From assembly GCA_937951485.1 (NCBI GenBank), contig CALEDJ010000015.1:45311-109310 (forward strand): DNA of 64,000 nt, in the 5' to 3' direction. Of this stretch, positions 1-64,000 are shown one piece after another. Each line of letters begins with the position of its first letter. Within the stretch, counting starts at the first letter, position 1. The translations under genes and the position numbers were made by a program. The stretch comes from an uncultured bacterium. Its GTDB lineage: Bacteria > Hydrogenedentota > Hydrogenedentia > Hydrogenedentales > CAILVY01. The notes under the pieces are model-generated. The model made no database searches. It saw nothing but the letters and a program-made list of their open reading frames with translations, and was not told where the DNA came from.

Positions 1-2
1 GC

Positions 3-152
3 ACAGGAATGGGGTTGACCATCGTCAAGCGGATCGTCGAGGAGCACGGGGGCGCCATCGCCGTTGAGTCGGAACCGGGAAAGGGAACCGCGGTCCGTAT
101 TGCGCTGCCGGTCAGACACGGCGCGAAGCAGACAATATCCGAAGGGAAGTAG
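3..152 (+). CDS. Sensor histidine kinase, C-terminal fragment (HATPase_c G2 box region); the 5' end lies outside the window
   Basis: Frame 3 translates to TGMGLTIVKRIVEEHGGAIAVESEPGKGTAVRIALPVRHGAKQTISEGK then a TAG stop at 150-152. The motif pattern GLGLxIVKRIVExHGGxIxVES..G.GT.F...LP is the conserved end of histidine-kinase ATPase domains. Confidence 0.6.
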   Translation, partial: TGMGLTIVKRIVEEHGGAIAVESEPGKGTAVRIALPVRHGAKQTISEGK

Positions 153-195
153 CGGTCATTCCTGTACAGCAATGGGCAGAGGGGACGGGAACAGG

Positions 196-972
196 TCATG
201 CATTCTTTTCGACCTCCCGCATGATGGCGTCAAGAATGGCGCATATCTCCCGGCGTTGCGGTTCTTTGCCCGTGTATGGGGAACATCCTTCGAGGTCTGC
301 CCGGGCAATCTCCGGATCGAAGCAGATTGTGCCCAGAAGCGGCATTCCCTGCAACAGTCCGGTGAGACCGTTCAGGTCCATGCCGGGGGTAACCTTGTTA
401 ATTACGACGCCGAGGCGTGGAATGTGGATTTCCTCGGCGAGTTTGCGGATGGTGAGGGCGGTCTGGATACTTCTCAGGCCGGGTTCGGCCACGATAATCA
501 TCATGGACACCGCTTCGGCGGTGGCCCGCCCAAGGTGCTCCACGCCGGCTTCCATATCCAGGATGACCGCCTCTTGGGGCCGTAACAGTACATGAGTAAC
601 CAGGGCTTTGAGCAGCGCGCTTTCCGGGCAAATGCAGCCGCTTCCGCCCGTAGACACGCCGCCCAGCGTCAACAATTGCACACCGTGAATGATGCGCGCG
701 TACTTTTCCGGCAGATCGCGCACGTCCGGGTTAATCTTGAAATACGTGCCGTAGCCGCTTTTGGAGCCTGTCCGTTCGCGGATCAGGTCCTTCATCTGGC
801 TCAGGGGCGCCGGCATCTCCTCAGGAGGCACTCCCAACGCCGAGGCAAGATTTGCGTCTGGATCTGCGTCAATAGCGATCACCGGGCGTCCCTGGTCCGC
901 CAAGGTCCTGGCCAGCAATGCCGCCAATGTGGTTTTCCCTGTCCCCCCTTTTCCCGTGATTGCAATCTTCAT
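196..972 (-). CDS. cooC: CooC/AcsF-type Ni-insertion ATPase (CO dehydrogenase / acetyl-CoA synthase maturation factor)
   Basis: MKIAITGKGGTGKTT deviant Walker A and a CICP (CxC) metal-binding motif, about 258 aa. The start at 972 is preceded by GGAG. Divergent from acsB. Confidence 0.85.
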   Translation of the reverse strand: MKIAITGKGGTGKTTLAALLARTLADQGRPVIAIDADPDANLASALGVPPEEMPAPLSQMKDLIRERTGSKSGYGTYFKINPDVRDLPEKYARIIHGVQLLTLGGVSTGGSGCICPESALLKALVTHVLLRPQEAVILDMEAGVEHLGRATAEAVSMMIIVAEPGLRSIQTALTIRKLAEEIHIPRLGVVINKVTPGMDLNGLTGLLQGMPLLGTICFDPEIARADLEGCSPYTGKEPQRREICAILDAIMREVEKNA

Positions 973-1497
973 ATTCCCATCTCCTCTGTGGGTCTGCATT
1001 TCGCCATATATTGCGTCGGATTTTTCATCTCCCTTTTGTTGCAACATCATTGGTTCGGCATGTTATTCCGATGCGCCATTGTCACGCAACAGGATGTGCA
1101 GCATGCTCTCGTGGGTTGCGGAATTTCGCAAACTCTTGGGGATTGCCGTAACTCTAACCGAGGTATTGCATCTTCCCGCTTCCCGCAACCCCGGGCACCT
1201 GAGATTCCCCAGCATGGAGAAGATACGTTCTATCAGCGTCGGCATTGACCCTTCGACGATTGGAACGATTTTTTCGGCAGCCCGCCAGCAAAACGCGCCA
1301 TAGGCACAGGACTTGCTTGAATCCAAGGGAGCGGCAGAAACGTGTTTTATCTGCCTGTATTGTAGTTTTCCGGCCAGGTCAGACAGTGGCTGCAGGCATG
1401 CTTGTGGCTTGTCGAAGAAGGGCGGCATGAGGCAGAAACAACCGGCATTCGCGTCCACAGGACGAAGCGATCGCATTCAACGGGAGATTTGGGTTCT

Positions 1498-3678
1498 ATG
1501 AGTCGAAAAGTGATTGCAGCGGCGATTCGGGGTGCGCAGTCCTTTGTTGCCAGAGCGGAAAGCGAGGTGCGCACCGCCCTGGAGACCCGAGGGTCGGAAC
1601 AGCGTGTGGGTTTTCCCGGAACGGCCTTTTATCTTCCCATGGCGTATGCGCTCATGGGCATAGAAGCGCAGACAGTGGGTGACCTGCAGCTGATTGCGCG
1701 GCATTGCCGGGAACTGGTTGGCGAAGAACCTCCGGCTCGGCTATGGCTGCCCTACCTGGGGCGGGGGCTGGACAGCGGCGTTGCCACCCTGCTTGCCCAA
1801 GAAGTTATCTGCGCCTTGCGTTACCTCAGAAACGAACCCATCGAGCAGGACCATACCGGTTTCATTTCCGACACAATTCTGCGGGAGTTGGGCATTCAGT
1901 TGGTGGATGGCCGCATGCCTGGTTTTGCGGCGATTTTGGGGCCCGCCCCCACCAACGACATTGCCGTCAAAGCCGTCAGACAGTTGCAGCAGCGCAACAT
2001 CCTGTCGTTTCTCCTGTGCAACCGGGATGGCCGTTCCCTGTACGACCAACTCGTCGAGGAAGGCGTCGAGATGGGATGGAATACTTACATTGTTCCGGTG
2101 GGCCGGGATACGGAATCCGCCATTTATGTGCTGGATTGGGCGATTCGCGGCGCCCTGACGTTCGGGGGGCACAAGAAGGGGGATTTCAGGGCCTGTCTGC
2201 GCTATTGCCGCGAGCGCATCTTCGCGTTCGGCATCACCTTCGGCCCGATTCCCGACGAATGGTATGCCGTTGGCGCGGGGGCCATCGTCATGGGGTTTCC
2301 CGTGATTTCGGATGATGCCACAACGCCGGAGATTCGCCCCACGGGGGTAACCACGTACGAGGAACTGGTCCGGGAAACGGACCATGAGAAGTTAATTGCG
2401 CGCGCCATCGAAGTGCGAGGGGTGAAGGTGAAGGTGGAGACCATGGACATTCCCGTGGCGTATGCGGCGGCCTTCGAGGGCGAACGCGTGCGCCGCGAAG
2501 ACATGCACACCCAGTTCGGCGGCAAATACTCGAAGGCGGTGGAATTCCTGCGCATGCGCGATGCCAAAGACATCGAGGACGGGCGGGTGACCGTCATCGG
2601 TCCCGACCTGGACGCGACAGACGCCAGGACTTCGTTGGACCTGGGGATTCTGATCGAGGTGGCTGGGCGCAAAATGCGCCCGGACTTCGAGGGCATTCTG
2701 GAACGCCAGATGCATCGCTACCTGAACCATGCCATGGGCGTCATGCACATTGCCCAGCGCGATCAACTCTGGCTGCGCATCAGCAAGGATGCATTCAAAG
2801 CGGGTTTCCGGCTGAAGCATCTCGGGAATATTCTCCACGCCAAACTACTGGGGGAATATGGCGGGATAGTGGACCGCGTCCAAGTGACCATCTATACGGA
2901 GTCGGAGGCGGTGGAAAAACTGCTTGCAGAGGCTACCGCCGCCTTTGACGCCCGTGATGACCGGGTGCGGGGCATGATGGACGAATCGGTGGACACCTTC
3001 TATTCCTGCACGATCTGTCAATCCTACGCCCCCAATCACGTTTGCGTCATCACGCCGGAACGGTTGGGCCTGTGCGGCGCATATAACTGGCTTGACGGGC
3101 AGGCTGCCTACGAGATCAATCCTGTCGGCCCCAATCAACCCATCAAGAAAGGACGCGTTGTCAATGAGTCCTTGGGCGAATGGCAGGGTGTGAACGAATT
3201 TGTGTATGCGCACTCGAATCATGCGACGGAACGCTTCTCCGCGTATTCGCTCATGCAGAACCCGATGACATCGTGCGGATGCTTCGAAGTGATTGTCGCC
3301 ATCGTTCCAGAGTGCAATGGAGTGATTGCCGTAAACCGCGAATACCAGGGGGACACCCCCATCGGCATGCAGTTCAGCACCTTGGCCGGGTCGGTCGGCG
3401 GGGGGGCGCAGACGCCCGGCTTCGTGGGAGTGGGCCGCATGTACCTGGCGTCACGGAAATTCATCGCCGCGGAGGGCGGCCTCAAGCGCCTGGTCTGGAT
3501 GCCCAAGGACCTCAAGGAAGCCATGCGCGCATATCTGGCCGACCGCGCGCAGGAAATGGGACTGAACGGGTTCGTGGACAAGATCGCGGACGAAACCATC
3601 ACCACCGAAAGCGATGGGCTGTTGGCGCATCTTGAACGGGTGGAACACCCCGCGTTAACGATGGAACCGCTTATTTGA
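1498..3678 (+). CDS. acsB: Acetyl-CoA synthase catalytic subunit AcsB (CODH/ACS alpha, A-cluster subunit)
   Basis: C-terminal domain carries CTICQSYAPNHVCVITPE and the Cys-Gly-Cys A-cluster motif (TSCGCFE), about 726 aa. A GGGAGA RBS precedes the ATG at 1498. The upstream extension in the ORF track is non-coding. Confidence 0.9.
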   Translation: MSRKVIAAAIRGAQSFVARAESEVRTALETRGSEQRVGFPGTAFYLPMAYALMGIEAQTVGDLQLIARHCRELVGEEPPARLWLPYLGRGLDSGVATLLAQEVICALRYLRNEPIEQDHTGFISDTILRELGIQLVDGRMPGFAAILGPAPTNDIAVKAVRQLQQRNILSFLLCNRDGRSLYDQLVEEGVEMGWNTYIVPVGRDTESAIYVLDWAIRGALTFGGHKKGDFRACLRYCRERIFAFGITFGPIPDEWYAVGAGAIVMGFPVISDDATTPEIRPTGVTTYEELVRETDHEKLIARAIEVRGVKVKVETMDIPVAYAAAFEGERVRREDMHTQFGGKYSKAVEFLRMRDAKDIEDGRVTVIGPDLDATDARTSLDLGILIEVAGRKMRPDFEGILERQMHRYLNHAMGVMHIAQRDQLWLRISKDAFKAGFRLKHLGNILHAKLLGEYGGIVDRVQVTIYTESEAVEKLLAEATAAFDARDDRVRGMMDESVDTFYSCTICQSYAPNHVCVITPERLGLCGAYNWLDGQAAYEINPVGPNQPIKKGRVVNESLGEWQGVNEFVYAHSNHATERFSAYSLMQNPMTSCGCFEVIVAIVPECNGVIAVNREYQGDTPIGMQFSTLAGSVGGGAQTPGFVGVGRMYLASRKFIAAEGGLKRLVWMPKDLKEAMRAYLADRAQEMGLNGFVDKIADETITTESDGLLAHLERVEHPALTMEPLI

Positions 3679-3723
3679 TCATCATGCGCCGGCAATGGCC
3701 GGCTGATAAGGAGTACATGCGTT

Positions 3724-5067
3724 ATGGCACTCTCAGGACTTGAGATATACAAGAGCCTGCCGAAGGAAAACTGCAAAGAATGCGGCTTGCCGACTTGCCT
3801 TGCCTTTGCCATGAAGGTTGCTGCGGGGCAAGCCCCGCTCGAGAATTGTCCGCGCCTGGAACCGGGCGCGGCCGCGGCGCTCAGCGAGGCCAGTGCGCCG
3901 CCGCAACAACTGGTGAAGGTCGGTGTGGGCGACCAGGCATTTGAAATCGGCCGGGAAACAGTCCTGTACCGGCATGAGGACAAATTCCACCATCCCGCCG
4001 CGATTGGCGTTTGCGTGGATGATACGGCCGAGATTGCTGCAATCAAGGAGAAAAGCCGCGCAGTGGCGGCCATCGCCTTCGACAGGATGGGCAAAGTGTC
4101 CAAAATAGACCTGATAGCGGTCCGTCATTTGTCGGGTGATGTCGAGCGATTCGCGTTGGCGGCAAAAGCCGCGGCGGATGCGGCCGGAAGGCCGGTTGCG
4201 CTGATGGCGTCCGACCCCAACGCTTTGCGCGCGGCCGGCGGCGCATTGGCGGCCCAACGTCCGCTCTTGTGGGCCATGAACGCCCAGGCCGACATTGACG
4301 GATACATCGCCACAGCCAAGGAACTGGGTCTTCCCTTGTGCATTCAAGGCAGAGATTTTGAAGAAATATCCGCCTTGTCCGAAAAGGCTCGGGCGGCAGG
4401 TCTGAAAGAACTCATCCTCGCGCCCGAGTGCGCCACGGAAACAGACGGGCTTGCTTTCCTGACCCAAAGCCGCCGGGCGGCTATATCCAGGAAGTATCGC
4501 CCCTTGGGATATCCGGTGGCCATGACGGCGATCAACGGAAATCCTGTTCAGGCGACGGTGGCCGCCTGCTGGTACATATTGAAGTATGCCGGGATTGTGG
4601 TGACCAATGTATCCGACCCAGCCTACCTTCTGGCCATGGCGGCGTCGCGCCAGGATATCTACACCGACCCGCAGGTGCCGGTGCAGGTGAAGCCGGGAGT
4701 GCATCCCGTTGGCGACCCCGGCCCCGACGCGCCCGTGCTGGTGACCACCAATTTCGCACTGTCCTACTATTCCGTTGAATCGGAAATCACCGCCGCACGG
4801 ATACCGGCCCACATCATCGCCGTGGACACGGAAGGCACCAGCGTACTCACGGCGTGGGCTGCGGAAAAACTTACGCCGGCGTCGGTGGCGCAGACGCTGT
4901 CGGCCAGCAATCTGGACCGGCAGGTCAACCACAAGAAGATGATCATTCCCGGGCTGGTGGCCGTGCTCAGCGGCGGTATCAAGGAAGAATCCGGATGGGA
5001 TGTCATGGTGGGACCCCGCGAGGCATCCGGCATCGTGCCCTATCTCAAGAAACAATGGAGCGGATGA
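3724..5067 (+). CDS. acsC: Corrinoid iron-sulfur protein large subunit AcsC
   Basis: N-terminal LEIYKSLPKENCKECGLPTCLAFAMK [4Fe-4S] motif, TIM-barrel and C-terminal B12-binding regions, 447 aa. AAGGAG RBS. Confidence 0.85.
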   Translation: MALSGLEIYKSLPKENCKECGLPTCLAFAMKVAAGQAPLENCPRLEPGAAAALSEASAPPQQLVKVGVGDQAFEIGRETVLYRHEDKFHHPAAIGVCVDDTAEIAAIKEKSRAVAAIAFDRMGKVSKIDLIAVRHLSGDVERFALAAKAAADAAGRPVALMASDPNALRAAGGALAAQRPLLWAMNAQADIDGYIATAKELGLPLCIQGRDFEEISALSEKARAAGLKELILAPECATETDGLAFLTQSRRAAISRKYRPLGYPVAMTAINGNPVQATVAACWYILKYAGIVVTNVSDPAYLLAMAASRQDIYTDPQVPVQVKPGVHPVGDPGPDAPVLVTTNFALSYYSVESEITAARIPAHIIAVDTEGTSVLTAWAAEKLTPASVAQTLSASNLDRQVNHKKMIIPGLVAVLSGGIKEESGWDVMVGPREASGIVPYLKKQWSG

Positions 5068-5070
5068 ACC

Positions 5071-7002
5071 ATGGGCCCTTCACGCGCGAAGAAATCTTGT
5101 ACTATCCACTTTTTGCCCGGTGATGTTTCCGTGGAGGTGCCGGTTGGCACAACCATCCTGGACGCGGCGCGCGCCGCGGGCGTATTTGTCGAGAATCTCT
5201 GCGGAGGCGACGGGGTGTGCGGCAAATGCCGCGTTATTGTGCGCCGCGGTCTTGTCGGCGGTGCCGCCACAGGTTCGCTTACGCGCGAACAAATCCGGGA
5301 GGGGTACATCCTGGCCTGTGAAGCGCGGGCCGAGGGAAATGTCATCATCGAGGTGCCCACTGAATCCCAGTTGCGCGGAAAAGTCCGCAGCGCGGACGGT
5401 TCCGAACTGGGGATTCGCGAGCGGGATTACCTGGCCAGGACGCCGGAACGGCTGCACCCCCTGGTCCGGAAATACGCTCTGAAACCCGCCCCCCCGACCC
5501 TTGAGAACTGCCTGTCGGACCTGTCGCGGCTGAAGCAGAAACTTCAAGAGGTGGATGACGCCGCGGAATATCAGATGGGGCTGAAGATAATCCGCATGCT
5601 GCCGCACGTCCTTCGCGGACATGACGGCGTCGTTACGGCCACGGTGGCCCACCGCGGCGCATTGGCGGAAATCACGGACATTGTCGCCGGCGACAGCAGC
5701 GTGCCCAATCTTGCCGTGGCCGTGGATGTGGGCACGACCTCGATTGTTGCGCAACTCGTCGAGTTGGCCAGCGGCCAGACGCTGGGCACTTCGGCCAAGT
5801 ACAACTCGCAGGCGGTCTATGGTTCGGACATATTGCGGCGCATCATCTGGGCGACAGAGCACCCCAACGGCCTCGAGCAAATGCACAGCATGGTGGTGGA
5901 CGACATCAACATCCTTATCCAGGAACTCCTGGACGCAAGCCGGCTGAGCCAGAACTACATTACGTTTCTGGTTGCCGCGGGCAACACGACCATTATGCAC
6001 ACCTTGCTCGGCGTGACCCCGCAGTGGATACGACGTGAGCCATATGTCGGTGTGACCTATCACCCCCCGGCCTTGCGCGCCGCAGAACTGGGAATCACCA
6101 TCAATCCACGCGGGCTGGTCTATTGCATGCCCTGCGTGAGCGCCTTTGTGGGCGCGGATATCACGGCCGGGGTGCTGGCGGTGGGCATGCATCAGGCGGC
6201 GCGCCCCAAGATGCTGATAGACATCGGTACGAACGGCGAGATTGTCATCGGCAACCGCGACTGGATGGTGTGTGCGAGCGCATCCGCGGGGCCTGCCTTC
6301 GAGGGCGCAGGAACGCACGACGGCATGCGCGCCACCACCGGCGCCATAGATCATATCCGAGGATGGAGTGCGGGCCAGAACCTTACCTTTTCCACCATCG
6401 GGGGGGAGCCGCCGCGCGGCTTGTGCGGGACGGCTTTTGTTGATTTGCTTGCCCACCTGCTGCGTCTTGGTATCATGGACAAGACGGGAAAACTGGTCCG
6501 AAACCATCCCAGTTCCAGGGTTCGCGAGAACGGCGACGGCATGTTGGAATTTCTGGTGGTCGGCGCGGGCGAGCGCGGCGCGCCGCGCGATCTGGTCATT
6601 ACCCAAGACGATATCGAGAATCTGGTGCGCACCAAAGCGGCTGTTTACGCCGCGTCACAGGTGCTGCTGCGCGCACTGGGGCTGCAGATGGCAGATATTG
6701 AGGAGATCTATGTTGCGGGCGCTTTCGGCAATTACCTGGACTTGGAAAATGCGGTGCGCATCGGATTGCTGCCCGATGTCCCGGCGCAGAAGATGCGGTT
6801 TGCGGGCAACACCAGCCTGTTGGGTGCAAGAATGGCCGCCCTGAACAGACAGAACTATTTGGACGTGCAGAAGATCGCCAATTCGATGACGTATTTTGAA
6901 CTCAGCACGGAGCCGTCTTTCATGGAGTCTTTTCAATCCGCCTGCTTCTTCCCGCACACCAATATCGAGGAATTTCCTTCGGTCATGGCATTGGTGTCGT
7001 GA
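5071..7002 (+). CDS. acsV: Corrinoid activation/regeneration protein (RACo-type reductive activator of CoFeSP): 2Fe-2S ferredoxin domain plus ASKHA ATPase
   Basis: N-terminal plant-type ferredoxin cysteines (CGGDGVCGKC) followed by an ASKHA fold (DVGTTSIVAQL...GTNGEIVIG), 643 aa. Position between acsC and acsE is typical. Confidence 0.8.
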   Translation: MGPSRAKKSCTIHFLPGDVSVEVPVGTTILDAARAAGVFVENLCGGDGVCGKCRVIVRRGLVGGAATGSLTREQIREGYILACEARAEGNVIIEVPTESQLRGKVRSADGSELGIRERDYLARTPERLHPLVRKYALKPAPPTLENCLSDLSRLKQKLQEVDDAAEYQMGLKIIRMLPHVLRGHDGVVTATVAHRGALAEITDIVAGDSSVPNLAVAVDVGTTSIVAQLVELASGQTLGTSAKYNSQAVYGSDILRRIIWATEHPNGLEQMHSMVVDDINILIQELLDASRLSQNYITFLVAAGNTTIMHTLLGVTPQWIRREPYVGVTYHPPALRAAELGITINPRGLVYCMPCVSAFVGADITAGVLAVGMHQAARPKMLIDIGTNGEIVIGNRDWMVCASASAGPAFEGAGTHDGMRATTGAIDHIRGWSAGQNLTFSTIGGEPPRGLCGTAFVDLLAHLLRLGIMDKTGKLVRNHPSSRVRENGDGMLEFLVVGAGERGAPRDLVITQDDIENLVRTKAAVYAASQVLLRALGLQMADIEEIYVAGAFGNYLDLENAVRIGLLPDVPAQKMRFAGNTSLLGARMAALNRQNYLDVQKIANSMTYFELSTEPSFMESFQSACFFPHTNIEEFPSVMALVS

Positions 7003-7099
7003 ACGTGGCCGGCGCCTGGCGCGCCTGGCCGCTCGAGCGCGGCGGCGGTAAGGCTGCGGGGCGGTGAGCAAAATCAACCGTGGCGAGTGGAGATATCTT

Positions 7100-7930
7100 A
7101 TGTACATTATCGGCGAACGGATCAACGGGATGTTCAAGCGCGTACGCGCGGCCATCGAAGAGCAGAACAAGAGCGTTATCCAGGAGTTGGTGCGCGCGCA
7201 ACTGGAGGGCGCGGCCAATGCCCTGGACGTCAATGTAGGTCCGGCCCAGGTTGATCCGCTTGAGGCGATGCATTGGCTGATAGATACCATCAGGGAGGTG
7301 AGTGATGTCACCCTCTGTATTGACAATCCGAAATATGAGATTCAAAAGGAGGTCATTCCACGCTTGGGGCCGCGCGCCATCATCAACTCCTCGAAAGCCG
7401 ATGAGGAGGCGCTGGAGAAGTTCGTGGCGCTGGCCGCCGAGAACGACGCCAGGCTGATCGCCCTGACCATTGACAAGAAAGGAGTCCCCGCGGACGTGGA
7501 GCGGCGCGTCGAACTCGGCGCATTTATTGTCGTGAAGGCCATGGAAGGGGGGCTGCCGATGGACCATCTCTACATTGATCCCATCATTCTGCCGGTCAAT
7601 GTCGCCCCGAAGCAGCCCCAGTTTGTCCTGGAGGCGTTGCGGCAACTGAGGATACTGAGCGACACGCCGCCCCATCTCAACCTCGGCCTCTCGAATCTTT
7701 CCCAGGGATGTGCGAACCGCCCGCTGATTAACCGCTCCTATCTGGTAATGGCCGTCCTGGCCGGGTTGGATGCGGCCATAATGGATCCCCTGGACAAAGA
7801 CCTTGTGGACGCCATGATTACGGCCGAATTGCTTACGGAAAAGATGATCTATTGTGATTCATATCTCGAAGCCTACCGCATGACCAACTGCGTCGGCGTC
7901 CAGGACCGCATGGGTTGCATGAGGAGATGA
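7100..7930 (+). CDS. acsE: Methyltetrahydrofolate:corrinoid/iron-sulfur protein methyltransferase AcsE (pterin-binding domain)
   Basis: MYIIGERINGMF N-terminus typical of MeTr/AcsE and a pterin-binding TIM barrel. GGAG RBS before the ATG at 7100. Confidence 0.85.
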   Translation: MYIIGERINGMFKRVRAAIEEQNKSVIQELVRAQLEGAANALDVNVGPAQVDPLEAMHWLIDTIREVSDVTLCIDNPKYEIQKEVIPRLGPRAIINSSKADEEALEKFVALAAENDARLIALTIDKKGVPADVERRVELGAFIVVKAMEGGLPMDHLYIDPIILPVNVAPKQPQFVLEALRQLRILSDTPPHLNLGLSNLSQGCANRPLINRSYLVMAVLAGLDAAIMDPLDKDLVDAMITAELLTEKMIYCDSYLEAYRMTNCVGVQDRMGCMRR

Positions 7931-7932
7931 CC

Positions 7933-8265
7933 ATGGCAGACATGCATTGTCCGGGGCGCACCAGCGCGGTCGCCTATCTTTCAAGCGCCATGGTGCAATG
8001 CCCCGCGTGCGGCATGGAAGTGGAGATTTTCGGCGATGAAATCCGAATACGCTGTCGCTGCGGCGGCGTGGTGTTCCGCGAGGCGCTGCCCGCATGCGCC
8101 CAGTGGTGCAGGGAATCCGAGCGATGCTTCGGCCAGGCGGGCAGTTTCCCGAAGTTCCTGAAAAACGCCGGCGACTCGGAAGAAATGAAAAGGCAGGAGG
8201 CGCGTTTCCGGGAAATCCAGGCCCGCGTCATTGCCAGCCTCAGCAAGTGTTCCCAGGCAAAATAG
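7933..8265 (+). CDS. Small cysteine-rich protein (9 Cys: CPG, CPAC, CRC, CxxWCx5C), putative zinc-ribbon/metal-binding protein
   Basis: The ORF follows the acsE stop directly; a GAGGAG RBS at 7921-7926 sits 6 nt before the ATG at 7933. No family recognised. Confidence 0.45.
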   Translation: MADMHCPGRTSAVAYLSSAMVQCPACGMEVEIFGDEIRIRCRCGGVVFREALPACAQWCRESERCFGQAGSFPKFLKNAGDSEEMKRQEARFREIQARVIASLSKCSQAK

Positions 8266-8306
8266 CCGTTGCCGGGGGGCGCCGCGCATGATTTGGGAGA
8301 CTGGAG

Positions 8307-8945
8307 ATGCCCATTCCCGTCAAACAGGAAAACTACCGGATTGCCGTCAGCCAAGGCTTCGAGCAGGCCGGCGCACGGCCGGCCCCGGCCCTGGAGGCCC
8401 TGGGCGCAGAGATATGCGGCGACGGCCGATTCAGGCTGCCCGTGTTGAACAGCGTGTTCACCGTTGATCTTCCCGGCCGGGACATCTCTTTTTCCACGCC
8501 GACGCCCGAGGGGACATCCAGCGGCAGCGTGGGTGTCATGTGGCAGATTCTGGCGTTGCACTATCTCTGCGGCGATATTCCCCGGAACGATGGTTTCCGG
8601 TGGGTTTCATTTGCGGATTTCCAGGAGATTCGGGGATATCAGAGCGTGTACCAGGGGCGCGTGATCTCCCGGTTCTGCGCCACCGCCGGGCGGTCTATCG
8701 AGCAGTTCCAGCAGGCCGGGGAACGACACGGCGGCGCGCCGCTGCGGTTGGGGGATGCGGCGTATCATTTCCAAGTTTTTCCGAGATCGCCGCTCCGGGT
8801 GGTCTGGTACGCGGGCGACGGCGAATTGCCGGCGGGCGCCACCATCTTGTATCCGGACAACATTCTGACGATACTACCCTTGGAAGATGTAATCGTGCTG
8901 TCTGAAGGCCTGGTGAGCCGGCTTCAGGGAAAAGGATGGCTCTGA
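8307..8945 (+). CDS. Hypothetical protein, possibly DUF3786-type (a family that recurs in acs clusters)
   Basis: 212-aa ORF with a GGAGACTGGAG RBS, co-oriented between acsE and folD. The family assignment is from memory of the domain pattern only. Confidence 0.4.
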   Translation: MPIPVKQENYRIAVSQGFEQAGARPAPALEALGAEICGDGRFRLPVLNSVFTVDLPGRDISFSTPTPEGTSSGSVGVMWQILALHYLCGDIPRNDGFRWVSFADFQEIRGYQSVYQGRVISRFCATAGRSIEQFQQAGERHGGAPLRLGDAAYHFQVFPRSPLRVVWYAGDGELPAGATILYPDNILTILPLEDVIVLSEGLVSRLQGKGWL

Positions 8946-9026
8946 GCAAGATTGTGCAGCGGCGGTCAGGCACGAGAAGGGCGTTTCCCAACCAGCCAGG
9001 ACAGCAACAAAGGAGACGGGGCTTTT

Positions 9027-9938
9027 ATGAGCAAGAAGCGTTCGGCGAAAATCATTGACGGGAAAAAGATATCCGCAGCCATACTGCAGGACCTGAAAGA
9101 GGACATCGCGGCGTTGCGCGCGCGGGGCGTTGCGCCTGGGTTGGCGGTGGTGCTGGTGGGCGCCAACCCCGCCAGCGAGGTGTATGTGAAGGCCAAGCGC
9201 AGAACCTGCATTGACCTGGGCATCGAGTCGTTCTCGCATGACCTGCCCGAAAGTTGCACGGAAAAGCGTCTGCTGAAACTGATTGAGAAATTGAACGAAG
9301 ACCCGCGCGTTCACGGCATCCTGGTGCAGATGCCGCTGCCCGAACACATCAGCGAGAAGAAAGTGCTCGAAGCGATTTCCCCCGACAAGGACGTGGATGG
9401 CTTTCACCCCGTGAATGTGGGGCGTCTGCTCAATGGCGAGGAATGCTTCGTCTCCTGCACGCCGGCGGGCTGCCAGGCCCTGCTGCTGCGGTCAGGATAC
9501 GATCCGGCGGGAAAACATGTGGTGATCGTGGGACGATCGAATATCGTGGGCAAACCCCTGGCCGCGCTGCTGATGCAGAAGGCGAACGGGGCCAACGCCA
9601 CCGTGACGGTCTGCCATTCGCACACGCGCAATATCAGCAAAATCACCCGCGAGGCGGACATCCTGATTGCGGCCATGGGCCGGCCCGAGTTCGTCAAGCC
9701 AAACATGGTACGGGAAGGGGCTATCGTACTTGACGTGGGGGTCAACCGCATCCCCGATGCAACCAAGAAAAGCGGCACGCGGCTGGTCGGCGATGTCGCC
9801 TTTGCCGGCGTGTCCAGGAAGGCGCGGGCCATCACCCCCGTGCCCGGCGGCGTCGGGCCGATGACCATCGCCATGTTGATGACCAATACGGTCAAGGCGG
9901 CGCGCCGCGCCGCCGACCGCAAGCGAGGGCGGGCGTAG
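9027..9938 (+). CDS. folD: Bifunctional 5,10-methylene-tetrahydrofolate dehydrogenase / methenyl-THF cyclohydrolase FolD
   Basis: Start MSKKRSAKIIDGKKISAAILQDLKEDIAALRARGVAPGLAVVLVGANPASEVYVKAK..; internal motifs HGILVQMPLP and GVGPMTIAML. An AAAGGAG RBS precedes the ATG at 9027. Confidence 0.9.
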   Translation: MSKKRSAKIIDGKKISAAILQDLKEDIAALRARGVAPGLAVVLVGANPASEVYVKAKRRTCIDLGIESFSHDLPESCTEKRLLKLIEKLNEDPRVHGILVQMPLPEHISEKKVLEAISPDKDVDGFHPVNVGRLLNGEECFVSCTPAGCQALLLRSGYDPAGKHVVIVGRSNIVGKPLAALLMQKANGANATVTVCHSHTRNISKITREADILIAAMGRPEFVKPNMVREGAIVLDVGVNRIPDATKKSGTRLVGDVAFAGVSRKARAITPVPGGVGPMTIAMLMTNTVKAARRAADRKRGRA

Positions 9939-10206
9939 TCTGCCATTTTGCTTGTTTTCGCGCTTTCGCGCAACCCGGGATTGCGTGTGCAGCATCATGC
10001 CCCTGCATCGTGCTTCAGCGGCAAGGCATGCGGGCGACTGATCTTGGCAATCCGGCATGTAATCGGCCATTTTGTGGCTAATTTGACAAAGTTATTTGTC
10101 ATATTGACAATTGACGATTGAGAGGCTGATCGATTTCCGGGGGGCAGGCGTGGGGGCGATCTCATATTTTTTGAAAACAGGCTTTATTTATTGACTGATT
10201 GGGGTC

Positions 10207-10235
10207 TTGACATTTGTTTCTTGATCTGCTATTAT
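10207..10235 (+). promoter_or_regulatory. sigma70-type promoter of groESL (TTGACA-N17-TATTAT)
   Basis: Perfect -35 TTGACA at 10207-10212 and -10 TATTAT at 10230-10235 with a 17-nt spacer, about 130 nt upstream of groES. Confidence 0.5.
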
Positions 10236-10367
10236 CCATTGCATCTATCGAGTGCTAACAGGCCGATGGACAAAAAAAGTTCTGTCAAAATGGCGCGGAA
10301 ATGCCGCAGTGATGCTTCCGCGCACGCAGCATACAAGCCAACAACAACCAAAAAAGGAGAGGAAGCG

Positions 10368-12331
<1,964 letters not shown>

Positions 12332-12388
12332 GCCTGGGGATCATGCGATCCCCCGCGTTCGCGTCAAGCGAACGCTGCACATAAATGG

Positions 12389-12433
12389 CAGGGCCCGTCC
12401 CGCGACAATCGCGGGGCGGCCCTGTGCTTTTTA
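12389..12433 (+). terminator. Rho-independent terminator after groEL
   Basis: GC-rich inverted repeat CAGGGCCCGTCCCGCG-ACAAT-CGCGGGGCGGCCCTG followed by TGCTTTTTA. Confidence 0.6.
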
Positions 12434-12808
12434 CGCGGGACGGGAAAAGAACCGATAGATCGGAAAAGTCGAAGGGAGAAAAAGGACGAAAGGGACGAAA
12501 GGGACATCATAATCACTTCGTTGATGGCGTATACCCTCTCTGAGAACGAATTTGGAACGGTTCCTTGCCGGAAATCAGCATGGCGGGCGAGGAGCGATTG
12601 GACATGAAGAAGTCAGATGGCGAAGCGATGATGATTGCGGGTGAACCCCGGGAATCCCGGGGCGGCGATGACGGGAATGGCGGCGGTGGTCGTATGCGCG
12701 AGATGGGAGAGATTGCAATTGTGGGGTTGATGCTCGCGTGTGCTGGGGATGTTATTGCCAGTCATTATCACGGGAAGCAACATATAAATAATACAGGGGA
12801 ATGAGACT

Positions 12809-13648
12809 TCACGCCTCGGGCCTGCCGTGTTTTGCCTTGCGGGTTTTGTGCACGCGGCCTTTGGTGGCGGCGCGCATGGCAACGCGGACAAGGCATGGGC
12901 ATAGCCGGTTGATAAACACGGAGAGTTTGCCCATGCGGGTGATGATGATTTCGGGTTTTCGGCGGTAAATGCCGCGAACTATCTGGCGCGCGGCTTTTTC
13001 GGCGGACATGACGAGGAACTGGGGAACGGGGTCGGGCTTGCCGGTGTATTCGCCGCGGTTGTTGATGCTGCGAATCTCGCTGTTGACAAAGCCGGGATTG
13101 ACGCAGGTGACGGACACGCCGAGGTCGGCGAGGTCGTGGTAGAGACACTCGGCGAATCCGACGACGGCGAATTTGCTGCTGGTGTATGGCGCGGAGGCGG
13201 GTGTGGCGACGCGGCCGGAAACGCTGCCGATGACTGCGAAGCGGCCCTTGGACCGGAGGAGATGCGGCAGGGTCGCGTAGAAGGTGTCAATCACGCCGAA
13301 GACATTGGTCTCGAACTGTCGCCGGAAGTCTTCGGTTTCCAGCGCGGTGGCCACGCCGGTGACGCCGAATCCGGCGTTGGCGATCACGACATCCAATCCG
13401 CCGAAGACCTCGACGGCCTTCGCGACGGCGGCATCCAGGCTTTCGCGGCGGGTGACATCGCATTCCAGCGCCAAGGCGCGCCCGCCCATGGCCTCGATGT
13501 CGCGGGCCAACGCCTCCAGGCGGTCTTTGCGCCGCGCGGCCAACGCGAGGACCGCGCCTTCCCGCGCGAATTCGCGCGCAGCCGCCGCGCCGATGCCCGA
13601 CGAGGCCCCCGTGATGAAAACTGTCTTGCCTGCAAAGCGACCCGCCAT
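12809..13648 (-). CDS. Short-chain dehydrogenase/reductase (SDR) family oxidoreductase
   Basis: TGASSGIG Rossmann motif near the N-terminus, NAG motif and YxxxK catalytic pair (PYTSSK). AAAGGAGG RBS before the ATG at 13648. Confidence 0.8.
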   Translation of the reverse strand: MAGRFAGKTVFITGASSGIGAAAAREFAREGAVLALAARRKDRLEALARDIEAMGGRALALECDVTRRESLDAAVAKAVEVFGGLDVVIANAGFGVTGVATALETEDFRRQFETNVFGVIDTFYATLPHLLRSKGRFAVIGSVSGRVATPASAPYTSSKFAVVGFAECLYHDLADLGVSVTCVNPGFVNSEIRSINNRGEYTGKPDPVPQFLVMSAEKAARQIVRGIYRRKPEIIITRMGKLSVFINRLCPCLVRVAMRAATKGRVHKTRKAKHGRPEA

Positions 13649-13756
13649 GGCCGTATCCTCCTTTATTGATGCTGATTTATTCGCAGCGTTTCCATTGCAC
13701 AAATCAGAATGGCACAGCAAGCACAAAACAACCGCCGGTCGTCATCATGTCTTCCA

Positions 13757-15073
13757 TCAAGGAAGGACTTTCACGTTCTTTTCGCCGTCCCCGAACCACG
13801 GCACGGTGTATGACGCCGAGGGCATGCAGTAGCAGGTCGGATCGGCGACGCCCGTCTCCCGGAGTTCTGCGCGCGCCAGCGCGAGCGCGGCGTCCAGCGA
13901 TGCCGCTTTGCGCGCGCCGATCAGGGCGACGTCTTTGTCGCTCAGATCGGTGACCAGTATGGTTTTTGGGGCTTTCTCGATGGTGGAAAGGGCGGTCTGG
14001 CCGTTTATCTCGGCATGCTTGCGCAATTCGGCGAAAATGGCATCGCGGGTCTTGAGGGCCAGCCATTGGCCGAACCTGTCAGCGCCAAGCCCCTCCGGTG
14101 CGGGGGCAAGCAGGACGATCCGTCCTTGGGGAGTTGCGGCCAGGGAGGCGTTGAACAGTGCCTTGTGCGACTGGAGGAAATTCGCCGCATCGCCCGCCGA
14201 CGCGATCACGAGGTCGGCGCGGCGGCGGATGGGTGCGGCGTAACACTCCCAGGCGAAGCGCGCGGCGGCGCGGTGCGCGGCGTCCATTTCCCCCGCGAAA
14301 ATCCCGGCGATTTCGCCGCGGCGGTTCAAGACGGTGTTGATGATGCCATCGGCCTTGCACAGTTGCGCCGCTTCGAGCATGTCTTCCGCCACGGGGTTGC
14401 CGTCGAGCACGCCGATGCGCACTGCGGGATTAAGGCGGTTCTCGGCGGAGTCCAGATTGAGCGCATGGTTGTGCGCGATGGTGGCTGCGCCCGCCAGGCC
14501 GGGCAGCAACGCCTTGCGGCCGCCGCCGAACCCTGCAAAATAGTGCAGCACGACGCTCCCTGTCAGGATCACCCGGTCGCAGTCATAGACCCGCTGATTG
14601 ATCCAGACCGGCGTGCCGCGCCGGGTCTCGCCCACGTATATCAGGCCCGCCTCATCCTGCGGGTCATGCACGAGGCACTGCGACTGGAAGCGCGCAAAAA
14701 GGTCGGCGCCCGCGATGCGCGCCTGTTCCCCTTGCGTCGGAGGCCGATGCGTTCCGGTCGCGAAAGCAAACAGGATATCTTCCTCGGCGATGCCCGCCTG
14801 GGACAAGTCGTCGAGAACGAACGGCAGCAATTGGTCCATGCCGGTATGCCGGAAAGCGTCGGAGAGGACGATCGCCACGGTTTCACCGGGTCGAAAGGAT
14901 TTCCATATGCCCGACGAAAGGCCGATGGGCTGATCGACGGCGCGGCGATAGGCCGTCTGCAGGTCGTTCAGTCCCGGAACATCGGCAATGTCCAATGTTC
15001 CCAGGGACTGTCCCCAGTCCATCTCTGCTTCCATCACGGAATTGCCGTAGGGCATGACAACGCGGATAGCCAT
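13757..15073 (-). CDS. LarA-family protein (nickel-pincer-nucleotide-dependent lactate racemase-like; DUF2088)
   Basis: N-terminus MAIRVVMPYGNS...DQPIGL resembles the LarA N-terminal domain, and there is a HYFAGFGGGRK motif. No larBCE genes nearby. Confidence 0.65.
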   Translation of the reverse strand: MAIRVVMPYGNSVMEAEMDWGQSLGTLDIADVPGLNDLQTAYRRAVDQPIGLSSGIWKSFRPGETVAIVLSDAFRHTGMDQLLPFVLDDLSQAGIAEEDILFAFATGTHRPPTQGEQARIAGADLFARFQSQCLVHDPQDEAGLIYVGETRRGTPVWINQRVYDCDRVILTGSVVLHYFAGFGGGRKALLPGLAGAATIAHNHALNLDSAENRLNPAVRIGVLDGNPVAEDMLEAAQLCKADGIINTVLNRRGEIAGIFAGEMDAAHRAAARFAWECYAAPIRRRADLVIASAGDAANFLQSHKALFNASLAATPQGRIVLLAPAPEGLGADRFGQWLALKTRDAIFAELRKHAEINGQTALSTIEKAPKTILVTDLSDKDVALIGARKAASLDAALALARAELRETGVADPTCYCMPSASYTVPWFGDGEKNVKVLP

Positions 15074-15296
15074 CTTTGTACCACCATTGAGACATTTGCG
15101 AAATGACGTTTCGGACCTCAATGCCATCAAAAATCCCGGATATTCGTGTTCTTAAGCGCAGAAAGAGTCCATTTCGCAAATGCGTCACCATTCAATCACA
15201 TGGTCCGTGCAAGGGGCGTATTGTCTCCGTCGGTGCGGCTCGAATCAAGTGAAAAACGCCCGGCGGAAATCTGGAGCACGCGTGTGACATCCGCCG

Positions 15297-16046
15297 TCAC
15301 CACTCGAAATCGTCGTTACCCGTGGTTGGCGCTTCGTTGCGATGGATTTGACAGACCGTCCATATGGCGGCAAATACAAAGCAATCCACCACGGAGAGCG
15401 CCGCATCGAGAAGCGTTCGCGCAAGAATGATTTCGAGCGCGGGGGGCGCGGCGCTCAAGGATGCCGCGCGCGATATGACAAACTGGCCGAAATTGATCAG
15501 CAGCACGACCCAAACCAGCGCGAAGCGGCGCCCGATTGGCGCCAGAATGCTCCCGATCTCGCGCCACTCCAAGGCGCCGTAGAACATGATGCAGGCCCCT
15601 GCCGGCACGGCGAAGCAATAGGCCAGCATCAGGCAGAATTCCAACAGCATGACCAGGTCCGGCATGTCGAGCATCGCCGTGCGCAGTTGTATCCGGGCCA
15701 GCGCCAGGATGCCCAGATTGATGATGAACCAGGGGAGAAAGAAGCGCCGCAGGGCCTCAGCGGGGCCGGCGCACTTCCACAACGGCCGGTCCATTTCGCG
15801 GCCCATTACCGAAAACACAATTGCCTGAAGGGCGGCGTAAAGACCGGCCAAGGTCAAGTCCATCACCAGGGATACCGTATAGACCCATAAGGGGATGACA
15901 TCGTCGCCGGTGTAATCGCTGAGGAAGAATCCTCCGAAGCGAAAAGCGAGGCTCATCGCCGCGACAGCAGTCATATAGGCCATTGCCGTCGCGCGATTGC
16001 GACGCAGTTCTTCCAGCGTTTCTGTCAACAGTCGAGCAATATTCAT
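15297..16046 (-). CDS. Hypothetical polytopic membrane protein
   Basis: About 6 predicted TM helices. The ATG overlaps the stop of the upstream PilZ gene in an ATGA coupling. Confidence 0.5.
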   Translation of the reverse strand: MNIARLLTETLEELRRNRATAMAYMTAVAAMSLAFRFGGFFLSDYTGDDVIPLWVYTVSLVMDLTLAGLYAALQAIVFSVMGREMDRPLWKCAGPAEALRRFFLPWFIINLGILALARIQLRTAMLDMPDLVMLLEFCLMLAYCFAVPAGACIMFYGALEWREIGSILAPIGRRFALVWVVLLINFGQFVISRAASLSAAPPALEIILARTLLDAALSVVDCFVFAAIWTVCQIHRNEAPTTGNDDFEW

Positions 16047-17140
16047 GCTGTGTGAACAGGGTGATCGTTGTCTTCATGCCGCAGGGTCGGTTGGTGCTGC
16101 ATGACGTAATGGGTGATGCGCTCCTGGTCGTCTTCAGGAAGGCCCACAAAGGCGGCGCGCACCAGATGCCTGTCTGCCGAAATCGGCGTCGTCTCAACAA
16201 TGCGCGCCGTCACCAGCACCGGGTCCACACCTGGCCCGAGTCGTATTTTGGTGCGCAGGAGCACCTGCTTGGGCACCGGCTGCGGCAGCACCGCTGCAAA
16301 GCCCCCGCCGCTGAGGCTGGTGATTTGCCCCCGGAACCTTGTCACTGCTTCGCGTTTGTCCAAATCCGAATAATCCCCGTCCACCGGCGCGTTCAGTACG
16401 GCAATGTCCTCAACCTGGTGGATGCGTATTCGGTAATGCGCCCGGGACTGCAATCGGATGAGTTCCGTGGCATGCTCAAAAACCCATTCGGGCGGGTCAG
16501 ACTCCCGCCGCAGGAAACGGGCCGAAAAGCGGTAACGCGCGTCTTCATCGCGCCACACGCGGCATTGCAACATCGTGTCCGGGGCCGGCACCGGCACGTC
16601 ATGCCCGGCGTGCGGCGTCAACCGGAACTGCGCCTCATCCACGCCCGCCACCTTCATCCGATGCCACCGCAATGCGCCGCCCGTGCCGTGCGCAATCCAG
16701 ACCGGCTGCCCGCGCTGCAATTCCCGCGTCGAAAAAATCCGTTGACCATAGGGTACGTGGTCAAGCCCCAAATGGGCGCGGATATCGCGAAGAAAGGCGC
16801 CCCGGGCTTCATAGTCCGCAGTATTGGCAGCCCGTGACGCGAGGTCCTCGTCAACACACCGATCGAACTCCCTGCGCACTGTCAGCACCTGCAAGGGCGT
16901 TTTCGGCGCGAAACGGCGGATCAAATCAAACAGTTCCCTGCGCGCATCGTCGGACAGCCCCTTCTCATCAGCGATTTCGCGCACCCGTTCCCAATCCGCT
17001 TCCACACGCATGCGATCTTCGCGGCGCCGCCGGAATACATCCAGCACCACGGCGAGGCCGAACAAACCAATCACCGCCGCCCCCGCCCACATCAGATGCG
17101 TGATGGTGGGCACCGCCAAGAATATCCCTAATTCAGCCAC
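16043..17140 (-). CDS. Membrane-anchored PilZ-domain (c-di-GMP binding, YcgR-like) protein
   Basis: N-terminal TM segment. C-terminal PilZ signature RAHYRIRI....GQITSLSGGGFAAV (RxxxR ... DxSxxG). GTG start with a GGAGG RBS. Confidence 0.6.
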   Translation of the reverse strand: MAELGIFLAVPTITHLMWAGAAVIGLFGLAVVLDVFRRRREDRMRVEADWERVREIADEKGLSDDARRELFDLIRRFAPKTPLQVLTVRREFDRCVDEDLASRAANTADYEARGAFLRDIRAHLGLDHVPYGQRIFSTRELQRGQPVWIAHGTGGALRWHRMKVAGVDEAQFRLTPHAGHDVPVPAPDTMLQCRVWRDEDARYRFSARFLRRESDPPEWVFEHATELIRLQSRAHYRIRIHQVEDIAVLNAPVDGDYSDLDKREAVTRFRGQITSLSGGGFAAVLPQPVPKQVLLRTKIRLGPGVDPVLVTARIVETTPISADRHLVRAAFVGLPEDDQERITHYVMQHQPTLRHEDNDHPVHTA

Positions 17141-17554
17141 GGTTTTCAGGGCCTCCGGTATCTGGACGCATTATAGGCGCTTATTTCCAAGTGATGCAAT
17201 CAGGTGCGCGCCGGACGGTTCAATGCGGCCGGACATGGACTCACACGGACCGCGAATATCCGACACCTGGGGATGCAAAAGGCCGTATAGTGCGCCCCGA
17301 TGATCCATGCCATTCTACGTACGTATTACTGCTATTTTTTTCAGCCGCATTCCTGTCAAGCGCGGCCGTGGATTCCAGCCGGAAGCGCTCCTGAAAACGG
17401 TGTTGTCAACCCTATTGACGCTGCAAGACGTTTGTGCTACAACTTAGCCGATTTCCCCGACAGCAGCATGCCGGAATACCGGCTTGCCATCCGAATAAAG
17501 AGGAATTTGCCTGAACGCGCCGAATCGTTTCGGCAATCATAAGGACCGCCTTTC

Positions 17555-19507
17555 ATGGCCAAGAAAACCGAGCCTCCGTCATCCGCGCCCCGCACCTTAG
17601 GCCCCGTGCCCGACTTGGAGCGGCATCTTCCGTCCGAATGGTGGCGTACGCTGTTTCGCTCGATCTACCTGAAAACCGACGGGGATATCGTGGAGAATGA
17701 ACGGAACACCCGCAAAGACGTTGACATGCTGATCCAGGCGACAGGGATAGAGCCGAACGACCGTATTCTGGACCTCTGTTGCGGCCAAGGACGGCATTGC
17801 CTGGAACTGGCGCGCCGGGGTTTCAAGAATGTCGTCGGCATTGACCGTTCCCGCTACCTGGTGCGTCTGGCGCGCAAGCGCGCCACAGAACTGGGGCTGC
17901 GCGTGTCTTTTCACGAGGGTGATGCGCGCCGCTTCCGCCTGCCCGAAAATTCCTTTCAGTGCGTGGCCATTCTCGGCAATTCCTTCGGCTATTTCGACCG
18001 CCTCGAAGACGACCTCGCCGTACTCGAATCGGTGAAGCGCGTGCTGAGGTCCGGCGGATCGATCGCTCTGGACGTGGCGAACGGGGAATGGATTCGCCAC
18101 AACTTCGAGCGCCGGTCCTGGGAATGGATTGACGAGAATCAATTCGTGTGCCGGGAGCGATCGCTTTCAGCCGACGGTCAGCGTCTCATCTCCCGCGAAG
18201 TGGTCGTTCACGCCGAGCGCGGCGTCATCGTGGACCAGTTCTACGCGGAGCGTCTCTATTCCCAGGAAATGCTGCAAAACCTGTTGACACAGGCGGGTTT
18301 CGACACCATCCGCGTGCACGGCTTCCCGGAATCCGAATCCGGGCGCAACCAGGACCTCGGCATGATGGCCAGCCGGATATTCGTCACAGCACGCATCACC
18401 AAACGCCCGGCGCCCTCCCGCCGGGGCAAACCCCTTTATCCGCGAATCGCCGTCATCATGGGCGACCCCACCCTGCCGGATTCGGTGAAGCGCGACGGTC
18501 AGTTCAACGCCGAGGACCTCGATACGATTGACCGGCTCAAGCGCGCGCTTGCCGAACTGGATGATTATTCGTTTACCTACCTGGATCAACATTCAAACCT
18601 GATCCCGCGACTGAAATCCGAACTTCCGGAATTTGTTTTCAATCTCTGCGACGAGGGCTACAACAACGACGCTTTCCTGGAATTGCATGTGCCCGCCTAT
18701 CTCGACATGCTCGGCATCCCCTATACGGGCGCGGGGCCGTCCTGCCTCGGTCTGTGCTACAACAAGGCGCTCGTGCGCTCCGTCGCAGCGGGACTGGACA
18801 TTCCCGTGCCGCTGGAAACCTACTTCGATCCCGACGACCAATCGGCCACCCTGCCGTCCACCTTCCCCGCGCTGATCAAGCCAAATTTCGGCGACAGCAG
18901 CATCGGCATCACCATCAATTCGGTGGTGCAAACCCCTCAGGAACTGCTTTCGTACATGCGCCGTCTCCAGGAAACGCTTCCAGGCCGTCCCATCCTGATC
19001 CAGGAATTTCTGGAAGGGCCGGAGTACAGTATCGGCATCATCGGCAACCCTGGCCAGAGGGTCATCTATCTGCCGCCGCTGGAAGTGGATTACAGCGGCC
19101 TGCAAAGCGGGCTGCCGAAAATCCTCGGTTATGAATCCAAGTGGCTCCCGGATTCCCCCTACTGGACCCAGATCAGTTATCACGAGGCGCAACTGGACGA
19201 AGACACGTTGCGCAAACTGCAAGACTATTCCATGCAACTTTTTACGCGACTCGGTTGCCGCGACTATGCCCGCTTCGATTTCCGCGCCGACAATAACGGC
19301 GAGATCAAACTGCTCGAGGTCAACCCCAATCCCGGATGGTGCTGGGACGGCAAGTTCAACATTATGGCCGGCTTCGCCGGCATGCGCTATGCCGACATGC
19401 TCCGGCTTATCATTGAAGCGGCCCAGGAGCGCGTGGCCGCGCAGGCGCCCTCAGGAAATGGCGCCCCGGCGCACGTCGCCCGATACAGCGCGACGGATTG
19501 TGTTTGA
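17555..19507 (+). CDS. Fusion protein: class I SAM-dependent methyltransferase (N-terminal) plus ATP-grasp ligase (D-Ala-D-Ala ligase-like, C-terminal)
   Basis: Residues about 60-190: ILDLCCGQGRHCLELARRGFKNVVGIDRS...FHEGDARRF (methyltransferase motifs I-III). Residues about 330-640: ATP-grasp A/B/C subdomains (GIPYTGAGP...ILIQEFLEGPEYSIGIIG...KLLEVNPNPGW). Confidence 0.7.
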   Translation: MAKKTEPPSSAPRTLGPVPDLERHLPSEWWRTLFRSIYLKTDGDIVENERNTRKDVDMLIQATGIEPNDRILDLCCGQGRHCLELARRGFKNVVGIDRSRYLVRLARKRATELGLRVSFHEGDARRFRLPENSFQCVAILGNSFGYFDRLEDDLAVLESVKRVLRSGGSIALDVANGEWIRHNFERRSWEWIDENQFVCRERSLSADGQRLISREVVVHAERGVIVDQFYAERLYSQEMLQNLLTQAGFDTIRVHGFPESESGRNQDLGMMASRIFVTARITKRPAPSRRGKPLYPRIAVIMGDPTLPDSVKRDGQFNAEDLDTIDRLKRALAELDDYSFTYLDQHSNLIPRLKSELPEFVFNLCDEGYNNDAFLELHVPAYLDMLGIPYTGAGPSCLGLCYNKALVRSVAAGLDIPVPLETYFDPDDQSATLPSTFPALIKPNFGDSSIGITINSVVQTPQELLSYMRRLQETLPGRPILIQEFLEGPEYSIGIIGNPGQRVIYLPPLEVDYSGLQSGLPKILGYESKWLPDSPYWTQISYHEAQLDEDTLRKLQDYSMQLFTRLGCRDYARFDFRADNNGEIKLLEVNPNPGWCWDGKFNIMAGFAGMRYADMLRLIIEAAQERVAAQAPSGNGAPAHVARYSATDCV

Positions 19508-19588
19508 TTTTGCGTCCGGATTGGGTTATCCTCTTTCGAGAGAAAACTTAGGGGGTGTCTGTCAGAGACAGCCACAAGGCATGACGCG

Positions 19589-20599
19589 ATGACGCAAGAA
19601 AAGGGGCATGGGGATCGCAAACTGGAAACGCTTTCATATCTCCCGATTCCTGTAGCCTCGCTGCGCGCGGACACCGTCACCAATTTCGACCTCTATCTTC
19701 CCTCCCATGACGGACGCACGCCGGTGCTCTATCGCGACGGGGTTTTTCCCATCACGACAGCCCTTCTGGATCGGCTCCGCGTCGGCAAGGTGGAGACCCT
19801 GCTGGTAAAGTCAACCGATGAGGAGAATTACCGCCACTACCTGGAGTCCAATCTCGGATCCCTGGTGGCTGATGAGAACATGCCGCTGGAAGAGCGTTCC
19901 GCGTTGCTCTATGACTCCGCCCGAAACCTGGTGCGGGACGTGCTGAGGGACCCGCGCGCGGGAAATGTGTTGCGACGCAGCGAGGAAGTCGTGTCGCACA
20001 TGGTTCGCTTCCTCTTTGCCGACAAACAGGCCTTCTACCATCTCATTCAAGTAACTTCGTACGACTATTACACATACACGCACAGCGTCAATGTGTTCGT
20101 TTTCAATATTGCTTTGGCGGCGCGGCTCGGCGTGCGGGAAGAGGACCTGCACGACTTCGGCCAGGGCGCCCTTTTGCACGACATCGGCAAAAGCAAAATA
20201 GATCCCAATGTGCTCAACAATCCGGGGAAACTCAGTCCGGACCAATGGCGCATCATCAAAATGCATCCTATCTTCGGTGATCAGTTGTTGCTGGAACAGG
20301 GCTGCAAAAGCGAGATCGTTATTGATATCGTGCGCCACCACCACGAGAAACTCTGCGGCGGTGGTTATCCGGACAACCTCTCCGGCGACGACATTTCCGC
20401 CTGGGTCCGCATTTCCACCATCTCCGACATCTTCGATGCGCTCACCACCCGGCGTCCTTACAAGGCGGCGCTGGACAGTTACCACAGCCTCCGGCTCATG
20501 CAGGAGGAAATGTCAGAGGAACTCGACCCTGATTTTTTCCTCGCCTTCGTTGAAATGATGGGCAACATCGAGCGCCCGCGACACCCCGGGAGAAAATAA
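19589..20599 (+). CDS. HD-GYP domain c-di-GMP phosphodiesterase
   Basis: HDIGK metal-binding motif and the GGGYP variant of the GYP motif; 336 aa. Confidence 0.8.
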   Translation: MTQEKGHGDRKLETLSYLPIPVASLRADTVTNFDLYLPSHDGRTPVLYRDGVFPITTALLDRLRVGKVETLLVKSTDEENYRHYLESNLGSLVADENMPLEERSALLYDSARNLVRDVLRDPRAGNVLRRSEEVVSHMVRFLFADKQAFYHLIQVTSYDYYTYTHSVNVFVFNIALAARLGVREEDLHDFGQGALLHDIGKSKIDPNVLNNPGKLSPDQWRIIKMHPIFGDQLLLEQGCKSEIVIDIVRHHHEKLCGGGYPDNLSGDDISAWVRISTISDIFDALTTRRPYKAALDSYHSLRLMQEEMSEELDPDFFLAFVEMMGNIERPRHPGRK

Positions 20600-20606
20600 C
20601 GCGAAC

Positions 20607-23600
20607 TCAGGGAGCGGGGGGCGCGCAGTGATTACGCGGGCGCGAAGCGCCGCTGCCGAGGGCAATCATGGAACCGAAAAAATCGCGTACCCATGCCTGC
20701 GCATCGTCCACGATGGTGTACACAATGGGCACGACGAAGAGGGTGAGGAATGTGCCGGCGCAGAGACCGCCGACGAGGGCGCGCCCCAGCCCGGTGACCG
20801 CGCCGCCGGTCGCGCCGCGCCCGACGGCAAGCGGCAGGATGCAGAAGACGGTGGTGAGGGTGGTCATCAGGACGGGCCGCAGGCGGTTGTGGCCGCCCTG
20901 GAGCACTGCCTGGGCGCGCTCAAGCCCCTGTCGCCGCAGTTGGTTGATGTGGTCAATGATGACGATGCCGTTGTTGACGATGATGCCGCACATGATGATG
21001 GAACCGACGAGGGAGATGGTGTCCATCTGCTTTCCGGTGAGGTACATGACCCAGTACACGCCGGAAAAGGCCATGGGGACGGTGGTGAGCACGGAGAGTG
21101 GCAACAGCCACGATTCAAAAAGGGCTGCCATCACGAGATAGATCAGGATGATCGACATGGCGAGCGTCTTGGAGAAATTGGCCAGGGTTTCGTCCATGGC
21201 CCGCAGTTCGTCGTCCAATTCGATGGAATAACCGCGCGGGAGATCGAATCGGGCGATCAGGGCGCGGAGGCTGTCGCGCACCTGAATCAGGTTCTCGCTG
21301 TTCACCCGCCCGTAGAGTCGCAGGGAACTTTTCGCGTTGACGCGGTCTATGCGCGGCGGGGTCTCGCCTTTGTGCAGGCTGACCAGTTGCATGAGCGGCA
21401 CCAGGCGTCCGTCGCCGCCTTGCACCGCCATTGTTTCCAAATCGCCCACGTTGCCCTTCTGGGTCCAGGGCAACTGCCCGCGTACGGCGATTTCCTGTCC
21501 GCCCCTTTTCATGTAAGGGAGGTTTGCGCCGCGCAGCGCAAAATCCACCGTGCGTGCGATGAGCATCGGCGATACGCCCGCAGCGGCGGCGCGTTCCTTC
21601 TCGATGTGCAGTTGGATTTCGTCTTTTTCGTCGGGTCGATCGGATTTCACATCCGAAAGTTCCGGCAGGGTCGCCATGGCCTCCATAAATCGCCCGGCGA
21701 TTTCGTGCAGGGTTCTGGTGTCGTCGCCGCGCATGAGCACGCCGATGCTCCGCCCGCCCTCGGGGCGCACCTCGGACACGCCGTAGTCAATCCGCGCGCC
21801 GGGCAGCCGGGCGGGCAGCCGTTCCGCCAGGAATTTTCGCGCCTCGTCCGTGCTGCAGGGCAGCGTGGCGCCGGGCGGCAGATCGTCTTCTTTCACAAGA
21901 TACATCGTGATAACGCCCCCCCAGCCGCCCGAATTCACGTAGATATTGGTGATGCCGAGTTCTTCCCGGTAGGCTTCGATGCGGGACACGAGCATGTCCA
22001 CGGTCTCGCGGACATTGTCCTGTCCATAGTTCTGGTCCACGTTGAGCCGCACGCTGAACTGGCGCATGTCGAGTTGCGGCAAACCCTGAAAACCGGTGCG
22101 CTGATAGGGGAGATAATAACTGGCAAGGAGGAGCGCCAGGGTCAGCGCGATAACAACGGGCCGATGCCGGATCGCCAGCGCCATCGCCGCATCGTAGATT
22201 TTCCAGAGGGCATCCATCACGCCGAAATGGGGCAGACGCGGGCGAAACCGTTTCCGGCGTTCTCCGGATGGGGCGGTGGCGCGCGGCCTTTGCGCGCGCC
22301 CGTCATAACTCTCCGCGAGGGGAATGATCGTCAGGGCGATCACGAGGCTTGCCGTCAATGAGGTGGTGATAGGCCCGGCGAACTCCCGCATGATGGTGGA
22401 CAGTTCGCCCGATTCCAGGTAGAACACCGGAATAAACACCACCACCGTTGTCAAGGTTGACGCGGAGATCGCCATGCTCACCTCCGTCGCCCCGCGCTGC
22501 GCATTCATCGCCCGGTCGCCGCCGATCATGCGTCGGCGATGAATGTTCTCGATAACGACGATGGTATTGTCCACCAACATGCCCATGGAAATGACCAACG
22601 CAGCAAGGGTGACGAGGTTCAGGGTCTGGCCGGAAAAGTAGATGTAAATCACGGCGACCACGATGGAGGCGGGAATCGCCAGCGAAACCAGGATGGTCGG
22701 GCGGATGCGGCGCAGAAAGAGCCACAGCACAATCACCGCCATGGCGCAGCCGTATTTTCCGGCGTTGTATAGAGAACTCAGCGCAAAACGGATGATTTCC
22801 GACTGATCCTCGAAAACGAACACCTCGACGTCGTGGAATTCGGGGTCCTCGCGCATGCGCGCCAACTCTGCATGCACCGCGTCGCAGGTGGCCACAGCGT
22901 TGGCGTCCGGTTCCTTGATGATGCGCACAAACACGCCGCGCTTGCCGTCAATCTGAAATTGTTCCGCGCCCGAAGGCCCCTGGACCGAAACATTCGCCAC
23001 GTCTCTGAGGCGGATGCCGGACGGTGTGATGATGGCCATTTCCAGTTCGTCGGGATCACTGAATTCCTCGTTCAGGCGCACGAAGTAGCGCATCTCCCCC
23101 TGTTGTAACTGGCCCACGCCGATGTTGATGCTGGCGGCGTGCAACGCCTGCACCACCTGATAGACGCTCAATCCAAGGCTGAGCAGCGCGTGCTGGTTGA
23201 ATTCCACATAGACCGATTCACTCGGCGTTCCGCTGATCTCCACATCTGCGACGCCGTCCAGACGCATCAACTGCCGCCGCAGATGCGTACGCGCATAAAG
23301 CGCAAGATCGTCCCCGCGTTCCTCGCGGAACAACGCCAGGCGCATGATCGGAATGCTCAGGCTGCTGAAGCGGCGCAGGAGGAGGGTGTCCACATCGGCG
23401 GGCAGTTTCAGGCGGAGCCGCTCGATGCGATCGCGCGCCTCCGCGCTCGCCAGTTTCATGTCCGTATCCCAGGTGAACTCCATCCAGATGTAACATCCGC
23501 CGCTATCCGAATTGCTGGAAATCCGGCGCAGCCCCGGAATCGTCTTGAATTCGCCCTCGGCGGGAATCGCCACTTCATGCTCCACCTGCTCCGGCGTGGC

Positions 23601-23777
23601 CCCCGGATACGGAATCATCACGCGCATCGCGGGGAAGTCCATCTTGATGGTGAATTCCAGCGGCAATCGCGGCCAGCAGATCGCGCCCAGCGTCACGAGC
23701 ATGATCACCAGCATGCACATCGTCACGGGACGCCGGATCGCCAGCGCCGGCAACGACCATTTGCTGTATGCATTCAT
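20607..23777 (-). CDS. Efflux RND transporter permease (AcrB/CzcA/HAE family)
   Basis: 1056 aa, 12-TM architecture with two large periplasmic loops and the typical N-terminus MNAYSKWSLPALAIRRPVTMCMLVIMLVTLG. No membrane-fusion-protein or outer-membrane-factor gene adjacent. Confidence 0.9.
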   Translation of the reverse strand: MNAYSKWSLPALAIRRPVTMCMLVIMLVTLGAICWPRLPLEFTIKMDFPAMRVMIPYPGATPEQVEHEVAIPAEGEFKTIPGLRRISSNSDSGGCYIWMEFTWDTDMKLASAEARDRIERLRLKLPADVDTLLLRRFSSLSIPIMRLALFREERGDDLALYARTHLRRQLMRLDGVADVEISGTPSESVYVEFNQHALLSLGLSVYQVVQALHAASINIGVGQLQQGEMRYFVRLNEEFSDPDELEMAIITPSGIRLRDVANVSVQGPSGAEQFQIDGKRGVFVRIIKEPDANAVATCDAVHAELARMREDPEFHDVEVFVFEDQSEIIRFALSSLYNAGKYGCAMAVIVLWLFLRRIRPTILVSLAIPASIVVAVIYIYFSGQTLNLVTLAALVISMGMLVDNTIVVIENIHRRRMIGGDRAMNAQRGATEVSMAISASTLTTVVVFIPVFYLESGELSTIMREFAGPITTSLTASLVIALTIIPLAESYDGRAQRPRATAPSGERRKRFRPRLPHFGVMDALWKIYDAAMALAIRHRPVVIALTLALLLASYYLPYQRTGFQGLPQLDMRQFSVRLNVDQNYGQDNVRETVDMLVSRIEAYREELGITNIYVNSGGWGGVITMYLVKEDDLPPGATLPCSTDEARKFLAERLPARLPGARIDYGVSEVRPEGGRSIGVLMRGDDTRTLHEIAGRFMEAMATLPELSDVKSDRPDEKDEIQLHIEKERAAAAGVSPMLIARTVDFALRGANLPYMKRGGQEIAVRGQLPWTQKGNVGDLETMAVQGGDGRLVPLMQLVSLHKGETPPRIDRVNAKSSLRLYGRVNSENLIQVRDSLRALIARFDLPRGYSIELDDELRAMDETLANFSKTLAMSIILIYLVMAALFESWLLPLSVLTTVPMAFSGVYWVMYLTGKQMDTISLVGSIIMCGIIVNNGIVIIDHINQLRRQGLERAQAVLQGGHNRLRPVLMTTLTTVFCILPLAVGRGATGGAVTGLGRALVGGLCAGTFLTLFVVPIVYTIVDDAQAWVRDFFGSMIALGSGASRPRNHCAPPAP

Positions 23778-24067
23778 GCTGTCCCCTCCGCAATCCGGTC
23801 GGGGTGATTACGGATCGCCCCTGGACCTGATTCCCAATCATCCTCTGCGACCACATCCCTCTCCGGACATCAGTTTGCCCCTTCCCGGTTTAATCATATC
23901 AGATGGCGCACAGCCAACAGCAAGATGTCCCTTGAGTTACTTTGAGTTGGCAATGACCAAGACAAGATAAGTTGGCGGGAGTTGCGCCAGCACAGGGCAA
24001 CAGATTGATTGCTGCGGGAGTTGCAGTAGCCCGCTCTAATCCGCCCTGGAGAGAGAACAGCGGTACA

Positions 24068-24105
24068 TAAACAAAAGCAGAAGCGCTTTACTCAAACGCT
24101 TCTGC
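24068..24105 (-). terminator. Candidate intrinsic terminator downstream of the small minus-strand gene
   Basis: Perfect inverted repeat GCAGAAGCG / CGCTTCTGC with an 11-nt loop, followed on the minus strand by TTTTGTTT. Confidence 0.5.
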
Positions 24106-24172
24106 AACATAAACCCTTTTCCAAAGCCCACTGACGCTTTGGATGGTCTCTGTAAACACTTCTGGTTCGGAA

Positions 24173-24475
24173 TCAATATCCCGCTTTGATGTCCGCGCCG
24201 CCGGCAGTCGCGCCACCGCCTGTGCCGCCCGCCGCGCCGCCTGCGCCGCCACCAGCGCCGCCAACCGGCGCGCTGGCAACCAACTCAAGCCCCGCTACGG
24301 AGACGGGCAACGATTCCGTTGCAATACTGCCGACATCCGATGCGGCAATCGCCGTTGGGGTTTCAGTCGTTGCGCCATCATAAATGCGCGCCACGGCCAC
24401 GCCGGTAATCACGCCGAACACGGCAATTACCGCTACAACCGACAAACCTATCTTCGATGCCTTCAGGGTACTCAC
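24173..24475 (-). CDS. Small membrane/secreted protein with Gly/Ala-rich tail
   Basis: 100-aa ORF with a GTG start preceded by AGGAGG, N-terminal TM helix (LSVVAVIAVFGVITGVAVA) and a C-terminal (GGAGGGAGGAAGGTGGGATAGG) tail. Confidence 0.45.
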   Translation of the reverse strand: MSTLKASKIGLSVVAVIAVFGVITGVAVARIYDGATTETPTAIAASDVGSIATESLPVSVAGLELVASAPVGGAGGGAGGAAGGTGGGATAGGADIKAGY

Positions 24476-24838
24476 CGTCTCATTCCTCCTTCAGTCTGAA
24501 ATTCCTGCCCTTAATGATCACACTTAAATCGCACGACTTTATTCTACTACCTCACGCCCTTCCATTTCAAGAATGATTATACATGAAAAGTGACCAAAAG
24601 TCCAGTACTTTTTCTGCCCCCGGGGAATAAATCCGTAAATTGTTCCAAGTTGCGTTCTGTCAAGCATTTATGCAAGATAGTCCAAGGAAGATGGAACACC
24701 AAACGGCACTTATGGCGGGCCTTTTTCGTCCCGCAAGAGATAAAATACACTCCTCCATCAGGTTGTCCGGCATAACAAATTCGGCCATAATCCTATTCCG
24801 AAAAGGTGTTGCGTCAGGCGCGGTCCCCGTGGGAAGGG

Positions 24839-27133
24839 ATGTTAAGTTTGACCATGAAAATACTTTCAAATGCCGACAGACGCGCGCATGATTCCCATGT
24901 CGTTGAAAACGGTATTTCTCGTCGCGTTCAGGGCCTTTTATGTATTGCCTTAATCACAGGATTAACAGTTCGTATTATTTATCTGCTTCACTCGTTTTAC
25001 TGTCCTGATTTTGCCTCCCCTGTCCTCGACCCGCGCCTGAACGATTATTGGGCACGCGCACTGGTGACGGGCAACTGGACGCCGCCGGTCTATGCGGACG
25101 ACCCGGAAATCTGCACGACGCCGTATGGCCGTCCTCCGGGTTATCCGTACTTGCTCGCGGTGGTTTATGCGCTGTTCGATGGATCCTATCTTGCGCCGCG
25201 CCTGGCACAGTTGGGATTGGGGCTGGTAAACGTCGCGCTCGCATTTGCATTGGGTCGGCGTATTTTCGGCAATGCGGCGGGCATTGTCGCAGCGGGGATA
25301 CTGGCGGTGTATTGGCCGCTGGTTTATTTTGAAATGGAATTGAACTATCCGGTGGTGGTTGTATTCCTGACATTGTTGACCCTGCTTTGCTGCCAGCGGT
25401 GGGTTCATCATCCAACGTTGCGAATGGCCGCCGGGATTGGTGCGATCATTGGCTGTTTCGCGCTGATCCGGCCCAACGTGCTGCTGTCAGGAATTACACT
25501 GGCCGCATGGATGATCTGGGCGGGCCGGCGTCGCGCCATGCCGTGGCGCAAAGCGTTGATCAACGCGTTCGCGCTGCTGGCGGCGTGCGGGGCGCTGATC
25601 ACGCCTGCCGTTGTGCGCAATTACGTGGTATCCAAAGAGTGGGTGCTTATTTCATATTATGACGGCGTAAACATTTATATCGGCAACAATCCGCAGTCCC
25701 GTGGCGATTCGGCGCGGATTCCTGATTTGCGCGACATCTCCGGCCTGGATGCCTGGGACTGTTTCAGTTATCCCATGCTTGTTCGAAATCTTGGGCGAAA
25801 GATGGATGGCCCGGATTTCGGTTTCTCAGATGCTTCGCGGTATTTCCGCCGGCGCGCCGCCGCGTTCGTCTGGGAAGAACCATTTACCGCACTACGGCTG
25901 ACGGTCCGAAAGGCGCTCTTATTCTGGGGGCCAATAGAGGTCTCCGACAGCAAGGTAATGGAATTGGACCGCCAAGCCAGCCCATTGCTTCGTTGGCTTC
26001 CCGGATTTCCGTCGGTATTCGCGGCGGCCTTGCTCGGTGCGCTTCTGTGGAGACGTAACGCACGACGTTCCGGCAGCCAAGAACCAGACCGCACACGGGA
26101 TGCTTTCCTGGAATGCGTGGCGTTCCTGGTGCTGTTCGCCGTGTCCTATTTTTTCTCCATCCTGCCCTTCTTCATTGCCGGACGTTACCGGATTCCAGTA
26201 GTGCCGATTCTGGCGGTCTTCGCCGGATATGGGCTGGTTGCGACGGGCGCGGCCTGGCGTACGGGAGACTATCGGCGTGGCGCGCTTTCGTCGGCGTTGT
26301 TGGCGCTGCTCTACATCGCATGCGCCACGCCGTTTGCGTCGTATTTGCCGGATGCCGCGACCTGGCATCTGCGGCGGGCGCAGGCGCACATGCAGGCTCA
26401 CCGTGACGGAGAAGCCCTGCAGGAACTGGCATCTGCGCTGCGCGAAGACGATATGAATATAGAGGCGCATGTGTTGACGGGATTTCTATTGGACCGCGCT
26501 GGAGATATCGAGGCCGCGATAGCCCAGTACCGTCGAGCGCTGGAGATTGACCCTGACCATGTCACGGCCTGCAACAACCTCGGTCATGCCCTGGCGCGGC
26601 AGGGCGAAGCGGATGAGGCGGAGGCCCTATACCGGCGCGCGCTGCAATGGAACCCCTGGCATGCGCTGGCCTGCAATAACCTGGGGTGGTTGTCAATGGA
26701 GCATGGGCGGCTGGAAGAAGCCGTCGGTGCGTTTACCCAGGAAATCACGGCAGAACCGAACCATGCGCGGGGACACTACCACTTGGGAATCGCGCTGGCG
26801 CGGCAGGGAAAATTTGAGTTGTCCGCCGAACATCTGGAGGCGGCCCTGACGCGTGCGCCCGGGAATCCGGATATCCTCACCGACCTTGGCCTGGTGCGGG
26901 CGCGGCTGGGACAACCGGAGCAGGCCGAGCGGCGCTTCCTGGAGGCGCTGCAGCGGCGGCCTGATTTTGCCCGAGCACATTTCAATCTCGGCAATCTCTA
27001 CGGCGACCTGGGCCGCTATGAGGACGCGGCCCGGCATTTCGAAAAGACGCTTGCCATTGATCCCGATTTTGAACAGGCGCGCCAGCACCTCGAACAGGTT
27101 CGGGCGGCCATGGAAAAACCCCCGAACGATTGA
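24839..27133 (+). CDS. GT-C family (PMT/ArnT-like, GT39-type) membrane glycosyltransferase with C-terminal TPR repeats (TMTC-like architecture)
   Basis: N-terminal polytopic domain with the conserved YGRPPGYPYLLA motif and about 11 TM segments. The C-terminal roughly 330 aa hold at least 8 TPR units (AHxNLGxxLxxQG...). The start could be 24839 or 24854. Confidence 0.65.
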   Translation: MLSLTMKILSNADRRAHDSHVVENGISRRVQGLLCIALITGLTVRIIYLLHSFYCPDFASPVLDPRLNDYWARALVTGNWTPPVYADDPEICTTPYGRPPGYPYLLAVVYALFDGSYLAPRLAQLGLGLVNVALAFALGRRIFGNAAGIVAAGILAVYWPLVYFEMELNYPVVVVFLTLLTLLCCQRWVHHPTLRMAAGIGAIIGCFALIRPNVLLSGITLAAWMIWAGRRRAMPWRKALINAFALLAACGALITPAVVRNYVVSKEWVLISYYDGVNIYIGNNPQSRGDSARIPDLRDISGLDAWDCFSYPMLVRNLGRKMDGPDFGFSDASRYFRRRAAAFVWEEPFTALRLTVRKALLFWGPIEVSDSKVMELDRQASPLLRWLPGFPSVFAAALLGALLWRRNARRSGSQEPDRTRDAFLECVAFLVLFAVSYFFSILPFFIAGRYRIPVVPILAVFAGYGLVATGAAWRTGDYRRGALSSALLALLYIACATPFASYLPDAATWHLRRAQAHMQAHRDGEALQELASALREDDMNIEAHVLTGFLLDRAGDIEAAIAQYRRALEIDPDHVTACNNLGHALARQGEADEAEALYRRALQWNPWHALACNNLGWLSMEHGRLEEAVGAFTQEITAEPNHARGHYHLGIALARQGKFELSAEHLEAALTRAPGNPDILTDLGLVRARLGQPEQAERRFLEALQRRPDFARAHFNLGNLYGDLGRYEDAARHFEKTLAIDPDFEQARQHLEQVRAAMEKPPND

Positions 27134-27188
27134 CCCAAACCCCTTGTCCCCTGCTATGCTTGAGCAGGACTGACGCAGGGAAAAGCCG

Positions 27189-29894
27189 GTGAAGGAAGCG
27201 ATACAGGAAAATACTGCGCCCGGGCGCGCCGTTGACGGGGAAAGCGCTTCAGGTGAAGAATGGCCGCGCCGTGAATGGATTTGCCTGACGGCGATTCTGG
27301 CGCTGGGGCTTTTCCTGCGGCTATGGTATTTCTCCGAACTGGTGCACGCCCCGGATTTCCGTGCGCTCCGCCAGGATCTGGATGTGCAGGATTATCAGGC
27401 GCGCGCCATGCTTTCGGGCGACTGGACGGTCCGCGACGGGGAAAACGACCCGGAAATCCCCACCACCCCCTATTACCGCCCCCCGGGCTATCCCTATTTC
27501 CTGGCCATTGTTTATTGGTTCAGCAACGGCAGTTATCTGGCGCCGCGCCTGGTGCATTTCGCGCTCGGTCTCACCACCGCCACGCTGTTGTATCTTCTGG
27601 GCAGGGCTGTTTTCAGCGGCGGCGTCGGTTTGATCGCCGCATTCCTGTACGCTACGTACTGGGGCTGCATTTACTACGAAGGCGAGGTCAATGACCCGGC
27701 GATATTTCTTTTTCTCGTCCCCTCTCTCATGCTTGTCCTGCTGCGATGGCTTCGGGCTTTTGCCGCTCGATGGGCGGCGCTTGCCGGTCTGATTATCGGC
27801 TGCTACGCCATCATGCGACCCAACATTCTCCTGTTTGGGCCGGTTCTTGCCGCATGGATGCTGTATGTCGCCTGGCGGCGACGGCAATTGCGGCGCGCGG
27901 CAAGCAGTTGGATCGCACTGGCGTTGTTGGCCGCCGCCCCCATTTTGCCGGTCACGGCGCGCAATTACGTGGTATCCGGTGAATTTGTGCCAATCTCTAC
28001 ATATTTCGGGCAGAATTTCCTTATCGGCAATGGAGAGGATTCCAACGGCTACACCTCCTGGACGCCTTACCTGCAGGAATTGGAAGGCACAGGGAACTGG
28101 TCGGTGTGGGTGTACAACAACGTGGTGCGTGGTCTGGGCAGGGAAGTGGGCAATGAAAACCTGACCCACTCGGAGGCGTCGCGCATCTTCTTCTGGAAGA
28201 CCGTGGATTTCATTCGCGAAAACAAGATGCGCACGCTGAAACTGGCGATAAAAAAAGCCGCATACTTCTGGCACCCGCTGGAAATCACCGAAAACAAGGT
28301 CGTCCAACACGAAAAGTGGCACTATGCGCCACTGAAATACCTTCCGGGTTTTCCCTGGACCATGGCGTTGTTTCTGGGCGGCAGCCTGTTTCTCACATGG
28401 GACTGGCGGCGCGGCCGCCTGCCGGGGCATTCATCATTGGATGCAACGACGGTGAAGCGCATCATCTTCATCGTCTATGCGTTTGCATTCACTTATTTCG
28501 CCTCCTTCATTCCGTTTTTCGTCAATGCCCGGTCAAGGGCGCCTTTATATGGCCTGATGCTGCTGATTGGCGCGTATGGCGTGAAGCGGCTGTGGGATTT
28601 TGCGGTTGCCCGACAATACTGCCGGATGGCGCTGGGAGCGGCTCTTTTCGGCGGAATGTTCCTGATTTCTTCGGTGCCGCTGGCGCCGTATACTCCTGAC
28701 CATGATCGCTGGCATTATGACCGCGCCGATTCATACCTTCGGGAAGGCAAAGTGGAAGAAGCGATTGCGGAGGCGCGGGCGATGATGGCGCTGCCGGAAC
28801 GGCCGATGTACTACATGCCGCACCGTCTGGGGGTGGCGTTTGTTCGATTGGGTCGCTACGAAGAGGCCGTCCCGCTGTTGCGTGCGGCGCTCAGTCCGGA
28901 ACCGGAGGAACAGGATCCCCGATACCGGCAGGATGTGCACTATCTCTTGGGGGTGGCGCTGGCAAGCACAAACCGGGACGCGGAGGCCGTGGAAGCCTAT
29001 GAAGCGGCGCTGTGGCTGAATCCGGATGACGCGCGGACGCATAACAATCTGGGGGTGATCCGCGAGAAGCAGGGCGATTTCGCCGCAGCGGAACATCACT
29101 ACCGCGAGGCGATCCGGTCTTCGCGGGAGTTTGCCCTGGCCTACAGCAATCTTGGGGACCTGTTGGGGCGAACGGCCCGCCTGGACGAAGCGATTGCGCA
29201 TCTGCGGCGCGCGGCGGAACTGGAGCCGGACAACGCGGACTACCATTACAATCTGGCGCGACATCTTGCGATGGCGGGGCGTAACGAAGAGGCTTCGGCG
29301 CACTATGAAACTGCAATTGCACTTCGACCGGAAGACCCGCGCCCCTGCAACAACCTCGGCTGGATGGCGCAGGAAGCGGGAGACCTTGCCGAGGCGGAGC
29401 GGCGCTACCGGCAGGCGGTGGAGGCGTCGCCGACTTTTACGCTGGGGTGGATCAATCTTATGCACCTGATGGTGCAGGAGGGGCGCTTGTCCGATGCCGG
29501 ACAGGTCTGCGACATCGCGATCGCCGAGGACCCGCGGAATCACGGATTAAGGTTGTCGTTTGCGGAAGTACTGGCCAGATATGATTACCAGTCAGAAGCC
29601 ATTGCGGAGTACCGCAAGGCACTGGCTTCGGAACCTGAGAATCCGGTGATCATGAACAATCTCGCCATTCTTCTGGTAGCAACAGGGCAGTGGCGGGAAG
29701 CCGAAGCCCTGTATCGCCGGGCGATCGAGTCTGATCCTGCGTACGCACCGGCGCACTGTAATCTGGGGGTACTGCTTCAGGCGCAGGGGCTCACGGAAGA
29801 CGCGATGCGGTATTTTCGCCAGGCCCTCGCGATTGATCCTGACAATGCGTTTGCGCAAAAGCGGCTGGCGACCGGAAAAGAGGAGAAGCGGTAA
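27189..29894 (+). CDS. Paralogous GT-C(PMT-like)+TPR membrane glycosyltransferase
   Basis: Same motif (YYRPPGYPYFLA) and architecture as the upstream gene, with a longer TPR tail. GTG start. Confidence 0.65.
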   Translation: MKEAIQENTAPGRAVDGESASGEEWPRREWICLTAILALGLFLRLWYFSELVHAPDFRALRQDLDVQDYQARAMLSGDWTVRDGENDPEIPTTPYYRPPGYPYFLAIVYWFSNGSYLAPRLVHFALGLTTATLLYLLGRAVFSGGVGLIAAFLYATYWGCIYYEGEVNDPAIFLFLVPSLMLVLLRWLRAFAARWAALAGLIIGCYAIMRPNILLFGPVLAAWMLYVAWRRRQLRRAASSWIALALLAAAPILPVTARNYVVSGEFVPISTYFGQNFLIGNGEDSNGYTSWTPYLQELEGTGNWSVWVYNNVVRGLGREVGNENLTHSEASRIFFWKTVDFIRENKMRTLKLAIKKAAYFWHPLEITENKVVQHEKWHYAPLKYLPGFPWTMALFLGGSLFLTWDWRRGRLPGHSSLDATTVKRIIFIVYAFAFTYFASFIPFFVNARSRAPLYGLMLLIGAYGVKRLWDFAVARQYCRMALGAALFGGMFLISSVPLAPYTPDHDRWHYDRADSYLREGKVEEAIAEARAMMALPERPMYYMPHRLGVAFVRLGRYEEAVPLLRAALSPEPEEQDPRYRQDVHYLLGVALASTNRDAEAVEAYEAALWLNPDDARTHNNLGVIREKQGDFAAAEHHYREAIRSSREFALAYSNLGDLLGRTARLDEAIAHLRRAAELEPDNADYHYNLARHLAMAGRNEEASAHYETAIALRPEDPRPCNNLGWMAQEAGDLAEAERRYRQAVEASPTFTLGWINLMHLMVQEGRLSDAGQVCDIAIAEDPRNHGLRLSFAEVLARYDYQSEAIAEYRKALASEPENPVIMNNLAILLVATGQWREAEALYRRAIESDPAYAPAHCNLGVLLQAQGLTEDAMRYFRQALAIDPDNAFAQKRLATGKEEKR

Positions 29895-29946
29895 GACAGC
29901 AGGATTGGCGCCCGGCCACCGCGTCAGGGGCTTGCCGCTTTTTTTT
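29888..29946 (+). terminator. Candidate intrinsic terminator after the GT-C/TPR gene pair
   Basis: GC-rich stem (GCGGTAAG...CTTGCCGC) ending in a T8 tract at 29939-29946. Confidence 0.4.
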
Positions 29947-30338
29947 GATGAAAAACCAGGCTGCTTTTGCTACAGTAGTATCGCTGGAAACATGGCGTAA
30001 TTTTTATTGTGTAAGGCAAGTGTTCATGTCTGGTTAAGGACCGGCAGAGTGCATTCATGTTCTACAATTGCAGCCGATGCGCCAGTTCCGCGAAGTGTTC
30101 TGGGTTTCCGCGTGCGCGGGAATGATCTACTCCCTGGAAAGTGTTGTTTTTCCGGTTTCATTGCCGCCCAAAGGCCTGTCGTTTCAGTGTGGGGACCGCC
30201 ACAAGTGCGCGAGGCCCGGGGCGAGGCGTGTCTGTCCGGGTTATGCGCGAAAGCGAAAGAACGGCATGCGGGAATCCAGTCATGTAAAACCATGCGCTGA
30301 GCGAACACCAATGGTGAGGCAAACAAGGAGGTAGCAAC

Positions 30339-30683
30339 ATGGTCGAGGCATTAAGATCGGGATGTATCAACCATCCCGGCGTGGAAGCGACGGTGCGCTG
30401 CAAGCAATGCGGCACGCCGGTGTGTGACACCTGCGTGGAATCCGGCCCCACGGGGCGCTTTTGTTCCCCGGCGTGCCGGCAAAAGCATGAAGCATTCATG
30501 CAGCGCGCACAGCAGAGGGACGGGCGCGCGCGGTCCGGCGTTTTTGTCAAACTGCGCGGACTGATCGGTTCCATCATGATTATTCTCGTCGTGCTGTTGG
30601 TAATCGGCGTGGCGGCAATGCTGTTTCCCATTCCCATGCTGTCTGATCTGGTTTTTCAACTGCGGGGCATGCTGAACATATAG
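30339..30683 (+). CDS. Zinc-ribbon (CxxHPx10CxxCx4CxxC-type) protein with C-terminal TM helix
   Basis: AAGGAGG RBS. N-terminal Cys cluster CINHP..CKQCGTPVCDTC..CSPAC and a C-terminal hydrophobic segment IMIILVVLLVIGVAAMLF. Confidence 0.55.
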   Translation: MVEALRSGCINHPGVEATVRCKQCGTPVCDTCVESGPTGRFCSPACRQKHEAFMQRAQQRDGRARSGVFVKLRGLIGSIMIILVVLLVIGVAAMLFPIPMLSDLVFQLRGMLNI

Positions 30684-30692
30684 GAGGTGGAC

Positions 30693-31133
30693 ATGGATCT
30701 CAGTGGATTGAAATGGCCGGTGATCATTCTGGTGGTCATCGGTGTCATCTGGCTGCTCTCCAGCGGCGGGGTGTCCTGGATGGAGACGAATTTCACCAAG
30801 GCCACACCGGGCGTGGACGCGGCGCGTGACACGACCGATGAGGCGGGGTTGACGCGGTTGGGCGGCTATCTGCTCGCGCTCTGGCGTTATGAACACGCGG
30901 CGCGGGTGATGGAGGCGGCCATTGCCCGTTATGGGATGAACGGCCCCAACTACTGGTATAACCACTACCGTCTCGTGAAGTGTTACGAGAAGATGGGGGA
31001 TTACCAGCGCGCGTACAATGTGTTGATGCAGTTGGTCGCCGCATCGGCCCACCAATACGACAAGCGGGTGCCGGAAAACGACAACCTGAGCCTGCGGGCG
31101 TCGAAACTCAAGGAATTGCACGAACTACGGTGA
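30693..31133 (+). CDS. Hypothetical N-terminally anchored membrane protein (TPR-like helical domain)
   Basis: AGGAGG RBS 5 nt before the ATG. N-terminal TM helix. The stop overlaps the rlmB GTG start in a GTGA coupling. Confidence 0.5.
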   Translation: MDLSGLKWPVIILVVIGVIWLLSSGGVSWMETNFTKATPGVDAARDTTDEAGLTRLGGYLLALWRYEHAARVMEAAIARYGMNGPNYWYNHYRLVKCYEKMGDYQRAYNVLMQLVAASAHQYDKRVPENDNLSLRASKLKELHELR

Positions 31134-31870
31134 GGGTCCGAGCGGCAATCGTGGCGGGGCGGATTCCCGTGCTGGAATGTCTGCGGGGCGGGAAACGCGC
31201 CGCGCGGCGCTTGCTCGTGTTGCAGGGTGCTCGCGAACTCGGTGCCATTCTTGACGCTGTGAAAGCAATCCCCGTAGAGGTCTGCCCGCGTGAGACGCTC
31301 GACCGCCTTGCAGGCGGGACGACCCACCAGGGCGTGGTGCTTGAGGCGGACCCCCTGCCCGTGCTGGAATTGGACGCCTGGTTGCGCCGGGAATGGGATG
31401 AAAACGCCGTGGCGGTGGTGCTGGACGGCATCCAAGACCCGCAGAACTTCGGCGGGATTATCCGGTCCGCGGCGGCTTTCGGCGCGGCGGGCGTCCTTTT
31501 CGCCAAAGACCGCGCCGCGCCGCTCTCGCCGGCGGTGGTCAAGGCGGCGGCAGGGGGCGTGGAATACGTGGACCTGGTGCGGGTGGTCAACGTGGCGCGC
31601 GCGCTGCGCGCGATGCAGGACGCCAAGTTCTGGACGGCGGCGTTCGAGGCCGATGCGCCGCAGACGTTGTGGGAGGCCGACCTGTGCGGCAGACTGGCGC
31701 TGGTCATCGGCGGTGAGGGCCGGGGTGTCCGCCGCCTTGTGCGGGAACGGTGCGACATGCTGCTGCGGATTCCCATCGGCGGCCCCATCTCCAGCCTGAA
31801 CGCCTCGGTCAGCACGGCGATCGCGCTGGCCGAGTGTGCGCGGCAGCGTTGGCAAAGCGGCTTGGATTGA
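31130..31870 (+). CDS. rlmB: 23S rRNA (guanosine-2'-O)-methyltransferase RlmB (SpoU/TrmH family)
   Basis: SpoU motifs: VVLDGIQDPQNFGGIIRSAAAFGA, GGEGRGVRRL and IPIGGPISSLNASVSTAIALAE. The GTG start at 31130 overlaps the upstream stop. The track ORF start at 30980 lies inside the upstream gene. Confidence 0.7.
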   Translation: MRVRAAIVAGRIPVLECLRGGKRAARRLLVLQGARELGAILDAVKAIPVEVCPRETLDRLAGGTTHQGVVLEADPLPVLELDAWLRREWDENAVAVVLDGIQDPQNFGGIIRSAAAFGAAGVLFAKDRAAPLSPAVVKAAAGGVEYVDLVRVVNVARALRAMQDAKFWTAAFEADAPQTLWEADLCGRLALVIGGEGRGVRRLVRERCDMLLRIPIGGPISSLNASVSTAIALAECARQRWQSGLD

Positions 31871-31885
31871 AGCGATAATCCCCGC

Positions 31886-33022
31886 ATGCGCATCCTGATT
31901 CCCACAATGGACTATCCGCCCGCGGCGGGCGGCATCGCCAGCGTAACGCTGGAACTTTCGCGGGAACTGGCCGCCATGGGTCATGTGGTGACCATTGTGG
32001 CGCCCCCAGCCCCTGACATGGCCGCGTTTGATCGGGGGGAACCGGCGCACGTCATCCGATTCGCGGGACGCCGGCGCGGGTGCTTCTGCTTCCTTCCTTT
32101 GTGCTGGAAGACCTGGCGGCTCGCGGGGCGGGCGGACCTGATTCTCGCCATCAACGCGACATATGGCGGGATCATCGCGCGCGGCGGGCGCCTCTTGTTC
32201 GGCCCGCCGTACCTTGTGTTCGCCCATGCCGATGAATGCCTCCGGTACAGGCGCGCGCCAGTCGTGCGGACGTTGCTGCGGTCGGTGTATCGCCGCGCGA
32301 ACACCGTCGTCGCCCTCAGTCGGCATGCGCGGCGCAACCTGGAATTGGTCGGCGTGCCTGAACGCGACATTGCGCTGGTCCTGCCCGGCGCACGGCTGCC
32401 GGAACCGCTCCCGGCAGCGGCGATCCATGCTGTCCGGGAGCGGTTCGATATCTGCGACAGCAACATGATCCTCGCCGTTGGCCGTTTCCTCCCCCACAAG
32501 GGCCATCTCACGCTGGTCAAGGCGATGCCGCAGGTGCTGGAGCGTCATCCGAACACGCATCTTGTCATGGCGGGCCAAGGACCCTGCCTGGGAGCGTGTC
32601 TGGACAAGGCGCGGGCGCTGGGCATTGAAGGGCAGGTGCATTGTACCGGCCATGTGGATGACGCGACGCTGGAAGCCCTCTACCAGGCGTGTGATGTATT
32701 TGCCCTGCCCATTGAGGATGCGCAGGAACAGGGGTTGGAACTGGTATTCACCGAAGCCCACGCCCGGGGAAAACCTGTCGTGGCGGGGCGGGTCGCCGGT
32801 GTTCCAGACCTCGTCATTGACGGACAAACCGGGTTCCTCGTGGAACCACAGAACCCGGACGCGCTGGCGGACCACATTGCCGCGATCCTCGATGACCCTC
32901 AACTGGCAAAGCGCCTGGGCGAGGCGGGTCGCCGCCGCATCGAAGAAGAACTCAACTGGCGGGCGTTTGCGGAAAAAGTGATCGCGGCCGCATCGCGGAA
33001 AGGCGGGGCTATCGCGCCGTGA
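31886..33022 (+). CDS. GT4-family (GT-B fold) glycosyltransferase
   Basis: N-terminal [21 protein letters not shown] and the C-terminal [30 protein letters not shown] motif, equivalent to the E-X7-E motif of GT4 enzymes. Confidence 0.8.
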
Positions 33023-36000
33023 TCATTCCCGAGTAGGCCTCCTTGGGGCCGCAATCGAAGAGGTAGTTGTCCTCCCTGCCGAACCAGCCGGTGGCGGCGC
33101 GGTAATTGTCCCCCCCGTAAACATTCGTTTTCGGTCCCCAGCCCCATTTCTCGCTGGTGATATGGCCGTCGCACCAGAGCACATTGGCGCGGCCGTTGTG
33201 GCGGAAATGGATGGTGGGGGTGGATAGACCCCATTCAGTGTTTCCTTGCGGGTGGTCGGGCGTGACGAAATACGGCGGCTCGATGAAACTGTACTCGATG
33301 ACGTAGCCGTCCTGCGCCAGCGCGGCATCGGCAAACATCATGGTCTCGGAGGGTTTTCGGACGTGGCTGTCCAGCGTGGTGCGTCGTGCCGATTCCGGCA
33401 GTTCAAATAGATAGGCGGTGCCGCCGATATAGGCCATGTTGTAGCCGTAACCGCCGCCGCCCGACTCAAAAGCGTTGGGCGCTTCGCCCACGCGCTTCAT
33501 TTCGGTGAAGGCGGGGCACTCCTTGACCCGGCCGTCCGGCAGGTACTCGGCGAGCGGGCCGCTGTTGGGGTCGAAGGGGCTGTTGCCGTTGGCCTCCTTG
33601 CGCACGCCGTGCCAGCGGATACGCCCGCCGAAACCGTCGAGGATATCCGGCGCGGCGGGAACGTAAAGCCCCTTGTTTTCCCCGGCGTACATGGTGTTGG
33701 CCAGGAACAACTGGCGCAGGTTGTTGAGGCATTGCACGCGGACGCCCTGCTGCCGTGCGCGCGACAGCGCGGGAAGGAGCAGTGCGGCGAGGATCGCCAC
33801 AATGGCGATCACCACCAGCAGTTCGATGAGGGTGAATCCGCCGGTCGCCTTACTCCGCGTCCGGAGGCCGTCGCGTGCGGCGCGCCGACGGGGGTGCATG
33901 CGTCTCATCCCCGCCGCGCCCAGCAGAAAAACCACCGAGAACAGGCAACGCACGGCGGGAACCGGCACATAATCGGCGATGGACAGGGCCTGTTCACCCA
34001 AGAACACCGTCTTACCGGCGTCGCCGTATGCGGTCAGGTAAAACACATCATCACTGTGCGCGGCCTCGACGGTGATCGAAGCGCGGCCAAAGACGGTGCG
34101 CGCCTGGAATCCTGGAAGCGTATCGTCGGCGTCGCCGGAAACGAAGGTCGCGCCCTCGATGTCGAGCGTGACGAATGATCCGTCGCGCACGATGTTGCCG
34201 TAATAATCGCGGATGACGCTGGACGTCAGCGTCACGGAGACCGGCGCGAAGCCTTCCGGGCGGCTCATGGTCCACGCGACCGGCGATTCCGGCGGGCCGG
34301 GCAGGAAGCGATACGTCAACTCGCCGTATGCGGAACCGGTGACCGACACCGCGGCAAAGACGGCTGTGCCGGATCGCGTTGACTGCGCCGCAAAGACAAT
34401 CCGCCCATCCTGGGCGGCAACCTGGACGCCCGGCGCGCCGGGGTCCGCGTCCGGCGTTGCAATGTGTCCCAGTGTCGTGTGCACGGTAAACAGCGCGCCG
34501 TCGGTCACGGGCATGGCCGCGTGATCAAGAATAATGTCGCTCTCGACAACGACCGACGGGAACACATCCACCGGGGCTTCCTCCGGCGGGGTGGCGTGCA
34601 GGAGGATGTCGCCCTGCGGGCCAAAGGGATTCCCCGTGTCGCCTGCCCCGGCAGTGGACGCCAGAATGAAAAGCCCGGGCGCGTCGGACCGGAACGTAAC
34701 CAAATTGGCGGTGTCGTTCACGCTGATTTGCGTAATGCCCTGCAGGGTCCAGCCGCTTCCCGTGTGCCGCCACGGTTGCAGTCCCGCTTCGTCCAGCCCC
34801 GCGATTTCCGCCGACGTGTATCGGATGGTGATTTCCATGGGCTGAATCTGCGCCGCGCTGAAACTCGATTCGCTGCAAAGAATCCCCCGGACGGTCCCGC
34901 TCTTGATGAGGTCGGGGTTGGGCAACGGTGTGACAGGCGCCACGGGCGCGACGATGTCCAGCGTGGCATTGCGCGGCAAGCCGGGGTCCCTGTCGCCGCT
35001 CGAATAGAAGCGCAGGCGCGTGCCACGATCATCCTCGACCGTGCCCAGCAGCGTTCCTGCCGGGCTGCCGCCGAATTCCGCCGGAATCGCGAGCGCGACG
35101 ACCGTGCTCTCGCGCCGGAGCGGGTCCGTGCCCGCGACGCGGATTTCGTAATCATCCAGAATGCCGTCGCCGTCGGTGTCCACATCGCGCGCGATCGCCG
35201 CGACCGCGTTGATTTCCGGCGATACCGTACCCAAGGCGCCCGATTCTTTGTGAATGAATGACGTGAACCGGATACAGGAAAACTGCGTCAGGTTGGCGGG
35301 ATTGCCGGCGGCGTCCACCGCCCAGGCGATATCGAAGGCATCGCCGCCGCCCGAGCGCGGCGTCAGCCCCACGGTAAACGGATCGTCCGGGCGCATGTAA
35401 TTATCGAGGTATTCCGGCAGCGCGGGCGACATGTCGCCGTAGCCCCAATTGAATTCCTCGTGATCGTTCGCGGGGTTGGCGTCGAAGAGGTTGGGGTTGG
35501 TGACGACGCCGGAGAGAATATACGGATCGTCCGTGCTGTTGCCTTGGCCGGCCGGTTCGGTGAGCCACGGGAAGGGATCATAGGCGAAATTGCGGCTGCC
35601 GGGAATCAGATACCACGGGCCATCGGGGTGATTGCTGATTTCGATAAGTGCCGGTTCCTGCCATTTCCGCCGGGGATTGCCGCCGACCCAGAAGGCGTTC
35701 CCATAGACGATGAAATCCAGGCCCATCGGATTGTCGGGGTGGTCCAGCACCGGCGTATTGAATTTCAGGGTCAGCGTGCCGCCCTGACCGCCGAGCGACA
35801 CCACCGACGCATTGTCCGGCGCGATGACGCCCCCACCGCTGGGCTTGCCCAGCGCCTTTGCCGGATCGGAGAACGGCCCCGTGGGCGGGTTCGGCCCCTG
35901 CTGAAAATGGACCACCTCGTCCGCCCAGGGATCGTCCGCATGGGAGACGCCGGCGGCAATGGCCAGCAGCACAAGGCACGCCGCAAGCGGCCCGAATGCG

Positions 36001-36047
36001 GCGTTTGCCAGGAAGCCCGAAAAGGGGGTTCCGGGCGAATCAATCAC
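33009..36047 (-). CDS. Long composite ORF with no stop between two modules. The N-terminal roughly 700 aa is a secreted protein with a signal peptide and a PEP-CTERM-like tail (VPVP, TM segment, RRMHPRRR). The C-terminal 299 aa is a prepilin-type N-terminal cleavage/methylation H-X9-DG (DUF1559) pilin-like protein
   Basis: Signal peptide [23 protein letters not shown] from a probable GTG start near 36047. An Asp-rich calcium-binding-like loop ([12 protein letters not shown]). The tail is ..[45 protein letters not shown], then [25 protein letters not shown] (class III signal), then [16 protein letters not shown] (H-X9-DG). An internal ATG at 33908 or 33899 would start the pilin-like module as a separate gene. 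Confidence 0.5.
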
Positions 36048-36695
36048 GAAAATCTCATTCGAGACTTTCGTGATTGGGTCTTTTTCCGGGCGGCGTGCCG
36101 CCCGGGCGTCCAGGCAAGCCTGGACGCATGAAAGCGGTGGCAAGCCGGCGCAGTGCAAAAAAGCGTTACCCCCTCGTGACACCGCTCCCGCGCTGTCACA
36201 TAACAGCGAAGAAAAACACGGAACCTGACACAGGAAAATGCGAATGTTTCTGATCATCGTGCGCATAAACGCCGCCCTCGGGCGTTTTTGGGCGCACCCG
36301 GCAACAGGGAGCAGCGGCGGGAATCATCAGGCGATCATCGCAATGTCAATGATGCATGATCTTTGCCGCCGCCTTCCCACGAAGGCGCGCGCCACCTCGA
36401 GTTACACACTGACGGCACGACACGCGCCGCCCCCATCGGCAGGTCTTCGGACTTGCGGGCACACCGCGCGATCGCGTCTCTCGACGCGCCGCCCGGCACT
36501 CTACTGGACGCCGCTTCCCAGCCTCCGGGGTGGAGGCCAGTGCTTCGTGGCGCCGTTCGTTCCCGCTTACCGCTGCGGGGCAGTTCCGGACTTCCACCGG
36601 ATTCCCTCTTAGCCGGAAACGCCAGGCATGCGTTCCCGGGCCGATAGTGATTTCAGTATAGGCCATCGCGAGTGAAAAAGCAATCGCTGCCGGAT

Positions 36696-37241
36696 TCACT
36701 TGGGCTGATACCTGAACTTCTGCGCTCCGATGGTGGCCTGGGCCATCAGCCCGGATTCATCCATGACGAACACCATGACACCCTCGGCGTATTTGGCGGC
36801 GGCGGTGACCCCGGACCTGTTTGCCACGGCAGAGGTGACTGCATCGAAAGCAAGGGTGCCGCTTTTGAGGCGATCAATCGCGTCCTTTGTTTCGAAGCAG
36901 ATGATCATGGTGTAGGCCTGTCCGCCGATTTGCCCTCCAAATGTCACCTGGGTTACGTCGCAATATCCCACAATCGCGCCCAATTCATAAAGCACGCCCC
37001 TGCCATAGGTGCCGCCGGCAATCATGCCCCCCTTGCCAACCCTGGGAAACACGGCGTAACCCCGGGCGTCACGGAGTATCGCGTCAATGCCCGGCGCTTT
37101 GAATTCGGCGAACGACAACACATCCTGCGCTGCTCTTTCGAGGCGTTCCTTGCCGGCCCGGGTATCGGGCGCCGTCGCGCACGCCGTCAACATGATTGCG
37201 AGCATCGCCGGAGCGACAACTGAAATGAACCGTCGGTGCAT
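36696..37241 (-). CDS. Lipoprotein with Ysc84/SYLF-like (DUF500) lipid-binding domain
   Basis: Lipobox LTAC after the signal peptide MHRRFISVVAPAMLAIM. Gly-rich GGMIAGGTYGRGVL...FGGQIGGQAY pattern typical of SYLF domains. AGGAAG RBS. Confidence 0.55.
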   Translation of the reverse strand: MHRRFISVVAPAMLAIMLTACATAPDTRAGKERLERAAQDVLSFAEFKAPGIDAILRDARGYAVFPRVGKGGMIAGGTYGRGVLYELGAIVGYCDVTQVTFGGQIGGQAYTMIICFETKDAIDRLKSGTLAFDAVTSAVANRSGVTAAAKYAEGVMVFVMDESGLMAQATIGAQKFRYQPK

Positions 37242-37431
37242 CGTCACTTCCTTTCGGTTTCAGGATGTTCATCATGGTCGTCTGGAAACAACTTTCGTCA
37301 ACATTTTATAACCGGATCGTGATTCCGACGCAAAGGCCTGATAGCGGCATTTCCAGATGCTCATGATACAACAAAAGAAACGAATGTCAAACAGCCATAA
37401 TTCCGTACAAACACTTTGGAGATACCGCGAA

Positions 37432-39291
37432 TCACGTCGTACCGTCATTTGGGATTCGTGAATACCGTTTCAGAAGGCGCACCGCGCCGGTTATTGCGAC
37501 GATAACGGCAAGACATAACAAGGCACACAGCCCACCTGCCGGGATTGCCTCGACCACAGAGAGCAGGGTGTGGTCTGTCTGGATCACAGAGAATGCGTCG
37601 CTGATAACACAGAAGTAAATACCGGTATCGGTGTAATCCAGTTCTTCGATGGTAAAGACGGGCGCGTTGGGACCGACTGGGATTGCAATTTTCGCCGGAT
37701 CTTCCTTGAACCATTCGTACTGGGGCGGACCGGCAGCGCCCGCGACCTCAACCATGAAGGTATGCGAAGAACCGGCTTCCGCATAAATCACGGGAGGCGG
37801 CTGACGGACAATGTGCAGATCGCCCCGGATGATCGCCACGGTATGCGAGTCGTCGGGGGCCATTACATTGCCGACAAGGTCCACCGCGTCGGACACTGTT
37901 ACAGTGGCGATGCCTTCGTCCGCGGCTTCAACAGGGCGGTCGATCGAGACCTCATAGGCGCGGTCGTTCACCCAGAGACCGTCGCCCCCTCCGTCGGTCG
38001 GGCTTGCGGTGATGACATGGCCCGCCCTGGCGGTGACGGCGACTGTCGGAAACTTCGTTTCATTCATGTCCTTGCTGAAGACCAGCGTCATGCGCGGGCG
38101 CGATCCCAGCGGCGCCGCCGCATGGTCAACATCAAACGAGACCAACACCGGCGGTACGGCATCAATGACATAGATTTCACTGGTGAAATTGCCATTGCCG
38201 GAGCCGGGGCCGCCGAGCATGTTCTGATTATAACTGCGGTCGCGAATGGAATCGTTGTCTTCCAGTTTTACGGCAAGGGTCCCGGCGCCTGTGACGTTGT
38301 GAACGCCAATTTCGTACTCCCTGTTCGTGATGCGCCGCACCGCCACCGGCGAGGAAAAAGAGACTTCGCCCACCGTCTTGACGGCAAAATCCCCCGCGTC
38401 CACGCCGGTCACCCCTTCGCTGAAACGCGCGATGAAACGCACCGTGCCGGCGGGGGCGGGGCTGGGATCGGACCGCTGAATCGAAACCACCAGGGGCGGT
38501 TTCCGGTCCCCCCACAGCACGGCGTTGATATACAGGCGCTGCACATGAACGTTGGACAATGTGGACGCGCCCGCCGTGTTGCCGGTGTGATGAAAGGAGA
38601 CAACCCGGCCCGCACCGAATTCCCGCACCGCCACCGCGTGGTTGCCCCAGCCGTCGGTCATCAGCGGAACAGCCGGCCAAGGGTCGAAGGACAGTATCAA
38701 GCCTTCCTTGCGTCCGCTGCGAAATACGAATGCATCCGGCAAATTGCGCAGCACAGGGTGGTCGGCCTGGTCTGGAATTTTTGTGACGGTTATATCGGTA
38801 ACGCCCCAACCGCGCATCCTGTCAATGACGGTCAGGTCCCACATCGCCGAAGACAGACCCCCGAATTGCGGCGGAATCGCCATTTGCGCCGCATTGTTTT
38901 CAGACCCTACATATGCGCCGCCCTCATCGCGCACATATTGCACCAACCGCGTCACCGCGGAAACAGGCAGGATATAGGAATTCGGTCCGCCGCCATTCAG
39001 ATGCACCACAGCGTCGAAACTGTCGGGCATGGGGTTGAAACCCGTCCAGCGGCCCTGTGTGTTGGCGCTGTAGGTCACCGAAATGCCGGCGTTCGTCATC
39101 GCACGGACCAGCGCTTTGGTATTGGCATTCAGCATGTCTGGGACCGGTGTTCCCTCGTCGTCGTCCCAGAGCAACAGCACATTCGGTCCGGCAATGGCGG
39201 CGTTCGCCACACACACTGTCAACAGCAGAAACAGAGCATAACGGCGTGGTCTGGCAGATGGTATCATCGGAAGGATTCGCAACGGCATCAT
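37432..39291 (-). CDS. Secreted protein: ThuA-like (class I glutamine-amidotransferase-like) domain, Ig-like domains and a C-terminal TM anchor
   Basis: Signal peptide RRYALFLLLTVCVANAAIA. ThuA-like region (VVHLNGGG...GRVVSFHHTGN...LYINAVLWG). C-terminal AGGLCALLCLAVIVAITGAVRLLKRYSR. The start overlaps the upstream sulfatase-like stop (ATGA). Confidence 0.55.
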   Translation of the reverse strand: MMPLRILPMIPSARPRRYALFLLLTVCVANAAIAGPNVLLLWDDDEGTPVPDMLNANTKALVRAMTNAGISVTYSANTQGRWTGFNPMPDSFDAVVHLNGGGPNSYILPVSAVTRLVQYVRDEGGAYVGSENNAAQMAIPPQFGGLSSAMWDLTVIDRMRGWGVTDITVTKIPDQADHPVLRNLPDAFVFRSGRKEGLILSFDPWPAVPLMTDGWGNHAVAVREFGAGRVVSFHHTGNTAGASTLSNVHVQRLYINAVLWGDRKPPLVVSIQRSDPSPAPAGTVRFIARFSEGVTGVDAGDFAVKTVGEVSFSSPVAVRRITNREYEIGVHNVTGAGTLAVKLEDNDSIRDRSYNQNMLGGPGSGNGNFTSEIYVIDAVPPVLVSFDVDHAAAPLGSRPRMTLVFSKDMNETKFPTVAVTARAGHVITASPTDGGGDGLWVNDRAYEVSIDRPVEAADEGIATVTVSDAVDLVGNVMAPDDSHTVAIIRGDLHIVRQPPPVIYAEAGSSHTFMVEVAGAAGPPQYEWFKEDPAKIAIPVGPNAPVFTIEELDYTDTGIYFCVISDAFSVIQTDHTLLSVVEAIPAGGLCALLCLAVIVAITGAVRLLKRYSRIPNDGTT

Positions 39292-41162
39292 TCGACATAT
39301 CCCAGGGCGCGCAATTGCTCGAAACGGGCATTGATATCTTCGTCGGAGGGCGCTTCGGGGATTTCTTCTCCTTGCTCGAATCGGATAAGCCGGAATCCGT
39401 TCATGACGGCCCAGTGGTTATCGGTGCCGGGTTTCAGCGTGATTTCAAAAATACCGTCGTCGGTTTCATAAATGCCGGCATCCACAAAAAGATATGTGTG
39501 ATGGCCCACGGCACAATCATCTTTTTTGACAAGCGAAAAGTCCTCGTCGCCGCGCAGACGCACTGCAAACGCGGAAGCAGGATGATCGAGATAATCGCTC
39601 ATACAAAACATTCTGATTTGGACGCGATAGCGAGCCGGAGGCACCTCATAGCGGAAAGTCAGCGGCGGGGGGGTCTCCAGCCAGGCGCGGGTCCATAAAC
39701 GCCGCCAATCGGTGTCGTATGCCCACTTATCATCACGCAGGTAGTTGTTGAAATCGGCGTTTCGATGGATTGCCAGCGCTTCCTGGGGAAACGCATTGGT
39801 GGCAATGGTGTCATGAATAAACAAAACCACGACGCGTTCCGGGAGCGCGCGATAGGCCTCCCATTTCGGCAGAATCTCCCGTTCGACATATCTTTTCAAC
39901 GTTGCGGCTGCGTCCGGATATTCTTGAATAACGTTAGGGCGTGTCGGAAATACATCCGGCACAGGCCACAAGTATTCGCGTTCATTATGCATATCCCATT
40001 CGTATTTGAAATCCCTGCTCCGGAGAATCAGGCCGGGCTTGCCGTCGTAACCGCCCGCGACATACTTTGATAAGGCATACGGCCGACCTTCAGATTTCCC
40101 TTCCTGGCGCAACAGCGGTAAGATGCTCCTCCCGTCAAAGGCCGCGTTCGTTTCAAGATGCAGCAGGTCCACCAGTGTGGGCACAATATCCACATTCTCT
40201 GTGATATCGTTGACTACCCTGCCCGGGGGAACGCCCGGCCCGGCGAGGATGAAAGGCACACGCATCAGCAGGTCATAACTGGCGGGGACATGTCCCCATC
40301 GGATGCCGTCTTCGCCCAGAAGGTCTCCGTGGTCCGACCCGATAACGATGACGGCGTCATCGAACAGGCCCAGCGTCTCCAGTTTCCAGAACAACAAGCC
40401 TAACTGATGGTCGCTGTAGAGAATGCTTCCGTCATACAGCCCCTCCAGGTGCCGCCGCTCTTCCGGCGAAAAGCGACATTCGTACTTCGACACAGGCGTG
40501 CCATTCTGGATTTGTTCCGAAGTGAAGTCCGGGTCAATCCACAGGTCATAGGGCGCGTCCAGAATATGCGGAAAATGGGTGTCAAGGGTATGAATATAAA
40601 GGAAAAAAGGTTGCCGGGGGGTATTCGTCAGCCATTGAAATATGCGCCGGTTCAGCGTGGCGAAACTGGCGTAATATGCGCGATCGCGTTCATCAGGGCG
40701 CTCGAAAATCGCTTCGTCAAACGCCTGCCACAATCGGCTGCGCGGCGTGAACCACGGATGCGATGTGATCATGGCCGTGTGATAGCCGTTCGCACGGAAT
40801 ATCTCCGGAGCGAGCAACTCGTCCGGTGGACATTTCCGCGCCACCTCGGTGCCTTCCACCGATTCATGCACCATTACGGGGAAGTATCTGCCGGTCATGT
40901 ACGACGGCACGGAGACGGTCGTCCACAATCCCTGCGTGAAATGATGCGCCGCGCGCACACCCCTCGCCGCCAGGGCGTCCATGTTCGGCGAGGTGCGCCG
41001 CGCATACCCGTGGCACGAGAGGCTGTCCGCGCGAAGCGCGTCCAGCACGATCCAGATGACATTCGGTCGTTTGTCTCCGGCATCCGGCGTTCCTTGCGCC
41101 CGGGCCGCAAGGCTCCCGCAGAACACGGAAAAGAGAACTATCGCCACCATAAACTGTCGCAT
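39288..41162 (-). CDS. Sulfatase-like hydrolase/transferase (alkaline-phosphatase superfamily), secreted
   Basis: Signal peptide MRQFMVAIVLFSVFCGSLAARAQG. The N-terminal metal-binding block NVIWIVLDALRADSL is followed by a degenerate signature TVSVPSYMTGR in place of C-x-P-x-R, so it may not be a true formylglycine sulfatase. AAGGAG RBS before the ATG at 41162. Confidence 0.7.
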   Translation of the reverse strand: MRQFMVAIVLFSVFCGSLAARAQGTPDAGDKRPNVIWIVLDALRADSLSCHGYARRTSPNMDALAARGVRAAHHFTQGLWTTVSVPSYMTGRYFPVMVHESVEGTEVARKCPPDELLAPEIFRANGYHTAMITSHPWFTPRSRLWQAFDEAIFERPDERDRAYYASFATLNRRIFQWLTNTPRQPFFLYIHTLDTHFPHILDAPYDLWIDPDFTSEQIQNGTPVSKYECRFSPEERRHLEGLYDGSILYSDHQLGLLFWKLETLGLFDDAVIVIGSDHGDLLGEDGIRWGHVPASYDLLMRVPFILAGPGVPPGRVVNDITENVDIVPTLVDLLHLETNAAFDGRSILPLLRQEGKSEGRPYALSKYVAGGYDGKPGLILRSRDFKYEWDMHNEREYLWPVPDVFPTRPNVIQEYPDAAATLKRYVEREILPKWEAYRALPERVVVLFIHDTIATNAFPQEALAIHRNADFNNYLRDDKWAYDTDWRRLWTRAWLETPPPLTFRYEVPPARYRVQIRMFCMSDYLDHPASAFAVRLRGDEDFSLVKKDDCAVGHHTYLFVDAGIYETDDGIFEITLKPGTDNHWAVMNGFRLIRFEQGEEIPEAPSDEDINARFEQLRALGYVE

Positions 41163-41330
41163 CCGGCATACTCCTTGCCCGGCCAATGACATACATCCGC
41201 GAAACACTCGTGAAACATCATGCTTCAACGCTCTTTATACAATAATTCGCCACGGATTTCATGCTTTCGACGGTCTCGCGGAGGAGGAAAGTGCCAGAGG
41301 AACGGCGCCTGCGCAACAGGAAGAAGAAAC

Positions 41331-41407
41331 TGGCGCGCCTGGTGCGACTCGAACGCACTACCTACGGCTTAGAAGGCCGTTGCTCTATCCGGATGAGCTA
41401 CAGGCGC
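41331..41407 (-). tRNA. tRNA-Arg (anticodon TCT) with encoded CCA
   Basis: Reverse complement folds as GCGCCTG-TA-GCTC-ATCCGGATA-GAGC-A-ACGGC-CTTCTAA-GCCGT-AGGTA-GTGCG-TTCGAGT-CGCAC-CAGGCGC-G-CCA. All four stems are perfect, with a 7-nt anticodon loop and a TTCGAGT T-loop. Confidence 0.85.
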
Positions 41408-41581
41408 GCATGCCGGCCGTTGCGGCCCTTCATCGCACTGCACGACTATGTGCGCAACACATTATCCCACAATCCACATGGACCTGTCTATCAGCAATCA
41501 CCGATAGTGGCAATTGAGCGGGGTGCGTAGTAGAATCGGCACAGTTCATAAGATTTATGCAGAACTTTACACGATGCCCCG

Positions 41582-43648
41582 ATGACACGTTCTCTTGGCG
41601 ACAAAGAACACAACGGCAACAAGGCAGCCAATCCGCTCCGATTCATGACTGATCCGGTATCTGCATTTCCGATCAAACGGTCCTGGTATGCGGGAAGTAT
41701 CGCTGAACTGCATAGCGTTTCGGATGATCAAATACTTCTCCATCTGATCAAGGACGATCGGTACGCCATCCTCCCCACCCAGCAAGATGCGTGGGCGGAA
41801 CAGTTGCCTATCCTGCGGGCAGCGCTCTCGGGGTATTCGGGTATGTTGTACTTGGAATATACCATTCCCAGAATGGGGCGCCGGGTGGATGCGGTTGTGT
41901 TGATAGACGGGGTAGTTCTGGTAATCGAGTTTAAGATCGGCGCCCATGAATACCTCGCAAGCGATTTGGATCAAGCCTACGATTATGCTGCCGATCTCAA
42001 GTATTTCCATGAAGGAAGTCACGACTTATCGGTAGTGCCCATCCTTGTTGCGTCACAGGCGCGAGACCGTAATCCAGTGGTCCATCCGCACCCCACAGTG
42101 CGGGGATTATATAAGCCGATTTGCACCAATGCGCATGGACTCCGCGCAGTTATTGATCACATATTAGAGAAGGTTCCGAAAGCGTCCATTGATCCCGATG
42201 TATGGGTTTCGGCCCGCTATGCTCCCACTCCTACTATTGTCGAGGCAGCGCGCGCCCTTTATGCCGGCCACAACGTGGCAGACATCTCCCGCAGTGATGC
42301 GGGCGCCAAGAATCTGCACGAAACATCGGATCGTCTGGCCGGGATCATCGAAGAGTCGCGCAGTCTGAAGAAGAAGGCTGTGTGCTTTGTGACCGGTGTG
42401 CCGGGAGCGGGTAAAACCCTGGTGGGATTGAACATTGCCACGAAGTACAACGACTCCGAAAACGATTTGCACAGTGTCTTTCTTTCCGGCAATGGGCCTC
42501 TGGTGGCAATACTTCGTGAGGCATTGGCCCGCGACAGTGTCCAGCGGGAACGCGAGCAGGGGCGCAGAATCCGTAAGGGGGATGCTGCAACGCAAGTGAA
42601 GGCGTTCATTCAAAATGTTCATCATTTCCGTGATGAGTGCATCCGGGATGCGCACCGTCCACCGGTGGATCACGTAGCACTATTCGATGAGGCACAGCGT
42701 GCGTGGGACAAGGAACAGACCGCCTCATTTATGCGACGAAAAAAGAGATTGGGCGGCTTCAATATTTCTGAGCCGGAATACCTGATATCATGTATGGATC
42801 GTCACGGGGATTGGGCCGTTGTAGTGTGCCTGGTTGGCGGCGGCCAGGAAATCAATACCGGTGAAGCAGGCATTGGGGAATGGATTGAGGCTGTTCGCCG
42901 ATCTTTCGGGCACTGGCACCTGCACATATCACCGCACCTGACTGACAGCGAGTATGGCGCCGGGCGCATCCTTGAGGAGATTAAGGAATTGCCGCATGTG
43001 CATTACCAGGAAGACTTGCATCTTGGCGTTTCCATGCGTTCATTTCGGTCGGAGCACGTTTCAGGTTTCGTTAAAAAAGTCCTGGACTGTGAAGTATGCG
43101 GTGCACGCGGATTGCTGCAGGAATTGAAGCCACGATATCCCCTTGTTCTAACCCGCAACCTCGATCATGCAAAACAGTGGCTGCGTGATCACGCCAGTGG
43201 CAACGAACGGTATGGGATTGTGGTTTCATCCCAGGCGGAACGCCTGAAACCATATGCGATTGATGTGCGTAGTCCTGTGAATCCTGTGAAATGGTTCCTG
43301 GATGGGAAAAATGATGTTCGTTCGTCATACTATCTGGAAGATGTGGCCACGGAGTTCCACGTGCAGGGTCTTGAACTGGATTGGGTGTGTGTTTCGTGGG
43401 ATGGTGACTTTCGGCACGATAAGAGCGGATGGCAGTATTTTTCTTTTCGTGGCACGAAATGGCAGAGAATCAAAAAAGAAGCGCGGAAAAAATATCTTAA
43501 AAATGCTTATCGCGTGCTGCTGACCCGCGCGCGCCAGGGAATGGTGATATTTGTTCCGGAAGGGTCTTCCAGCGATCCCACCAGAGTCCCGGACTATTAT
43601 GATTCTACTTATTCCTACCTGCGGGAAATTGGCGTTCCAGAACTATGA
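41582..43648 (+). CDS. PD-(D/E)xK (NERD-like) nuclease domain fused to a DUF2075 / Schlafen-group-3-like P-loop NTPase (helicase-like); candidate defense protein
   Basis: N-terminal nuclease core ..RRVDAVVLIDGVVLVIEFK (D...ExK). Central Walker A CFVTGVPGAGKTLVGLNIA and Walker B-like VALFDEAQRAW; 688 aa. GC about 52% against about 63% elsewhere. Adjacent to tRNA-Arg. Confidence 0.7.
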   Translation: MTRSLGDKEHNGNKAANPLRFMTDPVSAFPIKRSWYAGSIAELHSVSDDQILLHLIKDDRYAILPTQQDAWAEQLPILRAALSGYSGMLYLEYTIPRMGRRVDAVVLIDGVVLVIEFKIGAHEYLASDLDQAYDYAADLKYFHEGSHDLSVVPILVASQARDRNPVVHPHPTVRGLYKPICTNAHGLRAVIDHILEKVPKASIDPDVWVSARYAPTPTIVEAARALYAGHNVADISRSDAGAKNLHETSDRLAGIIEESRSLKKKAVCFVTGVPGAGKTLVGLNIATKYNDSENDLHSVFLSGNGPLVAILREALARDSVQREREQGRRIRKGDAATQVKAFIQNVHHFRDECIRDAHRPPVDHVALFDEAQRAWDKEQTASFMRRKKRLGGFNISEPEYLISCMDRHGDWAVVVCLVGGGQEINTGEAGIGEWIEAVRRSFGHWHLHISPHLTDSEYGAGRILEEIKELPHVHYQEDLHLGVSMRSFRSEHVSGFVKKVLDCEVCGARGLLQELKPRYPLVLTRNLDHAKQWLRDHASGNERYGIVVSSQAERLKPYAIDVRSPVNPVKWFLDGKNDVRSSYYLEDVATEFHVQGLELDWVCVSWDGDFRHDKSGWQYFSFRGTKWQRIKKEARKKYLKNAYRVLLTRARQGMVIFVPEGSSSDPTRVPDYYDSTYSYLREIGVPEL

Positions 43649-43669
43649 TGACACCAGGCATTGATTGTG

Positions 43670-45250
43670 TCATTCGGTTTCCCAGAGATGCGCAATAAGC
43701 GGGTCGTATTTGCCGAGGTGCATGTTGAGGATGGTGCGGGATCGGCGGCGGCTCCAGATGGGGTCACGGGTGATGGTGCGCAGGTGCGCGTAGTATGCCG
43801 CGAGTTGTTCGTCCTCCAATTGAATGTCCTCTGAAAGGACTGATTCAAGGTATCCCAGCGGCAGATTGCGGCGAAAATGCCCTATGACCCAGTGGTTGCG
43901 ATCCGGGATGGGCCAGCGCGCCAGAAGAGGATCGCATATGCCCATGATGTCCACAAAATGGACTTTCGGCCCGGCATGATAAGGGCCGACGCCCGCCGCG
44001 ATGGTGCTTTGCACAACAGACGCATCCGATTCGCGGATGAGTCTCCCGGCATTCTCGCGTCCGCGAAATACCGCCACCGAGATGTTTTCCTGGTCGTCGC
44101 ATGCACTGAACAGACCGAGCGCCGGATAGGAAAACAGGCGTTCGTTGCGAATCTGAATGCCTTCAAGAAACATTTCGGGCGTGGCATCACACCCGAAACG
44201 GGGTCCGCTCAGGAGAGGCGGATGGGTCGCGATCATGCCCGTGGCGCATGCGCCGATCATGGCGGAGAGCCAGCAACGTCGATCGGTCAGACGGGGCGCG
44301 CGGATGAGCAATGTCACGGCCAGAAGGAACGGAGTGGTGAGAAATCGCCCCGACATGAAGTCGCCGCCGATGCGCACCACGTAAGCCAGGTAGAGCAGGA
44401 TGCTGAAGGCGATGCCGAGGGACTTGCTGTCACGCGCTGAGAAGGCGTAGAAAAGGGCGGCGGCGCAAATTGCCGGCGTCAAGAGATCGTGGTGGAGCGA
44501 ATGGGCGAGATATCGAAGTCCCTGCGCCATCAAAGACATTGCCGGAACGCCCGCGCCGAGTTTGGCATAGGCCGTGTTGGGAATGAGGAAGCCGTAGTAA
44601 ACAACAGAGAACGTTTCCCAGGCGATCAGTGGAAGCAGTCCCAATGCGCCCCAAGCGGCCACGCGCCATGATCTCATCGCCATGAATTCCGCCAAGAGCA
44701 TCGGCAAATACAGGAGAATGAGATTATGGCGGTTGACGGCGCTCAGGCACGCAATGCACACCAGCAGCGCGAATCGCCCAGGCGTGGTCGGTTCCCGAAA
44801 ATAGACCATGAGAAACAGGGCGGCAAGCAGATGGCTGAGCGGATTTTCCAGGCCGGAAGTTGAAAATTCCACAAAAGCCGTGGAGAAGATGCACAGCAAT
44901 AAACCCAGGACGGCGCCCTGATAACTCCTGGCGATGCGGCAGGCCAACAGCGCCGCAGTCAGCATGCTGACTGCGGTGGAAAACAGGAGCGTGCTGTAAA
45001 ACACCTCTCTCGTCAACGCATGCAGGGGGATCAACGCCAGCATCCAGAGCGGATGCGTATAGGTCTGCACGCGTTCTGCAATGTTCCACCGAAGGCCATG
45101 GCCGTTCAGGAAATTGTCTATTGTCCGGTAAGTGATATATGCATCATCACAAAGCCACGCTGTACGCAGCACCATGACGAGAAACACGAACAGAAGGATG
45201 CCCGGGAAGACTCCGGGCAGAATTGTTTCCTTTCTTTCCCAAGAACTCAT
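43670..45250 (-). CDS. GT-C fold polytopic membrane glycosyltransferase (hypothetical)
   Basis: About 12 TM helices with a DDAYITYR acidic motif in the first extracytoplasmic loop, as in GT-C transferases (ArnT/PMT/arabinofuranosyltransferases). Confidence 0.5.
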   Translation of the reverse strand: MSSWERKETILPGVFPGILLFVFLVMVLRTAWLCDDAYITYRTIDNFLNGHGLRWNIAERVQTYTHPLWMLALIPLHALTREVFYSTLLFSTAVSMLTAALLACRIARSYQGAVLGLLLCIFSTAFVEFSTSGLENPLSHLLAALFLMVYFREPTTPGRFALLVCIACLSAVNRHNLILLYLPMLLAEFMAMRSWRVAAWGALGLLPLIAWETFSVVYYGFLIPNTAYAKLGAGVPAMSLMAQGLRYLAHSLHHDLLTPAICAAALFYAFSARDSKSLGIAFSILLYLAYVVRIGGDFMSGRFLTTPFLLAVTLLIRAPRLTDRRCWLSAMIGACATGMIATHPPLLSGPRFGCDATPEMFLEGIQIRNERLFSYPALGLFSACDDQENISVAVFRGRENAGRLIRESDASVVQSTIAAGVGPYHAGPKVHFVDIMGICDPLLARWPIPDRNHWVIGHFRRNLPLGYLESVLSEDIQLEDEQLAAYYAHLRTITRDPIWSRRRSRTILNMHLGKYDPLIAHLWETE

Positions 45251-45494
45251 GGGGACATGGTAAGTATCCTGCAGGGTACCTGCAAATCATCTGAATATGA
45301 AGACCGACGGGGCTCGGAAGTTTACTGACTTGAACTGATTCCACTTCGCAATTGGCAGGCATAGTTAAAGCATGTTGCACCGGGCTGGGGGAAGCGGATA
45401 AGATGCGTGCCATCGCATGGGAGAGGACTGAATCAGGCGTTGCACAGCGGGAGCGCAGCCGATCCGGCGGCTTGACGCTGCAACGGGGGAAAGA

Positions 45495-48167
45495 ATGCAG
45501 GTCGAAGAGGCGTTTGAACGGTTTTTCGGCAACGGCGTTGCGCCGGTCCACGGCGGCGAGTATGGGGATGGCAACTTTGGCCGGTGGATTACCGACGGGG
45601 ATGGCAATCCTGCCTATCTCTATGAGTGGAATGACCCCGAGGCAGACCACTGGCACATGCTGGGCAATGATCGTATTGTGGCAACGGCGCACAGCGGCGG
45701 CCATGTGCAACTCTATGATTGGACGCGCGGCGGCAAAGTGGTCAACTGGCACGCCCCGCGTCGCGGGGCAAACGCCGGCGGCTTCAAGTTTGTCCAGACC
45801 CGCGCGGATACGTGGTGCACTCATTGGTCACGGCTGCCGCAAGGCGCGGGACTCCGGCGCGTCTTCGGCATGGGTTATTTCGAGAAGGCGTCACGGCATG
45901 CAGACCTGGAGGTGGTGGAGCGCATCGAGGCGCCTGCGGGCGATGACCCCGTGTTGCTTTCCACGACGGCAGTGCGAAACTATGCCGCGGCAACGCGGGA
46001 GATTGTGTTGGTGGAGTATTGGGGGGCGCGGCTGCACCAGTTGACGCCGGCGCCGGTGATGACCCACGGCCTGCACCGCTTTTGGGAATGGCGGCGCGAC
46101 CGGCTCAATCGGCGTTTCCGGGTCCACGCCGAGTGGGACGCGGCCTTGGCCGCCATCCGGATAGTTCACCGCCATGCATCCTGGCGCGGAACACAGCACC
46201 CCGCGTGCCCGACCTTGTACGACCAGCATCCCAAACAGATTTTTCTGGCCGCTCTCGACCCGCTTCCGGGCGGTTATCGAGGATTTATTGCAGACCCCGC
46301 CCGTTTTTTCCGCGATAATGATCATGCGGCGGCGTCCGCCATGGACGGTACGATGGACGGCGCGTTGCTATCCCCGCAACGCGCGCATCGGCGCGGCGCG
46401 ATTCTCGCGTTTCGCCGGATATTCCGACTCGCTCCGGGAGAAGAAATACGGTTCCGCTATCTGTACGGCTGCGCGGATGGGGAATGCGTCCCTGACCTGG
46501 TCGAGCGATACCGTCAACCAAGAGAGACGCCGCCACAACCTACGCTGGAACTGCACACGCCGGAAGATGCATGGCTGACACGCGAGTTGCGCTGGCACGC
46601 CCATTATCTGCAAGCGGGGTCGTTGTATTCCGATTTTTTCCAAACGCACTTCGTGGATCAGGGCAGCGCCTATGGATACCTTCAGGGCGCATCGGGGGCG
46701 CCGCGCGACTTCTGCCTCTTTGCGTTGCCGCTCGTCTATCTGCGCCCCGACCTCGCCAAGGACATCCTGCGGATGCTGATGCGGGCGCAACGCGCGGGAA
46801 CAGGGGCATTTCCCTATGCCTTCATCGGGCATGGGAAAACCACCGGGGCGTTGGTCCACAGCCGCAGCAGCGACCTTGATCTTTTCTTTTTCTGGGCGCT
46901 GGCTGAATATCTCGGCGCGACGCGGGATTTGGCGTTTTTTGACGAAATGCTTCCTTATTACCCGCCCAATTCAGGACGGAAGGGCACCGTGCTGGAACAT
47001 GTTCATGCTGCGTTCAGGCATCTTGCTCAGCACATAGGATTGGGGCCGCACGGCCTCATCCGGTGCGGCACAGGCGATTGGAACGACCTGCTCATCGGTC
47101 TTTCCCGTTTCTCCCCGTGGATGATTCTCCGGGGCGAATCGGCGTTGAATGCGGGACTGGCCACGCTGGCCCTGCCGGCCTTGGCCGATGCCATCGAGGC
47201 GAAAGATGCCGACTTCGCGGCGGCATTGCGCGCATTTGCGGAGGGGCAGTCGCGCGCGCTGCGCAGTCTGTGGACCGGACAATGGGTCGCACGCGGCTAC
47301 CGGGGACACGGAGACGCGATGCTTGGTCGCGACAATCTCTTCCTGGACGCGCAAGCCTTCGGCGTACTGGGCGGGGTATGGCGATCCAAGGAAGCGCATA
47401 CGCTGTTTGAGGCGATACGACGCTTGTGCGTGGCGCCGGAGGCGGCTGGCGCACGATGCCTGTGGCCGCCGTTCAAAGGGCCGATGCTGGAACCGGGGTC
47501 CGACACCAACGGCGGTACGTGGGCGGCGGTGGACGCCTGGACGGCATGGGCGTGGGCGACAGTGCAGCCGGAAGCGGCTTGGCGTTTTTACCTGCGAACA
47601 ACTTTGGCGGCGCATGCCGAGGCCTATCCGGATATCTGGTACGGCATCTGGTCCGGGCCGGACACTTACAACGCTTCGTACCACCCGCGCCCGGGTGAAA
47701 CCTTCGATGTGGGCGTCACGCCGATGACGCTGTTTCCCGTGATGAACATGAACCGGCATGCATGCCCGCTGTTCGATGCGATCAAACTGGCGGGAATCCA
47801 TCCCTGTGGCGGGCGCATTGTCATTGACCCGCTGATGCCCTTCGATTCATTCGCACTGCGGCTGCCGATCATCGGCGCAGCATATCTTCCCGGCAGGCAT
47901 CGCGGGTATTACGCGCCGGTAGTGTCCGGCATGTTTTCCTTTTCGGTGCGCCCGCCAGCCGGGCTGAGCGCAACGGCGGCGCGCCTGGAAGTGAACGGCG
48001 TGGAAGTGACGTTTGAATCCGACGGCAACGGCATGCTGCTATTCCAGGCGTTCGGGGAACCGGGAAAACGGGTCTGCTGGGAAATCACAGCGCGGGACAG
48101 TGTCGTCCGGAATAAGTTGTTACGTAATTCAAAGGCTATACCTGACACGCCTGGAGAATCCTTTTGA
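45495..48167 (+). CDS. Large (alpha/alpha)6-barrel glycoside hydrolase / glycoside phosphorylase-like protein (GH94/GH15-like fold)
   Basis: 890 aa. GTGDWNDLL motif of the kind seen in glucoamylase-fold catalytic domains. No signal peptide. Confidence 0.5.
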   Translation: MQVEEAFERFFGNGVAPVHGGEYGDGNFGRWITDGDGNPAYLYEWNDPEADHWHMLGNDRIVATAHSGGHVQLYDWTRGGKVVNWHAPRRGANAGGFKFVQTRADTWCTHWSRLPQGAGLRRVFGMGYFEKASRHADLEVVERIEAPAGDDPVLLSTTAVRNYAAATREIVLVEYWGARLHQLTPAPVMTHGLHRFWEWRRDRLNRRFRVHAEWDAALAAIRIVHRHASWRGTQHPACPTLYDQHPKQIFLAALDPLPGGYRGFIADPARFFRDNDHAAASAMDGTMDGALLSPQRAHRRGAILAFRRIFRLAPGEEIRFRYLYGCADGECVPDLVERYRQPRETPPQPTLELHTPEDAWLTRELRWHAHYLQAGSLYSDFFQTHFVDQGSAYGYLQGASGAPRDFCLFALPLVYLRPDLAKDILRMLMRAQRAGTGAFPYAFIGHGKTTGALVHSRSSDLDLFFFWALAEYLGATRDLAFFDEMLPYYPPNSGRKGTVLEHVHAAFRHLAQHIGLGPHGLIRCGTGDWNDLLIGLSRFSPWMILRGESALNAGLATLALPALADAIEAKDADFAAALRAFAEGQSRALRSLWTGQWVARGYRGHGDAMLGRDNLFLDAQAFGVLGGVWRSKEAHTLFEAIRRLCVAPEAAGARCLWPPFKGPMLEPGSDTNGGTWAAVDAWTAWAWATVQPEAAWRFYLRTTLAAHAEAYPDIWYGIWSGPDTYNASYHPRPGETFDVGVTPMTLFPVMNMNRHACPLFDAIKLAGIHPCGGRIVIDPLMPFDSFALRLPIIGAAYLPGRHRGYYAPVVSGMFSFSVRPPAGLSATAARLEVNGVEVTFESDGNGMLLFQAFGEPGKRVCWEITARDSVVRNKLLRNSKAIPDTPGESF

Positions 48168-48256
48168 ATCAAGTTGATTTCATGGGCTTTTCCTATGCGC
48201 AAAGGTCCTCGTGGGAATTCCTGACACATCATTGCCCTTGTTCCAAGGTATTCCGT

Positions 48257-48316
48257 TTTGTCCCCCTCACCCCACCCCTCTCCCGCTGGGAGAGGGGTGG
48301 GGTGAGGGGGACAAAG
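48257..48316. repeat. Perfect 28-bp-arm inverted repeat (C-rich arm / G-rich arm, 4-nt loop GCTG) between convergent genes
   Basis: TTTGTCCCCCTCACCCCACCCCTCTCCC-GCTG-GGGAGAGGGGTGGGGTGAGGGGGACAAA. Likely a bidirectional terminator or REP-like element. The G-rich arm has four G3+ runs. Confidence 0.7.
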
Positions 48317-48418
48317 CAACACAATCAAAGGCTTTTCTCAGCGCCAAGAATATTTCGGGCGGCACGGGGGGAAGGAAAAAGAACTGACACCGCGCCGATG
48401 GCATATGACGCAAAGAAA

Positions 48419-49138
48419 CTATGCCTTTGTCGTCTGCGCAATCTTTTTTGGCGCTTCCGGCGACGGCAGGTCGGACATCCGGGTGACCGTGAAGCGGTCC
48501 GGGGAGATAATCCCCACCGACACCACCATCCGCACCGCTTCCTCCACGCTCATCTGGCACTGGAGCACGTCTTCCGGTTTGCACAGCAAATACAAGCCCA
48601 CGGAGATGTTGGGCGCGGTGGGCATGAATATTTTGTAAAACAGCCGTCCCTCAGGGTCGCGAATGGTTCCTGTGAGAAACCCCACGGCCCGCATGCCCGG
48701 ATAGGGGAACTCCACAAATACCGCGGCCTTCATGTTGTTGTCGCCTCTCTGGAAGGACACCGTCTCCACGATCTGCTTGGTGGACCCATATACCGTCGCC
48801 ACCAGGGGAATCCGCTGGATGATGGCTTCCGCCAGACCGATGAGGCGGCGGCCCACAACGGCCGTGGCCACCACGCCGACGACGTACAGCAGCGCGAAAA
48901 AGAGGACGATGGAAACCAGGGGAATGGCGTAGTCGGGAAGCCGTCCAAGCCATATGCCGGCATAGCGGCTTATTCTGCCGACCGTGAAATTATAAAGAAA
49001 ATTGACGACGAGCGCGGTGATGCCCACTGGAACGATCACCACAAACCCGGAAATCAGCCTGCTGCGGATGGTTTGCTTTATCTGCATCCACAGACCAGGT
49101 TGCTTTCCTTTTTTCTTTTTCGCTCGTTGGTTCTTCAT
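48419..49138 (-). CDS. DUF502-family membrane protein
   Basis: Two N-terminal TM helices, then the conserved IPLVxxVYGSTKQ motif. GGAGA RBS. Translationally coupled to the upstream paralog. Confidence 0.7.
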   Translation of the reverse strand: MKNQRAKKKKGKQPGLWMQIKQTIRSRLISGFVVIVPVGITALVVNFLYNFTVGRISRYAGIWLGRLPDYAIPLVSIVLFFALLYVVGVVATAVVGRRLIGLAEAIIQRIPLVATVYGSTKQIVETVSFQRGDNNMKAAVFVEFPYPGMRAVGFLTGTIRDPEGRLFYKIFMPTAPNISVGLYLLCKPEDVLQCQMSVEEAVRMVVSVGIISPDRFTVTRMSDLPSPEAPKKIAQTTKA

Positions 49139-49863
49139 GGAGTCTCCGTCACGCGTTTGCCATAGTGACTTTTCTCCGGAGTATTGATTTCCCGTGGTCG
49201 CGCGGTGGCTGTGGCGTCTGCTTCCCTGGCCGGGGTCATGACCAACTCAGGAGGGGCAATAATGCCCGCCGACATCAGCATCTTCACGGCATCTTCCACA
49301 GAAAGGTCCGCATGATACACGAATCTGGGATTCAGCACCTGCAGATAACCGCTGGTGGGATTGGGCGTTGTCGGCACAAAAACCTTGTAACATTCCCCTT
49401 CGCCGTCAATATGTACCATCCCCGTGACAAAGGCGATGGATTTGACGCCGGGCCGGGGAAAATCCACATAAACCGCTGCCTGGTAGTTGCTGCCCGCATC
49501 CTGCGCCGACACCGTCTGCACCAGTCGTTTTGACGCGCCATATACGGTCTTCACCAACGGAATGCGGTGCAGCAGCGCGTCCATTACGGCGATGAGACGT
49601 CGGCCCACAACGGCCGTCGCCACCACGCCGATGATATAGAGCATGGAAAAGAACAGGAAAACTGACAGCGCAATCACTGCGTATTCCGGCATGGGAAGCC
49701 AGTATTTCTTGATAAACGGCACCAGATGCGCGGCGGTGAAGTTGTAGCAGATGATCAGGACGTAGATCGTTACGCCGAGGGGCACCAACACCAGCAATCC
49801 CCGGATGGAATACATCCGGAAATTGTTCTTGATGCGCAGCAGCAGCGAGGGCTTCTGTTTCAT
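49135..49863 (-). CDS. DUF502-family membrane protein (tandem paralog)
   Basis: Same architecture with an IPLVKTVYGASKR motif. Overlaps the downstream paralog by 4 nt. Confidence 0.7.
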   Translation of the reverse strand: MKQKPSLLLRIKNNFRMYSIRGLLVLVPLGVTIYVLIICYNFTAAHLVPFIKKYWLPMPEYAVIALSVFLFFSMLYIIGVVATAVVGRRLIAVMDALLHRIPLVKTVYGASKRLVQTVSAQDAGSNYQAAVYVDFPRPGVKSIAFVTGMVHIDGEGECYKVFVPTTPNPTSGYLQVLNPRFVYHADLSVEDAVKMLMSAGIIAPPELVMTPAREADATATARPREINTPEKSHYGKRVTETP

Positions 49864-50161
49864 TTTTTCTTCACGCAACAGCCCAACAATGAGGCCGGTC
49901 CCTTGGTAATCGGTCCCGATCCGGCGCGTCCCTTATTATGGCACTCCCGGCGCGCTGGTCTCCGGGAAAGGCCCGACGCCGGTCGGCGGCAATGACAGGC
50001 TCAAGTATATCATGCGCTCGTTTGAGCGCGCGATATCTATCCCCGTTTCAGCGATTCAGTTCCCTGGGCGAGGGCTTTCCCGGTCTTGACCCCCCTGGGG
50101 AATGCTGTTAGGCTTAGACGTTCTGTTTTATTCCGAGACAATCAAATGGAGTGGTTGCGCC

Positions 50162-51781
50162 ATGGCCGGTTTTCAGCCCGTTGACTGGATGATTCTGGTG
50201 TTGTACATGGTCGCCATGGCGGCGATAGGGCCGCTTTGCGCGCGCAGCGGCAGAACCACGGAAGGCTATTTCCTCGGCAGCCGGTCGTTTTCGGGATGGC
50301 TGGTGGGCCTGTCCATGTTCGCAACGTCCATCAGTTCCGTCACGTTCATGGCCTATCCTGCCGACGCCTACAAGACGGCGTACATTCGCTTTGTGCCCTG
50401 TCTGATGCTGCCGTTAGGCGTATTGTTATGTTCCTATATTTTTTTGCCGTTTTATCGTAAGGCGCGGATTATCTCCGCGTTTGAATATCTTGAGAGTCGT
50501 TTCGGTCCGGGCATCCGACTGTATGCGGCGTCCATGTTCGTGTTGGGGCAACTCATCCGCCTCAGCCTCGTGCTTTATCTGGTATCCTTGCTGGTGTATG
50601 AGATGAGCCGCCTGGACCCCATGCTCTGCATCCTGATTGGCGGCGTGGTCACGGCCTTCTACACCATTACGGGCGGCATCAAGGCGGTGCTCTGGACCGA
50701 TTTCATCCAGTCCTTCCTGCTCTGGGGGGGCGGCCTGGTATGCCTGTTGGTTATCGTCTTCAAATTGGAGGGCGGCTTCGGCGAAATCTTCTCCGTGGCC
50801 ATGCGCGACGGCAAATTCATGCTCGGCGACTTGAACAGGGCCACGGGGGAATTGGAGCGCGCCCCATGGGGGTTCGCGTTGTCCGAAAAGACGGTGATCA
50901 TGATGCTGCTGGTGGGGTTGACGGGCTGGATGACGGAATACAGCAGCAATCAGAACGTGATTCAGCGGTTCTGCGCCTCCGCATCGCCGACCGAAGCGCG
51001 CAAGGCCATCTGGATTTGCTGCGTGTGCAGTGTGCCCACGTGGGGATTCTTCATGTTCCTGGGCACCAGCCTCTACGTGTTCTTCCAGGCGTATCCGACG
51101 CCGGAGGCTCAAGCGATGCTTGACGGGACGATGAAGGCCGACCAGATATTGCCGTACTTCGTGGTGCACTATCTGCCGCCGGGCATGTCGGGACTGGTGA
51201 TTGCGGGCGTGCTCGCCGCCGCGATGTCTTCGCTTTCTTCCAGCATCAACGCCGTGTCCGCCATCGGCATCGTGGACATCTACCGCCGCCATGTGATGAA
51301 GGGCAAATCGGACACGCACTATGTTGTCGCCGCGAAATTGATCGCTCTGGGCGCGTCCCTGGTCATGATCGGCGGCGCCATGCTCCTGATGATAGCGGAC
51401 AGCAAGACCATGCAGGACACCGGCGCCAAGATCGGCGCGGTCACCGCCGGCGGCCTGCTCGGTCTGTATTCACTGGGCTTTTTGACCAAACGCGGCGACG
51501 CGCGGGCCGTCGGTGTCGGCATTGTGTGCACGATCCTTTTCTCCCTGTGGATTGCATCCCTGGAAATGGGTTGGATTACGGAAGCGCGCGTGCTGATGCT
51601 GGGTCTCCCGCAGGGATTTGCGTCGTGGTTCGTCAAGCCGATGGACACCTACTACGCCGGCATCTTCGGCAACATCATCATGTTCGTGGTGGGCTATCTG
51701 CTTGGCAGCCTCGTCTTTGTCCGCAAGGGCGACCTGACCAACCTGACCGTGTGGACCCGCGACGGCACACCGGAAGTGTAG
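50162..51781 (+). CDS. Sodium:solute symporter (SSS) family transporter
   Basis: About 13 TM segments. N-terminal MAGFQPVDWMILVLYMVAMAAIG...GYFLGSRSFSGWLVGLSMFATSISSVTFMAYPADAYK matches the SSF signature region. Confidence 0.85.
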   Translation: MAGFQPVDWMILVLYMVAMAAIGPLCARSGRTTEGYFLGSRSFSGWLVGLSMFATSISSVTFMAYPADAYKTAYIRFVPCLMLPLGVLLCSYIFLPFYRKARIISAFEYLESRFGPGIRLYAASMFVLGQLIRLSLVLYLVSLLVYEMSRLDPMLCILIGGVVTAFYTITGGIKAVLWTDFIQSFLLWGGGLVCLLVIVFKLEGGFGEIFSVAMRDGKFMLGDLNRATGELERAPWGFALSEKTVIMMLLVGLTGWMTEYSSNQNVIQRFCASASPTEARKAIWICCVCSVPTWGFFMFLGTSLYVFFQAYPTPEAQAMLDGTMKADQILPYFVVHYLPPGMSGLVIAGVLAAAMSSLSSSINAVSAIGIVDIYRRHVMKGKSDTHYVVAAKLIALGASLVMIGGAMLLMIADSKTMQDTGAKIGAVTAGGLLGLYSLGFLTKRGDARAVGVGIVCTILFSLWIASLEMGWITEARVLMLGLPQGFASWFVKPMDTYYAGIFGNIIMFVVGYLLGSLVFVRKGDLTNLTVWTRDGTPEV

Positions 51782-51831
51782 TTGCAGGGTGAGTGCAGCG
51801 AAGCGAAACCCATTGCTTGCCTTCGGCGCGA

Positions 51832-52716
51832 TCAGTCTTTGGCGGCGCGGGGATCGAGCGCATCGCGGAGACCGTCGCCCAGAAAGTTCAGCGAAAACAA
51901 TGTGAGCGACAGCGCAATCCCCGGAAAAATCAGCAGCCAGGGATATTCCTCCATCGTCTCCACCCCTTCCTTGATCAACAGCCCCCAGGAACTCATCGGC
52001 GGCTGCACACCCAGCCCCAGGAAACTGAGGAACGCCTCCAGCAGCATGACCTGGGGAATGGTGAGCGTGGCATAGACGATGACCGGACCGAGCGTGTTCG
52101 GCGCGAGATGCACGAACAGGATGCGCAGCCGCTTCAGCCCCAGCACCACGGCGGCCTGGATAAACTCCTGTTCCCGCAACGACAACACCTGCCCGCGCAC
52201 GATGCGCGCCATGGTCAGCCAGTGCACCGCGCCAATGGCGAGAAACAGGAACACGAAATTGCGCCCGAAGAAGACCATGAGAATGATGACGAAGATGGTG
52301 AAGGGCAGCGCGTAGAGGATGTCCACAATGCGCATCATCAGCGCGTCCGCTCGACCGCCCGCGAATCCCGCCACCGCGCCGTAGGTGACGCCGATGATCA
52401 ACGACACGGCCGTGGCGATCACGCCGACCAAGAGCGAAATGCGGCCGCCATGCAGGAGGCGGGTGAGCAGATCACGGCCCAGCGGATCGGTGCCGAGCCA
52501 GTGTTGACGGGAGGGCGGCGCGGCCCCCAGGGCGGTGTCCTGCTCATCATAGGTATAGGGGCTGAACCACGGCCCGGCGATGGCCAGCGCGACAACCACG
52601 CCCAGCAGAATCAGCCCGGCCACCGCGGCGCGGTTTTTGACCAGCCGCCGCCATGCGTCCTGCCAGAGCGATTGGCCCCGTTCCAGTTCCTGCAAGGGGA
52701 TGTCGGTGGTGCTCAT
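51832..52716 (-). CDS. ABC transporter permease, OppC/DppC-like
   Basis: Binding-protein-dependent permease EAA-like region (..LSLREQEFIQAAVVLGLKRLRILFVHLAPN..). The start overlaps the oppB-like stop. Confidence 0.8.
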   Translation of the reverse strand: MSTTDIPLQELERGQSLWQDAWRRLVKNRAAVAGLILLGVVVALAIAGPWFSPYTYDEQDTALGAAPPSRQHWLGTDPLGRDLLTRLLHGGRISLLVGVIATAVSLIIGVTYGAVAGFAGGRADALMMRIVDILYALPFTIFVIILMVFFGRNFVFLFLAIGAVHWLTMARIVRGQVLSLREQEFIQAAVVLGLKRLRILFVHLAPNTLGPVIVYATLTIPQVMLLEAFLSFLGLGVQPPMSSWGLLIKEGVETMEEYPWLLIFPGIALSLTLFSLNFLGDGLRDALDPRAAKD

Positions 52717-53630
52717 GTGTGACGAATCCTGGGGTCCAGCCAGGCGCATGCGATGTCCGCCGCAAGGTTCAACGCCATGACCAGCACCGCATAGACCAGC
52801 ACCGTCCCGCTGATCATCGTATAATCGCGGTTGAAGGCCGATTCCACAAACTCTCGACCCAATCCCGGCACCTGGAAAATCGTTTCCACCACGAAAGACC
52901 CCGTGAGCAGCCCTGCCGTGGCCGGGCCGAGAAAAGCGATGGTCGGCTGAATGCCGCCGGGGAGCGCGTGGCGGATGACCACCCGCGCCTCGCTCATGCC
53001 CTTGGCGCGCGCCGTGCGGATGAAATCCCGCGACAGCGTTTCCAGCATGCCCGCGCGGGTCAGCCGCGCAATGTAGGCCGCGTACATCGCACCGAGCGTC
53101 AGCGACGGCAGCACCTTGTCGGCGGCGCTGCGCCAGCCCGCCACCGGCAGCCAGCCCAGCCACAGCGAAAACACCAGCACCAGCAGCGGCCCCAGCACGA
53201 AGTTGGGAATGCAGATGCCGGCCATGCCCAGCGCCATGGTCCCGTGATCTATTGCACTGTTCGGGCGCATCGCCGCCAGCAGTCCCGCCCCCATGCCCAG
53301 CGCCAGCGCCACCACCAGCGCATACGCGCCCAGTTCCAGCGAAACGGGCAGGCGCAGCAGAATCCATTCATTGACACTGCGGCTCGATTTGCGGAAGGAC
53401 GGTCCCAGGTCACCGTGAAATACCCCGCGCATGTATTCCCAGTATTGCACCAGCAGCGGCGCGTCGAGCCGGTAATGCGCCTCGAGGCGCTGTTGCGCCT
53501 CCGGCGAAACCCGCTTGTCCGCATCGAACGGGCCGCCCGGCGCCAACCGCACCATGAAAAACGTCAGCGTCATGATGATGAACAGCACCGGGAGGAATTC
53601 AAGCAGTCTTCTCGCGATATAGCGTGTCAT
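52713..53630 (-). CDS. ABC transporter permease, OppB/DppB-like
   Basis: MTRYIARRLLEFLPVLFIIMTLTFFMVRLAPGGPF... typical OppB N-terminus, and an EAA motif (RTARAKGMSEARVVIRHALP). No substrate-binding-protein or ATPase gene adjacent. Confidence 0.8.
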   Translation of the reverse strand: MTRYIARRLLEFLPVLFIIMTLTFFMVRLAPGGPFDADKRVSPEAQQRLEAHYRLDAPLLVQYWEYMRGVFHGDLGPSFRKSSRSVNEWILLRLPVSLELGAYALVVALALGMGAGLLAAMRPNSAIDHGTMALGMAGICIPNFVLGPLLVLVFSLWLGWLPVAGWRSAADKVLPSLTLGAMYAAYIARLTRAGMLETLSRDFIRTARAKGMSEARVVIRHALPGGIQPTIAFLGPATAGLLTGSFVVETIFQVPGLGREFVESAFNRDYTMISGTVLVYAVLVMALNLAADIACAWLDPRIRHT

Positions 53631-53735
53631 GATCAGCCCGCAAAGTTTATTCTACGCGATACTGCGGCATGTCTTTTCAGTTGATGGATTATAATCGCCG
53701 GGGCGCCGTTGAAGAAACCCGTGGAGGGACATGGA

Positions 53736-55154
53736 ATGCGACACCGGCGGATATCACGGAGAAATTGGATGCAGGGCATGGCCGGGATGATGGCCGGGAT
53801 GATGGCCGGGACGGCGCTGAGCCGCGCCGGCGGGGAAGAAAATCCTGGGCAAAGACCGAACCTGCTGATTGTCCTTACGGATGACCAGCATTTCCAGGCG
53901 ATGGGCTGCATGGGCAACCCGATCATCCAGACGCCGCAGATGGATGCGCTCGCGGCGCAAGGGGCGCTGTTCGCAAACGCCTTTGTGACCACGCCGATCT
54001 GCTGCACAAGCCGCGCCAGCATCCTCACGGGCATGTACGCCTGGAGCAACGGCGTCCACGATTTTCAGACGCCCCTTCCCCCGGACCTCCTCGAAATCAG
54101 TTATCCCGTGATGCTGCGGCGGCACGGGTATTACACCGGCTTTGTTGGCAAGTACGGCGTGGGGACAACGCCGCCGGCAGATGCCTTTGATTTCTTTTTC
54201 GGACTTCCCGGAAATGGACGCTATATCCAGGAGATCAACGGCGAGACGCAGCACATGACCGGCCTGCTTGCCGACCAGGCCGTTGCATTCCTGGAATCTT
54301 GTCCCGATAACGCGCCGTTCTGTCTGTCGCTGAGCACGCGTGCGCCCCACGCCGAGGACTACGACCCGCGCCCCTTCCCGCCGGACCCCGCCTTGGAACA
54401 TCTCTACTGCGATGTCGAAATCCCCGCGCCTGAACTGGTGAAACCGGAGTATTACGAGGCGCTGCCGCCGTTTCTCAAGGATTCCGAGGGCCGCAAGCGC
54501 TGGGAGAACAATTTCAACACGCCGGAACGCTATCAGGAGTCGGTGCGGGATTATTACCGGATGATCACCGGCGTGGACCATGCCATCGGCCGCCTCCGGG
54601 AAGTCCTGCGCCGGCGCGGCATGGACCACAACACCGTCATTCTTTTCACTTCCGACAACGGTTTCCTTCTCGGCGAGCGCGGCCTGTCCGACAAATGGTA
54701 CGCCTACGAGTCCTCCATCCGTGTGCCGTTCATTCTCTATGATCCCCGGCTGCCTGAAGCGCAACGGGGGCGGCGCGTCGAGGCCATGGCGCTGAACATT
54801 GACATCGCGCCGACCCTCCTCGACCTCGCGGGGATCGAAGCGCCGTCCGCAATGCAGGGGCGGAGCCTTTTGCCCTGGCTGCGCGGTGAAACGCCCCCCT
54901 GGCGGGAACACTGGTTCTTCGAGCACCGCTTCGACAGCCCCCACCACAAGATTCCGATGAGCGAGGGCGTGCGCAGCCCCCGCTGGAAGTATTTCCGGTG
55001 GATCAACGTCGAAGGAACCCCGGAAGAACTCTACGACCTGGAACAGGACCCGCTCGAAATCCGCAATCTCGCGGGAAATCCCGATTCCGCGGCCACCCTC
55101 GCCGAAATGCGCCTCTTGACGGAAGCATACCGGGAAACGCTGCCGAAGCGGTGA
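53736..55154 (+). CDS. Sulfatase (formylglycine-type, alkaline-phosphatase superfamily) with twin-arginine signal
   Basis: Tat-like MRHRRISRRNWMQGMAGMMAG. NLLIVLTDDQH and the active-site region TTPICCTSRASILTGMYAW (C-C-T-S-R variant of C-x-P-x-R). GGAGGG RBS. Confidence 0.85.
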   Translation: MRHRRISRRNWMQGMAGMMAGMMAGTALSRAGGEENPGQRPNLLIVLTDDQHFQAMGCMGNPIIQTPQMDALAAQGALFANAFVTTPICCTSRASILTGMYAWSNGVHDFQTPLPPDLLEISYPVMLRRHGYYTGFVGKYGVGTTPPADAFDFFFGLPGNGRYIQEINGETQHMTGLLADQAVAFLESCPDNAPFCLSLSTRAPHAEDYDPRPFPPDPALEHLYCDVEIPAPELVKPEYYEALPPFLKDSEGRKRWENNFNTPERYQESVRDYYRMITGVDHAIGRLREVLRRRGMDHNTVILFTSDNGFLLGERGLSDKWYAYESSIRVPFILYDPRLPEAQRGRRVEAMALNIDIAPTLLDLAGIEAPSAMQGRSLLPWLRGETPPWREHWFFEHRFDSPHHKIPMSEGVRSPRWKYFRWINVEGTPEELYDLEQDPLEIRNLAGNPDSAATLAEMRLLTEAYRETLPKR

Positions 55155-55158
55155 AAAT

Positions 55159-55320
55159 GTCGGACAAGTCGGACAAGTCGGACAGGTCGGACGGGTCGGA
55201 CGGGTCGGACGGGTCGGACGGGTCGGACGGGTCGGACGGGTCGGACGAGTCGGACGGGTCGGACGGGTCGGACGGGTCGGACGGGTCGGACGGGTCGGAC
55301 GGGTCGGACGAGTCGGACGG
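55159..55320 (+). repeat. Tandem array of 18 x 9-bp repeats, GTCGGAC(A/G)(A/G), with a palindromic GTCSGAC core
   Basis: Read directly: gtcggacaa gtcggacaa gtcggacag gtcggacgg (x many) gtcggacga ... It starts 5 nt after the sulfatase stop. Confidence 0.85.
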
Positions 55321-55449
55321 GGGAGAGTGGTCGGAAAGGGGCATTTTGAGCCTTTGGAATTGTTGTGGTCTGTTGCCATAGATGGCGAGAACCACGTATA
55401 TTGGCATTATGAGAATCACGACACCTGCCGCGGATGGGGAGCATAGCCC

Positions 55450-56202
55450 ATGAATGATCCAAAGGGGCCATTACTGCCGCACGGAGGATATCGGTCTCTA
55501 AAGAGTTATAAAGTGGCGGAAGCGATCTATGACGCGACCGTGGTGTTCTGCCGCCGATTCTTCCAGCAAGATCGCCGCATGACGGAGCAAATGGTTCAAG
55601 CCGCACGAAGCGGTGTGCGCAATATCAGCGAAGGAAGCGGCGCGTCAGCCACTTCCCGCAAGACGGAAATGAAACTGACCAACGTGGCCCGCGCCAGCCT
55701 GGCGGATGAATTGCTGCGGGATTATGAAAGTTTCCTCGTGCAGAGAGGGCTGCGTATCTGGCCGAAAGAATCGCGTGAGGCCCGTTTGATGCGCGACCGT
55801 TTGGCCAAAGATCAAGCCGATGACTTGCCACCTATTTCTGATGGAACCACCCGATTGACTGGTCTTTCCGGTTTGTCCGATTTTGTGTCCGAAGCAGACC
55901 CTGAAATCGTGGCCAATGCGATGATATGCGCGATTCACCAAGCCGTTTATCTGTTGAGCCGGCAACTGAAGAGTCAAGGTGAAGCGTTCCTGTCCGCGGG
56001 CGGGTTTTCAGAGAATCTCTATCATTCCCGGCAGCAAGCCCGCGAAGAAAATCACAGTGCGCCCGAATGCCCCGTCTGTGGCAAGCCCATGCGGCAACGC
56101 ACCGCAAGCAAAGGACCACACAAAGGGGAATCATTCTGGGGTTGCAGCGCTTATCCTGCCTGTACCGGCACGCGCTCCATGGACATAGAAAACCGCCGTT
56201 GA
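55450..56202 (+). CDS. Four-helix-bundle protein (TIGR02436 / 23S-rRNA-IVS / Avd-like family) fused to a C-terminal topoisomerase-type C4 zinc ribbon
   Basis: N-terminal motifs YKVAEAIYDATVVFCRRF...QMVQAARSGVRNISEGSGASATSRKTEMKLTNVARASLADELLRDYE match the four-helix-bundle family. C-terminal CPVCGKPMRQRTASKGPHKGESFWGCSAYPACTGTR matches zf-C4_Topoisom. GGGGAG RBS. Confidence 0.65.
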   Translation: MNDPKGPLLPHGGYRSLKSYKVAEAIYDATVVFCRRFFQQDRRMTEQMVQAARSGVRNISEGSGASATSRKTEMKLTNVARASLADELLRDYESFLVQRGLRIWPKESREARLMRDRLAKDQADDLPPISDGTTRLTGLSGLSDFVSEADPEIVANAMICAIHQAVYLLSRQLKSQGEAFLSAGGFSENLYHSRQQAREENHSAPECPVCGKPMRQRTASKGPHKGESFWGCSAYPACTGTRSMDIENRR

Positions 56203-56224
56203 TCCCTGCCATTCCCCTCCCCGT

Positions 56225-56368
56225 TTGTCCGCCCTGTCCGCCCCGTCCGCCCCGTCCGCCCTGTCCCACTCGTCCGACCTGTCCGACTGATCCGACTGGT
56301 CCGACCTGTCCGACTCGTCCGACTGGTCCGACTGGTCCGACTGGTCCGACTGGTCCGACTCGTCCGAC
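56225..56368 (-). repeat. Second tandem array (16 x 9 bp) of the same repeat in inverted orientation, (N)GTCCGAC(N)
   Basis: tgtccgccc..cgtccgacc tgtccgact ggtccgact (x5) cgtccgacc is the reverse complement of the 55159-55320 array. Together they bracket the 55450-56202 gene. Confidence 0.8.
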
Positions 56369-56443
56369 CCAGCACGTTCCTTCCCCCTCAAATTGACATC
56401 TGCGTCCGCTCTGGTGATACTCCCCCACAGGAGGAGGAAAACC

Positions 56444-58420
56444 ATGCCCGAAAAAAGGGTCAATCGCCGAAATTTCTTCCGGGACGCCGCCAACGCGGGT
56501 GCGTTGGCCGGCTACACGTTGCTGGTGCGGGTGGACGGCGCGCGCGGGGGGGAATCTTCCGGCGCGCCGCGTCCCGATTTTCAGCAGATCGCGCCCCCGG
56601 CGGACCATGCCGCGCGGCTGGCCGCGGAACCGAACATGACGGTGGCGGACCTTGCGTGCGATGTCATGGTCGCGGGCGGAGGCATGGCGGGGGTGTGCGC
56701 GGCGCTGGCGGCGGCGCGCCATGGGGCGAGGGTGGTGCTGGCGCAGGACCGTTCCCGTCTCGGCGGCAACGCAAGCAGCGAGGTCCGCATGCACATTGTC
56801 GGCGCAGACTGCCATAACGGGCGGCCCGGCTGGCGGGAAGGCGGCATCCTGGAGGAGTTGCGCCTGGAGAATGCGGTCCGCAATCCGCACGGCGCGTGGG
56901 AACTCTGGGACCTGATGCTCTACGACAAGGTGGTTTCGGAACCCAATATCACGCTGCTGCTCGATGCCACGGTCTATGCCGCGAAGGTCGGGGACGGTTG
57001 CATCCGGGAAGTGCTGGCGCGCTGCGACCGCACTGAACACATTTACCGCATCCGCGCCGCGCAGTACGCGGACTGCACCGGCGACAGCCGGCTCGGACTG
57101 GAAGCGGGGGCGCTGTTCCGCACCGGCCACGAATCGCGGGCGGCATTCGATGAACCCCTCGCGCCGGAGACGGAAGGACCGGAAACGCTGGGCAGCAGCA
57201 TTCTTTTCACCTCGAAGGACTACGGTCATCCGGTACCCTTTACGCCGCCGCCATGGGCGCGCAAAATTACCAAAGAGCAGTTGCGGCACCGCGGCATCCG
57301 TTCGTGGGAATACGGCTACTGGTGGATCGAGTGGGGCGGGATGATTGACGCGATCCGGGACGATGCGCGCATCCGCTTTGAATTGCTGTCCATTGTAATG
57401 GGCGTATGGGATTACATCAAGAACTCCGGCGCGTTTCCGGAAAGCGCCACCTGGGGGATGGATTGGGTCGGCATGATTCCGGGGCGGCGCTCAAGCCGCC
57501 GCCTGATTGGCCCGTACCTCCTCACGCAGCAGGATTTGATGGGACTGAACGGCGAATTCGAGGACGCCGTGGCCATCGGCGGCTGGTCTTTTGACGATCA
57601 CCCGCCCGGCGGTTTCGACGCGACGGAGAAGCCCCCGTGCCGACAGATCCATATTGAAGAACCCTATAACATCCCGTTGCGCGCGCTGTTCTCCGCGAAC
57701 GTGAAAAACCTGTTCATGGCCGGGCGCAACATCAGCGCATCGCACGTCGCGTTCACGTCGTTGCGGGTGATGGGTACCTGTGCCGTCGAAGGGCAGGCCA
57801 TCGGCACTGCGGCGGCGCTCTGCGCGCGGGAGGAAAAAACCCCGGAGGCATTGGTCGCGGACAGCGGGGCCGTCGCCGCCCTGCGGCAAGCCCTCCTGCG
57901 CGACGACCAGACCATCAAGGGCGCAAAGAATGAGGACCCGAACGACCTGGCGCGCCGCGCGCGCGCAAGCGCTTCGGGCGAAGTGAAAGGGAGCCGGGCG
58001 GCGCATGTGCTCGACGGTTTTGTGCGCGATATGCCGGGGGAGTGGGAGCATCGCTGGGGCGGCCCCATGACGCCGGAGGGGGCATGGATTGCGTTGGAAT
58101 GGGATGCGCCGCAGACCATTTCACACGTACAGATTTGTTTTGATTCCGGATTCAGCCGGGAGTTGACGCTTTCGGAAAACCAGTGGGTGCGCACGCGCAT
58201 CACCACCGGTCCGCAACCCGAAACGGTACGCGACTACGCGCTCCAGTATTGGGATGACAACCACGGCGATTGGAAAACCATTGTTGAAATCGCCGGCAAT
58301 TATCAACGGCTGCGACGGCACCATTTTCCGGCTGTCGAGACGAAGAAACTGCGACTGCAGATCACCGCAACCAACGGCGATCCCGAAGCGCGGGTCTATG
58401 AGATTCGGTGCTATGCGTAG
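56444..58420 (+). CDS. FAD-dependent oxidoreductase (pfam12831-like) with Tat signal and C-terminal discoidin/F5-8-C-like domain
   Basis: RRNFFRDAANAGALAGYTLL twin-arginine motif. DVMVAGGGMAGVCAALAAARHGARVVLAQDRSRLGGN dinucleotide-binding fold. AGGAGGAGG RBS. Confidence 0.7.
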   Translation: MPEKRVNRRNFFRDAANAGALAGYTLLVRVDGARGGESSGAPRPDFQQIAPPADHAARLAAEPNMTVADLACDVMVAGGGMAGVCAALAAARHGARVVLAQDRSRLGGNASSEVRMHIVGADCHNGRPGWREGGILEELRLENAVRNPHGAWELWDLMLYDKVVSEPNITLLLDATVYAAKVGDGCIREVLARCDRTEHIYRIRAAQYADCTGDSRLGLEAGALFRTGHESRAAFDEPLAPETEGPETLGSSILFTSKDYGHPVPFTPPPWARKITKEQLRHRGIRSWEYGYWWIEWGGMIDAIRDDARIRFELLSIVMGVWDYIKNSGAFPESATWGMDWVGMIPGRRSSRRLIGPYLLTQQDLMGLNGEFEDAVAIGGWSFDDHPPGGFDATEKPPCRQIHIEEPYNIPLRALFSANVKNLFMAGRNISASHVAFTSLRVMGTCAVEGQAIGTAAALCAREEKTPEALVADSGAVAALRQALLRDDQTIKGAKNEDPNDLARRARASASGEVKGSRAAHVLDGFVRDMPGEWEHRWGGPMTPEGAWIALEWDAPQTISHVQICFDSGFSRELTLSENQWVRTRITTGPQPETVRDYALQYWDDNHGDWKTIVEIAGNYQRLRRHHFPAVETKKLRLQITATNGDPEARVYEIRCYA

Positions 58421-58648
58421 ATTTTGGGGACACTGGGTCGGCCAGGTGGCTCGCTCAGGAGACCGGCCACAACAAAAACAGTTCCGTCTTTGCGAGCGGT
58501 GCGGTGCAGCGCGCCGCTGAGCGAAACAATCCAAGGTGAATTGGACATCCATATTGCCGCGCTCCGCTTCGCTTCGCTCGCAATGACGGGTACGACGGCA
58601 AAAATGGTGAAAATACGCGCTTTCTTTGCAGGCAAGGAGAAAGGTGAG

Positions 58649-61600
58649 ATGAAACGGAAGTTCTGGCGCAGGGTGATGCTTGTTTCATTCACGCTTGCGG
58701 CGTTGCTAGCCGCGCGGACCGAGGCGCAGGCGCGCCTGAAATGGTCGTATGAAACGACAGGTAAAATCTACGCATCGCCGATTCTTGCTGATTTGGACGG
58801 CGACGGTGCGGTCGAGATCATCGTGGCGGCGTCGCGGGACCAGCGGCTCTTGTGCCTGAACGGGCAGGGCGAACTGCTGTGGTCGTTCCAACTGGACGAC
58901 GGCAACAGGGACGGGTTTCAGGCCACGCCGTCCGTGGCGGATTACGACGGCGACGGCAGGCAGGAGGTGTTCTGGCTGACGCGGGGCGGCACGGCGGGAT
59001 GCGTGGATTATCAGGGCCGTCTGGTCTGGCGCGTGACGATGGGCGATGAGATGGATTACACCGGCCCTGTGTTGGCGGACCTTAACAACGATGGCCGCCT
59101 GGAGATTGTCTTCGGTTCGGAAAGCGGCACGCTCTATTGCCTCAACGACACGGGGCGCGTGTTGTGGCGCAAGCAGCACGTGGGCGACATGCGCGGCATC
59201 CCTGCGGTGGCGCGCATCGGCGACGCGCCCGCCATGCGGGTATATGCCGTGTTTGGCGGCGGCGTCGAGGCATGCTTCGACGCCGAAGGCAACACCCTCT
59301 GGGCGCACGAGGAAGGATTGCCCGCACGGCAACGGCGGTCCGGCGTGTCCATCGGCGATCTGAACGGCGACGGGCGCCTGGAAACGGTCTCCGCCACCGA
59401 AGATTTTCAGGTGGTCGCGCGCGACGCGGAAACCGGCGAGGAGCGCTGGCGTTTCAAGGGCAAAGGGCGCATAGACCAGACGTGCAGTTTCGCATTGGCG
59501 GACTTCGACGGTTCGGGCCGTCTCGATGTCGTCACTGGCGATTCCTCCGGCCATGTCTATCGCCTGCGCGATGGCGAGGCCGTCTGGATGACCGATACCG
59601 GCGGCGGCGTGGTGCAGGGGCCTGCCATTGGCGATGTGAACGGCGACGGCCGCCTCGATGTACTGGTTTCCTCACGGTCGAACCGGATGCTCTGCCTCGA
59701 CGGCGACACCGGCGCGATACAATGGGATTTTCCTACGCCCGCCGCCCCGCTGACAACGCCCGCACTCGGAGATGTGGACGGCGACGGCACGGTGGACATC
59801 ATCCTCACGAGCAAGGACCGTTTTGTCTATTGCCTGAACGCAGGCGGCAAATATGATCCGGCGCGGTTGCCCTGGCCGATGATGAACCGCGACCCGCAGT
59901 TGTCGGGCAACATGATGGGCGCGCGGTTCGAGATCGCGCCCGCGCCGCAGCCGCCCGAAACGCCTGTTGCGCCGGTATCGCTGGAGGCGTTCGGCCCGTT
60001 GCGCATGGGAAGAAACCCGCTTCAGTTTTCCTTCCACAACGACAGCCATCGCCGCCGCCGTCTGGAAGCGGTGACGAGCGTGCAGCGCCCCGACGGCAGC
60101 GTGATCACGCACCGGGCGGCCGACGAATGCACCCCCTATGAAACGAGAACACAGTCATTTGAACTGGAAGTCCTGGAAAGCGGTCCATATCGCCTCGACC
60201 TGTGCCTGATTGACGCAGGAACCGGCGCAATTCTCGCCGCGACGGACACCATCACGGAAGTGAAAGCCTTTGCCGTGGAACGCGCGGAGGCGCAAACCTG
60301 GTTCGAGGAGGGTACGCAGTTGGCGGACGCCATTGCGAATGAGGCGTTGCATGACCGCGCGCGTCGGGCGCTGGCCTCCGCGTGGGACACTGCCGACACG
60401 GCGCTGCGCGCCGCCGAGGCCGCCGCGCACCCGGACCGCCGCACGCTGATAACTGTGCGCGCGGCGCAGGCCGGCCTGTGCCGCACCCTGGCGAAACTCC
60501 GCGCCGTACATGCGACGCCTGGACCGGCGGATGCGTTCGCAGCCGTCCCGGAAACCTCCATGCGCAAGGTGTTCATGGACGAGCCCTGCCTGCTTGCGCC
60601 GCGCGAAGCGCGGCCGCTCCGCGTCGAACTCGCCCGCAATGAATACGAAAGCGCCCAACTGATCATCGTGCCGCTATGGACATCGCTGCGCGGGTTGCGT
60701 GTGCGGCCGAATGCCTTGCGGCAGGAAAACGGCGCTGGGGTACTGCCAGCGGACGCGATTCAGGTGCATCAGGTGGGGTATGTGGAGATCGGCCCGCCGG
60801 AATACAACTGGCACGTCGAAAAGGTGGGCCTTTATCCCGACCCGCTTCTGCCGTCCATGCCGGAATACATTCCCGCCGGACAGGACGCGCAGCCCTTCTA
60901 CATCACCGTGAAAACCACTGCGGATACGCCGCCCGGGGCATATCGCGGCGTTGTGACGGTAGAGGCCGACGGCGCGAATGCGCTGGAAATCCCGTTGGCG
61001 GTGAAGGTCTGGGATTTCGCCCTGCCCGACAAAACCACGCTGAAAACGTCGTTCTGGATGAAAGAAGCGCACATCAAGGCGTTCTATGGATATGAAGGCC
61101 GCACGCCGTTCGAGGTTCGCAAGCGGTACTACGACATGCATCTGGATCATCGGGTCGGACCGCTGATGGCACTGCCGCTCGGCGGCGGCGATATGCTCGA
61201 AGATTTCGAGTACGTTATCAGTCGGGGACAAAACAATTTCTTCATTCACACTCCCGACCTTTTCGGCCCGGAGGGCCGCGATGAATACCGCGAGAAGGCG
61301 CTCGCCACCCGCGCGTTGATCCGGGAAAAAGGCTGGGGCGATCTCGCGCTTTTCTACACCCACGACGAGGTGGCCGTGATGGCGCGGCATCTGATCCCCC
61401 AAGTGGTCGAAGTGAACAACTGGGTGAAGAGTTTTTTGCCCGATTGGCCGCGCCTGCAGACCAGTGCGCCGGAACAGGCGCTCGTCGGCGCAGTGGATGT
61501 CTGGTGCCCCACTATTGACCATTTCGATCCGGAAATGCTCGCCACACGCATGGCCCAGGGCGACCGCCTCTGGTTCTACACGGTCTGGGGACGGCCCGGC

Positions 61601-62065
61601 ATCATGATCGAGTTTCCCGCCACCGACCACCGCATCATGTTCTGGCAGTGCTGGAAATATGGCGCGGAAGGGTTCCTGTATTGGGGCACGACGTTCTGGG
61701 AATACAACATCACCGGGGAGGGGCGCTGGCCGGATCGGCCCTGGATACCCTATAACAGTCAGCCTGGTCACAACGGCTGCGGTTATCTCATTTATCCCGG
61801 TCCGGACGGACAGCCCCTGTCTTCGATCCGGCTCGCCATGGTGCGCGACGGCATCGAGGACTATGAGATGCTCCACCTGCTGAAATCACTGCTGGAGCAG
61901 AAACGCGCCCGTGCGCCGGAAGCGTTGTGCAACCACGCCGACAAGGCGCTGGCCATCCCCCCGGCGGTCGTGGCCGATCACAAGAACTTCACTGGGGATC
62001 CGGAACTAATCCTGGATGCGCGACGGCAAGCCGCCGCGCTGATCGAAGAACTCGCAGGAGTGTAG
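58649..62065 (+). CDS. Secreted FG-GAP/VCBS-repeat beta-propeller protein fused to a DUF4091-type glycoside-hydrolase-like C-terminal domain
   Basis: Signal peptide MKRKFWRRVMLVSFTLAALLAARTEAQA. At least 7 repeats of the form (A/G)xP(S/V)(L/V)AD(L/Y)DGDG...E(I/V). The C-terminal roughly 450 aa have DUF4091-like motifs (FWQCWKYGAEGFLYWGTTFWE). AAGGAGAAAGG RBS. Confidence 0.6.
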   Translation: MKRKFWRRVMLVSFTLAALLAARTEAQARLKWSYETTGKIYASPILADLDGDGAVEIIVAASRDQRLLCLNGQGELLWSFQLDDGNRDGFQATPSVADYDGDGRQEVFWLTRGGTAGCVDYQGRLVWRVTMGDEMDYTGPVLADLNNDGRLEIVFGSESGTLYCLNDTGRVLWRKQHVGDMRGIPAVARIGDAPAMRVYAVFGGGVEACFDAEGNTLWAHEEGLPARQRRSGVSIGDLNGDGRLETVSATEDFQVVARDAETGEERWRFKGKGRIDQTCSFALADFDGSGRLDVVTGDSSGHVYRLRDGEAVWMTDTGGGVVQGPAIGDVNGDGRLDVLVSSRSNRMLCLDGDTGAIQWDFPTPAAPLTTPALGDVDGDGTVDIILTSKDRFVYCLNAGGKYDPARLPWPMMNRDPQLSGNMMGARFEIAPAPQPPETPVAPVSLEAFGPLRMGRNPLQFSFHNDSHRRRRLEAVTSVQRPDGSVITHRAADECTPYETRTQSFELEVLESGPYRLDLCLIDAGTGAILAATDTITEVKAFAVERAEAQTWFEEGTQLADAIANEALHDRARRALASAWDTADTALRAAEAAAHPDRRTLITVRAAQAGLCRTLAKLRAVHATPGPADAFAAVPETSMRKVFMDEPCLLAPREARPLRVELARNEYESAQLIIVPLWTSLRGLRVRPNALRQENGAGVLPADAIQVHQVGYVEIGPPEYNWHVEKVGLYPDPLLPSMPEYIPAGQDAQPFYITVKTTADTPPGAYRGVVTVEADGANALEIPLAVKVWDFALPDKTTLKTSFWMKEAHIKAFYGYEGRTPFEVRKRYYDMHLDHRVGPLMALPLGGGDMLEDFEYVISRGQNNFFIHTPDLFGPEGRDEYREKALATRALIREKGWGDLALFYTHDEVAVMARHLIPQVVEVNNWVKSFLPDWPRLQTSAPEQALVGAVDVWCPTIDHFDPEMLATRMAQGDRLWFYTVWGRPGIMIEFPATDHRIMFWQCWKYGAEGFLYWGTTFWEYNITGEGRWPDRPWIPYNSQPGHNGCGYLIYPGPDGQPLSSIRLAMVRDGIEDYEMLHLLKSLLEQKRARAPEALCNHADKALAIPPAVVADHKNFTGDPELILDARRQAAALIEELAGV

Positions 62066-62136
62066 GGAAACACCGGAAAAGACCAGAGAGAACAGGACCA
62101 ATAGGACGCGCAGGACCCGCAGGTCGCATGTTCCAT

Positions 62137-62658
62137 TCAGCGCCCTTCTTTCATCGCCTTCAATCGCGCAATGGTGTCCGGATCCAGCCGGTCTTCCAGA
62201 CGATCAGGGGCGGGGTCCTTCCTGCTTTTCTGCATCGCGCCGGTAATGTCCTGTTTGGTCTCGCGCACAGTGGCGAGAAAGTTGTCGGCCTCCATCACCA
62301 GCGCGCCCATGCCCCGGCAGACCTCGCGCAGGCCGCGGTCGTTGCTGACCACCACGATATCAAGACGATTCCCGGCCTTGTACACCATGCGTTCGATAAC
62401 CGCATCGGCGGAGAGGTTGGCCGGGGAATAGACGATCTGCAATCCGGCGACGCCGGGCGGCGGCGGTGCATGTTGTGGTTGGTGGCGGCCGCGTCCGTCA
62501 AAAACGATTACCGCGCGCTTTCCGCTGCCCACGCAGAACAACGCCACTTTGTCAATCAGCGCATCCCGCGCGGCCTCAAAATCTTCCTGCGCAAGCGGGC
62601 GCAATAAAGACGACTTGTGCAGCACATTGTAGCCGTCAATGTAGTAAATTTCGGGCAT
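62137..62658 (-). CDS. NYN-domain (YacP/Rae1-like) ribonuclease-fold protein
   Basis: MPEIYYIDGYNVLHKS... start typical of YacP-like NYN proteins, with conserved Asp residues (FDGRG, VVSNDR). Confidence 0.7.
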   Translation of the reverse strand: MPEIYYIDGYNVLHKSSLLRPLAQEDFEAARDALIDKVALFCVGSGKRAVIVFDGRGRHQPQHAPPPPGVAGLQIVYSPANLSADAVIERMVYKAGNRLDIVVVSNDRGLREVCRGMGALVMEADNFLATVRETKQDITGAMQKSRKDPAPDRLEDRLDPDTIARLKAMKEGR

Positions 62659-62758
62659 GCACGGAATTCTTCCGAAAATCTCGTCAACGAAACCGGATCA
62701 TATGGGACTGTTCACTAATCAGCAGTACAAAAAATGCCCTGATATGAACATATAAGAC

Positions 62759-63961
62759 TTATGCTGTCTTCCCCAGAACCGCCGCTATCGCCGCACACAG
62801 GGTATCCATGTTTTCCTCGGTCATGCCCGCTACATTGATGCGACCCGATCCCACGATATAGATGGCGTATTCGTCGCGCAGGGCGGCAACCTGGTCCCTG
62901 TTCAATCCTGAGAAGGAAAACATCCCCTTTTGCCGGGTGATAAAGGAGAAGTCAGTTCGTACGCCCCTGGCCTGCAACGTGGCGACGAAAAGCCTGCGCA
63001 TGCCGTTGATGCGGTCACGCATGGCGGCGACTTCGCCTTCCCACTGCGCGCGGAGGTCGGGGTCGCCGAGCACCGTGCTGACAATGGCGCCGCCATGGGA
63101 CGGCGGGTTGCTGTAGTTTGCGCGGATGCACGCCTTGATGTGACTGAAGGCCCTGTCTGCGGCGTCCCGGGTCGCACCGACGACAGTCAATGCGCCGCAA
63201 CGCTCATTGTACAGGCCGAAATTTTTGGAAAATGAACTGCAAATCAGCATTTCGGCGCCCGTAGCACACAGCGTGCGCAATCCACGCGCATCTTCTTCCA
63301 GGCCGTCGCCGAAGCCCTGGTACGCGAAATCCACCACCGGCATCAGGGCGCGCCGCTGCACCAGCGCCGCGATGGCCTCCCACTGCGCCGGGTTTGGGTC
63401 CACGCCGCTGGGATTGTGACAGCAGGCATGCAACAACACCGCGTCGCCCTCCGGCGCAGATTCAAGACCGTTCAGCATCGCGTCGAAATCCAGGCATTTC
63501 CGTTGCGCGTCGTAATAGGGACAGGCCTTTGTCTCCACACCCGCCGCGCGGAAAACATTCGCGTGATTCTCCCACGTCGGCGTGCTCATCCACAGCGCCT
63601 TGGCGGGGAACATCCGTTTAATAAAATCCCCCGCCACCCGCAGCGCGCCCGTACCGCCGGGTGTGTGCGCCGTCGCCGCACGGTTGTTCTTTACGATTTC
63701 GTGATCGGCGCCAAAAAGCAACTCGCGCACCTTCGCGCCGAATTCCGGCGCGCCGGAGATCGGCAGATAACTCTTGGTGGATTCTTCCTGGAGCAGGCGC
63801 TTTTCCGCCGCTTTGACAGATTCCAGCACCGGCGTGCGGCCCGCCGCATCCTTGTACACGCCGACGCCAAGATTGATTTTATGGGGGCGGGGATCGTTCT
63901 TGAACGCTTCGGTCAGACCCAGAATCGGGTCCGGCGGCGCCATCTCCAACTGCTCGAACAT
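62759..63961 (-). CDS. aspC: Aspartate/aromatic-amino-acid aminotransferase (class I PLP enzyme, AspC/TyrB family)
   Basis: MFEQLEMAPPDPILGLTEAFKNDPRPHKINLGVGVYKDAAGRTPVLESVKAAE... is nearly colinear with the AspC N-terminus. A PLP-lysine region SFSKNFGLYNERCG is present. Confidence 0.9.
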   Translation of the reverse strand: MFEQLEMAPPDPILGLTEAFKNDPRPHKINLGVGVYKDAAGRTPVLESVKAAEKRLLQEESTKSYLPISGAPEFGAKVRELLFGADHEIVKNNRAATAHTPGGTGALRVAGDFIKRMFPAKALWMSTPTWENHANVFRAAGVETKACPYYDAQRKCLDFDAMLNGLESAPEGDAVLLHACCHNPSGVDPNPAQWEAIAALVQRRALMPVVDFAYQGFGDGLEEDARGLRTLCATGAEMLICSSFSKNFGLYNERCGALTVVGATRDAADRAFSHIKACIRANYSNPPSHGGAIVSTVLGDPDLRAQWEGEVAAMRDRINGMRRLFVATLQARGVRTDFSFITRQKGMFSFSGLNRDQVAALRDEYAIYIVGSGRINVAGMTEENMDTLCAAIAAVLGKTA

Positions 63962-64000
63962 ATTGCTTCCTTTCCTGTGCAAAAATTTCTTTGAATGGAA

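Follow-up and report, generated by a model that had tools for sequence, protein, structure and literature searches.

Genes for four-helix-bundle proteins of the 'IVS/S23' type are amongst the commonest unexplained small genes of bacteria. To our knowledge, Avd in the DGRs is the sole member of this fold with a known role. The intervening sequences (IVS) in the 23S rRNA of Coxiella and Leptospira, which carry an S23p/four-helix open reading frame (ORF), are selfish and horizontally transferred, and their terminal inverted repeats are cut by RNase III (PMC4990558). The locus described here, found in a stretch of 64,000 nucleotides that was analysed as a whole (the window), has a gene of this kind between two arrays of a 9-bp tandem repeat. 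Like the 23S IVS, this cassette is small, sporadic and horizontally transferred, holds a single ORF of the PF05635/TIGR02436 superfamily, and has terminal repeats that are able to pair but no recombinase of its own (PMC4990558). It is unlike the IVS in lying between protein-coding genes (a sulfatase and an oxidoreductase) and not in a 23S rRNA helix (9, 25 or 45), in having tandem 9-bp arrays with a palindromic core at its ends and not one unique inverted repeat, and in encoding a protein with a 'suffix' region and a Zn ribbon; additionally, the ends are usually direct within the cassette family.

A second point of comparison is provided by the REP/REPIN sequences and their RAYT genes, where a short palindromic repeat is likewise dispersed between genes, often just after stop codons, and where roughly one gene per genome is flanked by the cognate repeat, as was observed for the cassette in 77 of 80 loci. 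However, RAYT is an HUH Y1 transposase, whereas the cassette protein is an Avd-fold bundle without a known catalytic motif, and the REP hairpins of about 35 bp contrast with tandem 9-mers. RAYT genes are also kept vertically, while the cassette gene is horizontally mobile. For the 9-mers, dispersal is seen in metagenome contigs and, at 0.024 per kb, around gene-bearing loci. The locus differs from DGRs with their Avd in lacking a reverse transcriptase (RT) within about 10 kb of the cassette, and it showed no pair of template and variable repeats.

The iteron and centromere arrays (ParR/parC, omega repressor heptads) resemble the present ones in being contiguous short units, in either orientation, beside the gene of a putative binder. 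They serve as plasmid partition or regulatory sites (operators or centromeres), whereas the cassette has no ParA-type partner and its arrays also occur in coding sequence, after the gene and solo across chromosomes. Integron cassettes, too, are mostly promoterless single genes behind a co-oriented gene, bounded by imperfectly palindromic recombination sites, but here there is neither an integrase nor an attI/attC architecture, nor a cassette array. Literature searches on the family names and accessions, restriction-operon four-helix proteins, rRNA IVS and 9-bp PVC repeats turned up no account of the arrays or of this four-helix subfamily, the Coxiella IVS study (PMC4990558) being the one useful paper, and the cassette matches none of the classes of mobile element described so far.

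Layout of the locus and the enclosed protein

The features of the locus are listed in Table 1. A first-pass annotation, made from the nucleotide sequence alone, had reported inverted arrays of 18 and 16 units around one gene, and this layout was borne out by Tandem Repeats Finder (TRF), a pattern scan and the ORF list. The unit GTCGGACNN is repeated 18 times in array A and its reverse complement 16 times in array B; TRF assigned a period of 9 to both, with 18.1 copies, 96% matches and the consensus GTCGGACGG for array A, and 16.0 copies and the consensus TGTCCGACC for array B. When the window was scanned with the two-unit pattern GTCGGACNNGTCGGAC, allowing at most one mismatch, 28 matches were obtained against 0.05 expected. 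All 28 fell within the two arrays (17 on the plus strand in array A, 11 on the minus strand in array B), and no solo array was found in the window (pattern scan, 62 kb). Array A begins 4 nt downstream of the sulfatase stop codon (TGA, 55152-55154), and array B ends about 74-75 nt before the ATG of the FAD-oxidoreductase. The innermost four to five units of array B are degenerate (GTCCGCC, GTCCCAC). Exactly one gene is enclosed, with a GC content of 54-58% compared to 60-70% in the flanks.

Table 1. Features of the locus and of the encoded protein, with nucleotide positions in the window
Feature	Nucleotides	Strand	Residues	Description and source
Left flank, sulfatase gene (PF00884 + SGSH_C)	53769-55154	+		ORF list; Pfam on the L288 and L287 genes
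Array A	55159-55321	+		Leader-side cassette end; 18 tandem units GTCGGAC-NN, centre G in all units, spacer mostly GG; TRF, pattern scan, sequence
Leader, 128 nt	55322-55449	+		Array A to start codon
Four-helix-bundle/Zn-ribbon gene	55450-56202	+		250 aa; profile matches
Four-helix bundle			19-37, 42-62, 70-98, 151-182	Helices
Variable insert			99-150	
'Suffix' region	55900-56043		151-198	
C4 Zn ribbon	56062-56178		205-243 (PF01396 match 206-244)	PF01396
Trailer, 23 nt	56203-56225	+		Stop codon to array B; sequence
Array B	56226-56369	-		Trailer-side cassette end; 16 units, GTCGGAC-NN on -, NN-GTCCGAC on +; TRF, pattern scan
Spacer, 74 nt	56370-56443	+		Array B to oxidoreductase start
Right flank, FAD-dependent oxidoreductase gene	56444-58420	+		Homologues 69-71% identical

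The two arrays also bear out the complementarity and RNA-stem potential that had been proposed for them: an ungapped comparison of one with the reverse complement of the other matches at 118 of 144 positions, their RNA duplex is predicted at -282 kcal/mol, and folding the whole 1289-nt cassette to minimum energy pairs 130 of array A's 163 bases with array B. The same layout was observed in L288, in which this sequence was assembled independently from short reads and which breaks inside array B; its array A has only 7 units against 18 in the window, and the exact copy number is thus assembly-dependent. The leader contains a sigma-70-like promoter match at 55373-55402 (TTGCCA, 18 nt, TATATT; 10/12), with the same spacing and equivalent hexamers (TTGTCA, 18 nt, TATATT) in the related locus L287, and is only 16-45 nt long in most family members. 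A second match lies in the spacer at 56393-56421 (TTGACA, 17 nt, GATACT; 10/12), giving two sites in the promoter scan of the locus against 0.4 expected.

The 9-mer arrays were the only repeats detected at the locus. As contiguous 9-mers with two variable bases between 7-bp cores, they do not have the form of CRISPR arrays (repeats of 23-50 bp with unique spacers of similar length). Rfam searches, run at permissive thresholds on the locus and at gathering thresholds on the whole window, returned nothing relevant, and no rRNA was found in the window at gathering thresholds. The absence of an integrase, an RT and CRISPR spacers, noted in the first-pass annotation, agreed with these searches and with the finding of no recombinase or RT within about 10 kb: a Pfam scan of ten flanking ORFs (45.5-53.6 and 58.4-64 kb) gave no RT, integrase, transposase or recombinase, and no RT was amongst the best 25 of the 77 Pfam families matched by 42 window ORFs.

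The enclosed protein scored 64.8 bits with TIGR04258 (4helix_suffix, cut-off 40), 29.5 bits with TIGR02436 (cut-off 24) and 34.1 bits with PF01396 (cut-off 32); with PF05635 it reached 26.0 bits, under the cut-off of 33.8. Its fold is the up-down four-helix bundle of 2GSC, 2RLD and Avd, with fold matches that include chains A-E of 2GSC and chains A, B, D and E of 2RLD. The Zn ribbon, whose four cysteines (C207, C210, C232 and C238) do not vary across 21 sequences, gave weak matches to Topo III-alpha and NEIL3 GRF fingers. No domain other than the bundle and the ribbon was detected in the protein, and when every fetched locus was searched with an iterated profile, no four-helix-bundle gene outside the family came up. 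Judged by these profiles, of which TIGR02436 and PF01396 had been the families named beforehand, the protein is an Avd/23S-IVS-type four-helix bundle joined to a topoisomerase-type Zn ribbon. It is predicted to bind nucleic acids as an Avd-like multimer, and the arrays are probably its binding sites.

The arrays across the gene family and beyond

Eighty homologous loci, drawn from 80 different assemblies, were compared, and the association of arrays with the gene extended over at least six phyla. In these homologues arrays are placed before the start codon (51 of the 80 loci), in the linker before the Zn ribbon (32) or after the last conserved residue (60), and they are concentrated at the gene, with 1.23 per kb inside 400 nt of it compared to 0.024 per kb in the flanks, a 50-fold difference. 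The unit of these arrays is 9 bp, GTC-N-GAC-NN, written (GTCNGACNN)n; arrays typically have 4-5 units, with a range of 3 to 19 across loci, and they keep a conserved phase with respect to the reading frame. Because the centre base varies within arrays, no orientation can be assigned to most of them. Where the flanking arrays of one locus could be related, they were direct repeats in 30 loci versus 12 (p=0.001; permutation p<0.0002), and the inverted layout of the window is therefore atypical of the family. Members of the family usually carry the topoisomerase-type Zn ribbon; variants without one (L070, L076 and L077) still have arrays on both sides, so that the ribbon cannot be the sole determinant of array binding.

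The arrays frequently run into coding sequence in relatives. In 37 of 62 downstream arrays the ORF continues into the array as an x-Ser-Asp tail, and of the 52 loci in which an array precedes the gene, 36 have a long, co-oriented ORF upstream that terminates 1-37 nt ahead of the array, within it, or past it, overlapping the cassette start. Within the periodic x-S-D peptides, all 281 Ser codons are TCN (36% elsewhere in the gene), 277 of the 281 Asp codons are GAC (55% elsewhere in the gene), and the codon preceding Ser-Asp ends in G in 274 of 281. These codon counts place the constraint on the bases G-TCN-GAC and not on the Ser-Asp peptide. Additionally, the N and NN positions of the unit are near uniform in composition while the core is kept, and the GC-rich unit is also present in AT-rich genomes. 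Base and codon composition show the arrays to behave as nucleic-acid elements and not as peptide repeats, including in those relatives where they are coding.

Other candidate explanations of the repeat were considered and rejected. The arrays are not coding parts of the neighbouring genes in the window, where the sulfatase alignment and the oxidoreductase start both lie outside them; coding arrays were one of the results that the first-pass annotation had named as overturning its interpretation. DGR-style adenine mutagenesis of a GTCAGACAA template does not account for the variable N, as the A at unit position 6 is conserved and there is no RT, and CsrA-type GGA sites do not agree with a centre base that can be any of the four.

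Protein identity is 73.3% within phyla and 72.8% between phyla, and this equality indicates horizontal spread. Of 62 loci, 28 have their nearest neighbour outside their own phylum, with identities that reach 90-94%, and the genomic contexts are mostly unique, with about 10 of the 80 between hsdS and hsdR. There was no sign of multi-copy proliferation within a genome amongst the 80 loci in 80 assemblies, a result to be read with the frequent loss of repeats from metagenome-assembled genomes (MAGs). In one locus (L093), a duplicated gene fragment terminates at an array, which favours rearrangement through the arrays.

Such arrays do recur with the gene, in the 77 array-bearing loci, but the idea that they always flank four-helix-bundle genes failed, since only 12 of 120 sampled array-bearing metagenome loci had the gene. 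The other 108 were solo arrays, adjoining PrmA, OmpH, ribosomal protein S9 and similar genes. A 10% share of arrays would correspond to roughly 200 times chance for one gene among thousands. These surveys show, for the sampled sequences, that the arrays travel with the gene, sit at each of its permissive boundaries (ahead of the start, in the linker or loop, past the end) and also occur as far commoner solo arrays beside ordinary genes. The gene was absent from all 86 matches of a viral-contig scan, some of which, on inspection, were unrelated collagen-like Gly-Pro-Thr repeats (GGTCCGACN).

Insertion site and competing explanations

Both flanking genes lie outside the element, and the sulfatase stop codon marks the insertion point. 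In a relative (L293-L296) the sulfatase gene is followed by the oxidoreductase gene, co-oriented and 45 bp apart, without array or cassette. This empty site is read from a distant relative, with amino acid identities of 48% for the sulfatase, which aligned to within 3 C-terminal residues, and 69% for the oxidoreductase, and its 45-bp spacer has no recognisable similarity to the spacer of the window. The oxidoreductase of the window has an N-terminus of the twin-arginine leader type, which begins downstream of array B. In L287, which is closer to the window than L293-L296, the cassette occupies the same site in the opposite orientation with arrays at both junctions: the flank aligns at 87% nucleotide identity on one strand and the cassette at 76.5% on the other. 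Further orthologous sites were sought amongst the contexts of sulfatase and oxidoreductase homologues, and only L287 (flipped) and L293-L296 (empty) were informative. Because of the empty site and the occupied site in opposite orientation, positions 55155-56443 of the window read as a self-contained inserted cassette, in agreement with the first-pass annotation. The lower GC content of the gene than of its flanks also favours insertion. The further suggestion of an invertible switch fared less well, as the flip separates only two species-level relatives and no recombinase lies near the cassette. The flip could reflect re-insertion instead of inversion; because the arrays are inverted, in-situ inversion and re-insertion are alike in the spacer types found in the window and in L287.

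The cassette is best read as a selfish element resembling the rRNA intervening sequences, with a mechanism that we infer from the comparisons above. On balance, and with modest confidence, we favour the explanation that it is a foreign single-gene cassette of about 1.3 kb, belonging to the horizontally spreading TIGR04258 family, whose ends are the 9-bp arrays and whose arrays serve as recombination substrates. Array-to-array recombination, run by host homologous recombination or assisted by the encoded protein, which would recognise GTCNGAC units, may move the cassette in and out of sites, flip it and reshuffle it. If two direct arrays recombined, the cassette would be excised and one solo array left behind, and a circle carrying one array could integrate into any solo array to give a cassette with direct flanking arrays. 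Most members are promoterless and ride as the downstream cistron of a co-oriented host gene, whereas the lineage of the window has gained the 128-nt leader with its own putative promoter, and arrays A and B have expanded from units with complementary centres (G versus C) into the 144-nt inverted repeat. Arrays A and B share perfect identity over at most about 16-17 bp and are 82% identical overall, so they would make a poor RecA substrate. The lack of a recombinase, transposase or RT in or near the cassette also counts against a recombining element.

A related account, which we consider doubtful, gives the leading role to the Avd-fold protein, which is neither of the HUH type nor a recombinase: it would act on the arrays that it recognises, seeding, spreading or mobilising them, preferentially in cis, as part of a new repeat/protein system. 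Because the protein would act in cis, arrays would come to lie at every permissive position around its own gene, and gene and arrays would self-propagate across phyla and leave solo arrays behind, much like REP/RAYT built on another protein. If true, genes would be moved and repeats dispersed by a mechanism that is new, and the placement of these genes inside type I restriction-modification operons would be explained. Insulation at the RNA level, in which the arrays pair in the transcript and loop out the cassette RNA while RNase III cuts the stem, is rather unlikely in our judgement. Palindromic units would let any two arrays pair, so that the cassette could sit in host operons, and the strong predicted duplex and fold of arrays A and B agree with this, as do the -25 to -100 kcal/mol obtained even for 'direct' array pairs. 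The arrays are likely to be transcribed because cassettes usually lie within co-oriented gene strings, and the IVS of Coxiella and Leptospira carry the same ORF type with inverted ends that RNase III cuts (PMC4990558). However, flanking arrays in the family are direct with mismatched centres, it is the GTC..GAC sequence itself that is kept and not pairing with covariation, arrays in the coding linker would be cut too, solo arrays have no partner, and there were no Rfam matches.

The remaining explanations appear improbable. A programmed switch, with recombination between the inverted arrays redirecting the internal promoter and altering sulfatase or oxidoreductase expression, would make use of the long inverted repeat and of one promoter-like site inside the cassette and one after it, and would accommodate the two orientations at one site in two relatives. 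Such a switch has little probability, as no invertase is encoded nearby, the inverted arrangement is exceptional in the family, both assemblies of the window strain show one and the same orientation, and the only flip observed separates genomes with a divergence of about 13%. Arrays of typically 4-5 dyad-symmetric short units immediately before a start codon, beside a gene with a Zn ribbon of DNA-binding type, would also suit a resident chromosomal DNA-binding protein that is not mobile and uses them as iteron-like operators for autoregulation. We hold this to be quite unlikely in view of the empty site and the flipped orientation in a relative, the between-phylum similarity equal to that within phyla, the arrays in the coding linker and after the gene, the 90% of arrays elsewhere beside unrelated genes, and the ribbon-less variants that keep theirs. 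Equally hard to credit is a functionless microsatellite, with slippage-prone repeats or acidic Ser-Asp tails accumulating around the gene by chance. Copy number is indeed unstable, both between the two assemblies and across loci, and the arrays are often translated as x-S-D tails, but the codon usage puts the constraint on G-TCN-GAC, the core persists despite saturation at N and NN, the unit stays GC-rich even in AT-rich genomes, and the enrichment of arrays near the gene extends across phyla.

The comparison suggests that rRNA intervening sequences are one particular instance of a broader set of selfish cassettes that lack a recombinase and live inside host transcription units. The four-helix subfamily also gains a testable partner, in the form of a sequence-defined 9-bp repeat that accompanies the gene across phyla. 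On the practical side, the x-Ser-Asp tails with which upstream ORFs run into arrays in many related loci can mislead annotation, and the arrays break short-read assemblies: many homologues sit on contigs of 1-2 kb, and assembly stops within an array in both L287 and L288.

Arrays and gene in the window

The two 9-mer arrays described in the first-pass annotation were confirmed both by Tandem Repeats Finder and by a scan of the window for a two-unit pattern, which at up to one mismatch gave 28 matches against 0.05 expected. All 28 lay within arrays A and B, with those of the two arrays on opposite strands. The sulfatase stop codon is followed after 4 nt by array A, and array B comes to an end 75 nt short of the oxidoreductase ATG. 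As had been proposed, exactly one gene is enclosed. Array copy number is insecure, since in a second assembly of identical sequence (L288) array A counts just 7 units and the assembly breaks off within array B. The reverse complement of array B is identical to array A at 118 of 144 positions; the possible duplex was computed at -282 kcal/mol, and the predicted fold of the entire cassette pairs 130 of the 163 array A bases with array B.

Features of the window and of the cassette product
Feature	Position	Strand	Remarks
Cobalamin riboswitch	36421-36660	-	97 bits; unrelated to the cassette
tRNA-Arg(TCT) gene	41331-41407	-	unrelated to the cassette
Perfect 12-bp tandem repeat	53778-53811		ATGGCCGGGATG x 2.8, in the N-terminal leader of the sulfatase ORF, encoding MAGMMAGMMAG
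Array A	55159-55321	+	period 9, 18.1 copies, 96% matches, GTCGGACGG
Promoter-like site in leader	55373-55402		TTGCCA (TTGTCA in L287), 18 nt, TATATT
Cassette gene	55450-56202		250-aa product
Array B	56226-56369	opposite to array A	period 9, 16.0 copies
Putative promoter	56393-56421		near-consensus sigma-70-like: TTGACA, 17 nt, GATACT
Oxidoreductase ATG	56444		
Bundle helices	residues 19-37, 42-62, 70-98, 151-182		model
Variable insert	residues 99-150		model
Additional helix	residues 185-203		model
Three-stranded ribbon	residues 213-243		model

In profile searches the product exceeded the curated cut-offs of TIGR04258 (four helix bundle suffix domain), TIGR02436 (four helix bundle protein) and PF01396 (topoisomerase C4 Zn ribbon), which bears out the fusion suggested previously and assigns the protein to the TIGR04258/TIGR02436 family, with a PF01396 ribbon. 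The tabulated secondary structure comes from a model built with 21 homologues (pLDDT 81). The query has matches in more than 7,400 proteins, of which the best 120 are 59-82% identical, many of them on contigs of 1-2 kb, and 50% clustering of the tight family (E<=1e-30) yielded 159 clusters.

Association of arrays with the gene family and constraint on their bases

Eighty loci from 80 different assemblies were fetched, covering Verrucomicrobiota, Lentisphaerota, Kiritimatiellota, Planctomycetota, Acidobacteriota, Hydrogenedentota and Desulfobacterota. Recurrence of the arrays with the gene family, as anticipated, was observed in 77 of the 80, which carry runs of at least three GTC-N-GAC-NN units in or beside the gene. 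These arrays occupy an upstream position ending 16-45 nt 5' of the start (51/80 loci), a position in the linker that joins the suffix region to the Zn ribbon (32/80) and a downstream position starting 0-25 nt past the last conserved residue (60/80). Arrays number 1.23 per kb up to 400 nt from the gene and 0.024 per kb in the other 452 kb. Three loci of a more distant subfamily (L093, L110, L166) have the array in the residue 99-150 insert instead. The Zn ribbon appears dispensable for the association, because three loci without it (L070, L076, L077) retain arrays on both sides. A host gene next to the cassette can likewise be enclosed: in L036 (989-1040, 3911-3980), L059 (673-733) and L071 (6-57) the cassette is preceded by the gene of a large CheB/CheR-like sensor protein with GTCNGAC arrays at its N-terminal and C-terminal ends.

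The converse expectation, that arrays always flank four-helix-bundle genes, failed. Five-unit runs are frequent in metagenomes (at least 120 loci matched), and the gene was present in 12 of 120 array loci among the matches listed and absent from all 86 viral-contig array matches. The ORFs adjoining gene-less (solo) arrays are unrelated among themselves, their ordinary neighbours including PrmA, OmpH, SAICAR synthetase, ribosomal protein S9, NADH dehydrogenase chain 6 and YbaB. From this reciprocal scan, the arrays are a dispersed intergenic repeat of which the cassette gene is the most frequent single neighbour. AT-rich genomes are found among the hosts, and solo arrays frequently border on further short tandem repeats, with GGAGTCA, GGAATGC and CCAGTCNG-like units among them (L190, L193, L178, L198, L189, L108, L110, L191, L200); in L198 the array is flanked on both sides by GGATGCA units in inverted orientation. 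Several different families of short intergenic repeat arrays seem to coexist in these genomes. Some inspected viral and metagenome matches (L203, L091, L098 and others) were collagen-like Gly-Pro-Thr repeats encoded by GGTCCGACN, an unrelated source of matches for any array census.

Within the units the six core positions are kept, and the centre base and two spacer bases are nearly uniform in composition. The arrays are frequently translated, nearly always in the frame NNG-TCN-GAC (x-Ser-Asp), which was found in 31 of 32 linker and 43 of 62 downstream arrays and, for upstream arrays, relative to the upstream ORF overlapping the cassette start. Codon use was compared in repeats picked at the peptide level as periodic x-S-D, independently of the DNA motif. 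Ser was TCN in 281 of 281 cases (AGY makes up 64% of Ser codons elsewhere in those genes), Asp was GAC in 277 of 281 versus 55% in the remainder of the genes, and the codon before Ser ended in G in 274 of 281. These counts place the constraint on G-TCN-GAC and not on the peptide, and they show the arrays to be nucleic-acid elements under sequence-level constraint. Between two samples of one solo array (L109 5560-5960 and L167 1083-1483), 7 of the 24 variable (N) positions differed, as against 2 of the 48 in the core and about 4.6% of those in the flank; in this single pair the N positions thus change more rapidly than the intergenic DNA around them.

Most arrays lack a defined polarity because their centre base varies. 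Loci with both flanking arrays showed direct likeness in 30 cases versus inverted in 12 (Wilcoxon p=0.001); centre-base make-up agreed within loci in the direct sense (0.366 versus 0.263 +/- 0.023 when permuted, p<0.0002), and in the inverted sense the agreement was lower than expected by chance (p=0.004). The inverted, mutually complementary layout noted at first sight therefore holds for the window but not for the family, and the all-G versus all-C arrangement here is atypical; recent expansion of two different units may explain it.

Insertion, orientation and spread

In the related loci L293-L296, whose oxidoreductase and sulfatase are 69% and 48% identical to those of the window, the two genes are co-oriented with 45 bp between them and neither array nor cassette; oxidoreductase relatives are mostly labelled Hydrogenedentes. 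The cassette gene has a GC content of 54-58% versus 60-70% in its flanks. Judged from these comparisons, the cassette is an insertion into an operon spacer between the sulfatase and oxidoreductase genes. The surrounding 20 kb is devoted to glycan utilisation (GH94, solute symporter, ABC permeases, sulfatase, FG-GAP/GH123 protein) and, as the annotation had stated, contains no integrase or reverse transcriptase, nor any transposase. The putative promoter between array B and the oxidoreductase gene, whether cassette- or host-derived, could restore oxidoreductase expression after insertion cut its operon.

The closest homologue among the best 120 (82% amino acid identity) lies on L287, which has a cassette at the corresponding site and, together with the empty sites, upholds the view of a self-contained cassette. 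On one strand, the sulfatase and permease genes that form the L287 flank match the window at 87% nucleotide identity; the leader, gene and trailer of the L287 cassette match it on the opposite strand, at 76.5%. This strand switch means that the L287 cassette is flipped with respect to the corresponding host gene. Arrays are present at both junctions, and in both sequences an array begins 4 nt past the sulfatase stop codon. The flip and the greater divergence of the cassette than of its flank would fit either inversion between inverted arrays or replacement or re-insertion at arrays. Both have a long leader in which a promoter-like site is conserved, and an own promoter would free cassette expression from orientation.

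Mean identity was 73.3% within phyla and 72.8% between them, the nearest neighbour belonged to a different phylum for 28 of 62 loci (up to 90-94% identity, on MAG labels that may be imperfect), and contexts were mostly unique. The element is a foreign, horizontally spreading, single-gene cassette. Four MAGs labelled Bifidobacterium/Bifidobacteriaceae (L008, L009, L014, L024) encode cassette proteins 65-67% identical to the query, as do the PVC loci ranked near them among the matches, and these co-assembly bin labels look doubtful. A long co-oriented upstream ORF was found in 36 of 52 upstream-array loci, its stop 1-37 nt before the array, within it, or past it overlapping the cassette start; a typical cassette is thus a downstream cistron with no promoter of its own. 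In about 10 of 80 loci (L019, about 85-7902; L003, L006, L033, L037, L039, L045, L047, L058, L080) the cassette and its arrays separate hsdS from hsdR within a type I restriction-modification operon, in the orientation of these genes; in L019 the hsdS ORF reads through the upstream array, which encodes a Ser-Asp tail, and the hsdS stop overlaps the cassette start.

Known systems, candidate mechanism and alternatives

The association of array and gene was not described in the literature searched. Like 23S rRNA intervening sequences (IVS), the cassette is a selfish element that carries a four-helix-bundle ORF, lacks a recombinase and has, in the window, ends able to pair, but its location is wrong, as the window contains no rRNA. 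With REP/RAYT systems it shares a dispersed palindromic repeat paired with a gene flanked by that repeat, but it has no HUH protein. The lack of a reverse transcriptase separates it from diversity-generating retroelements and the lack of a recombinase from integron cassettes and invertase switches, and its arrays are not CRISPR arrays. The best classification is that of a selfish four-helix-bundle cassette, IVS-like but ending in tandem arrays; that it represents a categorically new repeat/associated-protein system is doubtful.

The original interpretation was partly supported, and we lean towards a mobile cassette whose arrays would be sites of insertion, excision, inversion and reshuffling, with the Avd-fold protein as the obvious candidate for binding or synapsing them. 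Integration of a one-array circle at a solo array would give direct flanking arrays, and excision would leave a solo array behind. Processing of paired arrays in the manner of an IVS has precedents in Coxiella and Leptospira (PMC4990558), and any two arrays may pair imperfectly as RNA because the unit is a palindrome; with flanking arrays mostly direct across loci, we regard such processing as unlikely here. A programmed invertible switch would match the flipped L287 cassette and seems improbable for an element with no recombinase. There is little to recommend an operator array for a resident regulator, the arrays being dispersed among unrelated genes, and a functionless microsatellite sits poorly with the kept core positions.

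In L093 (1503-2387) a full copy of the gene, with an internal array, is directly preceded by a duplicated gene fragment (residues 83-124) that stops at an array in the identical position, and the 60 nt before both arrays are almost identical; this looks like unequal array-array recombination, a by-product to be expected of the mobile cassette.
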